Origin: Microcoleus sp. | GTDB taxonomy: Bacteria; Cyanobacteriota; Cyanobacteriia; Cyanobacteriales; Microcoleaceae | Length of the DNA: 64,000 bases | Assembly (NCBI GenBank): GCA_042408215.1 | Contig: JAYFMW010000003.1 | Span: 32,001-96,000, forward strand | Direction: 5' to 3' | Shown here: positions 1-64,000 of the stretch, in pieces | How the letters are laid out: each line of letters opens with the position of its first letter | Position numbering within the stretch: the stretch's first letter is position 1 | Position numbers and translations under genes: made by a program | The notes under the pieces: generated by a model | Database searches by the model: none | Told to the model about the DNA's origin: nothing | The model's input: only the letters and a program-made list of their open reading frames with translations

Positions 1-982
1 GCTAATCGAAGCCAACACGATCGCCCAGAATCTCGTCTCTACCGTAGTCGCCCAAAAGCCCAACAGCCCGCAATTTGGTCAACCCATCGACTGTACCCTT
101 GGCAAAGACTGCTTCATTTTGCTGTATTTCGATCGCGATCCCAGCCCCGCCGCCGTTGATTTTGGGTGCGGGCGTCAAACCTACGACGGCCACGACGGCA
201 CTGACTTTGCCATTCCCGACGCAAAAGCAATGGCAAAAGGAGTCCCAGTTATCGCCTCCGCTGCGGGCAAAGTTTTGCGAGTGCGAGATGGTGTGGTCGA
301 TCGACGTTTACAAAACGATACAGACAAAGCCAACATCCAAGGCACTGAATGTGGTAACGGCATGGTAATCGACCACGGCGGCGGTTGGGAAGCCCAATAT
401 TGCCACCTCCGCCAAGGCAGCGTTGCTGTCAAACCAGGGGAGCCCGTGGCCAAAGGCGCAGTTTTGGGGATGGTGGGAAACTCTGGGATGGCATCTTTTC
501 CCCACGTACACGTCACTTTCCGCTATCTTGGCAAAGCTGTAGATCCCTTTGTCGGCCCCGATGCCAAATTGGGCTGCAATGTCGCCCGTCAGCCAATTTG
601 GGACAAGCCTCTAGACTATATTTCTACAGGTTTAATTCGCAGCGGTTTTGCCTCCAAGCCGCCGGACATGAACGCTATTTGGCAAGGACAATTTGCTGAA
701 ACTAAACTACCTCTAAATAGCCCTGCTTTGTTATTTTGGGTGCAAAGTTATGGAGTGCTAAAGGGCGATCGCGAACAATACCAACTATTTGCTCCCAACG
801 GCGAAACCATCGCCAACAACACCAACGAAATCAAAGCCCCCAGCCGCACTTGGTTGGGTTATATTGGCAAAAGAAATAGTACCAATTCTCCTCTGACTCC
901 CGGAGTTTGGCGGGCCCAATATCGGTTAATGCGGGGCGATCGAGTTTTGACCCAAGTAAAGCGAGAAGTCGAATTGCGTTAG
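1..982 (+). CDS. M23 family metallopeptidase (5'-partial; frame open from the window edge)
   Basis: HDGTD and HVH zinc motifs, YCHL. The frame is open from nt 2 (LIEANTIAQ...DCTLGKDCFIL) into ORF 119..982. Confidence 0.85.
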   Translation, partial: LIEANTIAQNLVSTVVAQKPNSPQFGQPIDCTLGKDCFILLYFDRDPSPAAVDFGCGRQTYDGHDGTDFAIPDAKAMAKGVPVIASAAGKVLRVRDGVVDRRLQNDTDKANIQGTECGNGMVIDHGGGWEAQYCHLRQGSVAVKPGEPVAKGAVLGMVGNSGMASFPHVHVTFRYLGKAVDPFVGPDAKLGCNVARQPIWDKPLDYISTGLIRSGFASKPPDMNAIWQGQFAETKLPLNSPALLFWVQSYGVLKGDREQYQLFAPNGETIANNTNEIKAPSRTWLGYIGKRNSTNSPLTPGVWRAQYRLMRGDRVLTQVKREVELR

Positions 983-1061
983 TTAGTTGACTGTTAACTG
1001 TTGACTGTTGGCTGTTAACGGTTAACAGTTGACTGTTAACTGTTGACTGTTAACTGTTGGC
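983..1061. repeat. STRR heptamer tract (GTTAACT/GTTGACT)
   Basis: Tandem 7-mers directly after the stop codon. Confidence 0.85.
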
Positions 1062-1183
1062 AGTTTTCAGAATAACAGGATTTTGATCGTCTCCGTTGAC
1101 TGTTTAATCCTTACAAAAAGCCCCCGTATTCATCTATGAACTCAATCTAAAATCTCAAATCTAAAATCTCAAATCGGACGAGT

Positions 1184-1417
1184 TTAAGGCAAAGTTTCCC
1201 AAGCTTGAGCCACAATGTCGCTCAGCCAGAGCCTTTGAGTCAAATCGAGGAGATTGTCGTCCGCCAGCACCTCAGCCTTTAACTCATCCAAAGACTGAGA
1301 CTGCGATCGAGCTATCTGAACCACGCCCGCGATCGCACAGGCCACCAATTCTTCATTCAGTGGCTGTTGTCGCAAAGCAATCATTTCTTGAGGATTCGTA
1401 GGAATGGGATAATTCAT
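1184..1417 (-). CDS. Small conserved hypothetical protein (MNYPIPTNPQ...)
   Basis: ATG at 1417; plausible helical 77-aa protein. Confidence 0.65.
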   Translation of the reverse strand: MNYPIPTNPQEMIALRQQPLNEELVACAIAGVVQIARSQSQSLDELKAEVLADDNLLDLTQRLWLSDIVAQAWETLP

Positions 1418-1604
1418 GAGATTGCATACCGAAGGGAGTAGATGATCCGACGCCGAGGCCAAACCGAGAGCGATCGAAAACCCAAAAATCTGAGAACATT
1501 GTAAACTTATTTTAAAAGTAAATAAGTATTCGGGAGTATAGCGCACTTTGCTCCCTTGTCAACTCCCCCAGCTTTATGAATTTATTCAGAATAGAGAGCC
1601 TAAA

Positions 1605-3710
1605 ATGCAAGAAATTCTTTATCTAGAAGTCCCGACACCGGATACAGCAGCCGTATGCACTTGGTTGCAGCAGGAATTCGAGCCTGGAATCGGAGAAAAA
1701 ATTATTACTCCTGACGGCTTTCGCCTGCTTTCAACCGCAACAGCCGCCGGGGTTCTCAAGTCGGCCACCCAAATTGCCAATCCAAAATCCACCGTCGCCA
1801 CCTCCAATTCAGTCAGCCACAATCATAAATCCACAGAACTTTCCACATTTGTCTGGTCAGTCCAACGAACCACTTACTTAAAAGTCTTTCGTCTGGAAGA
1901 TGCACCCCCTGGGGAAAGAAAATTCCTCGAATCTCTGAATCAGGGCTTGAGAAACAAGTTCCCTGAGTTATGCCCGGAACCCCCAGCCATAGATCTCTCC
2001 AAACAGTCAATTTTTGAAGCTCTTGCCCCCTATTACCCGCTCACCGTCAAATACTTCCAAAAAATGCCAAAGGGCGAATACGACCTCCAGCGCGTTTACT
2101 GGTGGGAGCAGCGCTGGCGCGAAGGCACTCGCAATCCTCAAAAACCAAAACAAGTAGTGTTTTGGAAGTCAGAGGGAAGTTCGGCAACGGATTCTGTAAC
2201 GGATTTAACGGATGTGACGGTTTATGACTTAATTTATATCGGCGGGGCGTTGGGAGTTATTCATGCCGCCGTCATGGCCAGATTGGGCTACCGGGTGCTG
2301 CTGGTAGAACGAATGCCTTTTGGGCGGATGAATCGCGAGTGGAATATTTCGCGGGACGAAATTCAAAGCTTAATTGATTTGGGTTTGTTTACTGCTGCGG
2401 AAGTGGAAACTTTGATTGCTAGAGAATACAAAGATGGCTATAACAAGTTTTTTGATGCTAACAATCCGAGCTTTGCTAAAGCACCAGTTCTGCACACTCC
2501 CAAGGTACTAAATGTAGCTGTGAATAGTGATAAATTACTGTATTTAGCGGGAGTAAAACTGACAGAAGCTGGTGGCGAAATTTGGGATGAAACCGAGTTG
2601 GTGAGAGCCGATGTAGAGCTTGAAAAAGTTGTGGTTCAGGGCTGCCACTTGCCCACAAAATGCGATCGCACCGTATCGGGACGGCTACTGGTGGATGCGA
2701 TGGGTTCCGCTTCTCCCATAGCTTGGCAATTGAACGAAGGGCGGGCTTTTGACAGCGTGTGTCCGACGGTAGGAGCTGCCATCGATGGAGGATTTGATCC
2801 GGGAGTCTGGGATTCCGAATACGGGGATGTGCTCTACACTCACGGGGACATTTCTCGCGGCCGCCAGCTCATTTGGGAGTTGTTTCCCGGCGCTGGAAAA
2901 GAACTGACAGTTTATCTATTTCACTACCACCAAGTAAATCCTAAAAATCCCGGTTCTTTGCTGGAATTGTACGAGGATTTTTTTGCAATTTTGCCTGAGT
3001 ATCGTCGCTGCGATCTGGATAAATTGGTGTGGAAAAAACCGACTTTTGGTTATATTCCCGGACATTTTAGCACGAACAGCAGCGATCGCGCGGTGGCTTT
3101 CGATCGGCTAATCTCGATCGGCGATGCAGCTTCCCTGCAATCTCCCCTGGTTTTCACTGGTTTCGGCTCTCTGGTTCGCAATCTTTTCCGATTAACAGAC
3201 CTATTAGATACTGCTTTAAAACACAATTTATTGAGTGCAAAGCACTTAAACCAAATTCGTGCTTACCAGAGCAATGTTTCAGTGACTTGGCTGTTTTCTA
3301 AAGGGATGATGGTTCCCACCGGCCTCAGTTTGCCACCCCAAAGGATTAATTCAATTCTCAATACCTTTTTCGGTATTTTAACAGAAGAAGAACTCACCGT
3401 AGCCGAAACTTTTATTAAAGACCGGACGGATTGGTTAACTTTCAATCGGCTGGCCCTGAAAGCTGCTAGAAAAAACCCTTCTCTCCTGCTGTGGATTTTG
3501 GATTTTGTCAGTTTCGGGGATATTTGGCGTTGGCTGGGGAGTTATTTCAGCTTCACTTTGGTGGCTTTAGCGAGTTGGCTATTTGGATGGCTCCCCCAAT
3601 TCGCCCGGAGGATACAGCCTTGGCTGGAACCACGGTATCCGGCTGTTTGGCTGTGGCTGTTGACTAACAGCTATGCCCTAACTTACGGTATGGGACGACC
3701 TCAAAAGTAG
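1605..3710 (+). CDS. cruA: FAD-dependent oxidoreductase, CruA-type lycopene cyclase
   Basis: YDLIYIGGALG FAD motif, IGDAAS...PL.FTGFG motif, ~700 aa with an N-terminal extension. Confidence 0.7.
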   Translation: MQEILYLEVPTPDTAAVCTWLQQEFEPGIGEKIITPDGFRLLSTATAAGVLKSATQIANPKSTVATSNSVSHNHKSTELSTFVWSVQRTTYLKVFRLEDAPPGERKFLESLNQGLRNKFPELCPEPPAIDLSKQSIFEALAPYYPLTVKYFQKMPKGEYDLQRVYWWEQRWREGTRNPQKPKQVVFWKSEGSSATDSVTDLTDVTVYDLIYIGGALGVIHAAVMARLGYRVLLVERMPFGRMNREWNISRDEIQSLIDLGLFTAAEVETLIAREYKDGYNKFFDANNPSFAKAPVLHTPKVLNVAVNSDKLLYLAGVKLTEAGGEIWDETELVRADVELEKVVVQGCHLPTKCDRTVSGRLLVDAMGSASPIAWQLNEGRAFDSVCPTVGAAIDGGFDPGVWDSEYGDVLYTHGDISRGRQLIWELFPGAGKELTVYLFHYHQVNPKNPGSLLELYEDFFAILPEYRRCDLDKLVWKKPTFGYIPGHFSTNSSDRAVAFDRLISIGDAASLQSPLVFTGFGSLVRNLFRLTDLLDTALKHNLLSAKHLNQIRAYQSNVSVTWLFSKGMMVPTGLSLPPQRINSILNTFFGILTEEELTVAETFIKDRTDWLTFNRLALKAARKNPSLLLWILDFVSFGDIWRWLGSYFSFTLVALASWLFGWLPQFARRIQPWLEPRYPAVWLWLLTNSYALTYGMGRPQK

Positions 3711-3802
3711 TGCGTGAGTTTTGAGTTTTGAGTTTTGAGTTAGAATAGTTGAGGTTTAAAACTCTGAAAAACTCATAGCTTTCTAAGTTTTAAATTGCTT
3801 GT

Positions 3803-4120
3803 TTACAGCAGTTCCCGCTGTTATGAAACACGGTAGGGACACTCCAGGAGCCCATTGGTGTCAACTTAACGTCAAACCCTGTCAGAGACTGTTGTTTGAC
3901 GATTAGGCCCAGATCCCCCCTAGCCCCCCTTAAGAAGGGGGGGACAGGAGTCCGATCAAAGTCCCCCTTCTTAAGGGGGATTTAGGGGGATCTAGACTCA
4001 GGTAAAAACCAGATTTCTCAGGGCTTTCAGGCTTAAGTTGACACCAATGGGCTCCTGGAGTGTCCCTACGAGGATTGAACGATAAGTGGGTGTACCTCAT
4101 AACAGCGGTTTCCGCTGTAA
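3803..4120. mobile_element. Nested palindromic repeat/MITE composite
   Basis: Concentric inverted repeats: TTACAGC..CCGCTGTTATGA outer pair, GTAGGGACACTCC REP-like pair, CATTGGTGTCAACTTAA TIR pair, and a central CCCCCTTAAGAAGGGGG hairpin set. Confidence 0.75.
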
Positions 4121-4141
4121 TTCACAACTCATAACTCAAAA

Positions 4142-5467
4142 CTATTTAAAGCTGGGTAATTCAATTTCAGCGAACGATCGCCTTTTTTTTGCAGTATTTC
4201 GCAGAGTGGAAATCGACGCTAGCCAGTTAGGTTCTGTGGCTGTTGTAGGTTGGGTATCACTAAATCGCACTTCTTGAATACCGAATGTTTCAACTGAATT
4301 CAATATTTGAGCAGCCAGGGCTAATTCTTGACTTGCTACTGTGACAGCAGGATTTTCGGGTTCAGACTTAGGGACAGGGAGTTGAGGCTCCGCAGCCCTG
4401 GGATTTGACTCTTGATGCTGGTAAGTGTCTATCTCCTGCAACAGAATGCCGGATGCTTCGGCTAAGGTGTTGAGTTGCTGATTTACCTCTGATTCGAGGC
4501 TGGTTGAGTCTTCGGTTGTCACTTCTGGATGCTGTTGGGTTCGATCGGACCAAGGTTGGACAGGGGAAGGGTTGAAGCTTGGTTGCAGTGGCACGTTTTG
4601 GCTGTTGACGGTGGCGAGCAAGGATTCTAATTGGGCGCTAGCTGTATCATCTGTATTCTCAAGGGGCTCCATACTGGCGATCGAATTTAAATGTGGCATC
4701 TCCAGACTTCTTTCCAAAGCAGCTTTGAATTGCAAGGTGTGGCGCTGCTGACGATGCAAGCGCGATCGCAATTCCCTGCAAACATTTTCCGTGGCTACTA
4801 GCTGCTGCAACTGTTCGTTGTAGCGCTGCATAATAGAGGCACATTCTCGCTCAACAGCCGCTAGCCTGGTTTGGCTAGTTGTCAACTGACTGGTTAAGCT
4901 TTCGACTGACATTTCTTGACCTTGCAGAGTGTGATTGGAAACTTCCAGTTTGCCAAACAGCCGAGTCAATTGTGCTTGAGTGTTTTCGAGTTCTGCATTC
5001 CGCTGTTCTAGCAAAGTTTCGCGAGCCTGCAAGTTTTTTTGGGACTCTTGGAGCGCTGTTTCTAGCTGGGAGATGCGCCCTAAAAGATCGCGGTTGCATT
5101 CGTGCAGCGCTTGCATCAGAGTAACAGGAGTCGATCCTTTGCCCTTAGCCTGTTCAGTAGAAGCAAGCAGATTTTTGAGATGATCTGAAATCGGGGGCGA
5201 ACTGGCAGGAGTTGGCTGTGTCTGAGATGGCAACTTTTTTGTGTCAGGCTTGGTGGGAATTGCATCTACGCTGATGGCGTTGGGAAAATCTACTGTTTCC
5301 CAGTTTTCTTCTGGCTGTTCGGGCTGGAATGTGGGAATATCTGTCCGACGGGGGGCGATCGGCTCAAAGCCCCCGTTAGCAGCAAAATTTGGCTGGAATG
5401 ATTCGATATCGGATCGTACAGCAGGGTGCGGTTCGTGCTGATTGGCTCGAAGATCAGCTTCTGACAT
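4142..5467 (-). CDS. Coiled-coil hypothetical protein
   Basis: 441-aa ORF with a central heptad-rich region ([21 protein letters not shown]). Confidence 0.8.
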
Positions 5468-5595
5468 GGCTTTTTATCCCAATAGTCACAGAGTCTCACC
5501 TACAGTGTATCCCGATCGATTATCCAGCAGGAAGACCCTAGGTGAGAGTTGTGGTCATTTTTCGCATTTTTTCAGGAAAATAGCCTCAAAGGAGA

Positions 5596-5938
5596 GGGGC
5601 ATGGGGCATGGGGCATGGGGCATGGGTAATGGGGAATGGGGAATGGGGAATGGGGAATTGGGAATTGGGAATTGGGAATTGGGAATTGGGAATTGGGAAT
5701 TGGGAATTGGGAATTGGGAATGGGGAATTGGGAATGGGGAATTGGGAATGGGGAATTGGGAATGGGGAATGGGGAATGGGGAATGGGGAATTGGGAATGG
5801 GGAATTGGGAATTGGGAATTGATAACTGCTCATTTGTTATTGGTATCCCCTTACAAATAACCAATAACCAATAACCAATAACCAATAACCAATAACCAAT
5901 AACCAATAACCAATGACTAATGACTAATGACTAATGAC
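5596..5938. repeat. STRR tracts (GGGCATG, GGGAATT/GGGAATG, ACCAATA, ACTAATG)
   Basis: Dozens of tandem heptamers. Confidence 0.95.
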
Positions 5939-5946
5939 TTCCTCCA

Positions 5947-6582
5947 CTATTTAACTGTAAAATGTTGATCGATTAGTGCTGGAATTTCGGCTGGTTTGAT
6001 GCGACTGTAGCGAGTTTTGTCTGGCATCACAACTATATTTGGCCCGGCTTTACACTGCTTGAGACATCCGGTTCCTTGAACAGTAACTGGCCCTGCTAAA
6101 CCGCGAGAATTTAAAGCATTTTCTAAAGCTTTACATACTGCTGCGCCGCCGCGTTTCTGGCAGTCTGATTTTTGACATACTAATATTTTTCCTTTAATTT
6201 TAGCCGGATTTACCGCTGTTTGAGATGCTGTGCGAGAGTGGATTTCGCGATCGGATGTTAAAGTTGCAACAGGTGTATTTTTGGTGTCTACCTGTGGCTG
6301 TGCTGGATTCTCGCTCTCTGAGAGTTTGAGGCTGTAGGCTTTGAGTTTAATTTTCCCATTTTTCAAGTTATGCTGTTTCTCGCCTGCAACTTTCACCCTC
6401 AATCCCGGCGTCAAAACTAGAGATAGAGATGTCCGCAATTCCTTACACAGTTTGACAAGGTATTCTATTCCGCGATCGCCACTAATTCGCAAATATTTAA
6501 GTTTGTCACCATCTTCAAATATCTGGCTCAGGATTTTTCCCTCTAAGCTAAACTCTGAAACTTGCTTGCAAGAATTATACAT
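5947..6582 (-). CDS. Thioredoxin-like (2Fe-2S) ferredoxin domain protein
   Basis: C-terminal VCQKSDC...GCLKQCKAGPN cysteine pattern. Confidence 0.85.
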   Translation of the reverse strand: MYNSCKQVSEFSLEGKILSQIFEDGDKLKYLRISGDRGIEYLVKLCKELRTSLSLVLTPGLRVKVAGEKQHNLKNGKIKLKAYSLKLSESENPAQPQVDTKNTPVATLTSDREIHSRTASQTAVNPAKIKGKILVCQKSDCQKRGGAAVCKALENALNSRGLAGPVTVQGTGCLKQCKAGPNIVVMPDKTRYSRIKPAEIPALIDQHFTVK

Positions 6583-6732
6583 GATTATGGTTCCTTTGTT
6601 GACTGTTCGGTAAAAATTATCAAGGATTCTCTAAAGCCATTCCTAAAAAGTTTTGCCGCCCGCATAGCTGCTTTCTGCCTTCTGGAGATTTGCCCCATTT
6701 TCAGGAAACCTTGAGGACGATCGTCTTTTTAA

Positions 6733-6762
6733 AGCATAACGCAAATGCTAATAATTCTCAAT
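6733..6762 (-). promoter_or_regulatory. Sigma70-type promoter overlapped by a Fur-box-like palindrome
   Basis: Minus strand TTGAGA-17 nt-TATGCT; TGAGAAT-T-ATTAGCA 7-1-7 imperfect palindrome upstream of the Fe-S protein gene. Confidence 0.5.
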
Positions 6763-6867
6763 AGGTTTTGTAAAAAATTTTGCTACTGAGACTCAGAGTG
6801 CATTAAAACCCTGATCCTCCTCCCTCTTCGCGCCCTGAGCGACGAAAGCGGTTCGCGCTCTGAGCCC

Positions 6868-6906
6868 CAAAAAAAAGCGAGCAGTTTTGTGACTGCCCGC
6901 TTTTTT
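6868..6906. terminator. Intrinsic terminator after chlP (possibly bidirectional)
   Basis: A-run, GCGAGCAGT...ACTGCCCGC hairpin, T-run. Confidence 0.75.
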
Positions 6907-6927
6907 ATACAATGTGCGTTAGCGCAA

Positions 6928-8148
6928 TTAAGGCGCTAAAGCACTGCCGCGCAACAGACTACCAATGGTTTTGGCGGTAATCTTCATTTGCACGAAAGGA
7001 TTTGCCGGCACTACGGTCTTATACAAGTAGCTATCGAATGTGAGTTTCTGCACATCGCGATCGGCACACATTTCCACAAAAGCTTCGCGAGTAGCATCGG
7101 AACGGTAGAACACTCGTTGCAAAATGTCAAGCACTTTGTAAGTAATCCCGTAAGCTTTATCCCACCGCTTCAGGTAAATCTTAATTTCCTCTTCAGTAGG
7201 AATGCGCGCGCCTTTATTGGAAATCTCCACAATAGTTTCCGCGCACATCCGGCCAGACTTCGCAGCAAAATAGATACCTTCGCCCGAAGACTTGGTAACA
7301 TAACCTGCCGCATCGCCTACGAGAGCAACTCGGCCGACAACCCGGCGAGGACGCGGATGTTCTGGGATGGGGTGAGCTTCCACTTTAATAATCTCACCGC
7401 CCATGAGTTTTTTGGCAGCGCGGGCGCGAACCCCTGCTTGTAGCTTTTTGATACTGGCTTGATTGACTTTCATCGTACCGGTACCGACGGCTACGTGGTC
7501 GTATTTGGGGAACACCCAAGCGTAGAAATCGGTAGATACGTCATCGCCGACGTACATTTCGGCTAAGTCGTGGTAGTAAGCCATTTTATCTTCCGGCAGA
7601 CGGATGCGTTCTTGGAAGGCGATCGCATAATTGTAATCACCAGCATCGATCGCCTTGGCTACGCGGGAGTTAGCACCGTCAGCCCCAATCACCAAATCCA
7701 CTTTCAGAGTTTTCTGAATTCCCATTGCCGCGCCGTTGGAGTGATCGGCGTAGTGGAGAATGTAGGGGTCTGTGTTGTTGGCGGGAAGCTCTAATGTGTG
7801 AACGGTGCCGTTAATTAGTTTGGCACCCAAGGAAGCCGCCCGATCGCGCAAGAAACCATCGAGCACTTCTCGGCGGCACATACCGATGTATTCGTGGGCG
7901 TTTTCGATGTTGATGTCCACCTCGACATTGGAGGGGGAAATCATCTTCATTTTTCTGACTTGACGGTCTATAATGCTTTGCGGCAAGTCAAATTCCTGTA
8001 CCATGCACAGGGGAATCGCCCCGCCACAGGGTTTGGCGTAGTCTAATTTGCGCTCGAATAGGTATGTTTCGATTCCTGCTTTTACGAGTGTTTCGGCGGC
8101 GGAAGAACCCGCAGGGCCTGAACCTACTACTGCAACCCTTAGTGTCAA
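6928..8148 (-). CDS. chlP: Geranylgeranyl reductase
   Basis: LRVAVVGSGPAGSSAA, AKPCGGAIPLC, GEGIYFAAKSGR; likely TTG start at 8148. Confidence 0.95.
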   Translation of the reverse strand: MTLRVAVVGSGPAGSSAAETLVKAGIETYLFERKLDYAKPCGGAIPLCMVQEFDLPQSIIDRQVRKMKMISPSNVEVDINIENAHEYIGMCRREVLDGFLRDRAASLGAKLINGTVHTLELPANNTDPYILHYADHSNGAAMGIQKTLKVDLVIGADGANSRVAKAIDAGDYNYAIAFQERIRLPEDKMAYYHDLAEMYVGDDVSTDFYAWVFPKYDHVAVGTGTMKVNQASIKKLQAGVRARAAKKLMGGEIIKVEAHPIPEHPRPRRVVGRVALVGDAAGYVTKSSGEGIYFAAKSGRMCAETIVEISNKGARIPTEEEIKIYLKRWDKAYGITYKVLDILQRVFYRSDATREAFVEMCADRDVQKLTFDSYLYKTVVPANPFVQMKITAKTIGSLLRGSALAP

Positions 8149-8296
8149 AGCTTTTCTCCCCAGTTTTTTTCTATAGGCATTACTCATGTTTGATGGTATC
8201 ACGGAGTTGGGATGGGGTGGGGTTACGAAGGGGAGATTTAAATGAAATGCAACAGAGCTTAACAGTTCGATACGAAAATCGCATATTTAAGAGCGA

Positions 8297-8804
8297 CGCA
8301 CTCCCACCCAAGAAACCGGGTTTTTATCGAGATTAAGGGCTATAAACCAGTAGTTTCGTCAAAAACCCGGTTTCTGAGTCCCCGCACTCCCACCCAAGAA
8401 ACCGGGTTTTTATCGAGATTAAAGGCTATAAACCAGTATTTTCGTCAAAAACCCGGTTTCTGAGTCCCCGCACTCCCACCCAAGAAACCGGGTTTTTATC
8501 GAGATTAAAGGCTATAAACCAGTATTTTCGTCAAAAACCCGGTTTCTGAGTCCCCGCACTCCCACCCAAGAAACCGGGTTTTTATCGAGATTAAGGGCTA
8601 TAAACCAGTATTTTCGTCAAAAACCCGGTTTCTGAGTCCCCGCACTCCCACCCAAGAAACCGGGTTTTTATCGAGATTAAGGACTATAAACCAGTATTTT
8701 CGTCAAAAACCCGGTTTCTGAGTCCCCGCACTCCCACCAAGAAACCGGGTTTTTACCAAGATTAAGGGCTATAAACCAGTATTTTCGCAAAAACCCGGTT
8801 TCTG
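8297..8804. repeat. Six tandem copies of an 86-bp palindromic unit
   Basis: Units start at 8297, 8383, 8469, 8555, 8641 and 8727; each has inverted arms AGAAACCGGGTTTTT...AAAAACCCGGTTTCT. Confidence 0.95.
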
Positions 8805-8806
8805 CC

Positions 8807-9002
8807 GATTGGTGACAACTTAATACTGAACCCACAATAAATGTTGCTTTTAGGCAAAATCTAGATCCCCCTAAATCCCCCTGATTGTTGGGGGACGAAA
8901 TATCGGACTCTTGTCCCCCCCTTATTAAGGGGGGTTAGGGGGGATCTAGACTTTGATACAAACAACAGAGACTGTCGGTTTGACATTAAGTTGTCACCAA
9001 TG
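8807..9002. mobile_element. MITE with ATTGGTGACAACTTAA terminal inverted repeats and a 9-bp target duplication
   Basis: TIRs at both ends, GTTTCTGCC repeated on each flank; same family as 3852-4049. Confidence 0.8.
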
Positions 9003-9063
9003 GTTTCTGCCTAACTCTGAATCAGTTACATTTAACTTAGTTAGACATATATCTAAAATTCTT

Positions 9064-9456
9064 ATGCTCGGTAATTTTCAACAAAGCAACCTGCGGATTG
9101 AGCTTGAAGCTTCGGAAACAGCGATTCGGGATAGCTTACTGCGTCCAGCTCAATTGCAGCAATGGCTGTGGCCGCAACAGTTGTCTAAAGGCTTACCAGA
9201 AGAATTTACTCAAGGTTTGACCTTTACGAGTTGGCTGGGCCCGGTGGCTGTTCAGCATCACGTTGATATTGCTGAGCCGAATTGTCTGCGGCTGATATTG
9301 AGTCAGGGAATTGACGGGTTTCACGAGTGGTATTGGGGCGATGGTTGGGTGCAGTCTCGGTTGGAGGGAGTGTCGCTGTTGCCGCTGAATTTGGGACAAA
9401 CGGCTAGTTTGTTGCGGCTGCGGGAGTTTTTGGCGGCGAAGGGAAAGGCGAAGTAG
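9064..9456 (+). CDS. Conserved hypothetical protein (possibly SRPBCC-like)
   Basis: ATG at 9064 (MLGNFQQSNLRIE...DGFHEWYWGDGWVQSRLEG). Confidence 0.7.
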   Translation: MLGNFQQSNLRIELEASETAIRDSLLRPAQLQQWLWPQQLSKGLPEEFTQGLTFTSWLGPVAVQHHVDIAEPNCLRLILSQGIDGFHEWYWGDGWVQSRLEGVSLLPLNLGQTASLLRLREFLAAKGKAK

Positions 9457-9562
9457 ACTTTCTACTCAACTAAGCAAAATTCCCTATTTCTTAGTCCGCG
9501 CAGGCGGACTTTGTTTGTGTAGACGCGGTTTCAACCGCCGAGTCATCTGTTAACGTGAGCGA

Positions 9563-10432
9563 ATGAGTATAGTTATGAGCCTAATTTCACACTTTACTGG
9601 AAAAATCAAAGATCAGCCAGTAAAATCTGTGAATCTGTGGCAAATATTAGCAATCTCACTGCTACTAACCGGCATATTGAACGGTTTAGCGCGAGAAACA
9701 CCCGAACATTTGTCAACGACACATCCTATTATCTCCGAACCAATTAACCAGCAAGTTGCCGAAATTGCACATCTTGTCACTGTCAGAATTTTATCTGATT
9801 CTGTGTCCGGTTCCGGCGTAATTATTCAGCATCAAAACCAAACTTATACTGTTTTGACTAACAATCATGTCGTAGCTGATAATAAAGACAAAACTTATCA
9901 AGTATTGACAGCCGACGGACGGATTCATATTGCTAAATGGCTGCGTTCATCTCAGTTTGGTAAAGTAGATTTAGCTTTAATACAGTTTACCACTTCTGAA
10001 ACCTATCGAGTTGCGGAAATCGGAAACTCAAATAAGCTATCGGTGGGAGATGGGGTTTATGCTGCGGGTTTTCCGAATTGGCATTGGATTAATTCAGAGT
10101 CTATAGAGAAGACTCGGAATTGGGGGCTAAAAGCTTTTAAGTTAACGAGTGGGAAAGTGGGAATGTTGCCGGATCAATCCCTTGAGAGTGGATACCAACT
10201 TGGTTACACTAATGATATTGCCGAGGGGATGAGTGGCGGGCCTGTGTTGGATAGTTCTGGTAAGTTGGTGGGGATTAATGGCAAATCGAAATATCCTTTG
10301 GGGGGAATTGATGTGTTTAAGTTGGCGGATGGGAGTTTGCCTACTCAGGCGGTTTTTAGGCAGATGGAAGCTTTGAGTTGGGCGATTCCGATTGATACTT
10401 TTCAGGAGTTGGTGAGTCATCTGAAGGCATAA
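9563..10432 (+). CDS. Trypsin-like (S1) serine protease
   Basis: LTNNHVV, DLALI, GMSGGPVL catalytic triad motifs; N-terminal hydrophobic segment. Confidence 0.92.
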   Translation: MSIVMSLISHFTGKIKDQPVKSVNLWQILAISLLLTGILNGLARETPEHLSTTHPIISEPINQQVAEIAHLVTVRILSDSVSGSGVIIQHQNQTYTVLTNNHVVADNKDKTYQVLTADGRIHIAKWLRSSQFGKVDLALIQFTTSETYRVAEIGNSNKLSVGDGVYAAGFPNWHWINSESIEKTRNWGLKAFKLTSGKVGMLPDQSLESGYQLGYTNDIAEGMSGGPVLDSSGKLVGINGKSKYPLGGIDVFKLADGSLPTQAVFRQMEALSWAIPIDTFQELVSHLKA

Positions 10433-10449
10433 TTATTCTCAGCTAGTCG

Positions 10450-12099
10450 CTACGGTTCGGATAGTTTTTTCACGTTGTCAACAGCCCGTTGATACCAAAT
10501 ACCTGTATTCCCTTGTTGCTTATACAAATCAGCGGCTTTTTGGTAATCTTCGATTGCACTCTGTTTGTCGTTAATAGCAGATTTGACAGTCCCCCGATTG
10601 TAGTAGGCAATAGCATTGTTAGGATTAAGCCCAATAGCCCGATCGTAATCTGCGATCGCCTCTTCTTTTCTCCCTAGGGCAGATTTGGCTGCACCCCGAT
10701 TGACGTAGGCATTAGCAAAGTTAGAATCAAGCTGAATAGCCAGATCGTAATCTGCGATCGCATCTTCTTTTCTCCCTAGGGCAGATTTGGCTGAACCCCG
10801 ATTGCTGTAGGCATTAGCAAAGTTAGAATCAAGCTGAATAGCCCGATCGTAATCTGCGATCGCATCTTCTTTTCTCCCTAGGGCAGATTTGGCTGCACCC
10901 CGATTGTAGTAGGCATCAGCATAGTTGGGATTAAGCTGAATAGCCCGATCGTAATCTGCGATCGCATCTTGGTTTTTCCCTAGGTTATACTTGGCTGAAC
11001 CCCGATTGTTGTAGGCAACATCATAGTTAGGATCAAGCTGAATAGCCCGATCGTAATCTGCGATCGCATCTTCTTTTCTCCCTAGGGCATATTTGGCTAA
11101 ACCCCGATTGTAGTAGGCAAAAGCAAAGTTAGAATCAAGCTGAATAGCCCGATCGTAATCTGCGATCGCCTCTTGTTTTTTCCCTAGGACAGATTTGGCT
11201 AAACCCCGACCGTAGTAGGCATTAGCAAAGTTAGAATCAAGCTGAATAGCCCGATCGTAATCTGCGATCGCATCTTCTTTTCTCCCTAGGGCAGATTTGG
11301 CTGAACCCCGATTGCTGTAGGCAAAAGCAAAGTTAGAATCAAGCTGAATAGCCCGATCGTAATCTGCGATCGCATCTTCTTTTCTCCCTAGGGCAGATTT
11401 GGCTGAACCTCGATTGTTGTAGGCACCAGCAAAGTTAGAATCAATCTGAATAGCCCGATCGTAATCTGCGATCGCCTCTTGTTTGTTGCCTAGGTTAGAC
11501 TTGGCTAAACCCCGATTGTTGTAGGCAATAGCATAGTTGGGATTAAGCTGAATAGCCCGATCGTAATCTGCGACCGCATCTTGTTTGTTGCCTAGGGCAT
11601 ACTTGGCTAAACCCCGATTGTAGTAGGCAAAAGCAAAGTTAGAATCAAGCTGAATAGCCCGATCGTAATCTGCGATCGCATCTTGGTTTCTCCCTAGGGC
11701 ATATTTGGCTAAACCCCGATTGCTGTAGGCAAAAGCAAAGTTAGAATCAAGCTGAATAGCCCGATCGTAATCTGCGATCGCATCTTCTTTTTTCCCTAGG
11801 TCATATTTGCCTAAACCCCGATTGTTGTAGGCAAAAGCATCGTTGGGATCAAGCTGAATAGCCCGATCGTAATCTGCAATCGCATCTTCTTTTTTCCCTA
11901 GGTCATATTTGGCATAACCCCGATTGACGTAGGCCTCAGCATAGTTGGGATTAAGCTTAATAGCCCGATCGTAATCTGCGATCGCCTCTTGGTTTCTCCC
12001 TAGGGCACATTTGGCATCACCCCGATTGTAGTAGGCATCAGCATCGTTGGGATTAAGTTTAATAGCCCGATCGTAATCTGCGAGCGATTTTGTAGTCAT
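10450..12099 (-). CDS. Tetratricopeptide-repeat protein with 15 near-identical 34-aa repeats
   Basis: AYxNRGxAKxxLGxxxxAIADYDRAIQL repeats with 102-nt periodicity. Confidence 0.95.
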   Translation of the reverse strand: MTTKSLADYDRAIKLNPNDADAYYNRGDAKCALGRNQEAIADYDRAIKLNPNYAEAYVNRGYAKYDLGKKEDAIADYDRAIQLDPNDAFAYNNRGLGKYDLGKKEDAIADYDRAIQLDSNFAFAYSNRGLAKYALGRNQDAIADYDRAIQLDSNFAFAYYNRGLAKYALGNKQDAVADYDRAIQLNPNYAIAYNNRGLAKSNLGNKQEAIADYDRAIQIDSNFAGAYNNRGSAKSALGRKEDAIADYDRAIQLDSNFAFAYSNRGSAKSALGRKEDAIADYDRAIQLDSNFANAYYGRGLAKSVLGKKQEAIADYDRAIQLDSNFAFAYYNRGLAKYALGRKEDAIADYDRAIQLDPNYDVAYNNRGSAKYNLGKNQDAIADYDRAIQLNPNYADAYYNRGAAKSALGRKEDAIADYDRAIQLDSNFANAYSNRGSAKSALGRKEDAIADYDLAIQLDSNFANAYVNRGAAKSALGRKEEAIADYDRAIGLNPNNAIAYYNRGTVKSAINDKQSAIEDYQKAADLYKQQGNTGIWYQRAVDNVKKLSEP

Positions 12100-12211
12100 T
12101 GCCTTATTCCAGTTATTGAATTTTAATGAAGCTGCTTCCCCGACGGTTCAGAGAAGTACGCCGAATCCGATCGGAGTGTGTGATAATTATAAAAAATATT
12201 ATATCAAAAAA

Positions 12212-13246
12212 ATGATTACAGGGAAAACTATTGGCGGACATTACCACATAATCAGGTTATTGGGTAAAGGTGGATTTGGTGAAACCTACTTAGCACATGA
12301 CGAACATCTACCCGACAAGCCCCCGCGTGTAGTCAAGAGATTCAAGCCCCAGTCCAATGATCCCTTCTTGCTGCAAGAAGCCAAACGCCTGTTTGACAGC
12401 GAGCCTCAACACCTGTACAAGTTAGGTAGCCACGATCGCATTCCGCAGCTATTCGCCCACTTCGAGGAAAATCAAGAATATTATCTCGTCCAAGAGTTAA
12501 TTGCGGGACATGATTTGAGTCACGAATTCAACCCCTCTCAACAAACGGGAGCGAAGGGAGTTCAGTTCAATGAAAGTCAAGTCATTGAATTATTGTATGA
12601 TATTTTAGATGTATTGAAATCAGTTCATCAACAAAATATCATCCACCGAGATATCAAGCCCTCTAATCTAATGCGGCGCGATTCCGATGGTAGGATTGTC
12701 TTGATTGACTTTGGGGCTGTCAAACAAATCGGTAGCCAACTCAAATATTCTCAAGGCCAACCGCAGACAGTTCCGATCGGCACTCCGGGATATACGCCCA
12801 GCGAACAAGAAAAGGGGCATCCCAAGTTGTGCAGTGATGTCTATGCAGTCGGAATGACTGCTATCCAAGCACTGACGGGGGTATTTCCTCACGAGTTGCC
12901 AAAAGATCCCAATACCCTAGAAGTTATGTGGAGGGATCGAGTATCAGTCAGCCCAAAATTCGCAGCTATTTTAGATATAATGGTGCGATACCAATGGCAA
13001 CAGCGCTACCAGTCAGCCGATGAAGCTTTAAGTGCGATTCAGCATCTAGTAAAATCGTCAACAGCACCGACAATTGTTTCCCTTCCTCCACCTTGGCATT
13101 GGCTCAATTCACCAGCCATCAAAAAATTGTTAATCGGTTTAGTTTGCTTAGGAATTGTGGCTGTTGGTGGGATTTTTATTACTCAATTTATGAGGACACA
13201 ACCAGGCTGGCAGCCAACTTCTGCCCCAAATAAACCGGTACTTTAA
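12212..13246 (+). CDS. Hanks-type Ser/Thr protein kinase with a C-terminal TM helix
   Basis: LGKGGFG, VVK, HRDIKPSN, DFG, GTPGY motifs. Confidence 0.93.
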   Translation: MITGKTIGGHYHIIRLLGKGGFGETYLAHDEHLPDKPPRVVKRFKPQSNDPFLLQEAKRLFDSEPQHLYKLGSHDRIPQLFAHFEENQEYYLVQELIAGHDLSHEFNPSQQTGAKGVQFNESQVIELLYDILDVLKSVHQQNIIHRDIKPSNLMRRDSDGRIVLIDFGAVKQIGSQLKYSQGQPQTVPIGTPGYTPSEQEKGHPKLCSDVYAVGMTAIQALTGVFPHELPKDPNTLEVMWRDRVSVSPKFAAILDIMVRYQWQQRYQSADEALSAIQHLVKSSTAPTIVSLPPPWHWLNSPAIKKLLIGLVCLGIVAVGGIFITQFMRTQPGWQPTSAPNKPVL

Positions 13247-13526
13247 ACTAGCTCAAAAACATCTCGTGTAAAAAAAATATGACTGGACAAAAATTTGACC
13301 GAATTCTGTTGATTGCCGGGTTTTTAATCGCATTAATTGCGGCGATTCCCCAAGTTTATAACTTTGAAAAACCAGGATTTTTCTGGCAAACAGATGTATC
13401 AAGTCGCCAGATTCAGCAACAGCCAAATATTCAATCCAACCCGAATGCTGGTTTATAGGATAGCAGTTTTAGAGAATTCAGAAAGGCGAGCCCATAATTC
13501 ATCAAAAGGGCGATCGCCTTCCATCG

Positions 13527-13590
13527 TAGGGACACGGCATTGCCGTCTCCTACCGGGGGCTCAAAGGACACGGCAATGCCGTGTCCCTAC
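13527..13590. repeat. GTAG-type REP-like doublet
   Basis: GTAGGGACACGGCATTGCCGT... and ...ACACGGCAATGCCGTGTCCCTAC. Confidence 0.65.
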
Positions 13591-13718
13591 CGGGCAATTA
13601 AGAAGGGCGATCGCCCTTCCTTTTTGAAGAGCGATCGCCCTTTTTAAACTATCCGAATTGCATCAACTCAGAAGTCATGCTATAATTTGCTTATACATTA
13701 ATTTCACGCTCGATACCC

Positions 13719-14018
13719 TTGGATTATAACTTTGATTGGAATATAGCCAAAGAAAAGCAAAATATTCGCAAGCATCAATTAAATTTTCGTTTGGCTTCAA
13801 CTATTTGACGCGATCCTTATCAATTAACAATCTATGATGAAGAACACAGTCAAGATGAAGATAGATGGATTACCATAGGTTTAGATGAAACAGGCATTGT
13901 CAGGCTGGTTGTCCATACTTTTGAACAAACTGATAGCTCCTCCTGCATCATTCGGATTATTTCCGCTCGGCAAGCTACTTTCACTGAAACACAATATTAT
14001 CAAGAGAGAAAATTATGA
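13719..14018 (+). pseudogene. BrnT-family toxin with an in-frame stop
   Basis: Manual translation LDYNFDWNIAKEKQNIRKHQLNF...STI*RDP...EDRWITIG...IRIISAR; TGA at 13806-13808. Confidence 0.8.
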
Positions 14019-14215
14019 AATCAGAGTATGATTTTTCTGCGTCAGAACAAGGCAAGTTTTACCATCCTGATGCTACGTTTCATTATCCGATTTATCTCGA
14101 AGCTGATGTCGAGCAGTTTGTGACTAAAATTGCTGAACATAAAAATATTGACGTTCAAGTTTTGGTCAATGAATGGCTGAGGAATAACATTAAATTAATT
14201 CAAAGTATTGAGTAG
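14015..14215 (+). CDS. BrnA-like/CopG-like antitoxin
   Basis: MKSEYDFS...GKFY; ATGA overlap with the BrnT-like gene. Confidence 0.75.
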   Translation: MKSEYDFSASEQGKFYHPDATFHYPIYLEADVEQFVTKIAEHKNIDVQVLVNEWLRNNIKLIQSIE

Positions 14216-14500
14216 GTTAGAAACCCGGTTGCTTTGAGAAACTATGAACTTTCAATAAATAAAGAGCGATCGCCCTTTCTCACCCAGATTCAGAAAGGCG
14301 ATCGCCCATAATTCATCCAACGAGCGATCGCCCTTCTGACATCCGCGTTAATCAGCGTCCATCTGCGGTCAAAAAAGAGCGATCGCCCTTTCTAATAATT
14401 CAAAAGGGCGATCGCCCTTATTTTGCATTCAACTAACAAAAAATTGTCATTTCAGCCAATAATTGCTAAAATGATCGCAAAATACTATTCTGATTAGCCA

Positions 14501-14722
14501 ATGAGCAACATCTCTATCAGCTTGCCAGATGAATTACTCACATACGTCAATCAAAAAGCGCCCAACCCCAGTGCTTTGATAGAAGCTCTCTTAAAACAAT
14601 GGCGAAAACAACAAGAAAACCAAGCTTTAGCAGAAGCTTGCAAGCTAATTGACGAATTAGATTTAGGATGGGATGAGGAATGGCAAGCTCAAGCGATTAC
14701 CGACTGGGAAGTATCTGGATAG
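14501..14722 (+). CDS. Ribbon-helix-helix antitoxin
   Basis: ISISLPDELL RHH start and acidic tail; overlaps the downstream toxin. Confidence 0.75.
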   Translation: MSNISISLPDELLTYVNQKAPNPSALIEALLKQWRKQQENQALAEACKLIDELDLGWDEEWQAQAITDWEVSG

Positions 14723-15042
14723 CTAGATTCGATCCGTCAGTAGGAACAGAAATACGCAAAACGCGGCCTGCCTTAGTCATTTCTGGTACGCTGTTCAACG
14801 AGCGACGCAGCAAAGTGACTGTTTTGCCATTTACCTCCGCTCGTCCTCACGATCCTCGGATTTCTGCTGCTGCGATCTTAATACCTGCATCCCCACAAAA
14901 TGGTTTAGATGCAGATAGTTTGCTAGTCTGTGTCGATCCCATGACTTTCGATAAAACGAGATTAGTGCAACAACTCGGTCAATTGGAATCGGAGCTATTT
15001 TCCCAATCTCAAGAGATTTTGCAGCGCTATCTGGAATTATAG
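14680..15042 (+). CDS. PemK/MazF family toxin
   Basis: FDPSVGTEIRKTRPALVIS motif. Confidence 0.9.
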   Translation: MASSSDYRLGSIWIARFDPSVGTEIRKTRPALVISGTLFNERRSKVTVLPFTSARPHDPRISAAAILIPASPQNGLDADSLLVCVDPMTFDKTRLVQQLGQLESELFSQSQEILQRYLEL

Positions 15043-15132
15043 CGATCGCCCTTTCTAATAATTCAGAAAGGCGATCGCTCTTCATTCATCAATCTATAAT
15101 TTATGATTAGACAAGAGCGATATGCGATAAAT

Positions 15133-15525
15133 TCAATACCAGTCCGCGATCGCCAGTCCTGAAACTCTCGAAAACTCCTTGACATTGTGAGTAACAAGAG
15201 TTGCTTGAAGTGAAGCGGCTGTCCCTGCAATCAAAACATCGATCGGGCCGATAGGAGTACCTTTTTGCTCCAATTGAGCGCGGATTGTGGCAGCAGCAAC
15301 AGCACAATCGCGATCGAAAGGAACAACATTAACTCGGCTTAAAAGTTGCTGAAGTTGTTGGATACGTTTTGCAGGCGAAGTAGATTTAGCAATACCCACT
15401 TGCAATTCAAACAGGACGAGTGTAGAAATTCCAATTTCTTGAGGAGATACATTGGCAATGTTTTGGACAACTTGTCCTTGTCCTTTAAAATAGTAGATTA
15501 ATGTATTTGTATCCAAAATGTACAT
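15133..15525 (-). CDS. VapC (PIN-domain) toxin
   Basis: YILDTN...EL...D.LIA.TA...LVTHN..EF.RV.GL...W. Confidence 0.93.
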   Translation of the reverse strand: MYILDTNTLIYYFKGQGQVVQNIANVSPQEIGISTLVLFELQVGIAKSTSPAKRIQQLQQLLSRVNVVPFDRDCAVAAATIRAQLEQKGTPIGPIDVLIAGTAASLQATLVTHNVKEFSRVSGLAIADWY

Positions 15526-15777
15526 CTAGAAGCTCTCTCGCAAAATGTCTTCCCCCGACTCAGCACGAATCTCTTCCAGAGTCGGAAAGTCTTCTGCCCA
15601 CGCTCCAGCTAGGGAATAAACCAGTTCCGTCCAAGGAGTTGCAGAATCTACTGTATCGGTGGATTGGTTTGCATTTAGGTACTTGGCACGAATCAACTCA
15701 GCGAAAGTCAGAATTTCGCTAGCTTGGTTTTGGGGAAGGGTTTTGACGATCGCGTATATTTGTTCAATAACAGTCAT
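15526..15777 (-). CDS. DUF2281-like antitoxin
   Basis: TLPQNQASEILTFAELI; directly upstream of vapC. Confidence 0.7.
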   Translation of the reverse strand: MTVIEQIYAIVKTLPQNQASEILTFAELIRAKYLNANQSTDTVDSATPWTELVYSLAGAWAEDFPTLEEIRAESGEDILRESF

Positions 15778-15908
15778 AATCGGATTATAGATTAAGAGCA
15801 GTTTAGCTTATTTTAGCAATTATAATCGGTTTAGTTCCAAAGGCGTTAGGAGAAATTATATCGCTTCTACTTGTAGGATGGAATAACCGCTTGCATCTGG
15901 CAATTTCC

Positions 15909-16278
15909 ATGACCAACCCCATCCAGCAAGAAGCCCGCCAAATTCAAGGGCACTCTCGCCTTTACCCCCTTCGATCGGTGCCATCCCCTCAGCCGCGACT
16001 TCGACACAATTCCTGCTAGAGTAGGTTTGTACGCCTTTCGACATCGCACTGAAGGATTGCTCTACATCGGCAAAGCCAAGAACCTCCGCGATCGACTCCG
16101 AGGTGGTCACAAAGCCTTTCTCTGGGGCTGGCTCGATCGCTACGATCCTGATGATGTGAGGATCGCCTTCGTTACCCTCAACCAATGGCAAAAACCAGGG
16201 TTATTATATGAATTAGAAACCCTGATCCTTCAAGCTACAAATCCTCCCTACAACGTTAAAATTCCCAGAGAACAATGA
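15909..16278 (+). pseudogene. Small GIY-YIG nuclease gene with a +1 frameshift near its 5' end
   Basis: GLYAF...LLYIGKAKNLRDRL...E...PPYN motifs; the ATG at 15909 (MTNPIQQEARQI) is one base out of frame with them. Confidence 0.7.
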
Positions 16279-16520
16279 ATCATACCCTCAACATCCAACA
16301 CTTGCCACCATCCGCTATTCATTCGCTGATGACCCATTTGCCGGACTATGTGAAAGTCGCCCTGATGGAAAAAGCTACGCAACTAGAATGCTCTCTCGAA
16401 GCTGCGATCGAAATGGCGATAGCTAGTTTTCTCGACTCAGAAGCTTTCAGCTTTGAAGATTGCCTATTATCGCAACGTCTTCAGGAATCAGAACTGGTAG
16501 AATCTTCGCAAAGGAAATAG
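16275..16520 (+). CDS. Small hypothetical protein coupled to the GIY-YIG gene
   Basis: ATGA overlap; RHH-like LPDYVK...LEAAIEMAIASFL. Confidence 0.65.
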   Translation: MNHTLNIQHLPPSAIHSLMTHLPDYVKVALMEKATQLECSLEAAIEMAIASFLDSEAFSFEDCLLSQRLQESELVESSQRK

Positions 16521-16631
16521 GGTGCGAGATCCCTTTTGGAACTATTCGCAAAGGGCGATCGCCCGTTTTATAATCAAAATGGCGATCGCCTCGTAACCTA
16601 TTGATTATTGCTTCTTTAAAAGGCTTGAAAA

Positions 16632-16994
16632 TTACAAAGCAAACACGATTCTGAGAGCTAGATCGATTTTTACGATCACCTCTGGTTCAAGTTCACCTCG
16701 GATATCTACCCCACGAGAACCATAATCAATAGGGCGGGTTTGCAAACAATCAGCAATAGATTTTTTTGTTAACCCATTTCTTTCAGACGGTTCAATCTCC
16801 ACATTACTTTTAATCTTGGCTTTTTTTTCACTCCAAGCAGTAATTGGAACAACCTGGATTACAGGAACTCGCTCATTATAAGTATTGTTTGTCACAACAA
16901 CACAAGGTCTAATTTTCCCAGTTTCAGAACCCTTAGTTGGATCGAGATTAACTTCAATAATTAAACCACGTTTCAATTTTATAACTTCGGCCAT
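16632..16994 (-). CDS. PemK/MazF family toxin
   Basis: LDPTKGSETGKIRPCVVV motif. Confidence 0.9.
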   Translation of the reverse strand: MAEVIKLKRGLIIEVNLDPTKGSETGKIRPCVVVTNNTYNERVPVIQVVPITAWSEKKAKIKSNVEIEPSERNGLTKKSIADCLQTRPIDYGSRGVDIRGELEPEVIVKIDLALRIVFAL

Positions 16995-17218
16995 TCTTCT
17001 AAACCTAACTCCGTCAATTCTTGCAAGTCTGTATCTTCCTTATAGATTTCTGCATAGAGAGCCGCAGATTCTTCCAATCGCTCCGCTTCTAATGCTAATT
17101 CCAGGCGTTTAATTGCGATTCTTACTACTTCATTCGCGTCTTTAAATCCATAGTTTTGACAACTTTGGAGAAATTCGATCTGAGATTCATCCAGTTCAAA
17201 TGTTTGCTCTTTCATCAT
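16979..17218 (-). CDS. Putative antitoxin (CopG-like)
   Basis: Acidic 79-aa ORF overlapping the toxin start. Confidence 0.7.
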   Translation of the reverse strand: MMKEQTFELDESQIEFLQSCQNYGFKDANEVVRIAIKRLELALEAERLEESAALYAEIYKEDTDLQELTELGLEEWPKL

Positions 17219-17282
17219 AGTAAAAATTCTGGCAAGCTTTGGTATATTACTCTTGAAAACTAGGATTAAATAAACTGCCACT

Positions 17283-17345
17283 TTAATGATAACATACATT
17301 TCCAAAAATTTCTATGACCAGCGGACGTTTTTGGATCGAGGTCAT
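17283..17345 (-). pseudogene. Probable 5' stub of a ParE/RelE toxin
   Basis: ATG overlaps the ParD-like stop; MTSIQKRPLVI resembles ParE N-termini, then the ORF ends at 20 aa. Confidence 0.4.
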
Positions 17346-17614
17346 TTTTCTTCCTGCAACCCCTGCTTCTGGGAAATACGCGATCGCACAGCTTGACGAA
17401 TCTCCATCCAATCCTCCTCAGTCATCGCCGTAGGATTTCCCGATTCCAAACCTTCTAATAACATCGCTTCCAAACGTTCTGAAGCTTTGCGTTTTTGGTC
17501 TTGGCGAATTAACTCGCGGAAATACTCGCTAGCTGTACTATAACCACCTTGAGCTACCTGTGCTTCTATATAAGTTCGCATTGAGTCAGGTAGAGAAATA
17601 TTCATGCTTGTCAC
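17342..17614 (-). CDS. ParD-family RHH antitoxin
   Basis: MNISLP...VAQGGYSTASEYFRELIR...LLEGLESG. Confidence 0.88.
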   Translation of the reverse strand: MTSMNISLPDSMRTYIEAQVAQGGYSTASEYFRELIRQDQKRKASERLEAMLLEGLESGNPTAMTEEDWMEIRQAVRSRISQKQGLQEEK

Positions 17615-17831
17615 GGGTATTACTTACCTCATTTAACTCGTTATCTTATTATGGCATATTTTGCCATTTTTTGTCAAGTCTCACAACCAGTAATTTTTTA
17701 AGAGAATGGGAAACGCGATCGCCCTTTCTAATAATTCAGAAGGGCGATCGATCTGGCTAAATTTATGATATAATTACCCATCAGTTACACCTAGATTTGC
17801 CCACTTCTTTTGATATAAAGGAGTAAAGCCC

Positions 17832-18113
17832 GTGAAAATAGAAGAATTATTGCAAACAAAAGGAATTATTCACCGCGATCCAGAAATTATGAGCGGTTTC
17901 CCCATATTTGTCGATACCCGCGTCCCCTTAAAGACTTTGTTCGATTACCTGGAAGGTGAAAGCGGTTTCGCAGAATTTGTTAATGATTTTCCTTACCTAG
18001 AAAGTCAGGTAATTAAAGTGCTAGAAAATCTCACTAAATCGCTCCAACCAATATTCATTCACCACCACCGAAAACCCAACTTTCCTGAACTATGTCATCA
18101 GGTAACATCCTAA
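17832..18113 (+). CDS. DUF433-family protein (tail probably non-native)
   Basis: IHRDPEIMSGFPIFVDTRVPLKTLFDYLE...DFPYL. Confidence 0.8.
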   Translation: MKIEELLQTKGIIHRDPEIMSGFPIFVDTRVPLKTLFDYLEGESGFAEFVNDFPYLESQVIKVLENLTKSLQPIFIHHHRKPNFPELCHQVTS

Positions 18114-18412
18114 CTGTCACAGATGTTCTCAATTTCCTTGTCAGTGGAATCGATAAAACTACCCTCGAAACAGAACTTACTACTTCCGGTTGGATATCCA
18201 CTCCAGCTAGAGGAGGCTCAAAAAGCGGTGCGGGTACAATTTGGACAAGCCCAAACACTCAATACAGTGTCAGAATTATGACTCAACCTGATGGTTCATC
18301 CTATGCTCGTGTTTACAATGGCCCAGGAGGAGGTGCACCCGCAGAACAACCCCTAAACGCATCAGGAAAACCCGGAAGTCGTGGAGACACCCACTTTATT
18401 CTGCTCCCTTAA
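18092..18412 (+). CDS. Hypothetical protein resembling a polymorphic-toxin C-terminal domain
   Basis: 106 aa, Gly-rich, VRIM...YARVY...GKPGSRGDTHF ending. Confidence 0.55.
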   Translation: MSSGNILTVTDVLNFLVSGIDKTTLETELTTSGWISTPARGGSKSGAGTIWTSPNTQYSVRIMTQPDGSSYARVYNGPGGGAPAEQPLNASGKPGSRGDTHFILLP

Positions 18413-18432
18413 ACCTATTTATTCGTCAGATT

Positions 18433-18858
18433 ATGAACTTTGAAGAAATTTGGCAACAATACGATTTTACCGAATCAGAATTGCTATCAATGGGGTGGCA
18501 ATTTCCCTATGATTATGTCCTCAATCTCAACTACTATTGGCAACTAACTCCAACTAATTCTACTTCTCAAGTTGCTACCACAGACCAATTTTTAAACATT
18601 ATCCTCAAAACCTGCATTCGACTGGATGTACAACTCAACCCAAATCCCGATGAGTTAAATCGAAAGCCTACAAACCTCGGCACAATCGTCGGCTGGGAGC
18701 AAGTTACTTCCTCTCCTTGGTTAGAAAATCTATCCCTTTCTCCTAATGAGTGGCTGCATCTGTTATTTGAAATTGGTGGAAACAACAAAATAGAAGCTGT
18801 TTGTCGCTCGATCGCGATCGAACAATTAGTCACACAACCCTTAGCACTCAGTTCATAA
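18433..18858 (+). CDS. Hypothetical protein, candidate immunity protein
   Basis: 141-aa aromatic-rich ORF 20 nt downstream of the candidate toxin. Confidence 0.55.
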   Translation: MNFEEIWQQYDFTESELLSMGWQFPYDYVLNLNYYWQLTPTNSTSQVATTDQFLNIILKTCIRLDVQLNPNPDELNRKPTNLGTIVGWEQVTSSPWLENLSLSPNEWLHLLFEIGGNNKIEAVCRSIAIEQLVTQPLALSS

Positions 18859-18873
18859 AAAGATATAAATACT

Positions 18874-19119
18874 ATGTCATCCCCAGAACTAAACCTAGCC
18901 GATAACTGGGAATTCACAGAATTATGGGTAGATCCGACAGCATCACCACCTTACGTCCTAATTTTACTCGGTGACAGTTCAGGTAATAGCTGTGTCTACG
19001 ATCCTGCTCAAAATTATCAGATTGTATTTGCGAGTTCAGATTATCAAGAAGCTAAACTTTGGCTATTAGAAGATGAATACGAACGAGTAGAGCGTCGGTT
19101 ACAATTGTCAGCAGCATGA
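18874..19119 (+). CDS. Small acidic hypothetical protein
   Basis: 81-aa ORF co-oriented 15 nt downstream (...AKLWLLEDEYE). Confidence 0.65.
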   Translation: MSSPELNLADNWEFTELWVDPTASPPYVLILLGDSSGNSCVYDPAQNYQIVFASSDYQEAKLWLLEDEYERVERRLQLSAA

Positions 19120-19122
19120 CCC

Positions 19123-19272
19123 CTATTTTTCGGAAAATGGGGAAGAGCGATCGGGATATTCTGCATTATAAACGTCGGAACTAATCACAACTGCTGGACG
19201 TTTTTTATTAGTAGTTTGAGCGGTAAAGGGAAACGGAACTAAAACCACATCACCAAAATTATAACTCGTCAT
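19123..19272 (-). pseudogene. Truncated PemK/MazF toxin
   Basis: FGDVVLVPFPFT...KKRPAVVISS; similarity stops at a CGATCG site after about 41 codons. Confidence 0.8.
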
Positions 19273-19468
19273 ACTCAGCATCCTCTGAGTTATCCCAAAT
19301 TTTAGCAAAAGCTGCTTCTGAGAGTTTAGTTGCAGTATAAACTAGCAGACGAGCTTCACTTCGCGTTAATAGGAAGTCGATAAAATCTTCTAATACCGTA
19401 ATTTGCTCTGGCGGTAAACTACGGATTTTTTCCATCAGCTTTGTTTCAGGGTTTTGGGCGATACTCAT
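19259..19468 (-). CDS. DUF2281-like antitoxin
   Basis: IRSLPPEQITVLEDFIDFL...WDNSEDAEYDEL. Confidence 0.75.
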   Translation of the reverse strand: MSIAQNPETKLMEKIRSLPPEQITVLEDFIDFLLTRSEARLLVYTATKLSEAAFAKIWDNSEDAEYDEL

Positions 19469-19603
19469 GTTATATCTCACTTGTTTATTGACAAAACAGC
19501 ATAGATATGATATATCGTCAATTTTTGCATTCCACTAACAAATGGTATTAATAACTATCTTGGTCTAGGTAAATGCAATAGTCGATCGCATTTACCAGCC
19601 TAC

Positions 19604-20032
19604 TTACTTCGCCTTCACCACCAGCACCGAACAGTGAGCATCCGCCACCACCTGAGAGCTCACCGAACCCTCCAAAATCCGCTTCACACCAGTCAAACCC
19701 CGACAGCCGATCGCAATTACATCAGCCTGATAGATATTAGCCAAACGCACAATCTCCTCCGCCGGTTCCCCCGAAACAATCTCCAACTCGCTCTCGCAAG
19801 GCAACTTTTCCTGATAAGATTGCAGCAACCTTTCCACCTTTCGGTAAGGAACCTCATCTCCCTGAGAGTGAGGTCGATCGAGCATCATCTCAAAATCCGA
19901 CGTTCCCGAAGTCACAACATGAACTAGAATCACCTTTGTTGTCGGTTCTAGCTGGAATTTTCCCACAGCTTGCAACACCTGTTCGGCAAACTCTGAATCG
20001 TCTATCGCTACCAAAACTGTCTTCAATACCAT
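19604..20032 (-). CDS. Universal stress protein
   Basis: VLVAIDDS...IAIGCRGLTG...GSVSSQVVADAHCSVLVVK. Confidence 0.93.
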   Translation of the reverse strand: MVLKTVLVAIDDSEFAEQVLQAVGKFQLEPTTKVILVHVVTSGTSDFEMMLDRPHSQGDEVPYRKVERLLQSYQEKLPCESELEIVSGEPAEEIVRLANIYQADVIAIGCRGLTGVKRILEGSVSSQVVADAHCSVLVVKAK

Positions 20033-20125
20033 GCCATTTCAAATCTCAGATAATAGATCTTAAATTTTTACTTGGCTGGTGGCAAGTAAAAGTTATTAAC
20101 TTCAATATGAGATTTTAGATCTCAT

Positions 20126-20464
20126 CAGAAAATTGGGTTTGAAACCCCGTCCTTTGAGGACGGCTTTATATTTCCCCTTTCGGGGTGGAGGGGTATGGTT
20201 GCCCCCTCCCTTGGAGATATGGTTGTCTCCGTTTTTCCCTTTCGGGTAATGTTCGCTTCGCCAATGTTATAAGAGCTTGTTAGACCTGCAACACTGTTCC
20301 AGTGACCTTAGAACTGTTTAATCGCAGATGACAGAGCGGAAAACTAGCGTCGCATTCTCCGGTGTCGTGACTCGAATAACGTAGCCAGTTAAGGCGATAG
20401 CTGGTCAGAATAGCTTGTTCGATTACTCTTACAAGCTCCGGCCCTTAAGGGCGGGGTTCCTGAC
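20126..20464 (-). mobile_element. ORF-less IS200/IS605 derivative carrying an IscB-type omegaRNA (HEARO-like)
   Basis: GTCAGGAACCCCGCCC end; GACCAG..CTACGTT..GAATGCG..GCTAGTTTTC..ACATTGGCGAAGC..ACCCGAAAGGG motifs shared with 48640-48886; terminal hairpin AAAGCCGTCC...GGACGGGGTTT; followed by ATGA. Confidence 0.85.
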
Positions 20465-20551
20465 AAATAGAGATTCCTAGATTGTTGCCTACTTGCAACC
20501 ATCTTTCACTTCCCACCAGCACCACCCATCTAAAATCTACCATCTAGAAGG

Positions 20552-20684
20552 TGACGATCCCACACCAATCGCCAGCGATCTGGTGTGGGATTCAGAGTCC
20601 GGTTAAGGATATCTAGAACTTCCTTCAAGGTACTCCAATTGTTTCCCTCTACGGCATTTTAAAGTGAGGAACACAGGCCCACTC
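20552..20684 (-). ncRNA. Candidate ~130-nt sRNA
   Basis: TGC-TAGAAT extended -10 at 20690-20698, no ORF, strong closing hairpin ATCCCACACCA...TGGTGTGGGAT. Confidence 0.4.
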
Positions 20685-20768
20685 AGGGCATTCTAGCAAA
20701 TATTGGCTCGTCTCGTCATCCATGCGGGAAACGAAGCGTTATCCTGCGAGGGATTCCCGTCTGTTTAG

Positions 20769-22082
20769 CTAAAATTCTGCATCCCGATCGTTTTCAGTCC
20801 GCAGCCGCACCGAATCAGCGTGAGAAGGAAGCCCCTCTGCTTCGGCCAAAACATTAATCGCCTTACTCACCTTTTTCAGTGCTGTCGGCGAATATTCAAT
20901 CAAACTCGAATGCTTAATAAAAGTTTCGACACCCAGCGGCGAAGCATAGCGGGGAGAGCCCGAAGTCGGCAAAGTGTGATTCGGCCCCGCCAAATAGTCT
21001 CCCACAGCTTCCGGCGTCGAGTAGCCCAAGAAAATCGCCCCAGCGTGGCGAATTTGCTCCAGCAAGGCCCAGGGATCTGCCACTTGCAATTCCAAGTGTT
21101 CCGGGGCAAACTCGTTAGAGAGTTCCGCCGCCGTCTTGAGAGACTCAACTACCACGACTAAACCATAATTAGCGATCGCCTTTTCTGTTAAAGTTCGGCG
21201 CGGGTGATTTGTCAACTGTCTGTCTACCTCAGCCACCACTTTTCTCGCCAGCACCGAATCCGCCGTCAGCAAAATCGCCGACGCCATCGAATCATGTTCA
21301 GCTTGAGCCAACATATCCGCAGCTACGTGGACAGGATTTGCCGAGCCGTCTGCGATAATCAGCACCTCCGACGGGCCCGCCAGAGAATCAATCCCCACAT
21401 TCCCGTAAACCAGTTTTTTCGCTAGCGTGACGTAAATATTCCCCGGCCCAGTAATTAAATCCACCTTCGGAATAGTTTCCGTACCGTAGGCCAAAGCCGC
21501 GATCGCCTGGGCCCCACCTACCCGATAAATCTCATCAACTCCCGCTTCCTGAGCCGCTACGAGTACCGCAGGATTCATTTTCTTCTCCTGTCCGGGGGGA
21601 GTACACATCACCAGTCTCGGAACCTTGGCGACCTTTGCAGGCACCGCATTCATAATCACCGAGCTGGGATAGGACGCTTGACCGCCTGGGATGTAAATTC
21701 CCGCTCGATCGACCGGCGTATACCGCTTGCCCAAAACTATCTCGTCATCGCCAAACTGTACCCAAGACTTCGGGACGCGCTGTCGGTGAAACGCCTCTAC
21801 CTGTTTGCAAGCCAGCCGGATTGCATTTAATAATTCTTTCGACACCTGCTGGTAAGCAGCATCCAATTCGGCGCCACTCACCCGCAATTCTTCCGCATTT
21901 AGGGTGATGCGGTCGAATTCAGCGGTGTAGTGCAGCACAGCCAGATCGCCTTTGCGCCTTACAGCTTGCAGCACTTCCCGCACAGTTGCTTCTTTGTGAA
22001 CGACGAGTTCGTCATGGGTGCGATCGCAGATCCGTCGCAGTTCAGCTTGTGCTTCAACCCACTGAGTAATGATTCGCAGCAT
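20769..22082 (-). CDS. hisD: Histidinol dehydrogenase
   Basis: [41 protein letters not shown] at 22082. Confidence 0.96.
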
Positions 22083-22215
22083 GGAGATTAGGAATGCCTT
22101 CCCTAGGAATTGCCCGCCTGAGATCCGGGTGCCGAGGGAGAAGACAAGAGGGGGAGAGAGGAGAGACCAGGAGGGGGAGAGACCAGGAGTGGGAGAAGGG
22201 GAGAATTGCGAAAAT

Positions 22216-22292
22216 CTGCCTTCTGCCCTCTGCCTTCTGCCTTCTGCCCTCTGCCCTCTGCCTTCTGCCTTCTGCCTTCTGCCTTCTGCCTT
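22216..22292. repeat. STRR tract (CCTTCTG)
   Basis: About 11 tandem heptamers. Confidence 0.9.
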
Positions 22293-22480
22293 CGGTAAGT
22301 GCTTCTTGCCGAAGCCCAAATCACCCATACTCTTTGTTATAGCTTAACTTGGATTTTTCCGGGAATCGCATTTTTAGCAGAATAAGTGCTATGTTAGTTT
22401 CTCGGATACTTTGTAATTTTTTTATAAAAAAACGCCCAAATTATTGTATACTTGAAAATTGCGTGCAAGACAATCGTGAC

Positions 22481-22729
22481 CGAAAAACGAGCCCGCCATA
22501 CCTAACTTGATTGCTTGAGGTGGGAGTCAGTCCCGGCTTCAACCGTCTTGAATCTGTGTTCTGGTTGCTCCATAAACGTTCAAATCCTAGAATCAAGGAC
22601 TTCTATGTTAGGGACAAACTGGTTTATTTAAGACGGTAGGGCATACCGTTTAAGCAAAGCGCAGGGTCAAGTCATCAGACTCCCGCCCTGCCAAGAATCC
22701 CCTCGCCGGGCGGGTATGGGGAGTGTCAA
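22481..22729 (+). mobile_element. ORF-less IS605-type element with a TnpB omegaRNA-like 3' end
   Basis: ACGGTAGGGCATACCG...CAAGAATCCCC...GGGGAGTGTCAA parallels the 3' end of the intact tnpB element (56743-56868); left boundary approximate. Confidence 0.7.
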
Positions 22730-22812
22730 GAGCGCCTGGAAGCATCAGGCTTTTTGTGGATAGAACCCAAAAAGGTTGTCCAGCAGAATCCCCGACTCTT
22801 GAGAATCGGGAG

Positions 22813-23210
22813 CTAGACTAAATAGCCAAATACTTGTCTAAAGTTGCTCATAGTTCTTCACGGTGATGATATTGACAGCGTTGTAATTTTCTGCAAATTT
22901 GACGCTCATGCCGAAACGATGAGGCAAAATATCTGGTTTGTAAACCACAGTCGATTCAAAACTGACCAGCCTGTAAAAAGGTCGAACGGGAGACCACGAT
23001 TCGTTAAATAGGTTGAAAATACAGGTTGAACAATGGCTAAAAGCTTCAACAGTTATACAACGTGATGCCTAGGGTGGGCTACACCCGAATTTACGCCTGT
23101 GGACAAGTAGGAGCCGACTCCCTTGGCAGAAGCAGGAAGCAGACCCTCTAGAAACCACTTCTAGTTGAATGGTGAAGCTTGAATAAGTTTAGCCAAGTTT
23201 TGTATAGCAG
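22813..23210 (+). mobile_element. ORF-less IS607-type element inserted into an IS605 right end
   Basis: GGGTGGGCTACACCCG..ACGCCTGTGGA..GAAGCAGGAAG..TAAGTTT..AAGTTTTGTATAGCAG parallels 55112-55250; removing it restores AGAATCCCCG...CGGGAG|TGTCAA. Confidence 0.7.
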
Positions 23211-23243
23211 TGTCAATCAATACCTATTTCCAGTAACTGAACT

Positions 23244-23543
23244 ATGGCTAATATTAAGTCTGCTGTCAAACGAGTCAAAATCGCCGAGCGCAACCGCTTG
23301 TACAACAAGTCTTACAAGTCAGCGGTCAAAACCCTGATGAAGAAGTATTTTGCGGCTGTTGACAAGTATGCGGCTGCTCCGAGTCCTGAGTCAATGCAAG
23401 AGGTGCAGCAGCGTATGTCTGAGGCTTACAGCAAAATCGATAAGGCTGTCAAGAAAGGTGTACTCCACCGCAACAACGGCGATCGCAAGAAATCCCGGTT
23501 GGCGAGAACCCTGAAGCCGCATGAAACACAAGTAGCATCCTGA
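23244..23543 (+). CDS. rpsT: 30S ribosomal protein S20
   Basis: [18 protein letters not shown]...[13 protein letters not shown]. Confidence 0.97.
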
Positions 23544-23714
23544 AGCAGAAGGCAGAAGGCCATAACAATTACGAATTAAAAAATACGAATTACGAATTAT
23601 TCACTCGTAATTAGTAATTGGTAATTCGATTCTCCCCGGCTCCCTCTGGCTCAACTGTGGGAGCTGTGCGAGCTCAAAACAATTCCCTTTTTTCACCTCT
23701 ACTCTGCTTCCCTT

Positions 23715-24503
23715 ATGCAGCTCATCGACACCCACGTTCATATCAATTTTGATACGTACAAATCAGAGTTAGAAGCGATTCGAGAACGCTGGCGCGCAAC
23801 TGGTGTGGTTCGTCTGGTTCATTCCTGTGTAGAGCCAGCAGAGTTTGCGGGAATTCAAGCGATCGCCAATCAGTTTGCAGAAGTGTCTTGGGCCGTTGGG
23901 CTCCACCCCCTAGACGCAGGAAAGTGGACGGACGAGACTGGAAGCCAGATTAGGGAATTGGCGAGTTCTGATTCTAGAGTAGTGGCGATCGGGGAAACCG
24001 GACTGGATTTTTATAAGGCGGACGATAGAGAACACCAGTTCAAAGTATTTGAAGCACAACTCGCGATCGCCCAGCAACTTGACAAACCGGTGATTATCCA
24101 CTGTCGTAACGCAGCCGCGCCAATGGCAGAAATGCTACGGAATTTTTGGCAAACTCGCGGAAAAGTGCGCGGGGTGATGCACTGTTGGGGAGGGACTCCC
24201 GAAGAAACTCAATGGTTTTTAGATTTGGGTTTCTACATCAGTTTTAGCGGAACTGTCACCTTTAAAAAAGCTTTGCAAATACAAGAGTCAGTTTGTATGG
24301 TAAATAGCGATCGCCTTTTAGTCGAAACAGATTGCCCTTTTCTCGCCCCTGTACCCAAGCGGGGAAAACGAAACGAACCGGCTTACGTCTATTATGTAGC
24401 GGAGCAAGTTGCTAAATTGAGGGGAGTTTCTCTGGAAACTTTGTGTCAGCAGACGACTGAAAACGCCTGTCAGCTATTCGGTCTTTCTCTCGCTCAAGAT
24501 TAG
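23715..24503 (+). CDS. tatD: TatD family deoxyribonuclease
   Basis: [25 protein letters not shown]. Confidence 0.93.
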
Positions 24504-24512
24504 CTGCGAGGG

Positions 24513-24848
24513 AATTACGAATTATTCACTCGTAATTCGTAATTCGTAATTTTTAATTCGTAATTGTTTCGTAATTCGTAATTCCCTTTTCGTTACACTT
24601 CACCCAAAACTGGAACTGCAATGCGGGCAAAAGCTGGAAAGTAAATTTTAGGAGTCAAATGTCTAGAGGTTTGTGCGAACTAACACGCTTGATATCGCAG
24701 CTCAAACTGTCGATCGAGAAGGTAAAAAGGGCAGAGAGTGGGACAATTACGAATTAGAAATTACGAATTCCGAATTATTCACTCGTAATTAGTAATTCCC
24801 TTCTCGTAATTCCCTTCTCGTAATTAGTAATTCGTAATTCGTAATTCC
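24513..24848. repeat. TTACGAA/TTCGTAA heptamer tracts in inverted arrangement
   Basis: Two clusters centred on ATTATTCACTCGTAAT; related clusters at 23568-23630 and 31160-31297. Confidence 0.85.
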
Positions 24849-24904
24849 CTGCCGGCCGGGGCGCATTGTAAAAAACTAGAGCTTTCTCAGGAAAATAAAT
24901 ACCC

Positions 24905-27900
24905 ATGACTACTAAAGATTACACGGAATTCGCCTTCACCTTGCCCGACCTGATCGAAATCCAGCGGGCAAGTTTTCGCTGGTTCCTGGAAGCGGGACTC
25001 ATTGAAGAACTTGACAGCTTTTCCCCGATTACTGACTACACAGGGAAGCTGGAACTTCACTTCATGGGTAAAGACTTCAAACTCAAGCGCCCCAAATACG
25101 ATGTGGACGAAGCCAAGCGCAGGGACAGCACCTACTCCGTGCAAATGTACGTCCCTACCCGTCTGATTAACAAAGAAACAGGCGAAATCAAAGAACAAGA
25201 AGTCTTCATCGGTGATTTACCCTTGATGACCGAACGCGGCACCTTCATCATCAACGGTGCTGAACGGGTCATCGTCAACCAAATCGTGCGATCGCCCGGT
25301 GTCTACTACAAATCAGAAACGGACAAGAATGGACGCCGTTCCTACAATGCTTCTCTGATTCCCAACCGTGGGGCGTGGCTGAAATTTGAGACGGATAAGA
25401 ATGATTTAGTGTGGGTGAGAATCGATAAAACCCGGAAACTCAGCGCTCAGGTGTTGCTGAAAGCACTGGGACTAACAGACGGGGAAATCAACGACTCCCT
25501 GCGTCACCCGGAATATTTCCAGAAGACGATCGAAAAAGAAGGTCAGTTCGGCGAAGAAGAGGCTCTGATGGAGCTGTACCGCAAGCTGCGACCGGGTGAA
25601 CCCCCCACCGTGGCGGGTGGCGAACAGTTGCTTAATTCGCGTTTTTTCGACCCCAAACGCTACGATTTGGGCCGGGTGGGACGCTACAAACTCAACAAAA
25701 AGTTGCGCTTGACAGTGCCAGATACAATGCGGGTGTTGACTTCGCAGGATATTTTGACGGCGATCGACTATTTGATTAATTTAGAATTCGACATCGGCTC
25801 AACGGATGACATCGACCACTTGGGAAACCGCCGGGTGAGGAGTGTGGGAGAGTTGCTGCAAAACCAGGTGCGGGTGGGTCTAAACCGCCTAGAACGGATT
25901 ATCCGGGAACGGATGACTGTTTCGGATGCAGATTCTTTGAGTCCGGCTTCTTTGGTGAACCCGAAACCGTTGGTGGCGGCGATTAAGGAGTTTTTTGGTT
26001 CGTCGCAGTTGTCGCAGTTTATGGATCAGACTAATCCGCTGGCGGAACTGACGCACAAACGTCGGCTTTCAGCTTTGGGACCTGGTGGTTTGACTCGGGA
26101 ACGGGCGGGGTTTGCGGTGCGGGATATTCATCCGTCGCACTATGGTCGGATTTGTCCGATCGAAACTCCAGAAGGCCCCAACGCCGGACTCATTGGTTCT
26201 CTGGCGACTCACGCGCGGGTGAATTCCTATGGCTTCATTGAAACTCCTTTTTATCCAGTAGAAAAAGGACGGGTGCTGCGGGATAAGGCTCCTGTTTATA
26301 TGACGGCGGATGAAGAGGATGATTTGCGGGTTGCGCCGGGGGACATTAGCCTTGACGAAAATAATAATCTGTTGGGCGAAACGGTGGCGGTGCGCTACCG
26401 CCAAGAGTTTACGACGACGACTCCCATGCAAGTGGACTATATGGCGATTTCGCCAGTGCAAATCGTGTCTGTGGCTACTTCCATGATTCCGTTCCTGGAA
26501 CATGATGACGCGAACAGAGCTCTGATGGGCTCGAATATGCAGCGCCAAGCTGTGCCCCTACTGAAACCGGAACGGCCTCTGGTGGGTACTGGTTTGGAGG
26601 CTCAAGCGGCGCGAGATTCAGGGATGGTGGTGGTTTCTCGGACTAATGGTGAGGTGGTTTATATTGATGCGACGCGGGTGATTGTGAAGTCTCTGGCGCT
26701 TGATGCGGAATCTAGCAATGGCGATGAACATTTCATGATTCGGGATTATGACGAGTTGAGGGTGAAAAATCCGTCGGCTTTCAAGCAGAAGTATGTTGGT
26801 TGTGTGGAACATGAGTTGCAAAAATATCAGCGTTCTAATCAGGATACTTGTTTGAATCAGCGTCCTTTGAGCTATGAGGGCGATCGGGTGGTTGCGGGTC
26901 AGGTGCTAGCGGATGGTTCTTCGACAGAAGGAGCAGAACTGGCTCTGGGTCACAATATCCTGGTAGCCTATATGCCTTGGGAGGGCTATAACTATGAGGA
27001 TGCGATGCTGATTAGTGAGCGTCTGGTTTATGAGGATGTATACACCAGCATCCACATTGAAAAGTACGAAATTGAGGCTCGTCAAACTAAGTTAGGCCCT
27101 GAAGAAATTACTCGCGAAATTCCCAACGTCGGAGAAGATGCTCTGCGACAGTTGGATGAACAGGGGATTATCCGCAAGGGGGCTTGGGTGGAAGCTAGCG
27201 ATATTTTGGTGGGTAAGGTAACACCGAAGGGTGAATCTGACCAACCGCCAGAAGAGAAATTGCTGCGGGCTATTTTTGGGGAAAAAGCTCGTGATGTGCG
27301 GGATAATTCGCTGCGGGTTCCCAATGGTGAAAAGGGCCGCGTTGTAGACGTGCGGGTTTTCACGCGGGAACAGGGCGATGAACTGCCGCCAGGGGCAAAT
27401 ATGGTTGTCCGTGTTTATGTGGCCCAAAAGCGGAAGATTCAAGTCGGTGACAAAATGGCTGGCCGCCACGGAAATAAGGGTATTGTGTCGCGGATTTTGC
27501 CGAAGGAGGATATGCCTTATTTGCCTGATGGTACCCCCGTTGATATGGTGTTGAATCCTTTGGGTGTGCCTTCTCGGATGAATGTGGGTCAGATTTTTGA
27601 GTGTTTGCTGGGATGGGCTGGGGAAAATCTGTCGATGCGGTTTAAGATGGTGCCTTTTGATGAAATGCACGGGGCTGAGAAGTCTCGGGAAACTGTGCAT
27701 GGTAAGTTGCAGGAGGCGCGGGAGAAGACTGGTAAGCCGTGGGTTTTTAATGAGAAGCATCCGGGTAAGACTATTGTCTACGATGGCCGGACTGGTGAGG
27801 CGTTCGATCGACCGATTACGGTGGGTATCGCTTATATGCTGAAACTCGTCCACTTGGTAGATGACAAAATCCACGCCCGGAGCACGGGGCCTTATTCGCT

Positions 27901-28294
27901 GGTGACGCAGCAGCCTTTGGGAGGTAAGGCGCAGCAGGGTGGCCAGCGGTTCGGGGAAATGGAAGTCTGGGCTCTGGAGGCTTTCGGGGCGGCTTATACT
28001 TTGCAGGAGTTGCTGACTGTGAAGTCGGATGATATGCAGGGAAGGAACGAGGCTTTGAATGCGATCGTCAAGGGGAAGGCGATTCCTCGGCCGGGTACTC
28101 CTGAGTCTTTCAAGGTGCTGATGCGGGAGTTACAGTCCTTGTGTTTGGATATTGCTGTGCACAAGGTTAATACTTCTGACGATGGTAGCGAACACGTTGA
28201 GGTGGATTTGATGGCTGATATTGGGGGTCGGCGATCGCCTTCTCGGCCTACATACGAGTCTATTTCCCGTGACGAACTGGACGAGGATATGTAG
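24905..28294 (+). CDS. rpoB: RNA polymerase beta subunit
   Basis: [26 protein letters not shown]. Confidence 0.99.
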
Positions 28295-28300
28295 GGATTA

Positions 28301-28938
28301 GGGGCATTGGGCATTGGGCATTGGGCATTGGGAATTGGGCATGGGCATCGGGCATTGGGCATTGGGCATCGGGCATGGGTTATTGGTAACTGGTTATTCG
28401 TTATTGGTAGCCCCTCACCAATAACAAATAACTAATGACTAATGACTTCTTCCCTCTTCCTTCTTCCTTCTTCCTTCTTCCTTCTTCCTCTACTAAGATA
28501 CTTAAGGCAAATATTCCCGATACTTCGACTACGCTCAGCACAAGTAACTTCACTACAGTTTCCCCAGGTTTTGTAGGAGAAATTCAAGAAAACGGCTGCA
28601 TAATTTTTCAAGGTGGAAAGGATGGCATCGGGCATCGGGCATCGGGCATCGGGGATCGGGTATTGGACATTGGGCATTGGGCATTGGGCATTGGGCATTG
28701 GGCATGGGTCATCGGTAATTGTTTGTAACTGTTAATAACTCCTTCCTTCTTCCTTCTTCCTTCTTCCTTCTTCCTTCTTCCTTCTATCCGTTACATCCGT
28801 TAAATCGGTTACAGAATCCGTTGCCGAACTTCCTTCTTCCTTCTTCCTTCTTCCTTCTTCCTTCTATCCGTTACATCCGTTAAATCGGTTACAGAATCCG
28901 TTGCCGAACTTCCTTCTTCCTTCTTCCTTCTTCCTTCC
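28301..28938. repeat. Mixed STRR tracts plus two 80-bp tandem units
   Basis: GGGCATT, CTTCCTT and ACTAATG tracts; duplicated TATCCGTTACATCCGTTAAATCGGTTACAGAATCCGTTGCCGAAC at 28785 and 28865. Confidence 0.9.
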
Positions 28939-29181
28939 TGTGACAATCCCAGTTGTATTAATCCAGAACACCTTTGGGCTGGTACTCGTTCTCAAAACTT
29001 ATTAGATGCTTCTAAGAAAGGACGCACTCAAGGCAAAAGTCATCCCCTTTCCAAGACCAAATTAGATTGGGGAAAAGTTCGAGAAATTCGGAAAAAACTA
29101 GCAGCAGGAGAGAGTGTGAAGGATCTAGCTCAGGAATACAGTGTGGGTCGCAAAACCATACAGGATACAATTACGAATTAA
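28939..29181 (+). pseudogene. C-terminal fragment of an HNH (homing-type) endonuclease
   Basis: Manual translation CDNPSCINPEHLWAGTRSQNLLDASKKGR...KLDWGKVREIRK...LAQEYSVGRKTIQD; no start codon. Confidence 0.75.
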
Positions 29182-29226
29182 AAAGTAATTCCCTTAAGCG
29201 ACAGTAAATCATCAATTGGAGTCACA

Positions 29227-31101
29227 ATGGCTAAAGTAGAACAACGCTTTGATTACGTGAAGATAGGGTTAGCTTCACCAGAAAGAATTCGACAGTGGGG
29301 AGAGAGAACTTTACCCAATGGTCAGATTACTGGAGAAGTGACAAAACCGGAGACAATCAACTACAGAACATTAAAACCAGAGATGGATGGCTTGTTTTGC
29401 GAGCGCATTTTTGGACCTGCAAAAGATTGGGAATGTCATTGTGGTAAGTACAAAAGAGTTCGTCATAGAGGCATTGTTTGCGAAAGATGCGGTGTTGAAG
29501 TTACTGAATCTCGCGTCCGTCGCCACCGCATGGGATTCATCAAACTAGCAGCTCCCGTAGCTCACGTTTGGTATCTCAAAGGCATCCCCAGTTACATGGC
29601 AATTCTCTTGGATATGCCTCTGCGAGATGTGGAACAAATTGTTTATTTCAATGCCTATGTTGTCCTGAATGCAGGTAATGCCGACAAGCTGCAATATAAG
29701 CAGTTGCTAACGGAAGATGCTTGGCTGGAAATAGAGGATGAACTCTACAGCGAAGATTCCACACTCACAGGCGTAGAAGTCGGCATAGGTGCAGAGGCTT
29801 TGCAAGTTTTGTTGCAAAATATTCCACTGGAATCGGAAGCGGAAAAGTTGCGGGAAGATATTGCGAATGCCAAAGGTCAAAAACGCGCCAAGTTAATTAA
29901 ACGCTTGCGAGTAATTGATAACTTTATTGCTACTGGTTCCCAACCGGACTGGATGGTGTTGTCGGTGATTCCGGTGATTCCTCCAGATTTGCGACCGATG
30001 GTGCAGCTAGATGGCGGGCGTTTTGCGACGTCTGACCTGAATGACCTTTATCGCCGGGTGATTAACCGCAATAACCGATTGGCGAGACTGCAAGAAATTC
30101 TGGCGCCGGAAATCATTATTCGTAATGAAAAACGGATGTTGCAGGAAGCGGTGGATGCGCTGATTGATAATGGACGGCGAGGCCGAACGGTGGTGGGTGC
30201 AAACAATCGCCCTCTGAAGTCGCTGTCGGACATTATTGAGGGGAAACAAGGGCGCTTCCGACAAAACTTGTTGGGTAAACGGGTTGATTATTCGGGACGT
30301 TCGGTGATTGTTGTCGGACCGAAACTGAAAATTCATCAGTGCGGTTTGCCGAGAGAAATGGCGATCGAACTTTTCCAGCCTTTTGTGATTCATCGCCTCA
30401 TCCGTCAGGGGTTGGTGAATAATATCAAAGCTGCGAAAAAGATGATTCAGCGCAACGATCCGGGGGTTTGGGAGGTGCTCCAAGAAGTGATTGAGGGGCA
30501 TCCTGTGATGCTGAACCGTGCCCCCACTCTTCACCGCTTGGGGATTCAGGCTTTTGAACCGATTTTGGTGGATGGGAGGGCGATTCAGCTTCACCCGCTA
30601 GTCTGTCCGGCTTTTAACGCTGACTTTGACGGTGACCAAATGGCGGTTCACGTTCCTTTGTCTTTGGAATCTCAGGCGGAAGCGCGGTTGCTGATGTTGG
30701 CTTCTAATAACATTATGTCGCCAGCAACGGGCAGACCGATTGTGACTCCTTCTCAGGACATGGTACTTGGTTGCTACTATTTGACGGCGGACAATCCTGA
30801 CGCTCAAAAAGGGGCTGGTCACTATTTCTCCAACCTTGATGATGCGGTTGTGGCTTACGAACAGGGGCTAGTTGATTTGCACTCTTATGTGTGGGTGCGC
30901 TTTCAAGGTGCAATGGAAGGTACGGAACCAGAAGGAGAACCGGTGAAGGTGGAAAAATCGGCTGACGGTATTGTCACGAAGGAATACAAATTCCGTCGCA
31001 TTCGAGAAGATAAGGATGGCAAATTGATTACTCAATTCATTCGCACGACTCCAGGCCGGATTATCTATCACCAAACGATTCAATCGGTAATTAATAATTA
31101 G
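29227..31101 (+). CDS. rpoC1: RNA polymerase gamma subunit
   Basis: Zn-finger CHC...CERC and NADFDGDQM. Confidence 0.99.
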
Positions 31102-31297
31102 GGAATTGGGAATTGGGAATTGGGAATTGGGAATTGGGAATCGGGAATTGGGAATGGCAATTACGAATTAAAAATTACGAATTACGAATTATTCACTCGT
31201 AATTAGTAAGTCGTAATTCGTAATTCCCTACTCGGAATTCGTAAGTCGTAATTCGTAATTCCCTACTCGGAATTCGTAAGTCGTAATTCGGAATTCC
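31101..31297. repeat. STRR tracts between rpoC1 and rpoC2
   Basis: GGGAATT and TTCGTAA heptamers. Confidence 0.9.
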
Positions 31298-31334
31298 CTT
31301 TACTAACAGCCAACTAACAAAGGACAGTAGAAAA

Positions 31335-34300
31335 ATGACAGTAAATAAAGAAATTGTTTTTCGGAATCGAGTTGTAGACAAAGGTCAACTGAAAAAACTG
31401 ATTTCTTGGTCTTTCACTCACCACGGAACGGCCCGCACAGCGCAAATGGCAGACAAACTGAAGGATTTGGGTTTTCGGTTTGCAACGAGGGCTGGAGTTT
31501 CAATTAGTGTAGACGACCTACAAGTACCGCCATCCAAGCGATCGCTCCTCGATGCAGCAGAAGAAGAAATCCGCATCACCGAACAACGATACACCAGAGG
31601 CGAAATCACCGAAGTCGAACGCTTCCAAAAAGTAATCGACACCTGGAACAGCACCTCAGAAGACCTCAAAGACGAAGTAGTAAAAAACTTCCGCGCCACA
31701 GACCCCTTGAATTCAGTCTATATGATGGCTTTCTCTGGGGCACGGGGTAATATTTCTCAGGTGCGGCAACTTGTGGGGATGCGCGGGCTGATGGCCGACC
31801 CCCAAGGAGAAATTATTGACCTACCAATCAAGACCAACTTCCGCGAGGGATTGACCGTCACCGAATACATCATTTCCTCCTATGGCGCCCGCAAAGGTTT
31901 GGTGGATACGGCTTTACGGACAGCGGATTCCGGGTATCTGACACGTCGTCTGGTGGATGTGTCGCAGGATGTCATAGTGCGGGAGTTTGATTGCGGCACC
32001 CAGCGCGGCATTCGTGTTCGCCCGATGACTGATGGGGCGACGGTCTTGATTCCCCTGAAAGAAAGGTTGCTGGGACGTGTGTTTGCTAGTGATGTGATTC
32101 ATCCCAAAACTGGCGAAATCGTGGCTTTTGGGAAGGAAAGAGCCGTCCGTAATCAACCGATAACAGAAGAACTCGCAGAGGCGATTGGTAAGTCGGGGGT
32201 GGCTGAGGTGTTTTTGCGATCGCCCCTAACCTGTGAAGCAACTCGTTCTGTTTGTCAACATTGCTATGGCTGGAGTTTGGCTCACGGAAAGATGGTCGAT
32301 ATGGGAGAGGCGATCGGGATTATTGCTGCTCAGTCGATCGGAGAACCAGGTACTCAATTAACAATGCGAACCTTCCACACCGGAGGAGTCTTCACGGGAG
32401 AAGTAGCCAAACAAGAACGTGCTCCATTTCCAGGAATTGTTAAATTCAAAAACCTTCGCACTCGTTCTTTCCGTACTCGCCACGGAGAAGAAGCTTTAGT
32501 CGCCGAGAGCAGTGGGAAATTAGTCCTAGAAGGAGATGGTTTTGAAGAAGGGAAGTCTGGGGCTAAGAATCAGAAGCTAAAAATCGAATTGGCGATCGCC
32601 CAAGGTTCGACAGTCATGGTGAGAGATGGACAGCGGGCGATTCCGAATCAAATTTTGGCTGAGGTGCCGATCGCTGGTCGAGCTGCTCGTAAAACTACCG
32701 AAAAAGTGACGACAGATGTAGCTTCCGATTTAGCCGGTGAAGCCAAGTTTGCTGATTTAATTCCAGAAGAAAAGACCGATCGCCAAGGTAATACTACTCG
32801 TACAGCTAGTAAGGGTGGTTTGGTTTGGATTTTGTCGGGGGAAGTCTATAACTTACCTCCGGGAGCAGAACCGGCTGTCAAAAATGGCGATCGCATCGCG
32901 GCCAACAGCGTGCTTGCGGAAACTAAGCTTGTTTCGGAACATGGTGGAGTCGTTCGGATTGCGGATGAACGGGAGATTGAGATTATTACAGCTCAGGTTT
33001 TGTTGGACCAGGCCGTCGTTCGGGCCGAAAGTGTGGGCGGTCGCGACCATTATGTGATTGAAACAGCATCTAATCAAAAGTTTTCTCTGAAGACAGCTCC
33101 TGGTAGCAAAGTTGTGAATGGGGAGGTTGTCGCCGAGCTTCTGGATGATAGTTACCGCACGGCTACGGGGGGTATTGTCAAATACGCCGGGGTTGAGGTC
33201 CACAAACGCGGCAAAGCTAAACTTGGCTACGAAGTAGTGAAGGGCGGCACTCTGCTGTGGATACCGGAGGAGTGTCATGAGGTTAACAAAGACATTTCGC
33301 TGTTGCTGGTGGAGGATGGTCAGTATGTGGAGGCTGGTACTGAGGTAGTCAAGGATATTTTCTGCCAAACTAGCGGAGCTGTAGAAGTAACCCAGAAGAA
33401 CGACATCCTTCGGGAAATTGTGATCAAGCCCGGTGAACTTCATGCTTTGGATCGTCCTCTTTTGAGTTTGGGTGAAGGTCAAATTGTCTCTGCTGGTCAG
33501 GAAATTTTTCCGGGTTTGGTTGCTTCGGAATTAGGGTATGCGGAGTATATTGAAACCCCTGAAGGCCCGGCTTTGTTGTTGCGTCCTGTGGTTGAGTTTC
33601 CGGTACCGGATAAGCCGCCTATTCCTTCTCAGACTGCTCTGAATGAGTCGATCGCATTAAAAGCTGTTCAACGTCTCCCTTACAAAGATGGGGAGCGGGT
33701 TAAGTCTGTGGATGGTTTGGAGCTTTTGCGGACGCAGTTGATTTTGGAGATTGGCGGTTCAGCGCCTCAGTTGGCTGCTGATATTGAGTTGCTTTCGGAT
33801 GAAGTCGATGCGGAGGCTTTTGGGGCTGATGGTTCTGGGCCGGCTTGGTCTGGTTCCCGGTCTGTGGCGTCTGGGGAGATGGTTCTGGCGGATGAAACGG
33901 CTGTTTCTAAGCCGATGCGTTTGCAGTTGGTGATTCTGGAGTCTTTGGCTGTGCGGCGGGATATTGTTGCGGATCCGACTCAGGGGAGTACCCATACGAG
34001 GTTGTTGGTGGAGGATGGACAGTCGATCGCTCCTGGTGCGGTGGTTGCTCGGACGGAAATCCTGTGTAAGGAGGCGGGTGTTGTCCGTGGTATTCGGGAG
34101 GGTTTGAATGAGCCTATTCGCCGCTTGTTGGTGATGCGGGATGTTGATTCGATAAGTGTTGATGTCGCGGGGGAACCTGCGGTGAGTCCTGGTCAGTTGT
34201 TGGTGGCTGGTACGGAGGTGGCTCCGGGTATTTTTCTGGAGGAGTCGGGTCAGGTTGTGAGGGTGATTCGGCCGACGATTGAGGGGGAGCCGGCAAAGAT

Positions 34301-35462
34301 TGTTCTGCGTATAGCTCGTCCTTATCGGGTGTCTGCGGGTGCTGTGCTCCATGTGGATGATGGGGATTTGGTGCAGCGGGGGGATAATTTGGTGATTCTG
34401 GTTTTTGAGCGGGCTAAGACTGGGGATATTATCCAGGGTTTGCCGCGGATTGAGGAGTTGTTGGAGGCGCGGAAGCCGAAGGAGGCTTGTATTTTGGCGA
34501 AGCGTCCGGGTGTTGCTCAGTTGGTGGCTTCCGATGACAATATTGAGCTGGCTGTTGTTGAAGATGATGGTCGGATTGAGCAGTATCCTTTGTTACCCGG
34601 TCAGAATCCGATTGTTTCCGATGGACAGCGGGTGGCGACGGCGGAGGCTCTGACGGATGGGCCTGCCAATCCTCATGAGATTTTGGAGGTTTATTTTGAT
34701 GTGCTGAAGGAGTTGCGTCCTACTTTTGATGCTGCTTTGGAGAGTTTTCAACAGGTGCAGACTTTTTTGGTGAACGAGGTCCAGGCGGTGTATCAGTCTC
34801 AGGGTGTTGATATTTCTGATAAACACATTGAGGTGATTGTCAGACAGATGACCAATAAAGTGAGGTTGGAGGATGGCGGTGATACTACCATGCTTCCTGG
34901 GGAGTTGGTGGAGTTGCGGCAGGTTGAGCAGGTGAATGAGGCGATGTCGATTACTGGTGGGGCTCCGGCGGATTATACTCCTGTGTTGTTGGGGATTACG
35001 AAGGCTTCGCTGAATACTGATAGTTTTATTTCGGCTGCTTCGTTTCAGGAGACTACGCGGGTTTTGACTGAGGCTGCGATCGAGGGTAAGTCTGATTGGT
35101 TGCGTGGTTTGAAGGAGAATGTGATTATTGGGCGGCTGATTCCGGCGGGGACTGGGTTTAATGCTTATGAGGAGCTGAGTGTGTCGGCGGAGGCTGTTGA
35201 TGATGCTGTTTTTGATGATGATGTTCATCATTTGCAGGAGGATGTGGTGCTGGACGATCGGTCTGCGCGTCGTGCTTATGCGATCGAGAGTAAGTTTGAT
35301 GTGACTGATGCTTCTGATGTTGACAGTGATGATGATTTTGGGGAGGAGATTGAGGTGGAGGAGGAGGATTTTGTGGTTGAGTCGGATGATGATGCGATCG
35401 GGGCGATCGGGTTGGATGATGATGATGATATTGGTTACGATTTTGATGAGGATGATGATTAA
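31335..35462 (+). CDS. rpoC2: RNA polymerase beta' subunit
   Basis: [13 protein letters not shown], large SI3 insertion, [17 protein letters not shown], acidic tail. Confidence 0.99.
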
Positions 35463-36435
35463 TAGTTAATAGTTAATTGTTAATGGTTAACTGTTAACTG
35501 TTAATAGTTAACTGTTAATAGTTAATTGTTAACAGTTAACAGTTAACAGTTGACAGTTAACAGTTGACAGTTGACAGTTGACAGTTGACACATCGAGACT
35601 CACAACTTACTCCTGACTGGGAGTAAATTCGGCGATACTTCGACGGAGTTTATCCTGAACCCTTCGACTATGTGGTCTCTGAGCCCTTCGGCTTACTTCG
35701 ACTACGCTCCGCACAAGTCGCTCAGGGTAAACTCCGTGGAAGGGTTTAGCACACCGTCTGTAAAATTCAATGAATTTATTTTTGTGTCAATTCCAGTAAC
35801 ACCGGAAGGGTTGACTGTTGACTATTGACTGTTGAAAATCAATTACGAATTAATTAATTACGAATTACGAGGGAATAATTCGTAATTCGTAATTCTTAAT
35901 TCGTAATTCTCAGTGTCGGTGTCTCTACAGTACGCGCATTTTATGAATTTCCCCTGACTCGATTGTTCTGATGCGATCGGGAAACGAGGTTAGATTATCT
36001 CCGGTGAATTCCCTCCGCTTCGCTCCACCTATGATAAATTCTGAAGAAGCATTCAAATGAAGGGCATAGGGCATAGGGCATAGGGCATAGGGCATGGGGC
36101 CTGGGACTTGCCTACGTACTTCACTTTCTTGAGAACCGCCCAGCGAGTAAATTCGATTAATGCTAGTGACTGATGAGTGACCCAACACAACGACTGCGTT
36201 TATCCGCTCGCCCTTCGAATACGCTCTTCGGGTAAACGCAGTCGCCCAAGCGATCGCGCACCGCAAAAATGACCAGACTGTGATTAGTTATTGGTTATTA
36301 GTTATTAGTTATTAGTTATTGGTTATTGGTTATTGGTTATTGGGAGCAACTCACAAATAACAACTAACACCTAACAACCAACACCTAACAACTACGAACC
36401 AACAAATCACAAATCACAAATAACCAACGGTCAAC
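35461..36435. repeat. Repeat-rich intergenic region (STRRs and REP-like nested palindromes)
   Basis: GTTAACA/GTTGACA, TTACGAA, GGGCATA and TTATTGG tracts; CTTCGACTACGCTC-family palindrome at 35638-35743. Confidence 0.8.
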
Positions 36436-36453
36436 GGCAAGAGTGTCTTCTGT

Positions 36454-36852
36454 TTACTCTTGCGGGAGCAAAGCCTTGATCTGATCGACAAACTGTTGAT
36501 GGTCTACCACAGGTTTAGAAATGTAACCATCTGCACCGCTCTGATCCAGAAAAGTTTCGCGATCGCCCGCCATCGCGTGAGCAGTCACCAAAATAATCGG
36601 CAGCGAGGCCGTTTGCGGGTCAGCTTTGAGCAATTGAGTAATCTTAATACCGTCAACAGCTTTCCCCTGGTATACGCTGCGAGAAAGAGACACATCCATT
36701 AAAATCAAGTCAGCTTCCCCTGAAGCAGCAATCTGCATCACCTCTTCGACGTTTTCCGTGTGCTTCACGGCTAAGCCTCCCCGCTTAGTCAGAATTTTGG
36801 AAAAAACCCGAGCATTCACCAAATCGTCCTCTACAATCAGAACGGTTTTCAT
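36454..36852 (-). CDS. Single-domain response regulator (DivK/CheY-like)
   Basis: VLIVEDD, LILMD, VTAHAM, ISKP. Confidence 0.92.
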   Translation of the reverse strand: MKTVLIVEDDLVNARVFSKILTKRGGLAVKHTENVEEVMQIAASGEADLILMDVSLSRSVYQGKAVDGIKITQLLKADPQTASLPIILVTAHAMAGDRETFLDQSGADGYISKPVVDHQQFVDQIKALLPQE

Positions 36853-36883
36853 CTGTCTTCCCTCTGAGAGACCCCCACCATAC

Positions 36884-36962
36884 TTCGGCGGAGTTGATCC
36901 TGAGCCCAACGACGGAGTTTACCCTGAGCGTAGTCGAAGGGCTCAGGATAAACTCCGTCGAA
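36884..36962. repeat. REP-like nested palindrome
   Basis: GACGGAGTTTACCCTGAGC...GCTCAGGATAAACTCCGTC; same family as 35638-35743. Confidence 0.75.
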
Positions 36963-37480
36963 TAGATCGGCACAAGTAGCTGTACTCAGCAAGGTGGCGG
37001 GAGAAAAAGGGGGGCTGGATCTATGCAACATATCAGTTAAGTTAATATTGAGTTAAAGAAACCCGTTTTGCCGGACTGGTGAGCAAACATTAGCACTATT
37101 TACTCCTACAGTTTAGGAGAGGCTTCCGATACTGTAGCCCGACTTGTGCGAGGGTGGCGCAGCAGTCAGGCGTTTAAATAGAGAAAATCTCCTCGCTCGC
37201 TGACAACTGGTGACGTGAGCTTCGATCGTGTTAGTGGTAGGCGCAATTCAAGGCAATATAAAGGTTAGGGTAAGAGTGGAGGGTAAAAGGCAAGTGTTGC
37301 CATTCTTCGGCACTCTCCCGTCTTCGGCACTCTTTAAGTTGATTTTTATCCTCCTGCGAATGCGGTTTTGTCGAACTTTTGACTCCCTTGCAGCAAACGG
37401 TTTTCACTCTTCTACAGGTAACCACGACGAGCGCATTGACTCTTGTCCTAGCACTCAGGAATTAACGGACACAAGGACTC

Positions 37481-40036
37481 ATGGCTAAACAACTCAACCT
37501 ACTTTCCGGGCAAGTAATTTCTACGGCTTTGCACACCGAGATGCAGCAATCGTACCTCGAATATGCCATGAGTGTGATCGTAGGGCGAGCTTTGCCTGAT
37601 GTCCGCGACGGTTTAAAGCCGGTTCACCGCCGGATTTTGTACGCGATGCACGAACTGGGGATGACGCCCGATCGCCCCTACCGTAAGTGTGCCAGGGTAG
37701 TTGGAGATGTTTTGGGAAAATATCACCCCCACGGCGACCAATCTGTTTACGATGCTTTGGTACGCATGGTTCAGGATTTTTCGAGTCGCTATCCTTTACT
37801 TGCCGGTCACGGCAATTTCGGTTCGGTGGACAATGACCCGGCTGCTGCTATGCGCTATACCGAAACTAGGCTGGCATCGATCGCTCATGAAGCTATGTTA
37901 AACCAAGTCGGGGAGGCAACTGTCGATTTTACTGCTAACTTCGACAGTTCGCAGCAGGAACCGACTGCATTGCCGGCGATGTTGCCGTTTTTGGTGCTCA
38001 ACGGCTGTACTGGGATTGCTGTGGGGATGGCAACTAATATCCCACCACACAATTTGGGGGAGGTGGTAGACGGTTTAATTGCTTTGATTGAAAACCCCGA
38101 ACTCTCGGACGAGAAGTTGCTGCAACTGATTCCGGGGCCGGATTTCCCCACCGGAGGGGAAATTGTCGCTACAGAGGGCATTGTTGATGCCTACACTAAG
38201 GGGCGAGGCAGTATTACAGTCAGGGGTGTGGCCTCAGTGGAGGAAGTGCCTGGTAATCGCAAGGTACGGACGAAAACGGCGATCGTGGTGACGGAGTTTC
38301 CTTTTCAGGTGAATAAGGCTGCTTGGATTGAAAAGGTGGCGGATTTGGTGAATGCCGGACGGCTGGATGGTATTGCTGATTTGCGGGACGAAAGCGATCG
38401 CGATGGCATTCGAGTTGTAATTGAACTCAAGCGGGAATTTACCCCAGAAACTGTTTTGGCTCGTCTTTATCAACAAACTGACTTGCAAACTAATTTTGGG
38501 GCAATTTTGCTGGCAATTGTGCATGGTCAACCCCGACAATTGACTCTGAGGCAACTTTTGCAGGAATTTCTCGATTTCCGGGAAGTGACTCTGACTCGTC
38601 GCTACAATTACGAGTTGCAGGCGGCCGGGTGCCGCTGTCACATTGTCGAAGGGTTAATGGTGGCTTTGACAAATCTCGATGTGGCGATCGACATTCTCAG
38701 AAATGCTCCTGACGGCACTACTGCTAAGGAAATCTTCCAAATTCGGCTCGATTTGAGCGAAAGTCAGGCTGATGCGATTTTGGCTATGCCGATGCGACGA
38801 CTGACTGGTTTGGAAAGGCAAAATTTGCAGTCGGAGTTGGATCAGTTGATGACTAAAATTGAAGAATTCCAGCGGTTGTTGGGCGATCGGCGCGAACTTT
38901 TGAAGGCTTTAAAGAAAGAATTGCGATCGCTCAAACGTAAGTATGCTGACCCCCGCCGCACGAGATTGGTAAATGCGGCTTCCCCTGCGGCCCAGGGCGA
39001 GCCACAAGTCGCTGGTAAGAGAAATTCGGCTCCGAAGCAGTCTGATGCTCCATTGCAAATACCTAATATCTTATTGCCGGTTCAGGAGGCAGAGGAAACT
39101 CTGGTTGAATTTACACACAAACAGTATGTGCGCCGTCTGTTGGTGAGCGATCGACAGCGGTCTAAAAATCGCGAAAAGTCGGTTCAAGCTTTAGATAAAA
39201 ATGAAGATTTTATCGTCACTGCCAAGCAAACTAAAACCGATCGCACTTTGGTAATATTAACTCCTAGTGGCAAAGCTTACCCGCTGAAAGTTGCTGATAT
39301 TCCCATTACCAACGGGCGAGATCGGGGAACGCCGATCGTCAGTTTGCTATCACCTTCGGCTACTAAAGAAAGTGCAGGTAGAGCTTTGTCGGAAATCACA
39401 ATCGCACACTTTATTTTGCCGGAGAATTCGGAAGCGACCGACTTGGTAACTCTGACTCAGCAAGGGAAAATTAAGCGCTTGCCTCTTTCAGAATTTGCTG
39501 AATTGACTAATCGTGGTGTGACTGTTGTTAAGCTCAAGGATGACGATCGGCTGCGTTGTGCCAGTCTGTGCAAAGTTGGCGAACAAGTCGCGATCGCCAC
39601 CACCGGAGGCCGAGTGCTCCGTTTTGAGATCTCGGAGGAACAACTGCCGCCGATGGGCCGCGCCGCCCAGGGTTCTCAAGCAACGCGGCTGCGGAAGAAC
39701 GAACAGTTGGTGGGTTGCGTCACTCTCGACCCGAAAGAAAGTCTAGTGTTATTTTCGGAGTTGGGTTGGGCAAAACGGATGCCGGCGAGTTCTGTCAGAC
39801 TTACTAACCGCGGTGAAATTGGTCAATACGCTTTTCGTTTCGCCGATCCCTCTGATGCTTTGGTTGGTCTGCTACGGGCTGTTCCCGGTTCGGATGTTAA
39901 ACTTTTAACTAATACAGGGCGAATCCTGCGATCGGCTACTGATGCTATTGCTTTTTGGGGGAAGGATGCTGCGGGCGATCGGGCTTTTGACCTCCATCCT
40001 GCTGAGAAAATTATCAAAGTAGTCCTTAGTCATTAG
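37481..40036 (+). CDS. DNA gyrase/topoisomerase IV subunit A paralogue
   Basis: [30 protein letters not shown] catalytic Tyr; no canonical GyrA box seen. Confidence 0.92.
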
Positions 40037-40268
40037 TCAGTAGTCATTAGTCAGTAGTCAGTAGTCAGTAGTCATTAGTCAGTAGTCATTAGTCAGTAGT
40101 CATTAGTCATTAGTCAGTAGTCATTAGTCATTAGTCATTAGTCATTAGTCATTAGTTATTTGTTATTGGTTGCTTCCCATGCCCCATGCCCCATGCCCCA
40201 TGCCCCATGCCCCATGCCCCATGCCCCATGCCCCATGCCCCATGCCCCATGCCCCATGCCCCATGCCC
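40027..40268. repeat. STRR tracts (TAGTCAT/TAGTCAG, CCCCATG)
   Basis: Tandem heptamers. Confidence 0.92.
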
Positions 40269-40285
40269 AATTCTAAAATTGTCTG

Positions 40286-41659
40286 ATGGCCCAAGTTGTA
40301 TTAGAAAATATCTACAAAACTTTTCCCCTCCGCCAAGGAGAACAGGAACAAGAGGCAAATACTACAGAAAATGCCTCACCAGATGCCCCTCGCTCAACGT
40401 CTAACACTGTTTTGCGACGGATTAACTTGACTGTCGAAGACGGGGAATTCATGGTGTTGGTGGGGCCGAGTGGCTGCGGAAAAAGCACTTTGCTGCGAGC
40501 GATCGCAGGTTTGGAAATCGTGACTGCTGGCAATATTTGGGTGGGCGATCGGCTCGTGAACGATTTGCCGCCCTTCGACCGAGATATTGCTATGGTATTT
40601 CAAAATTATGCTCTCTATCCTCACTTAACAGTTTACGATAATCTCGCTTTTGGATTGCGGCGATCGGGAAGGGAGAAGAAGTCATTAGTCATTAGTCAGC
40701 AGTCCTTAGGAAGAAGGGAGAAGAAGTCATTAGGAAGAAGGGAGAAGAAAGAAGAGATTATTGGCGAAATCAAGAATTTGGTTGTTAATAATTTAGAAAA
40801 ATATCAAATTTATTCTTTATTAGAGGATTTCTTAGTAGGAATAACTCGCAAGTTGCCTTCTGGTTTGCGCTATTTTTCGGAACGGGAAAAAGCAGTTGGA
40901 GAACGGGTGCTGAAAGTTGCTCAATTATTGCAAATAGAATCTCTGTTAAATCGCTTACCAAAACAACTTTCGGGAGGGCAAAAACAGCGGGTAGCTTTGG
41001 GTAGGGCTATGGCTCGAAATCCTGAAGTTTTTTTGATGGACGAACCGCTGTCTAATCTGGATGCTAAATTGAGGGCGGAAACTCGATCGCAAATTGTGCA
41101 GTTACAGCGACAGTTGGGGACGACAACTATTTATGTTACTCACGACCAAACTGAGGCGATGACTATGGGCGATCGGATTGCGATTATGAAGGTCGGTCAA
41201 CTTCAGCAAGTAGCTCAACCTCTAGAACTTTACAACAAGCCGGCTAACTTGTTTGTCGCTGAGTTTATCGGTTCTCCGCCGATGAATTTTTTGCCTGTGC
41301 AATTTACGGCTCCGCTGTTAATTTCTCACCCGCAATTCCGCTTCACTTTACCAGATATTTGGGCAAAAAGTTTACAAAAATATGACGGTAAATCGCTCAT
41401 TTTGGGAATCCGGCCAGAACACCTGACCATTCACCCCCCTGCTACGAAAAATCTTTCGGTTCAAGTGGATGTTGTCGAAGCTTTGGGACACGAAACCTAT
41501 TTGCGGGTCAGCTTGACGGATGCTCCGGCTGTACAGTTGCAAGTGCGAGTTCCTCCTGAGCGATCGATCCGAGTTGGTGAGGAGCTTTGGCTGGCGATCG
41601 CCCATGACAAAATTCACCTCTTTGACCCCGACACTGAGTTAGCCATATTTCCCCGTTAG
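40286..41659 (+). CDS. Sugar ABC transporter ATP-binding protein (MalK/UgpC family)
   Basis: GPSGCGKST, LSGGQKQR, DEPLSNLD, TOBE-like C-terminus. Confidence 0.92.
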   Translation: MAQVVLENIYKTFPLRQGEQEQEANTTENASPDAPRSTSNTVLRRINLTVEDGEFMVLVGPSGCGKSTLLRAIAGLEIVTAGNIWVGDRLVNDLPPFDRDIAMVFQNYALYPHLTVYDNLAFGLRRSGREKKSLVISQQSLGRREKKSLGRREKKEEIIGEIKNLVVNNLEKYQIYSLLEDFLVGITRKLPSGLRYFSEREKAVGERVLKVAQLLQIESLLNRLPKQLSGGQKQRVALGRAMARNPEVFLMDEPLSNLDAKLRAETRSQIVQLQRQLGTTTIYVTHDQTEAMTMGDRIAIMKVGQLQQVAQPLELYNKPANLFVAEFIGSPPMNFLPVQFTAPLLISHPQFRFTLPDIWAKSLQKYDGKSLILGIRPEHLTIHPPATKNLSVQVDVVEALGHETYLRVSLTDAPAVQLQVRVPPERSIRVGEELWLAIAHDKIHLFDPDTELAIFPR

Positions 41660-41802
41660 TGACAGAAGTCATTGGTCATTGGTCATTGGTCATTGGTCAT
41701 TAGTCATTAGTCATCAGTCATTAGTCATCAGTCATTAGTCATCAGTCATCAGTCATTGGTCACATGACTTATATCAAAAAGTTGCACTTTTTCCAAGCAT
41801 CT

Positions 41803-41820
41803 GTTATATTAATTTACATA
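41803..41820 (+). promoter_or_regulatory. HLR1-like (RpaB) site
   Basis: GTTATATT-AA-TTTACATA direct repeat upstream of hli. Confidence 0.65.
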
Positions 41821-41853
41821 AGCTCACAAAAGTTAACGAAAGGAGTTCATACC

Positions 41854-42006
41854 ATGCAAGAACCAAAACGCAACGCTTGGAGCTGGGGCTTCAGCGAAGG
41901 AGCCGAAAATTGGAACGGTCGTCTGGCGATGATTGGTTTCTCTGCTGCTGTCATCATCGAATTGGTTTCCGGTCAAGGCGTGCTTCACTTTTGGGGCCTA
42001 ATGTAA
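41854..42006 (+). CDS. hli: High-light-inducible protein (copy 1)
   Basis: AENWNGRLAMIGF motif; AGGAG RBS. Confidence 0.93.
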   Translation: MQEPKRNAWSWGFSEGAENWNGRLAMIGFSAAVIIELVSGQGVLHFWGLM

Positions 42007-42315
42007 TTTTTTAGTTGATACGTTTCAGGAATTACGAAATTTGGGAGTTTCTTTCGAGACTCCCAAATTTTTTGTACTGATTTTCGACTCGCAGCCAACA
42101 GTCAACCGTCAACCGTCAACAGTCAACAGTCAACCGTCAACAGTCAACAATCATTGCTGAGTGCAAACCGAATCCAAATCACTCTTTTGGGTGATGCTAG
42201 GCAAATACTCTATTGGTCATTAGTCATTGGTCATTAGTCATTAGTCATTAGTCATCAGTCATCAGTCATTGGTCACATGACTTATATCAAAAAGTTGCAC
42301 TTTAGTCAAGCATCT

Positions 42316-42333
42316 GTTATATTAATTTACATA
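42316..42333 (+). promoter_or_regulatory. HLR1-like (RpaB) site, duplicate
   Basis: Identical to 41803-41820. Confidence 0.65.
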
Positions 42334-42366
42334 AGCTCACAAAAGTTAACGAAAGGAGTTCATACC

Positions 42367-42519
42367 ATGCAAGAACCAAAACGCAACGCTTGGAGCTGGG
42401 GCTTCAGCGAAGGAGCCGAAAATTGGAACGGTCGTCTGGCGATGATTGGTTTCTCTGCTGCTGCGATCGTTGAATTGGTTTCCGGTCAAGGCGTGCTTCA
42501 CTTTTGGGGTCTCATCTAA
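42367..42519 (+). CDS. hli: High-light-inducible protein (copy 2)
   Basis: Three aa differences from copy 1. Confidence 0.93.
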   Translation: MQEPKRNAWSWGFSEGAENWNGRLAMIGFSAAAIVELVSGQGVLHFWGLI

Positions 42520-42722
42520 TTTTTGAGTTGATACCTTTCAGATACTGAAAAGTTTGGGAGTTTCTTTCGAGACTCCCAAATTTTTTGTACTGATTTTCGA
42601 CTCGCAGCCAACAGTCAACCGTCAACCGTCAACCGTCAACAGTCAACCGTCAACAGTCAACAATCATTGCTGAGTGCAAACCGAATCCAAATCACTCTTT
42701 TGGGTGATGCTAGGCAAATACT

Positions 42723-43892
42723 CTAGCGGATATATTCTTTTAAGATACTGTTGCGGTTGGGATGGCGCAACTTCCGCAGAGCTTTCGCCTCGATTTGCCT
42801 AATTCGCTCGCGAGTGACGTTAAAGATTTGACCAATTTCCTCCAAGGTCTTCATCCTTCCGTCATCTAAGCCGTAACGCAGTCGTAGCACGTCCCGTTCT
42901 CGGGGGCTGAGAGTATCTAAAACGCTTTCCAAATCTTCGCGGAGCAAATTTTTCGATACTTGGTCTTCTGGGGTTTCGCCGTCAGATTCAATAAAGTCTC
43001 CCAGACGCGAATCTTCTTCTTTGCCGATCGGAGTTTCTAGAGAAATCGGTAACTGCGCGGATTTGGCAATGAAGCGTAACTTCTCGATCGTCATCTCCAT
43101 CTTAGTAGCGATTTCTTCTTCCGTGGGCTTGCGACCCATTTCTTGAGAAAGAAGTTTCGTAGTTTTCTTGATCCGCGAGATGGTTTCGTAAAGGTGAACT
43201 GGTAGACGGATAGTGCGGGATTGATCCGCAATCGCTCTGGTGATGGCTTGACGAATCCACCAAGTCGCGTAAGTTGAGAATTTATAACCTTTTTCGTGGT
43301 CAAATTTTTCCGCCGCCCGAATTAGGCCCAAAGAGCCTTCCTGAATCAAATCTTGGAAAGACAAACCGCGATTCATGTATTTTTTGGCGATCGACACCAC
43401 CAAACGCAGGTTTGACTGTACCATTTTCTCCTTGGCTCGTCGCCCGATGTGGAGTCTGTGACGAAATGCCGGTAGTGCCATTTCCACAGCAGTCGCCCAT
43501 TCATTGTCTTTGGGCTCGCGGTCTAACTCCTCTAGCAGTTGCTCTCTGACTCGCTCCAATTCCAGCAAATCAGCAATCTTACGCGCGAGTTCAATTTCTT
43601 CATCAGCTCGCAACAGTCGAATCCGACCGATTTCTTGCAGGTAAAGCCGAATAGAGTCTTCTGTATAGTGCTTTTTCTTGGCCTGAGCCCGACGGCGGGC
43701 TTTAGCACCTTTAACAGACTTACTATCGTCTTCATCGGGTTGAACGTCTAAAAAGTCATCTCGATCGTCTTCTTCGTCGATAAAGAGTTCCAACTCGCCC
43801 TCGGGTAGAACGCTTTCGGCGTTCCGAAGCAAATCGATTGTTTCCATTTGGGGTTTGATTTTGGTTTCGAGTACAGTGTTAGCCTGGATCAT
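42723..43892 (-). CDS. sigA: Principal RNA polymerase sigma factor
   Basis: [42 protein letters not shown] at 43892. Confidence 0.95.
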
Positions 43893-45440
43893 GCTGCCTT
43901 CCTCATGCTCCTGAATGGAAGAATAAATAACAGTGGAAAGTGTCTCTTTGTAGTTTAGACAAGTTAGCGAGTATTGGCATTCCCGCAGCAAGAAATATTC
44001 GGATTTTCGACTTACAAGCCGACAATGCACCAGTTTTAGCAGTGCAGGTTCGAGTTTTGGCGTGAAATCGCAATCGCATTCAATCGATCGCCAACATCAG
44101 AGTCGCGACATGAAATCGAGTGTTTTGCTTTTTCTTTCGCAGCTATTTACCATAGGAGCTGCGATACCTAACGAGCGAAGGAGCGAACCTAGAGATGGGA
44201 GCGCTCACATCTCTACAAATACTGGCTTTTCTACTTGGTACTTCGAGCTTTTACCCGTACAAGTTTTCCTGTACGGAACTCTAACTTCTGCTTGACAAGT
44301 GTTTAACTTTTGGTTCGCTTGCTGCTTTCACTCTAATCACTAGACATCACAGTTCCCAGGCGATTTTTCGCCACCTTGGATGTCCGTCTGCTGCCTAAAA
44401 TGCAACAACTTTGAGTCTAAGTACCGAACGGTGAGTCTTGGATATGGCAAAGACCTTTCCGATTGTAACCTTTCTTACCAAAAATGGATGTTGTTTTCCA
44501 TTATTTGTCAAGAACTCGGAAAGCCCTGTTAGCTTAGCTTGACAAGGCCGACTAATGTCAACCTCAGCTAAATCCTGAGAATCATCCGCAAGAACTTTGA
44601 TACTTGGCGGCGGTGTTGTTTTCTGCGAAGATCTGGGTGAACGGCTGCGGCGTAGTAGGTCAGAAATTTAGCAGACTGTTTTTGACTTGCCGGAATTCCG
44701 GCCAATGCAATCCGTGTAGATGCACCCATCTTTATCCTGTTTCCCTGAATTGAATCATACGCAATTTGCGATCGAATAAAGCTCGTAGCTTTAGTTGTGA
44801 CTCGGCTACTCTGGATTAGAGACCGAAAATTACCCCAAATGAAGCGTTGCGGGTTTAGTAGTGCAACAGGGGGCTTTCTTTGTTAAGTTAGCTCAAATCT
44901 CCGAAATAGGATCTAATTTTAACGTTAAATCACATTAAGTTCTTAACGTCACATTCTCATTTAAGCAGTTCGACGGGAGTTTGTCGCGTCGGGGGTAAAA
45001 GCCATCCGGATAAATTCTACTGAGAATTCCCCCAAATGGCAACTCCAGGCTGCAAACTTGTCAATGATTTGTTGAGTTTCGGCGAACACCTGTGCGATCG
45101 CACCCTCTCAGAAACCACACAATTCGCCATCTCCCAGCAGCACAACTTCTCAGTTCCTTTAAATATATCGTTACAATGTGCAGATTCGATTAAGACGTTT
45201 CATAAATTTTAGGTAAAATTACCCAATTGTCTTGAATCGTCACGATCGCCCGGTACTGTTACCCATCCGATTCTGCTGGATGAGCTTAAGGATGTTGATG
45301 GTAGGGCGGTGGTGCGTGCGATCGGACTTTTGTGACATTTCTTTACAACTTGTCCTCCGAAAGCTTAACCTCTAAATCATCGATCGCACTCCTAGCTCAG
45401 CAATGAATCGAGCAAAAATTGTCTATAAAGTTGATTATAC

Positions 45441-46067
45441 CTACTGAGTATTGATGCTTTCTAATAAACCTTGACAAAAGAATTGGAAGCTTTTAGAGCG
45501 ATTTGATTCAGGATTCATATATTGAGAAATTTCGCTAGATGCTTTATATTTTTCCAATCCTCCCTGATGATATCCTGCTTTTTTTAAGACTCTTTCTAAA
45601 GCCTCCCAGGTGCCTCCTTTGATAGCATCAGGATCTCGATATGGTTCTTGATTAGCTAAATTGGTAGAAACTTTAGGAGTAGCTCGACAAATTGCATCAA
45701 CATCGCCGAAAAACCACGCTTCTAATTCTTCAACCACAATTCGATTTAATAATTGAAATGATTTATCTTTTTTACAGGAAGATTTAGCGATCGATCCGGC
45801 TAATATTGCTATGTCTTCTAATTGTTTTTTTAATCTTAGACAATCTTCTCTATCTTCATCTATTAAAATAACAATTTTCCAATCAGGCGGAAGCCATGCT
45901 CGATCACCTTTCAAACGATTAGGCAATTTACAAATTAAATCATCTTTCCCTCGAAAAGCATGAATTTTAAATGTAACAGTCGATGGCAATATTTTCGGCA
46001 AAAGCTGGGTTAAAGCTGATTCTAGGGATGCTTCTTCCACTAAAAACTCAAAATGCAAAATACTCAC
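45441..46067 (-). CDS. DUF4276-family (TOPRIM-like) protein
   Basis: FLVEEAS, DED, EELEAWFFGD, NRSKSF. Confidence 0.8.
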   Translation of the reverse strand: MSILHFEFLVEEASLESALTQLLPKILPSTVTFKIHAFRGKDDLICKLPNRLKGDRAWLPPDWKIVILIDEDREDCLRLKKQLEDIAILAGSIAKSSCKKDKSFQLLNRIVVEELEAWFFGDVDAICRATPKVSTNLANQEPYRDPDAIKGGTWEALERVLKKAGYHQGGLEKYKASSEISQYMNPESNRSKSFQFFCQGLLESINTQ

Positions 46068-46073
46068 CTCCTC

Positions 46074-47294
46074 TTAATTCTTAGGTTTCAATGATTGAGT
46101 AACACCCCCATTTTTGAGAGGATTTCCCACATCAAAAAAATCTTCCATCCACAGCGAACCAAGTAATGCACCATGATTCATGAATTCTTTTACTCCCTGC
46201 ATATCTGCGGTTCGCTTTGCTTGAGTAAAACCTTTTTCATCTCGATATAATACCCATAATTCCTCTGGCTTTAAACTATCCACAAAAAAAGGAGAATGGG
46301 TTGTTACCATTAATTGAGTATTAGCAGAAGCCGAACGACATTCTTCAGCAAGTTGAGGTAATAAACGCGGATGTAAATGATTTTCTGGTTCTTCTATTCC
46401 CACTAATTGCGGTGGATTTGGGTCAAATAATACTGTTAGATAAGCTAAGAGTTTTAACGTACCATCGGAGGCAAATTTTGCCAGAATAGGATGAGAAAAA
46501 GGAGCATCTTTAATTTCCCACAAAAGTCTGCCATCTTGCATAATAGATGCTTCGACTTTTTCCAGGCGTGGAATACGATCGGAAAGGGTTTTTAATATTT
46601 CTTCTAACCGTTGAGGATGTTGTTCTTTTAGGTATTGAATAACATTAGGTAAATTGTCACCAGTGGGAGATAATCTTTCCATTGCGCCTGCTTCGGGAAG
46701 ACTGCGGGTATGATCGGCGGTTAAATAGGATAAATACCAACCTGTAATAAAACGTCTTAAAGCACTAACACGGGGATGTTTGGCAAATTGTCCTAAAGTA
46801 TTTACTGCTAATAATTCAGATGATGCTAGTTGTTCGGTAATCCTTTCGCCTTCTTCATCAGGACTTTCGCCACTAATGACTTGTCCTTCGCCTTTTTTGA
46901 AATCTAAAAAGCGAAAGGGTTTTCCAGATTTTCCGCGCCGCCAGTGTAACCATTCTTCAGCGATGAAAGGACGATTATTTTCCTCATCTATGGCGAGATG
47001 ATAGGTGATTAACGGTGATTTTGATGTCTCTCGATATTTTAATTCAATAATGATGCAGCCTGTACTATCTCTGGTGCGTAATTCTCGAAATCTGCCCCTT
47101 CTATCCCAGGCTTTTCTGAGGCTTTCGGTGAAACATTCAGAGAGGAAAGCGAAAACATCAAAAATAGTTGATTTCCCGCTACCATTGGGCCCTAGAAATA
47201 CGGTTAAGGGGGTAAGATTTTTGAGTTCTAGATTATGCAAAGCTCGGTAATTTTGAACTTTGAGATATTCTATACGGGGAATATTTTTATTCAT
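46074..47294 (-). CDS. AAA_21/ABC-type ATPase
   Basis: [29 protein letters not shown]. Confidence 0.9.
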
Positions 47295-47366
47295 CTGTCT
47301 TCCCCCTTGGATACCCGCACAGTACCTGTACTCAGGTCAGTGACGGGAGGAAAAGGGGGGCAAGGT

Positions 47367-48638
47367 TTATGCTGCATAAGAATAGCCATCCTTTCTCTGA
47401 ATAGTCGAACAATATTTGTAGCTAATTCCCGACACCAATTCTGATGCAGAAATATTGAATGAACCGCTCGCTCTAACTGCAACACGACCAATATAAGTGC
47501 CGATTTTCTTTCCAGAAGTAACTATCGCTTTCACGATGTCACCCGTTTGAAAACCTTTGACAAACTTAAGTCTAGGGACGTATCGAGACGGGAACCCAAA
47601 TTTGTCAGTGCGGCACATTTGGCGCGTTCCATGTCCAGTAGCTTTGATTAACAAAGGTTTGCTGGTTAGAATCTCCAAAGATTCAACCGACCCAACACAA
47701 GCGGCATCTAACCAGTGAGTTTTAGATAAATTCAACCGAGTGCGATTGAACTTGGTTAAACCGCCACTGCCAGTAGAGACAGGCAAACCAGTTTCCTTGA
47801 GTCGATTAAACAATGCCCAGCGAGTTGAATTGACGGCCGCCGCATCTTTTAAAGGACGCTTTGCCTGAGACAAAATTAGCTTTAAAACCTCTGGCTTTTT
47901 AGCTAGGAACTGCTCAATATTTTGAGCTCCTTTCTTGAGATTGCACTTTTCACAAGCCAGGCAAAGATTAGATATCCGGTTAGTACCGCCCTGAGTTTTG
48001 GGATGAATATGCTCAACTTGTAATGGCACATTTTCAACGCCACAGTAAGCACACTTTCTATCCCATTTGTTAAGGAGATACTCGCGGACTTCGTAACCAA
48101 ACAAAGTGCCTTGTTGATACTCAAACCCAGAAATTTCTGGGTTCTCTAATTGCTGCAAATCGAACCGTACAAGTTCTTGAACAATCTTGTTAATGGGCGC
48201 AAGCTTAATCAGTTTTTTCACCCAAGTTAAAGTTGTCTCAACCCGATGGTTCAGGCAAGGAGCTAACCAACCTTTAGGGCGCGTCCGGTTCAAAAATCTG
48301 GCTGGGCGATAACGAGTATGGCGATTGCGCCGCCCCCTCCGTATTGAGCGGCGGGATTCTAAACTAGCTTTAATAGCTTGACCCCGATGGGTTAGTTCAG
48401 CACCCCATAAGACTTTTTCTCCTTGAACTAAGGCGATACCAGTTGTTTGAGAACCAGGATCTATTTTTAAGGTGATTGGTTCTGGAGTTGCTGTTACTTC
48501 CACTTTGAGGATTATGGTAAATGGATACCTTTTGAAAACAGCCGCTTTGCCAGTAGTTAGTAACTTACGAGCCATTCCTGGTCGTATTAGATTGAGTGGT
48601 CGTTTCTGGGTATCAAGTACGAAAACAAAATTAGACAT
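47367..48638 (-). CDS. iscB: RNA-guided endonuclease IscB
   Basis: PLMP-like N-terminus, IDPGS RuvC-I, Arg-rich bridge helix, ELVRFD, CAYC..EHIHP..NL..C..CN HNH, HWLDAAC. Confidence 0.95.
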   Translation of the reverse strand: MSNFVFVLDTQKRPLNLIRPGMARKLLTTGKAAVFKRYPFTIILKVEVTATPEPITLKIDPGSQTTGIALVQGEKVLWGAELTHRGQAIKASLESRRSIRRGRRNRHTRYRPARFLNRTRPKGWLAPCLNHRVETTLTWVKKLIKLAPINKIVQELVRFDLQQLENPEISGFEYQQGTLFGYEVREYLLNKWDRKCAYCGVENVPLQVEHIHPKTQGGTNRISNLCLACEKCNLKKGAQNIEQFLAKKPEVLKLILSQAKRPLKDAAAVNSTRWALFNRLKETGLPVSTGSGGLTKFNRTRLNLSKTHWLDAACVGSVESLEILTSKPLLIKATGHGTRQMCRTDKFGFPSRYVPRLKFVKGFQTGDIVKAIVTSGKKIGTYIGRVAVRASGSFNISASELVSGISYKYCSTIQRKDGYSYAA

Positions 48639-48639
48639 T

Positions 48640-48886
48640 TTAAGTCCTCCCTTGCGGGGTAAGGTTAGCTTCGTCAATGTTTAAGGTCGGTACTATCTCA
48701 AAAGCACTGGGTTAACCCTTACCCCTGTTTAACTTTTAAGTTCTAGTGCAGAAAACTAGCTTCGCATTCTCTGGTAGGTACTTTAACGCTTACCTTAAAC
48801 GTAGTGATTTAACACTTAGACTGGTCAACTTGGCGAATTTATTGCCCCCACTATATCGGTACTCCGATTAGTGGCGGGTAGTTGAC
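48640..48886 (-). ncRNA. IscB omegaRNA scaffold
   Basis: GACCAGTCTAAG..CTACGTT..GAATGCGAAGCTAGTT..ACATTGACGAAGCTAAC..CCCGCAAGGGAG directly upstream of iscB. Confidence 0.85.
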
Positions 48887-49059
48887 TTCACCTCCTTAAC
48901 TATACTTGCTGTTTGTTGATGGAAATTATATCGTTTACGGTTTTTTCTGGATGATTGAACCGCAGAGGGCGCAGAGGGCGCAGAGGAAAAGAAGGGAGAG
49001 ATGAAATTAGGTCATCTTGAGCGACGAGCATTACCATCTATCACCAGCGAAACACATGA

Positions 49060-49941
49060 TTATTGATTTCGCAGTTTAGGATTGACAAACTCATTCAATC
49101 CTTCTCCCACCAAAGACAATCCTACTACCATTAAAGTCATTGCCAAACCGGGAAATAAAGCTGTCCACCAAATGCCGGTAGGTAGCGCATCCAGGGCTAA
49201 ACGCAAATCGTGTCCCCATTCTGGGGTTTCTTCGGGAAGTCCCAAACCGAGAAATCCTAAACCCCCCAAGGTTAAAATTGCATCGGCGGCGTTGAGTGCA
49301 AACAGCACCGGTACGCTCTGAATCACATTCAGAAACAGATAGCGATAAAGCACTGTCCAAGTATCCGCACCCATTGCTCTAGCGGCTTCGACAAAGAGTT
49401 CGGTTTTGACACTGGCGGTGTGATTTCTGACGACGCGGTAGTATTGAGGAATGTAGGAGATGCTCAGGGCGATCGCAGCATTCAAAACTCCTTTCCCTAC
49501 GACAAACGCCAGAGTCAAAGAAAGCAGCAATCCCGGCAAAGTATAAATGGTATCCATTAAAAATAACAAGATGCGATCGAGCTTACCGCCCAAATAGCCG
49601 CTAACCAATCCCAACGGTACACCGATAAACAAACTCAAAGCCGTAGCTAGAATTACCACTTGCCAAGCAGCGCGAGAAGCAAAAAGCGTCCGAGAAAAAA
49701 CATCATAGCCACTGCGGCTAGTACCAAACCAGTAACTCGCCGATGGTGGTTCATGGATAGGGTTAATCAAAGCATCTGTAGGATTTTGCAGCCATCCCCA
49801 AGTCTGCATAGCTGGAGACAAGGTAGCAATCAATACAAACACAGCAGTTATTGCCAAACCCACCCACATCATTTTCATTGACAGGTTTGACGGGGCGGCA
49901 AGGTTGAGAAATCTCGGTAGTCGGAGGCGGCTTTGAGCCAT
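49060..49941 (-). CDS. Peptide ABC transporter permease (DppC/OppC)
   Basis: WFGT...DVFSR, EAARAMGA, LGFLGLG..PEWG. Confidence 0.92.
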   Translation of the reverse strand: MAQSRLRLPRFLNLAAPSNLSMKMMWVGLAITAVFVLIATLSPAMQTWGWLQNPTDALINPIHEPPSASYWFGTSRSGYDVFSRTLFASRAAWQVVILATALSLFIGVPLGLVSGYLGGKLDRILLFLMDTIYTLPGLLLSLTLAFVVGKGVLNAAIALSISYIPQYYRVVRNHTASVKTELFVEAARAMGADTWTVLYRYLFLNVIQSVPVLFALNAADAILTLGGLGFLGLGLPEETPEWGHDLRLALDALPTGIWWTALFPGLAMTLMVVGLSLVGEGLNEFVNPKLRNQ

Positions 49942-50221
49942 AGTTGCTATATATATACAATTCTAGACTTTTAGATTCTAGTAGGAGCAAGGCTAAAAAA
50001 CCCGGTTTCTCTCCAAAATCATCTAGGTTTTACCCAAAACTGTTGGAAACCGGGTTTTTGGTTGCTGTGCAATATCAAATCCGCTGGTATCATCCTGTAC
50101 TCATTTCTCTCTTCTCTTCCTCTGCGCCCTCTGCGCCCTCTGTGGTTAAATCACTCCGATCCAACCAGAATTGATACAATATCAAATTCGTTGACATCGG
50201 AATCATTCACCCCTCTCTTCT

Positions 50222-51586
50222 CTACAAATTGCTAGCAATTAACTCACGATACTGGCTTTTTGGCTTAACTCCTTTGAGCTCCGTCACCAAAGCCTTGTCT
50301 TTGAAATACTGAATCGTCGGTGTTCCAACAATACCAGCATTCTCAGCAATTTCTGGATCTTCTTCGATATCAATTTCGACGTAGTGAATTTTGCCGTCGA
50401 ACTCATCTACGACTTTGCTCAAAATTGGCTTGAGACTGTGACAAGGTCCACAAGTCGGAGAGGAATATTTGACCACAATCAGTCGATCGCTATCGTGGAA
50501 CAACTTCCGCAAAGCATAACCTCCTTCGTGTCGCGTCTCTTTGATATCAAAGTTCTCGCTAGTTTCCCGCACTTTTGGAGTTTCCGCTGCTACTGCGGGT
50601 TGTTCCGATTGCTCAGTTTGATGGAATTCCTGGGTTAAACCATTAGCCGAGAGCCACCTTTCTGCAAGCATCGCACCCATACAACCACTGCCTGCTGCGG
50701 TGATTGCTTGGCGAAACTCGTGGTCTTGGACATCGCCGACGGCGTAAACTCCCTCGACGCTGGTTTCTACGGAGCCATGTTTTGGAACAATGTAGCCGAT
50801 TTGGTCGAGTTCTAGTTGACCTTGGAATAAAACAGTATTGGGAGTGTGACCGATCGCATAAAACAACCCATTCACAGGCAAATTGGTTTCTTCGCCAGTT
50901 TCGGTATGTCTGACTTTAATCCCTTCAAGTTTACCATTGCCGTAAACATCCACAGGCTCGGTATTCCAGTGCACGGTAATTTTGGGATTGTTCAAAACCC
51001 GGTCTTGCATAGCTTTGCTGGCTCGCATGGATGATGAGCGCACCAACATATGAACGCGAGAACCATATTTGGTTAGATAAACTCCTTCTTCTGCTGCTGT
51101 GTCGCCGCCACCGACTACTGCTAATTCTACGTTTTTGAATATCGGTGTTGCTCCGTCGCAAATCGCACAGGCAGATATTCCTAAATTCCAGTATTTTTCT
51201 TCGTTTGGTAAGTGCAGTCGTTTGGCTGTTGCGCCTGTAGCTATGACTATGGTGTGGGTTTTGATTTCTCGATCGTCCGATCGCACTGTAAACGGCCGCT
51301 GGCTAAAATCCACCGAAATTACATCTTCTGTGTATAACTCGGCACCCCAACGCACTGCTTGAGCTTTCATCCGATCCATGAGTTCTGGCCCGGTGATGCC
51401 TTCGGGGAAGCCGGGGAAGTTTTCTACTTCTGTGGTGGTCATCAGTTGACCGCCGGGAATGCCTCCCATTTGGTAGCCTTCAAAGACTATGGGTTTCAGG
51501 TTTGCTCTCCCGGCGTAGATGGCTGCTGTGTAGCCTGCGGGGCCTGAGCCGATAATTACTAGGTTTTCTACGGTTTGTTTGGTCAT
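50222..51586 (-). CDS. ntrC: NADPH-thioredoxin reductase C (TrxB-thioredoxin fusion)
   Basis: GSGPAG, CAIC reductase site, C-terminal CGPC thioredoxin domain. Confidence 0.92.
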
Positions 51587-52362
51587 AGCTATTTACTTGA
51601 ACTCATAACGACTTCGTTTAATTAATGGTAGCAGAAATCCAGCATATTTCTATTTTTGAGGGGTTGAGGGCGATCGGGGCAATTCAAGCTGGTTTGATAA
51701 GTAAAAACAATAGGATAACTAATTTTGTTTTAAATGTTCAATCAATTGCCGAAAACCCCCAAAAATTACCATCCTTCACTATTGATTCCATTCTCATTTA
51801 CTTGACGAATCTGCGCCGTTTGAGCTATTATACAATTCTGATACTCAAGCGGTGCTATGACTATTTTTTGACGCTTAGCCTGAAACCCTTTCAGTGCATG
51901 GAATAAGCCAAATCTATAAATGCGATAATGACAATTTTTTATGTAAAATACGCATATTGACACGTTAAGAATTGTAACTAAATTTTTGGCAAATTTGACA
52001 AATTACGGGTATTGTGATATGAAAGGTGCGATCGGGCAAAATTAGAGCGAAATTTTTACTTTCTTCCCGGTAAAAGATTATCTACTTCTTCCTTCGTGTC
52101 CTTCGCGTCTTCGCGGTTCAATAACATGAATTCCTCTGGTTATGAAAAGACTAATTGCTTCGGAAGCACAGGCGGGACGCCCGTGCCACGATTAACATAG
52201 AATTTTGTAGTTGTGTCTAAATGGATAAAACTAAGATAAGGTAAGAAAGTGATTTGTCTGCAAATCCCGGACAATTACGAATATATGGAACCGGAGTTAG
52301 TCGAGCTTTTGCAGGCGAAGCTAAACCCCTATATGGAAATGCCAGATAACGAGATAAATTTT

Positions 52363-53046
52363 ATGCAGCGAGTTTTGGAACCGGAAGTTATGGATTCTTT
52401 GGAAGAGGCCCTAGAATACGATTCGATGGACTTTACTCAGGTTAATGCTGCTTTTGCTAGGAGTGCGGCTGTCTTGGGGCCGGTTTTTGGAAACGTTTTG
52501 GATGCTGGGACTGGTACCGCGAGAATTCCGATCGCACTTTATGAACTTCGGCCAGCATGGAAATTGACTTGCATTGATTTGTCGGCAAATATGCTGAAAG
52601 TGGCGGCAGAGAATGTGGAAAAGGCCGGAGTGCGATCGCAAATTAGTCTCGAATTGATTGATGCTAAGGCAATGCCTTATCCTGACAACTGTTTTGACAT
52701 GGTGATTTCCAACAGCATTATCCACCATTTGCCCGATCCGCTGCCGTTTTTGCGGGAAGTCCAGCGGGTGTTGAAACCGAACGGAGCAATATTTTTGCGG
52801 GATTTGCGGAGGCCGGAAACACTCGAAATCAGGGATAATTTAGTCGAGCTTTACGCGGGAGATTGCAACGCGCATCAAAAACAGTTATTCAGCGATTCCC
52901 TACAGGCGGCTTTTACTCTGGATGAAGTTGAGACTATGATCCAAAATGCCGGGTTGGATGGGTTGAGGATTTATGCATCGTCCGACAGACACTGGACGGC
53001 CGAACGTGCTTGGAGTGAAGTTTTGATTGTGGGCGATCGAGCTTAA
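52363..53046 (+). CDS. Class I SAM-dependent methyltransferase (start uncertain, could be up to 52249)
   Basis: VLDAGTGT, FDMVISNSIIHH, RVLKPNG. Confidence 0.88.
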   Translation: MQRVLEPEVMDSLEEALEYDSMDFTQVNAAFARSAAVLGPVFGNVLDAGTGTARIPIALYELRPAWKLTCIDLSANMLKVAAENVEKAGVRSQISLELIDAKAMPYPDNCFDMVISNSIIHHLPDPLPFLREVQRVLKPNGAIFLRDLRRPETLEIRDNLVELYAGDCNAHQKQLFSDSLQAAFTLDEVETMIQNAGLDGLRIYASSDRHWTAERAWSEVLIVGDRA

Positions 53047-53067
53047 CCTGCATTGATGTACACTCGC

Positions 53068-54186
53068 CTAGCTATCTAATTTTATGACATCTAGAATTAC
53101 TCGATCGCGCCCTTGGTCTTTAGCCAGATAAAGCGCACGGTCTGCTGCTGCAATCAAGTTTTCCTTGGAAGTAGATGATCGAGGAAAGGTACTCGCTACC
53201 CCCAAACTTAGCGTCACGAAAGAACACACCGCCGAATTAATGTGTTCGATTTCTAGTTTTTTTACCCAAACTCGAATTTGCTCTGCAATCCAGGCGGCAA
53301 CATCAGATGAAGTCCGAGGCAAAATTACCGCAAATTCCTCACCTCCGTAACGGGCTACCAGTTTTTCCCCCGAAACTTCGCCGGTGGAGCAATTTACAGA
53401 TTCAACCATAGCTTTGACCACCTGTTGCAAACAAGCATCTCCAGCCTGATGTCCATAAGTATCGTTGTATTTCTTAAAAAAGTCAATATCGCATAAAATT
53501 AGAGATAATTCTGCTCCTGCTTCCTCTAATTCCTCCCACTCTTGCTCTAAATATTCATTAAAACGATGGCGATTTGCTACCTGAGTTAAGCCATCTGATT
53601 TAGCAAGGCGATATAATTCGGAATTAGCAACTTCTAACTCAGACTTAGTGACAGCTAAATTGTAATAAAGTTCGCTAATATACCAAGTAGCTTGTTGGTG
53701 AATTTGCGATAAAGCTAGCAGCACTTGATGTACGTCTAACAGTCTGTAAACTTGAGGTTCGAGCTGGACGACAATCGGCTCATAAAGCTGTTCCGGGGGT
53801 TGCTGCACAGCTCGCTGAGCAGCCATGACAATTAAGGCTACTCCTGGTAAAATTAAAGTATCTGTTTGAGCAATGTGATACAGAGCTACAATCGGTCGGT
53901 AAGCAAATACATCTACTCCGTAAGGGCGACTCATGTACTCCATAAATCTTCGCCTGGATAGCATACCTAAAAATTCGCCTTTTTCCATCAATATCACTCC
54001 CGGAAGCAACGGGTAATCTCGAAACAACTGAGCTACTTCTTTGTTTAAGTAAGAGGATTCAACCTGAAAATTGAATAGCGATAAATCCTTAAGGGTGGAC
54101 TCTAAAGAGAGAGTTTCCGGTAGTTTCTCTGGCCAAATAGGTGGCGGGCTAAATTCAACAGACACAACGTATACCCGAATGAACAA
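53068..54186 (-). CDS. Diguanylate cyclase with a CBS-like N-terminus (start uncertain)
   Basis: DGLTQVANR, DIDFFKKYND, RYGGEEF. Confidence 0.9.
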   Translation of the reverse strand: MFIRVYVVSVEFSPPPIWPEKLPETLSLESTLKDLSLFNFQVESSYLNKEVAQLFRDYPLLPGVILMEKGEFLGMLSRRRFMEYMSRPYGVDVFAYRPIVALYHIAQTDTLILPGVALIVMAAQRAVQQPPEQLYEPIVVQLEPQVYRLLDVHQVLLALSQIHQQATWYISELYYNLAVTKSELEVANSELYRLAKSDGLTQVANRHRFNEYLEQEWEELEEAGAELSLILCDIDFFKKYNDTYGHQAGDACLQQVVKAMVESVNCSTGEVSGEKLVARYGGEEFAVILPRTSSDVAAWIAEQIRVWVKKLEIEHINSAVCSFVTLSLGVASTFPRSSTSKENLIAAADRALYLAKDQGRDRVILDVIKLDS

Positions 54187-54558
54187 TACACTGGCAACGA
54201 AGCTAATGTCAGATATTAACTTATATTAACATTAGTAGGTTGGCATCAACTGTATTCTTGATTACACAGCTTTTGAGCGAGATCGTGCTGTGTTAGTAGC
54301 TAGCATCCCTGTCTTGCATTAATTAATACTCACTCAACCAGAGAAGTTTTAACTTATTACTCAAGTTGTGAGGATTAAATTTTAATCACGAACATATACT
54401 CCCTGGATTCAGGAGAGTTTGTTGTCCTTCAACTAAGTCTTGGTAAATATACCAGTAAGCGCCAAACATTCTGGTATGAAAATTTGGGTTTTCTGCAAGA
54501 ATTTATGAAAGGAAGTCTTCGCCCCTACACAATTGGGATGCTCCCTTCCCTCGCTCCC

Positions 54559-55059
54559 TCACCAGCCCCAAGTTCCAACCCCTCCTTTAAACGGCCCGAC
54601 AAGATCCTTGGTAATCCAGCCACCGTAAAAATCGCCTGGTTGAGCCTGCACTAATTCCCCGTCCACATAACAGACATCCATCAGGCTCGGATAAAAAGCC
54701 ACATAATCTTGAATAGCCTCGAAAACTTGATTTGGATGGGGGTAAAACCAACCGGCATTCACCGCTTCCTTGTCCCCTACCCTCACAGTGCAATAGCCGG
54801 CTTTTCCCTTCCATTCGCACCACGACCCCTTGGAAGTTTTGTGCAAATATTGCATTTGGATGTCCTCGGGAGGGATATAGTAGGAGGGGGGGTGACTCGT
54901 CTCCAATACCCGCTGAGCCCGATTTGTGTCGGCAATGACAGTGCCATTGAAAATTATCTGTACGTGCTTGGTCGATACCTCAAGACGAGGCGGGCGCGGG
55001 TAATCCCAAACAGACTCTTGACCAGATCCTGGTTCAATGCGATCGCGGTTCACTTCCAC
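54559..55059 (-). CDS. DUF427 family protein
   Basis: ETSHPPSYYIP, CEWKGKA. Confidence 0.88.
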   Translation of the reverse strand: MEVNRDRIEPGSGQESVWDYPRPPRLEVSTKHVQIIFNGTVIADTNRAQRVLETSHPPSYYIPPEDIQMQYLHKTSKGSWCEWKGKAGYCTVRVGDKEAVNAGWFYPHPNQVFEAIQDYVAFYPSLMDVCYVDGELVQAQPGDFYGGWITKDLVGPFKGGVGTWGW

Positions 55060-55111
55060 TCGTCTCCTCTGTAAAAAACAATTTAGTGTCTGAACATCAC
55101 AATTTAATGTA

Positions 55112-56485
55112 CCGCTCTGAAAAACTTACCCAAAACCAGACAAACCCCGACAAACCGGAGATTAAATAGTTTTAGTGTTTTCTTCCTGCTTCTCACGGTC
55201 GGTAATCCGAGCCCATCCACAGGCAGAGCACCCGTAAGCTACGGGCTGTACAAGGAAAGTTTTAAAACTCTTAAACCTTCGTGTTTCAAATTAACGGCGG
55301 CATTTTCATCCCGAGCCTGAACATGACCGCAATTTTCACACTTATATATTCTATCAGCAAGAGTCAAATCTTGTTTATGTCCACAATTAGAACATGATTT
55401 AGAAGACGGATACCAGCGGTCAACTATTACTAAATGTGAACCATACAACTGGCATTTATATTCCAACTGTCTTCGGAATTCAAACAAACCTAAATCGGCT
55501 ATAGCGCGAAGCTCATTTAGGGTTTTTCAGCATCCCTTTGACGTTTAAATCTTCAATACAGATCGCATCAAAAGTTTTGGCCAGCCATGTAGTCAATTTG
55601 TGCAGATAGTCTTTTCTGATATTCGCAACGTGCGAATGAAACCGTCCTAATTTAATCTTTACAGACTGATAAGATGCGGTTCCTTTTTGCTGGCGACTAA
55701 GTGACCGAGATAATTTTCTAAGCCTTCCTAGCGCCGCTTTCAGAGGTTTTATATTAGGGATAACTTGACCATTGCTCAACGTAGCCAGTGATTTAATTCC
55801 CAGATCAACACCTACAACTTCGATTGGTTCTCTCATTGGCTGTGACGGTGTTTCTCTCTTGAAACTTACAAACCACTTATCTGCTTTTTTACTGATGGTG
55901 AAATTTTTGACTTTTCCCAAAGCCGGTAATTTCTCAAAAGTTCTGACCTTACCAATATTAGGAATCTGTACCCAAGTAGAACCCACAATTGTGGAACCAT
56001 CACAAGTAAAACTATCGTGAAATCCTTTCTTTTTGAAGTTGGGAAATCCCTTTTCTGGTTGTTTAAAGAAATTGTTTAAAGCATCTCTAACATGGCGTGT
56101 AGCATAATTATGACATCCTTTCGACACTTCATAAGTCCAAGGGTTTTCTGATTTTACCTCAGCCGTAAATCGCTTATTCAGATCTATGGCCGTTGGTAAT
56201 TTAATTTTGTTTTCTGGTTGAGCTTTATTATGTTGTAAGCTGGCAATTAAAACTTGAACTCCCCAATTATAAGCATATCTAGCTACCCCTGCTGATTTAG
56301 CCAGCAAAGTACGTTGTTTATTGTTGGGGTTAAGTTCGGTTTTAAAACCCAGCAGCATTTTACGAACTGTCAAAACGAATGGTAATATCAGTTTAACGCT
56401 TGTATTATGGTTTGTCAATCAACTATAAATGTGTTCTCGTAGCTGGGTCGGAAAAAGTCCAGAATGTCTGGGTAATTTACGTCCT
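55112..56485 (-). mobile_element. IS607-type element lacking tnpA, with a disrupted tnpB
   Basis: Right end TTTGTC repeats...TAAGTTTTTCAGAGCGG; left boundary approximate. Confidence 0.7.
55239..56358 (-). pseudogene. tnpB: tnpB (IS607-type) with a stop and frameshift at ~55505-55515
   Basis: MLLGFKTELNPNNKQ, GVDLG, IEDL, then TGA plus one extra base before RAIADLGLFEFRRQLEYK; Zn finger, RDENAA. Confidence 0.85.
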
Positions 56486-56742
56486 GGACAATACCCTATG
56501 CCCTATGCCCTATGCCCAATCCCCAAGCGTACCTCATTAAACAGAGAAGGGTTAGGACGTTTTGAATTGCTGAAACCATTGATTTTATTGCTTCTTCCTT
56601 CTTCCTTCTTCCTTCAGCATCTGCTATACCACCTTAATTTGGCTACCAACTCAAGTTTCCACCTTAGTTTTGGGAGAATTTGCTCAAAAGTGGCGGACGA
56701 CTGCTGTACCCCAAGACAGGAATTTGCGACTGATAGATGTCT

Positions 56743-58099
56743 TTGACACTCCTCGGCCTGAAGGCACGAGGATTCTTGGTTCAGTCAGTCGGCTTGCCCG
56801 TTGATGTTACCACCAGCGAGTAGAGGTCGGTCTGTCCCCAAGCGTTAATTCCGGTGTGCCCCACCGTATTTAAATTAATTCCAGCACGGGCTTTCAATCC
56901 TTTCGCCAAAATATTCAAAGCTGCATTATGATCGCGATCTAAAACTGTACCACAACTGCAAACATGAGTCCTAACTGAAAGCGATTTCTTAACACGATTC
57001 CCACAACTTGAACAATCTTGGGAAGTGTACTGAGGAGCAACAGCAATTACCGTTTTACCGTACACTTTCCCAAAATATTGCAACCATTGGGCAAACTGTG
57101 ACCACGCTGCATCACTAATTGATTTAGCAAGCTTATGGTTTTTCACCATATTTCTCACTTGCAGATTTTCGTAAGCTACGAAATCGCTAGATTTCACTAC
57201 GCACAACGCCGTCTTAATGGCGAAGTCTTTGCGCTGCCTACTGACTTTCAAATGTTTTCTACCTAACTTATTGATAGCTTTCTTACGATTGCCCGAACCT
57301 TTCTTTTTCCGAGAAACTCGTTTCTGTAATCGCTTTAAAGCTTTTTCACTTTTACGCAAATGTCGAGGATTAGGAACTGTTTCTCCGGTGCTATCAGTGT
57401 AGAAATGGTTTAAACCTACATCCAACCCTACGGCTTTGCCAGTAGGAATTGTTTCCTCTGTCCGTTCCACGTCGATACAAAACTGAGCGTAGTAGCCATC
57501 GGCACGACGGATTACTCTGATTCGTTTGATTTCACCAGGTGCATAGAAGTGCAAATCTCGACTACCAAGTAGCCTAAATGTTCCAGCGGCAAAATCATCC
57601 GTGAAAGTTAGACATCTTTTGTCGACAGAAAGCTGACAACCTGAAGTCTTATATTCTACAGAACGGGTGTGTTTCTTAAACTGCGGGTATCCCTTTTTCC
57701 CTGGCTTCTTAGCCTTACAATTCGAGAAAAAACGTTGGATCGCAAAAATGGCACGTTCCGCCGAAGCTTGACGTGCCATTGAGTTAAGTTTTCCTGCCCA
57801 TTCAAACTCTTTAGCCATGATGGCGCATTGTTTGTATAGATCGACCAACTTAACTCCTTGATGATCGATCCAATATCTAAGAGTTTTGTTTCGGACAAAT
57901 TGAGCTGTGCGGATCATTTCGTCGATCATCCGATATTGCTGCGCTTTGCCCTTTAACTTAAACTCTAGTACAATCATGCCATTATTCTATCATTTTTACA
58001 AAGCACTGTGTTTAAAAAGTGCGTAGGTTTAATAATTATTTACACTTTATAGAAATTAAAGCCGTCCTAGAAGGACGGGGCTTTAGACCCATTGTCTTG
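56743..58099 (-). mobile_element. IS605/IS1341-type element (tnpB only)
   Basis: Inserted 3' of TTAC; left hairpin AAAGCCCCGTCC..GGACGGCTTT; right end AGAATCCTCG..CGAGGAGTGTCAA. Confidence 0.88.
56781..57977 (-). CDS. tnpB: RNA-guided endonuclease TnpB, apparently intact
   Basis: GLDVG, YENL, CSSC..CSC, DRDHNAA. Confidence 0.93.
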   Translation of the reverse strand: MIVLEFKLKGKAQQYRMIDEMIRTAQFVRNKTLRYWIDHQGVKLVDLYKQCAIMAKEFEWAGKLNSMARQASAERAIFAIQRFFSNCKAKKPGKKGYPQFKKHTRSVEYKTSGCQLSVDKRCLTFTDDFAAGTFRLLGSRDLHFYAPGEIKRIRVIRRADGYYAQFCIDVERTEETIPTGKAVGLDVGLNHFYTDSTGETVPNPRHLRKSEKALKRLQKRVSRKKKGSGNRKKAINKLGRKHLKVSRQRKDFAIKTALCVVKSSDFVAYENLQVRNMVKNHKLAKSISDAAWSQFAQWLQYFGKVYGKTVIAVAPQYTSQDCSSCGNRVKKSLSVRTHVCSCGTVLDRDHNAALNILAKGLKARAGINLNTVGHTGINAWGQTDLYSLVVTSTGKPTD

Positions 58100-58622
58100 G
58101 TAAATTCGATCGGGCTACGCCCAACCAAAATCAGGATTGAGATTGGCTACAAGGCCAAATTTCAGCGGCAATTCCATCGGAGTTTTTTCACAAGTGGTCG
58201 AGAATTAACCACGACAGCAAATAACAGAAATTCAGACATCAGACATCGGACAGCCCGACAGGGATAGATACGGATATACAGATTAATGTTTTTATTTGTT
58301 CCTATTGACTGATGACTAACGACCAACCAATGACTAATGACCAATGACTAATGACCAATGACCGAAAGCATCCAGGGTACAAGCCCCCGGATTCATCCGT
58401 GCGGTCAATTCTTCAATTCTTCAATTCTTCAATCAATTGACCCATCTTTGACACCAAGAGAATTATCTGGTAAAGTTATACCCAATATCAACCCTTTTTA
58501 ACGAAGAGCGAAAATCTATTGGCCGTTTAGAGTTTGTACAAGTGCCAAATATAGCGCCTGTACTCAAGTCACCCGCGATCGAATATTTAAAACAGAGCGG
58601 GAAGCCTGTAAAAATTACATCT

Positions 58623-60512
58623 ATGGAAATCCCCTTTAATATCACCTTGTTGATGGTCATGACCGTCACCTGCGGCATCAGTGCTCAAGTTCTGGCCGCT
58701 TACTTAAAAGTTCCTGCGATCGTATTTTTGCTGCTGTTCGGCATTTTAGCAGGCCCAGACTGTTTAGGTTTGCTGCACCCCAATCTGCTGGGTAGCGGTT
58801 TAGAAGTTATGGTCTCCCTTTCCGTAGCGTTAATTCTGTTTGAAGGTGGGTTGAATTTGGAATTGCGGGATTTAGGGCGCATTTCCGGGAGTATCCGCAA
58901 TTTAGTCACCGTAGGTACTTTAATTACCCTCATAGGTGGCGGAATGGCCGCACACTGGCTGGGAGAATTTCCCTGGCCGATCGCCTTTCTCTATGCTTCT
59001 CTAGTAGTCGTCACCGGCCCGACAGTCATCGGTCCTTTGCTCAAACAGGTTTCTGTGGACAAACAAGTAGCCACTTTGCTAGAAGCCGAAGGCGTTTTAA
59101 TCGATCCTGTCGGGGCAATTCTGGCAGTATTGGTACTGAACATTGTTTTAAACGGCAATACAGACTTGCTGGTTTTGTTCCGAGATTTAATGGTACGGCT
59201 AGGAGTTGGCGCTGTCATCGGAGTTGCGGGAGGTTGGCTGCTAGGATTCATTCTCAAGCGATCGCAATTTCTGTCAGAAGACCTCAAAAACCTAGTAGTA
59301 TTAGCAGGTTTGTGGGGATTATTCGGCCTAGCAGAAGAACTCCGCAGCGAATCGGGACTGATGGCAACCGTACTCTCAGGAATCGTCCTCAGAGCCGCCT
59401 CAGTCCCAGAAGAACGGCTGCTAAGGAGGTTTAAAGGTCAACTCACAGTCCTGGCTATCTCCGTGCTGTTCGTGTTGCTGGCTGCCGATTTATCCCTCGC
59501 TAGTGTAGTTGCGCTTGGCTGGGGAAGCGTGTTCACAGTTTTAGCATTAATGTGGGTAGTGCGGCCGATTAACGTTTGGCTGTGTACGCAGGGAAGTGGG
59601 CTGAATTGGCGACAGAAGTTATTTGCTTGCTGGGTAGCGCCGAGAGGAATTGTCTCAGCTTCGATCGCATCTTTATTTGCCATTTTGCTCACCCAGCGAG
59701 GAATCAACGGTGGCGACTCCATCAAAGCCTTAGTTTTCCTGACAATTATCATCACAGTTTTCGTCCAAGGACTAACAGCCGGACGCATAGCTCAACTATT
59801 AGGAGTCACATCCAAATCAGCCACCGGCGCTGCCATTGTCGGGTCAAATCCTTTAAGCCGATTGATTGCTCGCTTGTTTCAAGAGCGTGGCGAATCAGTG
59901 GCAATTATCGACACCAACCCAGAAGCTTGCGAACAAGCAGAAAAGGAGGGTTTGCGAGTATTTTTGAGCAGCGCCCTCGACCATAGCGTTTTGGAAGCAG
60001 CCGGACTTGACTCAATGGGAACTTTTTTGGCAATGACTAACAACGGTGAGGTAAACTTAGTATTAGCTCAGCGAGCGGCTGAGGAATTTGCACCGCCCAA
60101 GGTTTTGGCAATATTTCCCAAAGATCCGCAAGGGAGTACCGCTGCAAATAACACTAAGATCGATCAAGCCTTTGTTTCCGATTTGTCGCTGAAGGATTGG
60201 AACGAATATCTGAGCGACCAAGAAGTGAAACTGGGAGAAACTGAGTTAAAAAGTTCGGGATGGGAGTTTCAGGCGGCTCACTTGCAAGCCTTGATTCGAT
60301 CCGGGGAATTAGTACCACTGTTGCTCGAAAGACAGGGATATTTGCAGGTGATGTCGGCGACAGAAACTTGGCAAGCGGGTGATATAATTATTTATTTGCT
60401 GCACGATCCGACACCGAAATTGTTAAAAAGATTGTCTGGTTCGTCTCACTCTCGCTTGACTTTAGAAAAACATCCCGTAGTAGAAGAAGTACCGATTCCT
60501 TCTCCTGTTTGA
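58623..60512 (+). CDS. NhaP-type cation:proton antiporter with a TrkA-N domain
   Basis: Multiple TM helices, TGPTVI, EGVLIDP, PRGIV. Confidence 0.9.
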   Translation: MEIPFNITLLMVMTVTCGISAQVLAAYLKVPAIVFLLLFGILAGPDCLGLLHPNLLGSGLEVMVSLSVALILFEGGLNLELRDLGRISGSIRNLVTVGTLITLIGGGMAAHWLGEFPWPIAFLYASLVVVTGPTVIGPLLKQVSVDKQVATLLEAEGVLIDPVGAILAVLVLNIVLNGNTDLLVLFRDLMVRLGVGAVIGVAGGWLLGFILKRSQFLSEDLKNLVVLAGLWGLFGLAEELRSESGLMATVLSGIVLRAASVPEERLLRRFKGQLTVLAISVLFVLLAADLSLASVVALGWGSVFTVLALMWVVRPINVWLCTQGSGLNWRQKLFACWVAPRGIVSASIASLFAILLTQRGINGGDSIKALVFLTIIITVFVQGLTAGRIAQLLGVTSKSATGAAIVGSNPLSRLIARLFQERGESVAIIDTNPEACEQAEKEGLRVFLSSALDHSVLEAAGLDSMGTFLAMTNNGEVNLVLAQRAAEEFAPPKVLAIFPKDPQGSTAANNTKIDQAFVSDLSLKDWNEYLSDQEVKLGETELKSSGWEFQAAHLQALIRSGELVPLLLERQGYLQVMSATETWQAGDIIIYLLHDPTPKLLKRLSGSSHSRLTLEKHPVVEEVPIPSPV

Positions 60513-60652
60513 GAGAAAATTTTGGAGGTAGCTATAATCGAGAAGGAAGCAGAAGTTTTGCAACCGCCTGTTTCGCGGTATTCAAAATTATAGCTGGATT
60601 CAGGATTCAGGAGTAGGATGCTTAACTATTAAGGGTTTCAGCCATTAATCTC

Positions 60653-60814
60653 CTAACACGAGGGACTGCTATAAACCATTCCTGCAATCAATGCAGCTTT
60701 TTTAACTTCCGTCATAGCATTGTAGCGGCGCTCGAATTCAGCGCGACTCAGGCGATCGCCATTTTCCAAAGGCAGTATAGTTAAAGGAGGATTGAGGAAT
60801 TTTTGACTTGTCAT
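60653..60814 (-). pseudogene. Truncated Uma2-family endonuclease
   Basis: [16 protein letters not shown]...[11 protein letters not shown], then an early stop. Confidence 0.75.
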
Positions 60815-60985
60815 GATTATAGTTAGAGTTGGCGATCGAAAATTAAGTTTTAACATAAATATAGCGTTCCCTTCAGGAGATGCGATCGCCCTTTCTTCTC
60901 TCTCTGTGCCCTCTGCGCCCTCTGCGGTTCCTAAAAAAAATCTCCTAGATTAATAGAGGAAATAACAACCGACTTAAGATTAAAC

Positions 60986-61852
60986 TCAATGCAAATACCC
61001 AATCCAAGCCAGCAAAACATCCAGCGAACCATACCACTTTCCCAGAGAACGAGGCGAATGCCAAACTCCCTCCAAAACCAAATTTTCGACACCCTCCAAA
61101 TGAGCCACTTCTATCGGCGTAATTCCATCTCCCCAAGTCTCCCCCTTACCGACAGTCAACTCATAACTTCTGTAAGCCAGCCAAGTCCCAAAACTGCCCT
61201 TGCCAAAAACAACCTTCCCAGCAGCGCCAACCTAGGGAACCTACGGGCGAAAAGCCCCCGAATCGTGAATTTTGACAAAATCTAGATTTTGGCGCGTCCA
61301 TCGCTCTCTCAAGAGGTGCTGCTTGCCTAAAGTGATTCAAGTATAGACGGTCGGGTGTTCCACAAACCAACATCCTCAAGCACGTCGCCGTGAATGGTGT
61401 AGGGTTTTTCTCCCAAATAGATGGGAGAAATCGAGCCGCCGGCGGAATGACTGATGGGATTAATCTGAGAGACACCAGATTGCTTTGACATACTCCTCTG
61501 GCTAAAGCCTAGAGGATTCTAGGGTCAAACAGCGATCGCAGGCGCAGCCCGTCTTACATCACCTAACCTAACGGTCGATGCCCCGACAACGTATGATTTA
61601 TACCATAGCTTCTTATGCCCTAAAGGGCAAGGCTTTAAACCCATTATTTTTTGGTAATATTTGTTTGATAGTGCGATCGAGCAAGCGCAAAATTAGCACC
61701 ATCGACCACCCACCCAAAGTCGGCAACCAATCTCCCTTGCTCAGTGGTACTTTTACAGTTGGGAAACCGCGATCGACCAGAGATTTTTCTAATTCCCGGT
61801 AGTCGGAAGCAGCGGCCAAATATCCTGGTAAAATCACAGTTGGCAATGGCAC
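60986..61852 (-). pseudogene. Alpha/beta-hydrolase (esterase/lipase) interrupted by a mini-IS and decayed
   Basis: MPLPTVILPGY...; after removing the insert: QINPISHSAGG...YLGEKPY, further stops/shifts, ...GDGITPIEVAHLEG...WHSP. Confidence 0.8.
61485..61653 (-). mobile_element. 169-bp non-autonomous IS605-type mini-element
   Basis: Begins after TTAC, ends in TCAA, hairpins at both ends; removing it restores the host reading frame (TTA C|AG CAA). Confidence 0.85.
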
Positions 61853-62024
61853 GATCTATTTTTGATTTGAGATTAGAGATTTGAGATTATTGAATTGGTG
61901 ACGGAGGATGCTAGGATATATTTTTCACGTTCAAAAACGCTTGCAAAAGCATCCTTTGGATTACTAACAGTGCCTCATCTCACTGCCACTTGTTAAACCT
62001 TTTGGTTGGGGAATATCTACTTCT

Positions 62025-62504
62025 ATGGCTCGCGAGCCCATTCAAACATGGTATTTTACCCTGGTTGTCGTTCACTTAGAAAACCGTTTTCTACTGGTAC
62101 AAGAGCGCAAGTACGAGCAGCAGTGGTATCTCCCAGCAGGGCGAGTGGAAAAAGGGGAGACTTTGCTCGAATCTGCTCAACGCAATACGATCGAGGAAGG
62201 GGGCATTTCCGTCATCATTGAAGGAATTCTCAGGGTAGAGCATACGGTGATGCCTAGGGGCAATGTGCGCCTCAGAGTGATATTTGTGGCTCGTCCCGAA
62301 GATCATACGCCACCGAAGAGCAAGCCGGACGAGCATACTTTGTGTGCTGGCTGGTATTCTCTCAAAGAATTAGACCAGTTGTCGCTGCGGGGCGAGGAAG
62401 TTCGGGAAATCTTTCAATATATGGTCAGTGGTGCTCCAATTTATCCGATCGACTTGCTCAGTATTGAGGGAGCACCTTTTAAAACTTACCGATATCGGTG
62501 GTAA
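62025..62504 (+). CDS. NUDIX hydrolase
   Basis: LPAGRVEKGETLLESAQRNTIEEGG, a variant Nudix box. Confidence 0.88.
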   Translation: MAREPIQTWYFTLVVVHLENRFLLVQERKYEQQWYLPAGRVEKGETLLESAQRNTIEEGGISVIIEGILRVEHTVMPRGNVRLRVIFVARPEDHTPPKSKPDEHTLCAGWYSLKELDQLSLRGEEVREIFQYMVSGAPIYPIDLLSIEGAPFKTYRYRW

Positions 62505-62598
62505 GCCAAACAATTTTGGATTTTGGATTTTGGATTTTGGATTGGAGAATTGAAGAATTGCTCCCACGGATGAATCCGGGGGCCCGAACTAAATTGCT

Positions 62599-62650
62599 TA
62601 GGACTTACGCATGGGGGCCGAGAGTTTCTTTGGTTAGTGCGTAAGTCCTG
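62599..62650. repeat. Very small inverted-repeat element
   Basis: AGGACTTACGCA...TGCGTAAGTCCT. Confidence 0.6.
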
Positions 62651-62819
62651 TCGCTCTCCGTAACCGAATTGGAAACAGCCCTCGATCGCACCGATCATCG
62701 GTGTTTAATCAATTAATTCAGTTGGCCAACCTGGAAAAGACGGTATTGCGGGGGCTGGTTTGCGATCGGGCGCTGGCGTTCGAGTGATTTTGAGTGCGAT
62801 CGTGCTATACTTATAGCTG

Positions 62820-63047
62820 GTAAAAGTATAGTCATCTATTACAGTGCCATGGGAGGCGTTGAGTCCCTCCCCTTTCGCTTTCACTTCGAGCGGATTAACC
62901 CGCCTCGGCTGAACTACGCAGCTCTCTATCCCATCGCTAAACGCATTTGGGATTGCTTTTCTCAAAATATTGTAAGACCCATTAACATCGGCGTTAATCA
63001 ATCGACCCTTCTGACTATATGATACTACCATTGTCTATTGATGCTTA
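62820..63047 (-). mobile_element. Internally deleted tnpB element (3' end only)
   Basis: GRLINADVNGSYNILRKAIPNAF, a TnpB C-terminal motif; boundaries approximate. Confidence 0.7.
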
Positions 63048-63190
63048 CAATCTTAATGAAGTTTTACAATACCTTTAAATAAATTGCCAAATTTTTACTT
63101 TTCACCCGCTCCCAATAAAAAAATATCGGTAACAAATCACTAATCACCAATAACCAATAACCAATAACCAATAACTAATTCCCGATCGTC

Positions 63191-64000
63191 ATGACTGACT
63201 CTTATTCCCTAGCCAACACCCTTTCCGAACCGCTGCGCCAGCCATTTTGGTGGGCAGCCCTAGCTTCTATCGGCCTTCACGGAGCGCTCGGAGTCGGCGC
63301 CCCTACGATCTCAAATTTCATTTATGGTGGAAATTCATCAAAAAATCTGCCCGGTTCAGTCGGGTTAATCGAGCTAACTCCCGCAGAAGTCAGCCGCCTG
63401 CCACAAACAATACCACCGCGGCCGACAAATTCGCGATTTTCGATCGCACCCGTTCCCCTTTCACCCATTCCCAAGTTAGCCCCGCCCTTGCCGCCGGAAC
63501 CTTCAGTAATTAACTTACCCGCCTTACCGCCGGGAATGCCACCTCCAGGATTCTTTTCCCCTCTCCCTCTCCCATCCCCCTCATTCACAGCCCCGCCACC
63601 TCCGAACACTCCATCCCTAACTCTCGAAACTCCTGCTCCGAAAATACAGACTATCATCCCGCAAGTGCCGAATTCCGGTGTGATTTTTCCGCCGCTACCC
63701 GGTAATTTCGATCGCAATATCCCACCACCGCCACCATCGCCATCGCTGACGGAATCGCCCCAACTTCCCGGCCCAGTTACCGAAGATGAGGGGGAGACAC
63801 TCAAAAAGATCATCACCAGTAGAGGCGGATTGCCACTATTTCCAGACGGTGCTCCAGTCTTTACCCCTCAGTTCCCCATAGGCGGCACGAATTCTGGACC
63901 CGATGGAGTACCAAAATTAACTCAAAAAGATCCGAATAAAAGAAATCTAATCGCAGAAACTCCCGAAGAAAGAGCGAGGAGGCAACAATTTGATCGGAAT
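63191..64000 (+). CDS. Proline-rich membrane-anchored protein, TonB-like N-terminus (3'-partial)
   Basis: Manual translation MTDSYSLANTLSEPLRQPFWWAALASIGLHGALG...; Pro-rich; apparently open to the window end. Confidence 0.65.
   Translation, partial: MTDSYSLANTLSEPLRQPFWWAALASIGLHGALGVGAPTISNFIYGGNSSKNLPGSVGLIELTPAEVSRLPQTIPPRPTNSRFSIAPVPLSPIPKLAPPLPPEPSVINLPALPPGMPPPGFFSPLPLPSPSFTAPPPPNTPSLTLETPAPKIQTIIPQVPNSGVIFPPLPGNFDRNIPPPPPSPSLTESPQLPGPVTEDEGETLKKIITSRGGLPLFPDGAPVFTPQFPIGGTNSGPDGVPKLTQKDPNKRNLIAETPEERARRQQFDRN

Follow-up and report, generated by a model that had tools for sequence, protein, structure and literature searches.

A HIP1-punctuated array of toxin-antitoxin and nuclease cassettes that is reordered among Microcoleus genomes

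The window analyzed here, a 64,000-nucleotide stretch of Microcoleus sp. DNA, carries an island flanked by Ser/Thr kinase and Usp genes (Pfam), with Pfam matches to BrnT, PemK/MazF (three), PIN with its DUF2281 partner, GIY-YIG, ParD, and DUF433. No integrase or transposase was detected among the 21 window ORFs scanned by Pfam, in agreement with the initial annotation, whose modules and repeats were recovered at the coordinates given for them. Its count of about nine modules becomes ten cassettes, however, and its "unknown trio" combines a toxin-tip/immunity-like pair with an 81-aa gene of another cassette, the two having been fused by a deletion. The island contains 15 perfect HIP1 sites in 6,145 bp, against 4.3 expected. 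An Rfam scan returned only HEARO above its cut-off, outside the island, and no CRISPR match; this result and the genes between the repeats rule against a CRISPR array. The array is not an assembly artefact: the island is covered at high identity by independent metagenome contigs, and several of its junctions are spanned by them (for example, 15810-17744 with 0 differences). Its features are as follows (window coordinates).

13459..13638, plus strand: left linker, with a degenerate unit, HIP1 13510, a GTAG-type REP-like hairpin (13526-13590), HIP1 13607, the 16-nt unit e, and HIP1 13631
13631..14273, plus strand: cassette B, brnT (13719-14018, with an internal TGA at 13806-13808) and a 66-aa partner (14015-14215), HIP1 at each end
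14266..14415, plus strand: long linker d-b1-c-a, HIP1 at 14266, 14298, 14324, 14379, and 14408 parting units of 24, 18, 47, and 21 nt
14408..15049, plus strand: cassette M1, MazE-like antitoxin (14501-14722) and MazF (14680-15042), stop codon overlapping the right HIP1
15042..15078, plus strand: 37-bp unit a (HIP1-21 nt-HIP1)
15071..15845, minus strand: cassette V, DUF2281 antitoxin (15526-15777) and PIN toxin (15133-15525)
15843..15864, plus strand: split HIP1 (GCG, 14-nt filler, ATCGC) at the joint between cassettes V and G
15860..16531, plus strand: cassette G, frameshifted GIY-YIG nuclease gene (15909-16278) and an 81-aa partner (16275-16520); variant site GCGAGATC at its right end (16524)
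16524..16589, plus strand: linker g-b2, sites at 16524, 16555, and 16582
16582..17314, minus strand: cassette M2, antitoxin (16979-17218) and MazF (16632-16994)
17321..17722, minus strand: cassette P remnant, ParD (17342-17614), with the ParE of relatives deleted
17715..17751, plus strand: third copy of 37-bp unit a
17744..18039, plus strand: cassette D remnant, DUF433 gene, with the DUF5615 partner deleted
18040..18858, plus strand: cassette U, a 106-aa polymorphic-toxin-tip-like protein (18092-18412) and a 141-aa probable immunity protein, so assigned from its position (18433-18858)
18874..19153, plus strand: cassette O remnant, 81-aa gene, preceded in relatives by its partner DUF6972
19147..19153, plus strand: off-target joint between the end site of cassette O and a GCGATCG within mazF3, 7-bp overlap
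19147..19480, minus strand: cassette M3 remnant, DUF2281 antitoxin (19259-19480) and the initial portion of MazF

Several of these cassettes are broken: besides the interrupted brnT, the GIY-YIG gene has a frameshift near 15946, mazF3 is truncated at 19147, and ParD and DUF433 are missing partners that are present in relatives. Five of the nine internal junctions are deletion scars. The right end of M2 was removed by a deletion whose edge adjoins a site present in a relative, and the D/U joint (18038-18042) is the central AT of the former HIP1 of cassette U. Relatives carry full HIP1 at both parent ends of the split site. At the off-target joint the remaining part of the mazF3 toxin gene has been deleted, and array L016 likewise has a joint at a CGATCG-like word inside mazF3. 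Cassette B has kept both end sites in seven of eight copies, and in near-identical metagenome contigs linker units stand in place of the REP-containing block of the left linker.

The junctions are strings of small HIP1-to-HIP1 units that tend to follow the order d/a, b1, c, a/d, b2, with 1 to 9 sites per junction. The 37-mer singled out by the initial annotation is one among about eight such HIP1-bounded sub-units, several of which have no extended stem like its own. It is exact only at 15042-15078, with at most 2 mismatches at 14379-14415 and 17715-17751; it does overlap a mazF stop as described, the TAG at 15040-15042 sharing its G with the first unit base. Its reported presence at many junctions holds only in part, with intact linkers at just four of the nine internal junctions and none at the remainder. 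Mapped genome-wide with up to 6 mismatches allowed, it has three copies in 7.36 Mb, all in the array, and across the genus 30 of 79 genomes have it, each at one or two loci, with all copies of a locus on the same strand; in line with the initial proposal, it is limited to such arrays and not spread across intergenic DNA. Unit c contains a dispersed repeat, only 2 of whose 45 genome copies have HIP1 nearby. The three copies of unit a at one locus, and the location of the single RAYT of the genome on another contig, rule against a REP/RAYT (REPIN) system.

Among 65 clean junctions there were 34 different linker compositions, some without an extended-stem unit, and four single-site junctions; units were also doubled in tandem (c-c, b2-b2). 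Cassette ends tend to keep the same neighbor (unit d at the right end of P in 10 of 16, unit b2 at the left ends of U in 7 of 8 and of C in 5 of 5), as if the linker moves together with the cassette. The right end of cassette G adjoins four different units, and shared sequence past the site is only 2-5 nt; together with the single-site junctions, the tandem doublings, and the off-target joints in mazF3, this shows that the site itself can also be the point of exchange. Overall, 205 of 324 cassette ends abut a HIP1-type site. GATC is retained at 460 of 512 unit edges versus full HIP1 at 217 of 512 (shared edges counted twice), which hints that GATC is a recognised core. Linker units diverge by 3.7-16%, and outside the genus their sequence yielded weak partial matches only (E of 1e-7 or worse).

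Comparison of 37 arrays from 33 genomes revealed 12 shared cassettes in 37 different orders, which bears out the proposal that cassettes are gained, lost, and reordered. Co-occurring pairs were found in both orders in 45 of 65 cases, cassette adjacencies amounted to 59 of 132, and arrays L013 and L037 contain duplicated cassettes. None of 221 module matches was inverted: the mixed orientation reported earlier is true of the genes, four of the 12 cassettes being read against the array direction, but not of the cassettes, each of which keeps one orientation in all arrays. We conclude that the array is real and shuffling. Between genomes, nine of ten compared cassette genes diverge by 1.5-6.7% (MazF2, 11%) and flanking core genes by 7.6-11.9%, and the distances of different cassettes correlate poorly (ρ = −0.17 to 0.41). 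Low divergence and poor correlation are consistent with transfer between strains.

A second array of the genome, on contig C6, holds a copy of cassette V that is 91% identical. Like arrays in other cyanobacterial families, it has the same build with other linkers, and linker sequences are wholly different between loci and between families. Paired extended HIP1 marks only 6 of the 46 toxin-antitoxin loci of the genome, most being without it; across the class, with only the best MazF match per genome taken, it accompanied 1 of 30 MazF loci and 0 of 30 thioredoxin loci, which lends no support to a general association of MazF with paired HIP1.

Breakpoints had been expected to fall at CGATCG sites. 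Across arrays they are enriched there: 350 of 759 distinct non-coding homology ends lie near a site (23% by chance), 39% do so in both partners (5% expected), and the second array gives 22 of 35 intergenic ends (30% expected). However, about half of all breakpoints are ordinary deletions away from sites, and in the window alone intergenic ends show no excess (48 of 171 near perfect HIP1, versus 27% for random intergenic positions); counting all homology ends in the window, 50 of 245 lie within 12 nt of perfect HIP1, versus 7% expected overall. A decay gradient along the arrays was not convincing (clean junctions, 64% in the first half versus 51% in the second). Metagenome joints of a "goes back" type, considered as circles, were linear contigs with the linker upstream of another cassette.

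The explanation we favor, with somewhat more confidence than doubt, is that HIP1-bounded modules are reordered between genomes by general host recombination on repeated asymmetric linkers, together with short-homology slippage between HIP1 copies and without a dedicated integrase. Cassettes would carry partial linker on each side, and crossovers within 30-150 bp of direct-repeat homology would exchange them between copies of the chromosome or with imported DNA of relatives; the genome encodes ComEC and a Dam-family methylase. Linker units could be gained or dropped by slippage or annealing between HIP1 copies sharing only 8-15 bp. Incoming DNA would be anchored by homology on one side and joined on the other at HIP1 or chance microhomology, as in homology-facilitated illegitimate recombination (HFIR; PMC6382021, accessible text), and joining of this type would yield both clean and eroded joints. 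Toxin-antitoxin content would slow array loss, and decayed cassettes may be replaced from the genus pool. The constant polarity speaks for direct-repeat homology because a bare symmetric 8-mer should permit inversion. Accessible portions of earlier work also link HIP1 to plasmid and illegitimate recombination (PMC4390886) and to raised transformation and recombination (bioRxiv 2024.09.10.611283).

Several observations count against general recombination on linkers. In the hairpin units the type of the left arm covaries with that of the right (52/12/9/15 unique sequences, Fisher p 1.7e-4, kin not independent), a link that plain homology does not call for, and the GATC retention at unit edges points the same way. 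The left array border has a site in 35 of 37 arrays and the right border in 8 of 37, an integron-like asymmetry. The 14-nt filler that follows the third base of the split HIP1 points to cutting at a defined position. The favored explanation, which rests on comparison, also leaves unexplained how a new gene first acquires HIP1 ends. A bolder and more doubtful proposal is an integron-like cassette system of cyanobacteria with no integrase gene at the locus, in which host machinery recognises pairs of HIP1 (core GATC), cuts or joins after the third base, and inserts polar cassettes at the left end of the array, with lineage-specific linkers; if true, this would give HIP1 a concrete natural function and add a phylum-wide class of mobile gene cassettes to those known.

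One alternative, which we regard as unlikely, holds that the paired-HIP1 hairpins are attC-like polar sites, recognised in single-stranded form by an enzyme whose gene lies elsewhere (a tyrosine recombinase or a HUH/RAYT-type nuclease). The repeated units can form single-strand hairpins, all in one orientation; these are stable (unit a at 15042..15078, about −13 kcal/mol, z about −6 on either strand) and have a bulged base, which together with the arm covariation, the strict polarity, and the left-anchored array favors such an enzyme, but both strands fold equally well. Candidates above cut-off comprise five tyrosine recombinases, 25 resolvase-family matches, and the one RAYT, and a RAYT lies a few kilobases from the array in 2 of 20 loci with annotated flanks (L019 and L022). 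Yet the closest resolvase match on the contig is about 120 kb off and the closest tyrosine recombinase about 410 kb off, no recombinase is among the 67 flanking ORFs scanned, and the best IntI match (TIGR02249) reaches 29.4 bits against a cut-off of 265 in a 99.98% complete genome. Cores of attC are paired RYYYAAC ... GTTRRRY motifs; the plus strand of five window junctions contained no GTTRRRY and three RYYYAAC without a partner, so the initial reading of the units as attC-like sites is not supported in the strict sense. The variety of linker compositions, the units without an extended stem, the unrelated linkers of other loci and families, and the many imprecise joints also weigh against a hairpin-reading enzyme. 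No circle joint appeared in metagenome contigs of 8 runs, which is weak evidence because contigs drop rare forms.

It is less likely still that HIP1 or GATC marks nick or cut sites (through methylation-linked repair or processing of incoming DNA), or is written by repair, the linkers being end-joined scars. The split HIP1 and its filler, the joint at the central AT, the GATC retention, and junctions with a site on one side only (24 of 125) would fit, as would the 21-nt inserts between GCG and ATCGC in linkers of array L172 from another family (6 copies), which occupy the SDR5 position (PMC4390886, accessible text). By eye, four of the five eroded window junctions have a breakpoint in or beside a site, but of some 24 distinct erosion events only about 9 involve one. 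Linker units are conserved and ordered, unlike random scars, and palindrome end-joining alone would not preserve orientation. The anchor gene before the array encodes a secreted S8-peptidase whose C-terminal tip varies, 11 tip types being present among 16 anchors; its polymorphic switch points are not at CGATCG, apart from 2 of 16 that both fall within linkers. Finally, the idea that the hairpins are terminators or RNA-stability elements of each module, with passive HIP1 build-up and independent insertions at a tolerant hot spot, draws on three terminator-like extended HIP1 sites, the dispersed repeat in unit c, the position behind a polymorphic secreted-protein gene, and the lack of an intergenic excess in the window, but is largely refuted and very improbable, given no clear excess of terminator-like sites (9 versus 5.9 ± 2.5), linkers equally frequent between convergent, divergent, and tandem genes, homology ends enriched at sites across arrays, and the fact that independent insertion gives neither 0 of 221 inversions nor whole-unit variation.

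Thirty years after HIP1 became known, there is still no agreement on its function, according to the accessible text of PMC13756078. We found no description of HIP1-delimited toxin-antitoxin arrays in the literature, mostly open texts; Elhai 2008 may hold related repeats. Here HIP1 belongs to the structure of a natural cassette system that exists in dozens of independent configurations, and HIP1-directed recombination becomes directly testable, since linker homology, hairpin, GATC core, and methylation can be altered separately. The array also shows how Microcoleus, a mat former, passes toxin-antitoxin, nuclease, and toxin-immunity modules from species to species. Integron-finding tools are expected to miss such arrays, and HIP1-punctuated linkers suggest themselves as a search handle for similar ones in other cyanobacteria.

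Orphan toxin-tip/immunity arrays lie behind polymorphic toxin genes, and recombinase-associated arrays serve interbacterial defence. The Microcoleus array resembles the former in following a secreted protein with a variable C-terminal tip and in cassette U, which is such a tip; it differs from both in its mostly type II toxin-antitoxin cargo, the absence of an adjoining recombinase, and tip switches that are not at HIP1. With integrons and CALIN (PMC4889954, accessible text) it shares ordered small mobile cassettes of constant polarity, repeated hairpin sites, toxin-antitoxin cargo, and cassette reordering and duplication. An integron has one site per cassette and crosses over at a fixed base, whereas the array has composite linkers of varying unit number, four of 12 cassettes against the array direction, and many imprecise joints; with 1-9 sites per junction and neither IntI nor the attC core, an integron or CALIN is ruled against. 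The dif/pdif modules of Acinetobacter plasmids (PMC13141974, accessible text) are likewise bounded by short sites, often carry toxin-antitoxin genes, and are shuffled without their own recombinase, but they invert, and the Microcoleus array is chromosomal. The absence of inversion and of 28-bp XerC-spacer-XerD sites rules against this class; the best XerD box match at four junctions had 3-4 mismatches of 11.

HIP1-associated events are also on record from cyanobacteria. SDR5 of Nostocaceae, a 21-nt insert after the third HIP1 base (Elhai 2008, cited in PMC4390886, accessible text), is likewise small HIP1-associated DNA, with the same third-base insertion as the split site of the window and L172. 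The window insert is single and 14 nt long, and no repeated 21-nt insert was found in genome G000; SDR5 lies within one site, unlike array units, which have a full site on either side and flank genes. There are also reports of deletion and plasmid recombination mediated by HIP1 (Gupta 1993, Robinson 1997, and Akiyama 1998, as cited in the accessible text of PMC13756078 and PMC4390886), including a HIP1-flanked deletion at smtB; the accessible text of PMC13756078 also states that a HIP1-binding complex was not found. These cases share joints at GCGATCGC or its core with the Microcoleus array, but they are single deletions or laboratory plasmid fusions, whereas in Microcoleus HIP1 is built into repeated linkers that organize a genus-wide cassette pool.

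The genome under study (7.36 Mb, cyanobacterial, with 5097 occurrences of GCGATCGC) holds an island of ten small modules, located between a Ser/Thr kinase gene (12116-13246) plus a 59-aa open reading frame (ORF) and usp (19604-20032). Perfect HIP1 octamers occur 15 times in the island, versus 4.3 expected. The island is covered by contigs from 8 public runs, and several of these contigs span junctions, with 0-11 differences over ~1.9 kb. The initial annotation had linked a 37-bp paired-HIP1 unit to the array, and genome-wide mapping agreed: at ≤6 mismatches the genome contained only three copies, all in the island. In a 185,579-species collection, the unit pattern had 38 exact matches, all titled Microcoleus, Tychonema, or Oscillatoriales/cyanobacteria. 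It was present in 30 of 79 genomes of the genus, here called Microcoleus (reversed control, 0); each of these had it at one or two loci, and no locus had it on both strands.

Clean junctions are strings of short linker units with a HIP1-type octamer (here, a site) at either end.

Linker units and the nucleotides between their sites
a: 21
d: 24
g: 23
b1: 18
b2: 19
c: 47
e: 16
f: 16

The 37-mer corresponds to site-a-site. Unit order is mostly runs of d/a, b1, c, a/d, and b2, and 34 compositions were found among 65 parsed junctions (4 skipped). Of 512 edges of units found by inner sequence alone, 460 carried GATC, 336 CGATCG, and 217 perfect HIP1. The common site variants, GCGAGATC at the left and GATCTCGC at the right, are mutual complements. 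In hairpin units the left and right variants vary together (52/12/9/15, p = 1.7e-4), a figure that, the sequences being related, is not a clean statistic. Two other repeats lie among the linkers. One, a dispersed 30-bp repeat at 14341-14370 (45 genome copies, HIP1-adjacent in only 2), is a passenger within unit c. The other is a double palindrome between two HIP1 sites (13526-13590), which we take to be of the GTAG REP-like type; near-identical populations have linker units in its place.

Modules recurred as discrete blocks, 90-98% identical, in new neighborhoods in a DNA search of 41 genomes. From 39 fetched loci we left out L029, L030, and L032, in each of which one module stands among other linkers, and compared the remaining 36 with the window, setting locus orientation from the modules or the linker strand. 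These 37 arrays from 33 genomes contained 12 cassette types in 37 different orders, although contig ends cut some arrays and short arrays differ trivially. Both orders were found for 45 of the 65 co-occurring cassette pairs, and deletion from one ancestral order therefore cannot be their source. Of 132 possible adjacencies, 59 were realized; none of 221 module hits was reversed. Order differed even between genomes closest by core genes. Alternative joints at the same coordinates were detected in metagenome contigs, where 15079-15094 was joined to 15860, 17321, 18047, 19147, or 13606. Arrays are located at two places in the chromosome, in front of SLOG/wecB or of [usp]-hisD, and are preceded by either an S8-peptidase gene or TPR/kinase genes.

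The TPR gene (10450-12099) contains ~15 near-identical 102-bp repeats that vary in copy number among relatives, and the adjacent kinase gene is cut and fused to the MazF1 cassette end in five loci. A heptamer tandem repeat of the GCCTTCT type upstream of hisD (22080-22330) is likewise variable in length. Insertion elements unrelated to the linkers lie inside cassettes in two loci (L037, ~9730-11040, oriented; L039, in the DUF5615 gene). A non-autonomous IS200/IS605-type element (20130-20470), missing at the matching place in another genome (G008) and with further copies elsewhere in the genome under study, includes one RNA:

20246-20464, minus strand, HEARO (OMEGA) RNA, 153.6 bits

The initial proposal implied breakpoints at HIP1 cores; homology ends were enriched near sites across arrays but not within the window alone. 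With distance windows picked after the data were seen, a site stood at the expected distance from 115 left and 90 right cassette ends (162 of each examined). Sites flanked both sides in 69 of 125 junctions (39 of 59 adjacency types), and 6.8% of random 28-nt intergenic windows held a site. All-against-all alignment, which uses no preset windows, placed 350 of 759 distinct non-coding homology ends ≤10 nt from a site (versus 23%), with a site near the end in both partners in 39% (versus 5%). A second array in the same genome (contig C6), which has other linkers, was compared with 21 loci with no prior definitions: 28 of 50 ends lay near a site (versus 10%), and 22 of 35 when intergenic ends alone were counted (versus 30%). 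The window alone showed no enrichment of intergenic ends near perfect HIP1 (48 of 171 versus 27%), since deletion scars make up five of its nine internal junctions. Across the set, most eroded junctions reflect ordinary deletion, with an overlap of 0-5 bp or short filler; by eye, ~9 of some 24 distinct erosion events touch a site. In the window, where the cassettes are lettered B, M1, V, G, M2, P, D, U, O, and M3 from left to right, four of the five eroded junctions have a breakpoint in or beside a site:

V/G junction: HIP1 split by 14 nt that follow GCG
M2/P junction: deletion end adjoining a site
D/U junction: joint at the central AT
O/M3 junction: joint at GCGATCG inside mazF, with 7-bp overlap

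The fixed polarity favors direct-repeat homology or a polar site over exchange at a bare symmetric octamer. Preferred neighbor units persist at cassette ends, as expected if a cassette carries linker along. The end of cassette G adjoins four different units, which past the site have 2-5 nt in common, and a single site makes up each of four junctions; short-homology events at HIP1 thus occur too. Divergence in most cassettes is about half that of the flanking core genes, and the distances of different cassettes correlate poorly with one another, which is consistent with exchange among species. The account that we favor, with moderate confidence, has three parts, every step of which we infer from comparison: general recombination would act on the linkers, slippage would occur at HIP1, and incoming DNA would be joined on one side.

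The units fold as DNA hairpins (z = −4.3 to −6.7, strands equal where both were folded), part of this stability coming from the two palindromic ends. A hairpin-reading enzyme acting in trans is conceivable but improbable. As initially noted, the island is free of integrase and transposase genes, and no recombinase was found among 21 ORFs in the window or 67 in the flanks. The genome encodes five tyrosine recombinases, the nearest ~410 kb from the array; the nearest resolvase-family hit is ~120 kb away; and a RAYT gene lies near the array in only 2 loci. ComEC and a Dam-family methylase are also encoded. The proposal that the units are attC-like sites was not upheld in the strict sense: no IntI scored over the cut-off in this genome, and no attC motif was found in the junctions tested. 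Junctions examined for an Xer box motif had none. Cutting or scar-writing at HIP1/GATC seems a shade less probable again. That the hairpins are passive terminators is very unlikely.

Beyond the island, paired extended HIP1 lay ≤400 bp from 10 of 59 toxin-antitoxin hits in the genome, versus 1.3% of 2752 small control ORFs, and at only 6 of its 46 toxin-antitoxin loci. The second array (L029, contig C6, ~220.6-223.1 kb) and a third (L178, contig C8, ~134-137 kb) are toxin-antitoxin arrays, each with paired-HIP1 linkers of its own; in relatives, modules of the former turn up at other places, their ends lying at HIP1. On contig C17 (109808-110150), seven HIP1 sites in alternating longer repeats lie upstream of a 3395-aa ORF, with no toxin-antitoxin genes seen nearby. 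Among eight loci from other families, a biased choice made by match to a module or linker, four (L170, L172, L173, and L177) are toxin-antitoxin arrays, several junctions of which have tandem-HIP1 runs of their own sequence. L172 (G030:C1 5717000-5727000) has ~eight toxin-antitoxin/Uma2 modules with tandem HIP1 repeats between them; these repeats include six SDR5-like inserts, each 21 nt long and directly following the third HIP1 base. A general link between MazF and paired HIP1 was unsupported in an unbiased class-wide sample of the best MazF hit per genome (1/30 versus 0/30 thioredoxin loci).

In the array cargo, toxin-immunity-like pairs occur alongside type II toxin-antitoxin modules. Cassette U encodes a 106-aa protein similar to polymorphic-toxin tips (leads at 0.90-0.91); it shares 78% identity with the C-terminal end of an S8 peptidase of 947 aa, itself a relative of the usual anchor gene, behind which arrays stand. 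The anchor gene has 11 tip types in 16 loci; the array thus lies behind a polymorphic secreted-protein gene. The anchors (L018:5782-9789, L026:3632-7612, and others) encode S8 peptidase-DUF4114-LysM-LGFP proteins (~1300-1500 aa) whose C-terminal tip is polymorphic, and look like a polymorphic effector family.

In the portions of the literature consulted, single HIP1-flanked deletions (PMC13756078), plasmid recombination at HIP1 and SDR5 insertion in HIP1 (PMC4390886), and enhancement of transformation by HIP1 (bioRxiv 2024.09.10.611283) are reported, and foreign genes are said to tend to be HIP1-poor (among PMC4390886, PMC5861425, PMC9239245, PMC3025956, PMC13756078, and bioRxiv 2024.09.10.611283). 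Earlier HIP1/SDR5 studies are represented through citing papers (Elhai 2008, Akiyama 1998, Robinson 1997, and Gupta 1993). Neither these portions nor the results of literature searches described HIP1-linked cassette arrays. The comparison also drew on work on integrons/CALIN (PMC4889954), dif modules (PMC13141974), and HFIR (PMC6382021). The array behaves like an integron and like a dif-module array, yet by the defining tests it is neither. We therefore class it as a variant of repeat-mediated cassette arrays.

Follow-up and report, generated by a model that had tools for sequence, protein, structure and literature searches.

The window, which is the whole stretch of 64,000 nucleotides of Microcoleus sp. 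DNA that was analysed, contains on its minus strand an IscB transposon that is inserted exactly between a strong Shine-Dalgarno sequence and the ATG of an ABC-type ATPase gene. All features of the locus lie on the minus strand and are given here in their order of reading.

49060..49941 (-): ABC permease gene, upstream of the element on the same strand, possible source of read-through
48925..48930 (-): TATAAT, -10-like
48899..48904 (-): TATAGT, -10-like, directly before the Shine-Dalgarno sequence
48888..48898 (-): host Shine-Dalgarno sequence TAAGGAGGTGA, now severed from its gene
48887..48906 (-): predicted guide, host leader adjoining the scaffold
47295..48886 (-): IscB/omegaRNA element of the IS200/IS605 type (ISC2), 1,592 bp
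48659..48886 (-): omegaRNA scaffold (HEARO, RF02033), beginning at the first base of the element
47367..48638 (-): iscB, uninterrupted ORF, 423 aa
47302..47359 (-): subterminal hairpin, predicted TnpA-binding end
47302..47308 (-): AAGGGGG, candidate substitute Shine-Dalgarno sequence and 3' arm of the hairpin
47290..47294 (-): ATGAA, insertion target, predicted TAM and ATPase start codon
46074..47294 (-): ABC-type ATPase, HEC-01A-like, 406 aa, intact
45441..46067 (-): DUF4276 protein, HEC-01B-like, intact

The position of the transposon had been proposed in an earlier note made from the sequence, and it is confirmed by the minus-strand junctions, which read TTAAGGAGGTGAA|GTCAAC at 48887/48886 (5') and GGGGGAAGACAG|ATGAATAAA at 47295/47294 (3'), and by the HEARO model, which starts at exactly 48886 (140 bits, model positions 1-211 of 211, gathering score 83; Rfam). 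The element proper amounts to 1,592 bp, and the span 47285..48910 originally assigned to it takes in flanks. Its IscB carries RRXRR/RuvC and HNH domains (NF040563, 465.7 bits, cut-off 175) and the catalytic motifs are seen in the sequence, with roles that we assume for this IscB. A transposase gene and a target duplication are lacking, the omegaRNA scaffold begins at the 5' end, a subterminal hairpin occupies the far end (z of -3.45; 0 of 200 shuffles fold equally well), and the short target is fixed and the empty site precise. No group I intron, as expected at the end of an IStron, was found in an Rfam scan of positions 44000-50000, which gave HEARO only. This single insertion is an ordinary ISC2 and belongs to an already known kind.

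With the ISC transposons described by Kapitonov (2016; PMC4810608), the element shares the 5'-GT end, the subterminal hairpin, the lack of a transposase, the insertion 5' of ATGA without duplication, and the arrangement with TnpB sisters; in the portions of that work consulted, ISC1-1_MA, ISC2-1_HM and ISC2-1_MS have the target N|ATGA, and TnpB sisters such as IS605B-1_MA share the 3' end and possess a 5'-TT end and an antisense tnpB. For ISGst5 IscB from Geobacillus stearothermophilus, passages of a preprint (Meers et al., bioRxiv 10.1101/2023.03.14.532601) report a TAM of TTCAT, which is the reverse complement of the ATGAA at our site, a requirement for host transcription, a guide that lies outside the element as predicted here, and protein-less PATE derivatives that resemble the omegaRNA-only minis described below. 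A full-length HEARO match upstream of an HNH-containing ORF likewise agrees with the HEARO/omegaRNA descriptions consulted (Rfam RF02033; PMC9755519). Family anatomy and these two sources (PMC4810608; bioRxiv 2023.03.14.532601) therefore support the view that the guide would be the host ribosome-binding region and that ATGA adjoins the target, with a predicted role as TAM.

The ATPase (PADLOC, E 5e-174) precedes the HEC-01B-like protein (E 5e-90), an order that is kept in orthologues of the genus and corresponds to the candidate system HEC-01, in which an ABC ATPase is followed by a HEC-01B-matching partner (Payne et al., bioRxiv 10.1101/2024.01.29.577857). The description of the two genes as a putative defence operon holds as far as this match goes, but a published HEC-01 member gave no detectable anti-phage protection in the relevant part of the study that named the system. 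The genome encodes one more HEC-01A-like ATPase (G000:C20:382909-383667), which is distant, with 45% identity along part of the protein.

Empty alleles and transcription signals

When 36 genomes of the same genus, some of them incomplete, were searched, a close orthologue of the ATPase was found in 16. The element is absent from all 16 loci and the upstream permease gene is kept in all of them. The exactly joined site, Shine-Dalgarno sequence followed by ATG, is present in two (G005 and G008), and the other 14 show variants of the same region, many of them with the Shine-Dalgarno sequence followed by ATC ATG, ATT ATG or ATG ATG. In the lineage studied here, the first ATG, 4 nt after GGAGG, is the only start; the empty allele offers no usable start other than the ATG at 47294, because an in-frame stop lies three codons upstream with no start codon in between, and the PADLOC match to HEC-01A begins at residue 6 of the ATPase. 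The junctions were also checked in four DNA or unlabelled sequencing runs. A contig of one DNA run skips exactly 1,592 bases, although with 30 letters on its short side it is borderline, and contigs of two other DNA runs cross the filled junction, one of them with about 2% other letters. A metagenome scan provided one locus, an empty variant. Empty-site alleles, as anticipated in the earlier note, thus exist, and since both empty alleles in orthologues and filled and skipped contigs in DNA runs were encountered, the site is polymorphic among close strains.

No full promoter consensus was found within 170 bp upstream of the element (the scan gave 5 sites, 3.8 being expected), and no terminator-like site was found on the minus strand at the locus. 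TATAAT at 48925..48930 was rejected as evidence for an ancestral promoter, as the exact word is absent from the two closest empty alleles. TATAGT at 48899..48904 occurs as TATAGT or TATAAT in most orthologues; were it the promoter, a guide of only about 6 nt would result, as guide length would be set by the transcription start. The guide could stem from the TATAAT at 48930 or from read-through from the permease gene. The longest seed match of the predicted guide beside another genomic ATGA is 6 nt, and self-targeting through the common Shine-Dalgarno motif was consequently rejected.

Placement of related elements at gene starts

The survey of the same genome covered 27 iscB copies or fragments, of which 17 could be given defined ends; the ten with undefined ends were left out of the counts. 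In the end family of the present element (family A), 12 of 12 copies end at the same point and are followed by ATGA. A second end family (B) gave 47 matches, with ATGA after 27 of the 31 junctions that were set without requiring ATGA, and comprises four full iscB elements, 26 omegaRNA-only minis, 10 TTGAC minis and a few partial ends. That the TTGAC minis belong to the TnpB type is seen from the genome's tnpB right ends, which read ...GAGTGTCAA, and from full tnpB elements, in which the same B hairpin is found. Further TnpB families have other target words and were rejected as controls. TnpA genes are present in the genome (20 Y1_Tnp matches), and one of them may serve the family A end in trans.

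After removal of the elements, genes were called with a home-made hexamer model, which under-calls (5,553 genes, 76% coding) and missed petM and petL as short genes. By these calls, 5.4% of 49,843 ATGA sites are at gene starts, or 16.6% of those ATGA sites that break no called gene. Gene starts were occupied by 6/12 family A copies and 3/4 family B iscB copies (9/16 for ATGA iscB copies), by 20 of the 26 omegaRNA-only minis, and by one of the 10 TnpB-type minis. Analysis of 43 downstream frames with Pfam and NCBIfam confirmed real genes at or near the ATG, among them cobH, chlB, fusA, hisG and pntA as well as rpsP, rplS, psb27, petM and petL. All eight intergenic omegaRNA-bearing ATGA sites that are not at starts lie within 300 nt of a start or stop of a same-strand gene, compared to 3/8 for TnpB-type elements and a background of 47%.

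Several further observations were made. One family A iscB element lies inside a tnpB gene, out of frame (G000:C17:575076-576663). Seven iscB copies have other ends (G000:C5:414644, C5:442108, C21:57714, C30:110606, C7:93696, C14:56918 and C6:361984), several of them finishing near GCGATCGC-like words. The genome contains 129 tnpB loci and several large TnpB-type mini families with ATAA, GTAA or GTCA targets; within the window, two adjacent tnpB genes, one of them split, occupy 55239-57977. At 41764-42519 of the window, two nearly identical 80-codon ORFs are arranged in tandem, which we take to resemble high-light-inducible proteins.

Loci from other cyanobacterial records were added and scored with a local classifier that has a background of 5.5%: 80 of 392 iscB loci and, for B ends, 69 of 79 matches to one pattern and 27 of 38 to another. 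From the pooled counts, 11 of the 80 iscB loci without a defined end, two unparsed loci and 32 untyped B-end loci (9 start-like, 22 not, 1 too short) were dropped. After removal of shared sites, 41/68 iscB elements and 33/44 omegaRNA-only elements are at starts. Elements with a 5' omegaRNA are at starts in 74 of 112 cases, fusA, rpsP, chlB and petM being included, versus 6 of 43, close to background, for the TnpB-type sisters, which share the far end and the ATGA word with them; family A alone accounts for 18/33 (all de-duplicated). When only elements with the same end are compared, 49/69 omegaRNA-bearing stand against 6/43 TnpB-type elements (Fisher p 2e-9, an overstatement because the elements are kin), and the enrichment of iscB persists against a background of 25% (p 8e-10, overstated for the same reason). 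Tabulation therefore bears out the expectation that IscB insertions often abut start codons. As for the suggestion that an ATGA preference brings the elements to gene starts, the enrichment could be counted, but the word alone does not account for it since TnpB-type sisters with the same word remain at background. A GTGA-target iscB family was at starts in 0/10 distinct sites (L138, L141-L147, L152, L167, L170; G000:C20:64660). Insertion of HEARO before ATGA or GTGA was reportedly noted by Weinberg in 2009. One omegaRNA-type mini (L248, G005:C350) lies directly before an ORF with an N-terminus that resembles that of photosystem II D2 (psbD).

Proposed retention at start codons and alternative explanations

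Nearest-copy identity was used as a crude proxy for age. At 92-97% identity, 9/20 iscB copies are at starts, and below 92% the figure is 29/43 (Spearman -0.32, p 0.011, n 63; kinship of the elements makes p overstate). TnpB-type elements reach 1/17 at 97% or more, 2/13 at 92-97% and 2/13 below 92%. In matched bins, iscB and TnpB-type elements differ below 92% (p 0.0013) and not significantly at 92-97% (p 0.13). This control shares the family B end, not that of family A, and is younger on average (17/43 at >=97%); moreover, TnpB-type copies may be actively purged from starts because tnpB would lie antisense there.

The rise of the start share with divergence favours retention over aimed insertion. 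The locus harbours a non-autonomous IscB transposon at an ATGA start codon and its family is concentrated on start codons; we consider it probable that this concentration arises through selective retention of such copies. According to published family work, a TnpA encoded elsewhere would excise and insert the element, host transcription would be needed because the guide lies outside the element, and the nuclease would recut the empty site so that recombination restores the element. With its ATGA, a start codon would offer a target that has a host promoter upstream and at which insertion interrupts no reading frame, and copies at starts would thereby make guide, defend their site and be tolerated, and copies elsewhere would be lost over time. 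At the present site, a host transcript would comprise guide, omegaRNA, iscB, ATPase and DUF4276 gene, and the ATPase would be translated from the Shine-Dalgarno sequence in the hairpin arm or without one. The age trend and the placement near same-strand genes agree with published work, in which transcription from outside is needed and the nuclease drives retention; the GTGA-target family, which persists away from starts, counts against this explanation.

At another locus, contig C23 duplicates part of contig C28 (G000:C23:22798-24418; G000:C28:256576-256790). The C23 copy has an iscB element directly at the start of an OmpR-family regulator gene, presumably RpaA-like, and lacks about 190 nt of the leader; the element-free leader in C28 contains a perfect 20-nt guide match plus ATGA. 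An element-adjacent deletion may have brought the element onto the start codon in C23. In genome G019, an omegaRNA mini (L250) occupies what on visual inspection seems to be a further ATGA of this same leader.

AAGGGGG, 7 nt before the ATG, pairs with the anti-Shine-Dalgarno sequence at -10.0 kcal/mol, compared to -12.1 kcal/mol for the severed host sequence, and only 5% of 399 host genes reach -8. However, it lies in the terminal hairpin (mean unpaired probability 0.32), and the hairpin alone can account for the run, which forms its 3' arm. For most family B ends, pairing reaches just 0 to -3 kcal/mol, and such ends are nevertheless found before rpsP and fusA, so that a universal substitute Shine-Dalgarno sequence was rejected. 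The proposed substitute ribosome-binding site is thus sustained for this element by its pairing strength, and weakened by its enclosure in the hairpin and by sister ends without such a sequence that also stand before essential genes. Since 6 nt separate the iscB stop from the 5' arm of the hairpin that follows, coupling of ATPase initiation to iscB translation is possible.

A bolder version, which we put forward tentatively, is that the start codon has become an evolved niche of ATGA-targeting IscB elements: through the target word they would come to lie behind a host promoter with the leader as guide, the far end would restore translation (in family A through a Shine-Dalgarno sequence released as ribosomes finish iscB), and IscB would act in trans to hold protein-less omegaRNA copies at core-gene starts. 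If this were true, dozens of genes in each genome would have their leaders rewritten by the elements. It seems rather unlikely that at this one site a dispensable candidate defence operon is reduced in expression or silenced by the insertion, in which case no replacement ribosome-binding site would be needed. Such an effect would agree with the pairing of the Shine-Dalgarno-like run in a stable hairpin, with the occurrence of a close orthologue in only 16 of the 36 genomes searched (some incomplete), and with the negative HEC-01 test in the part of the preprint cited above, but both reading frames are intact, related elements occupy the starts of presumably required genes, e.g. rpsP and fusA, and the minus strand has no terminator-like site.

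Coincidence combined with purifying selection, ATGA being the commonest gene start, intragenic insertions being removed and the guide RNA having no role, is an unlikely explanation. Indeed 2,177 of the 5,553 called genes begin with ATGA, and with a caller that under-calls, the background of 16.6% is a low estimate, but the scarcity of TnpB-type elements with the same end and word at starts, and the iscB enrichment over a 25% background, speak against it. Aimed insertion, by which transposase or IscB would steer new copies to leaders or start codons, appears improbable to us: nearly half of the iscB copies occupy starts even in the more similar group, and the passages of the Meers preprint consulted, which describe an orientation bias to the upstream gene, leave generation versus retention open (bioRxiv 10.1101/2023.03.14.532601), but sister elements with the same transposase end are not enriched and the start share climbs with divergence. 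Highly improbable is that the element is removed from the mRNA by splicing, which would rejoin Shine-Dalgarno sequence and ATG. One RNA-library contig does skip exactly 1,592 bases (the RNA runs consist of contigs with small shares, and omegaRNA depth, which sums many copies, was left out of the analysis); it was rejected as evidence for splicing, since the same joined form exists as DNA, most simply as an empty allele, and the Rfam scan gave only HEARO.

The terms 'start codon' and 'translation' are absent from the main text of Kapitonov (2016; PMC4810608), and 'start codon' is absent from its supplement except for one file outside the search; no count of insertions at gene starts was seen in this material. 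In the passages of Meers et al. (bioRxiv 10.1101/2023.03.14.532601) on ISGst5, the TAM is not linked to start codons, unlike in the present count. No publication linking IscB targets to start codons was found among the sources searched, including PMC13180657, PMC13565253 and PMC9755519, a search that left most subscription papers and bioRxiv supplements uncovered. This literature gave no report of a concentration on start codons that is confined to omegaRNA-bearing elements; the TnpB-type control and the age trend are contributed by the present analysis.

The counts bear on the question left open by Meers et al., namely whether IscB elements reach transcribed sites by aimed insertion or persist there by retention, with TnpB-type sisters of the same end and target word as a natural control, and they suggest why an ATGA target suits IscB. 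In one cyanobacterium, dozens of genes, including ribosomal and photosynthesis genes, have transposon RNA directly before their start codon.
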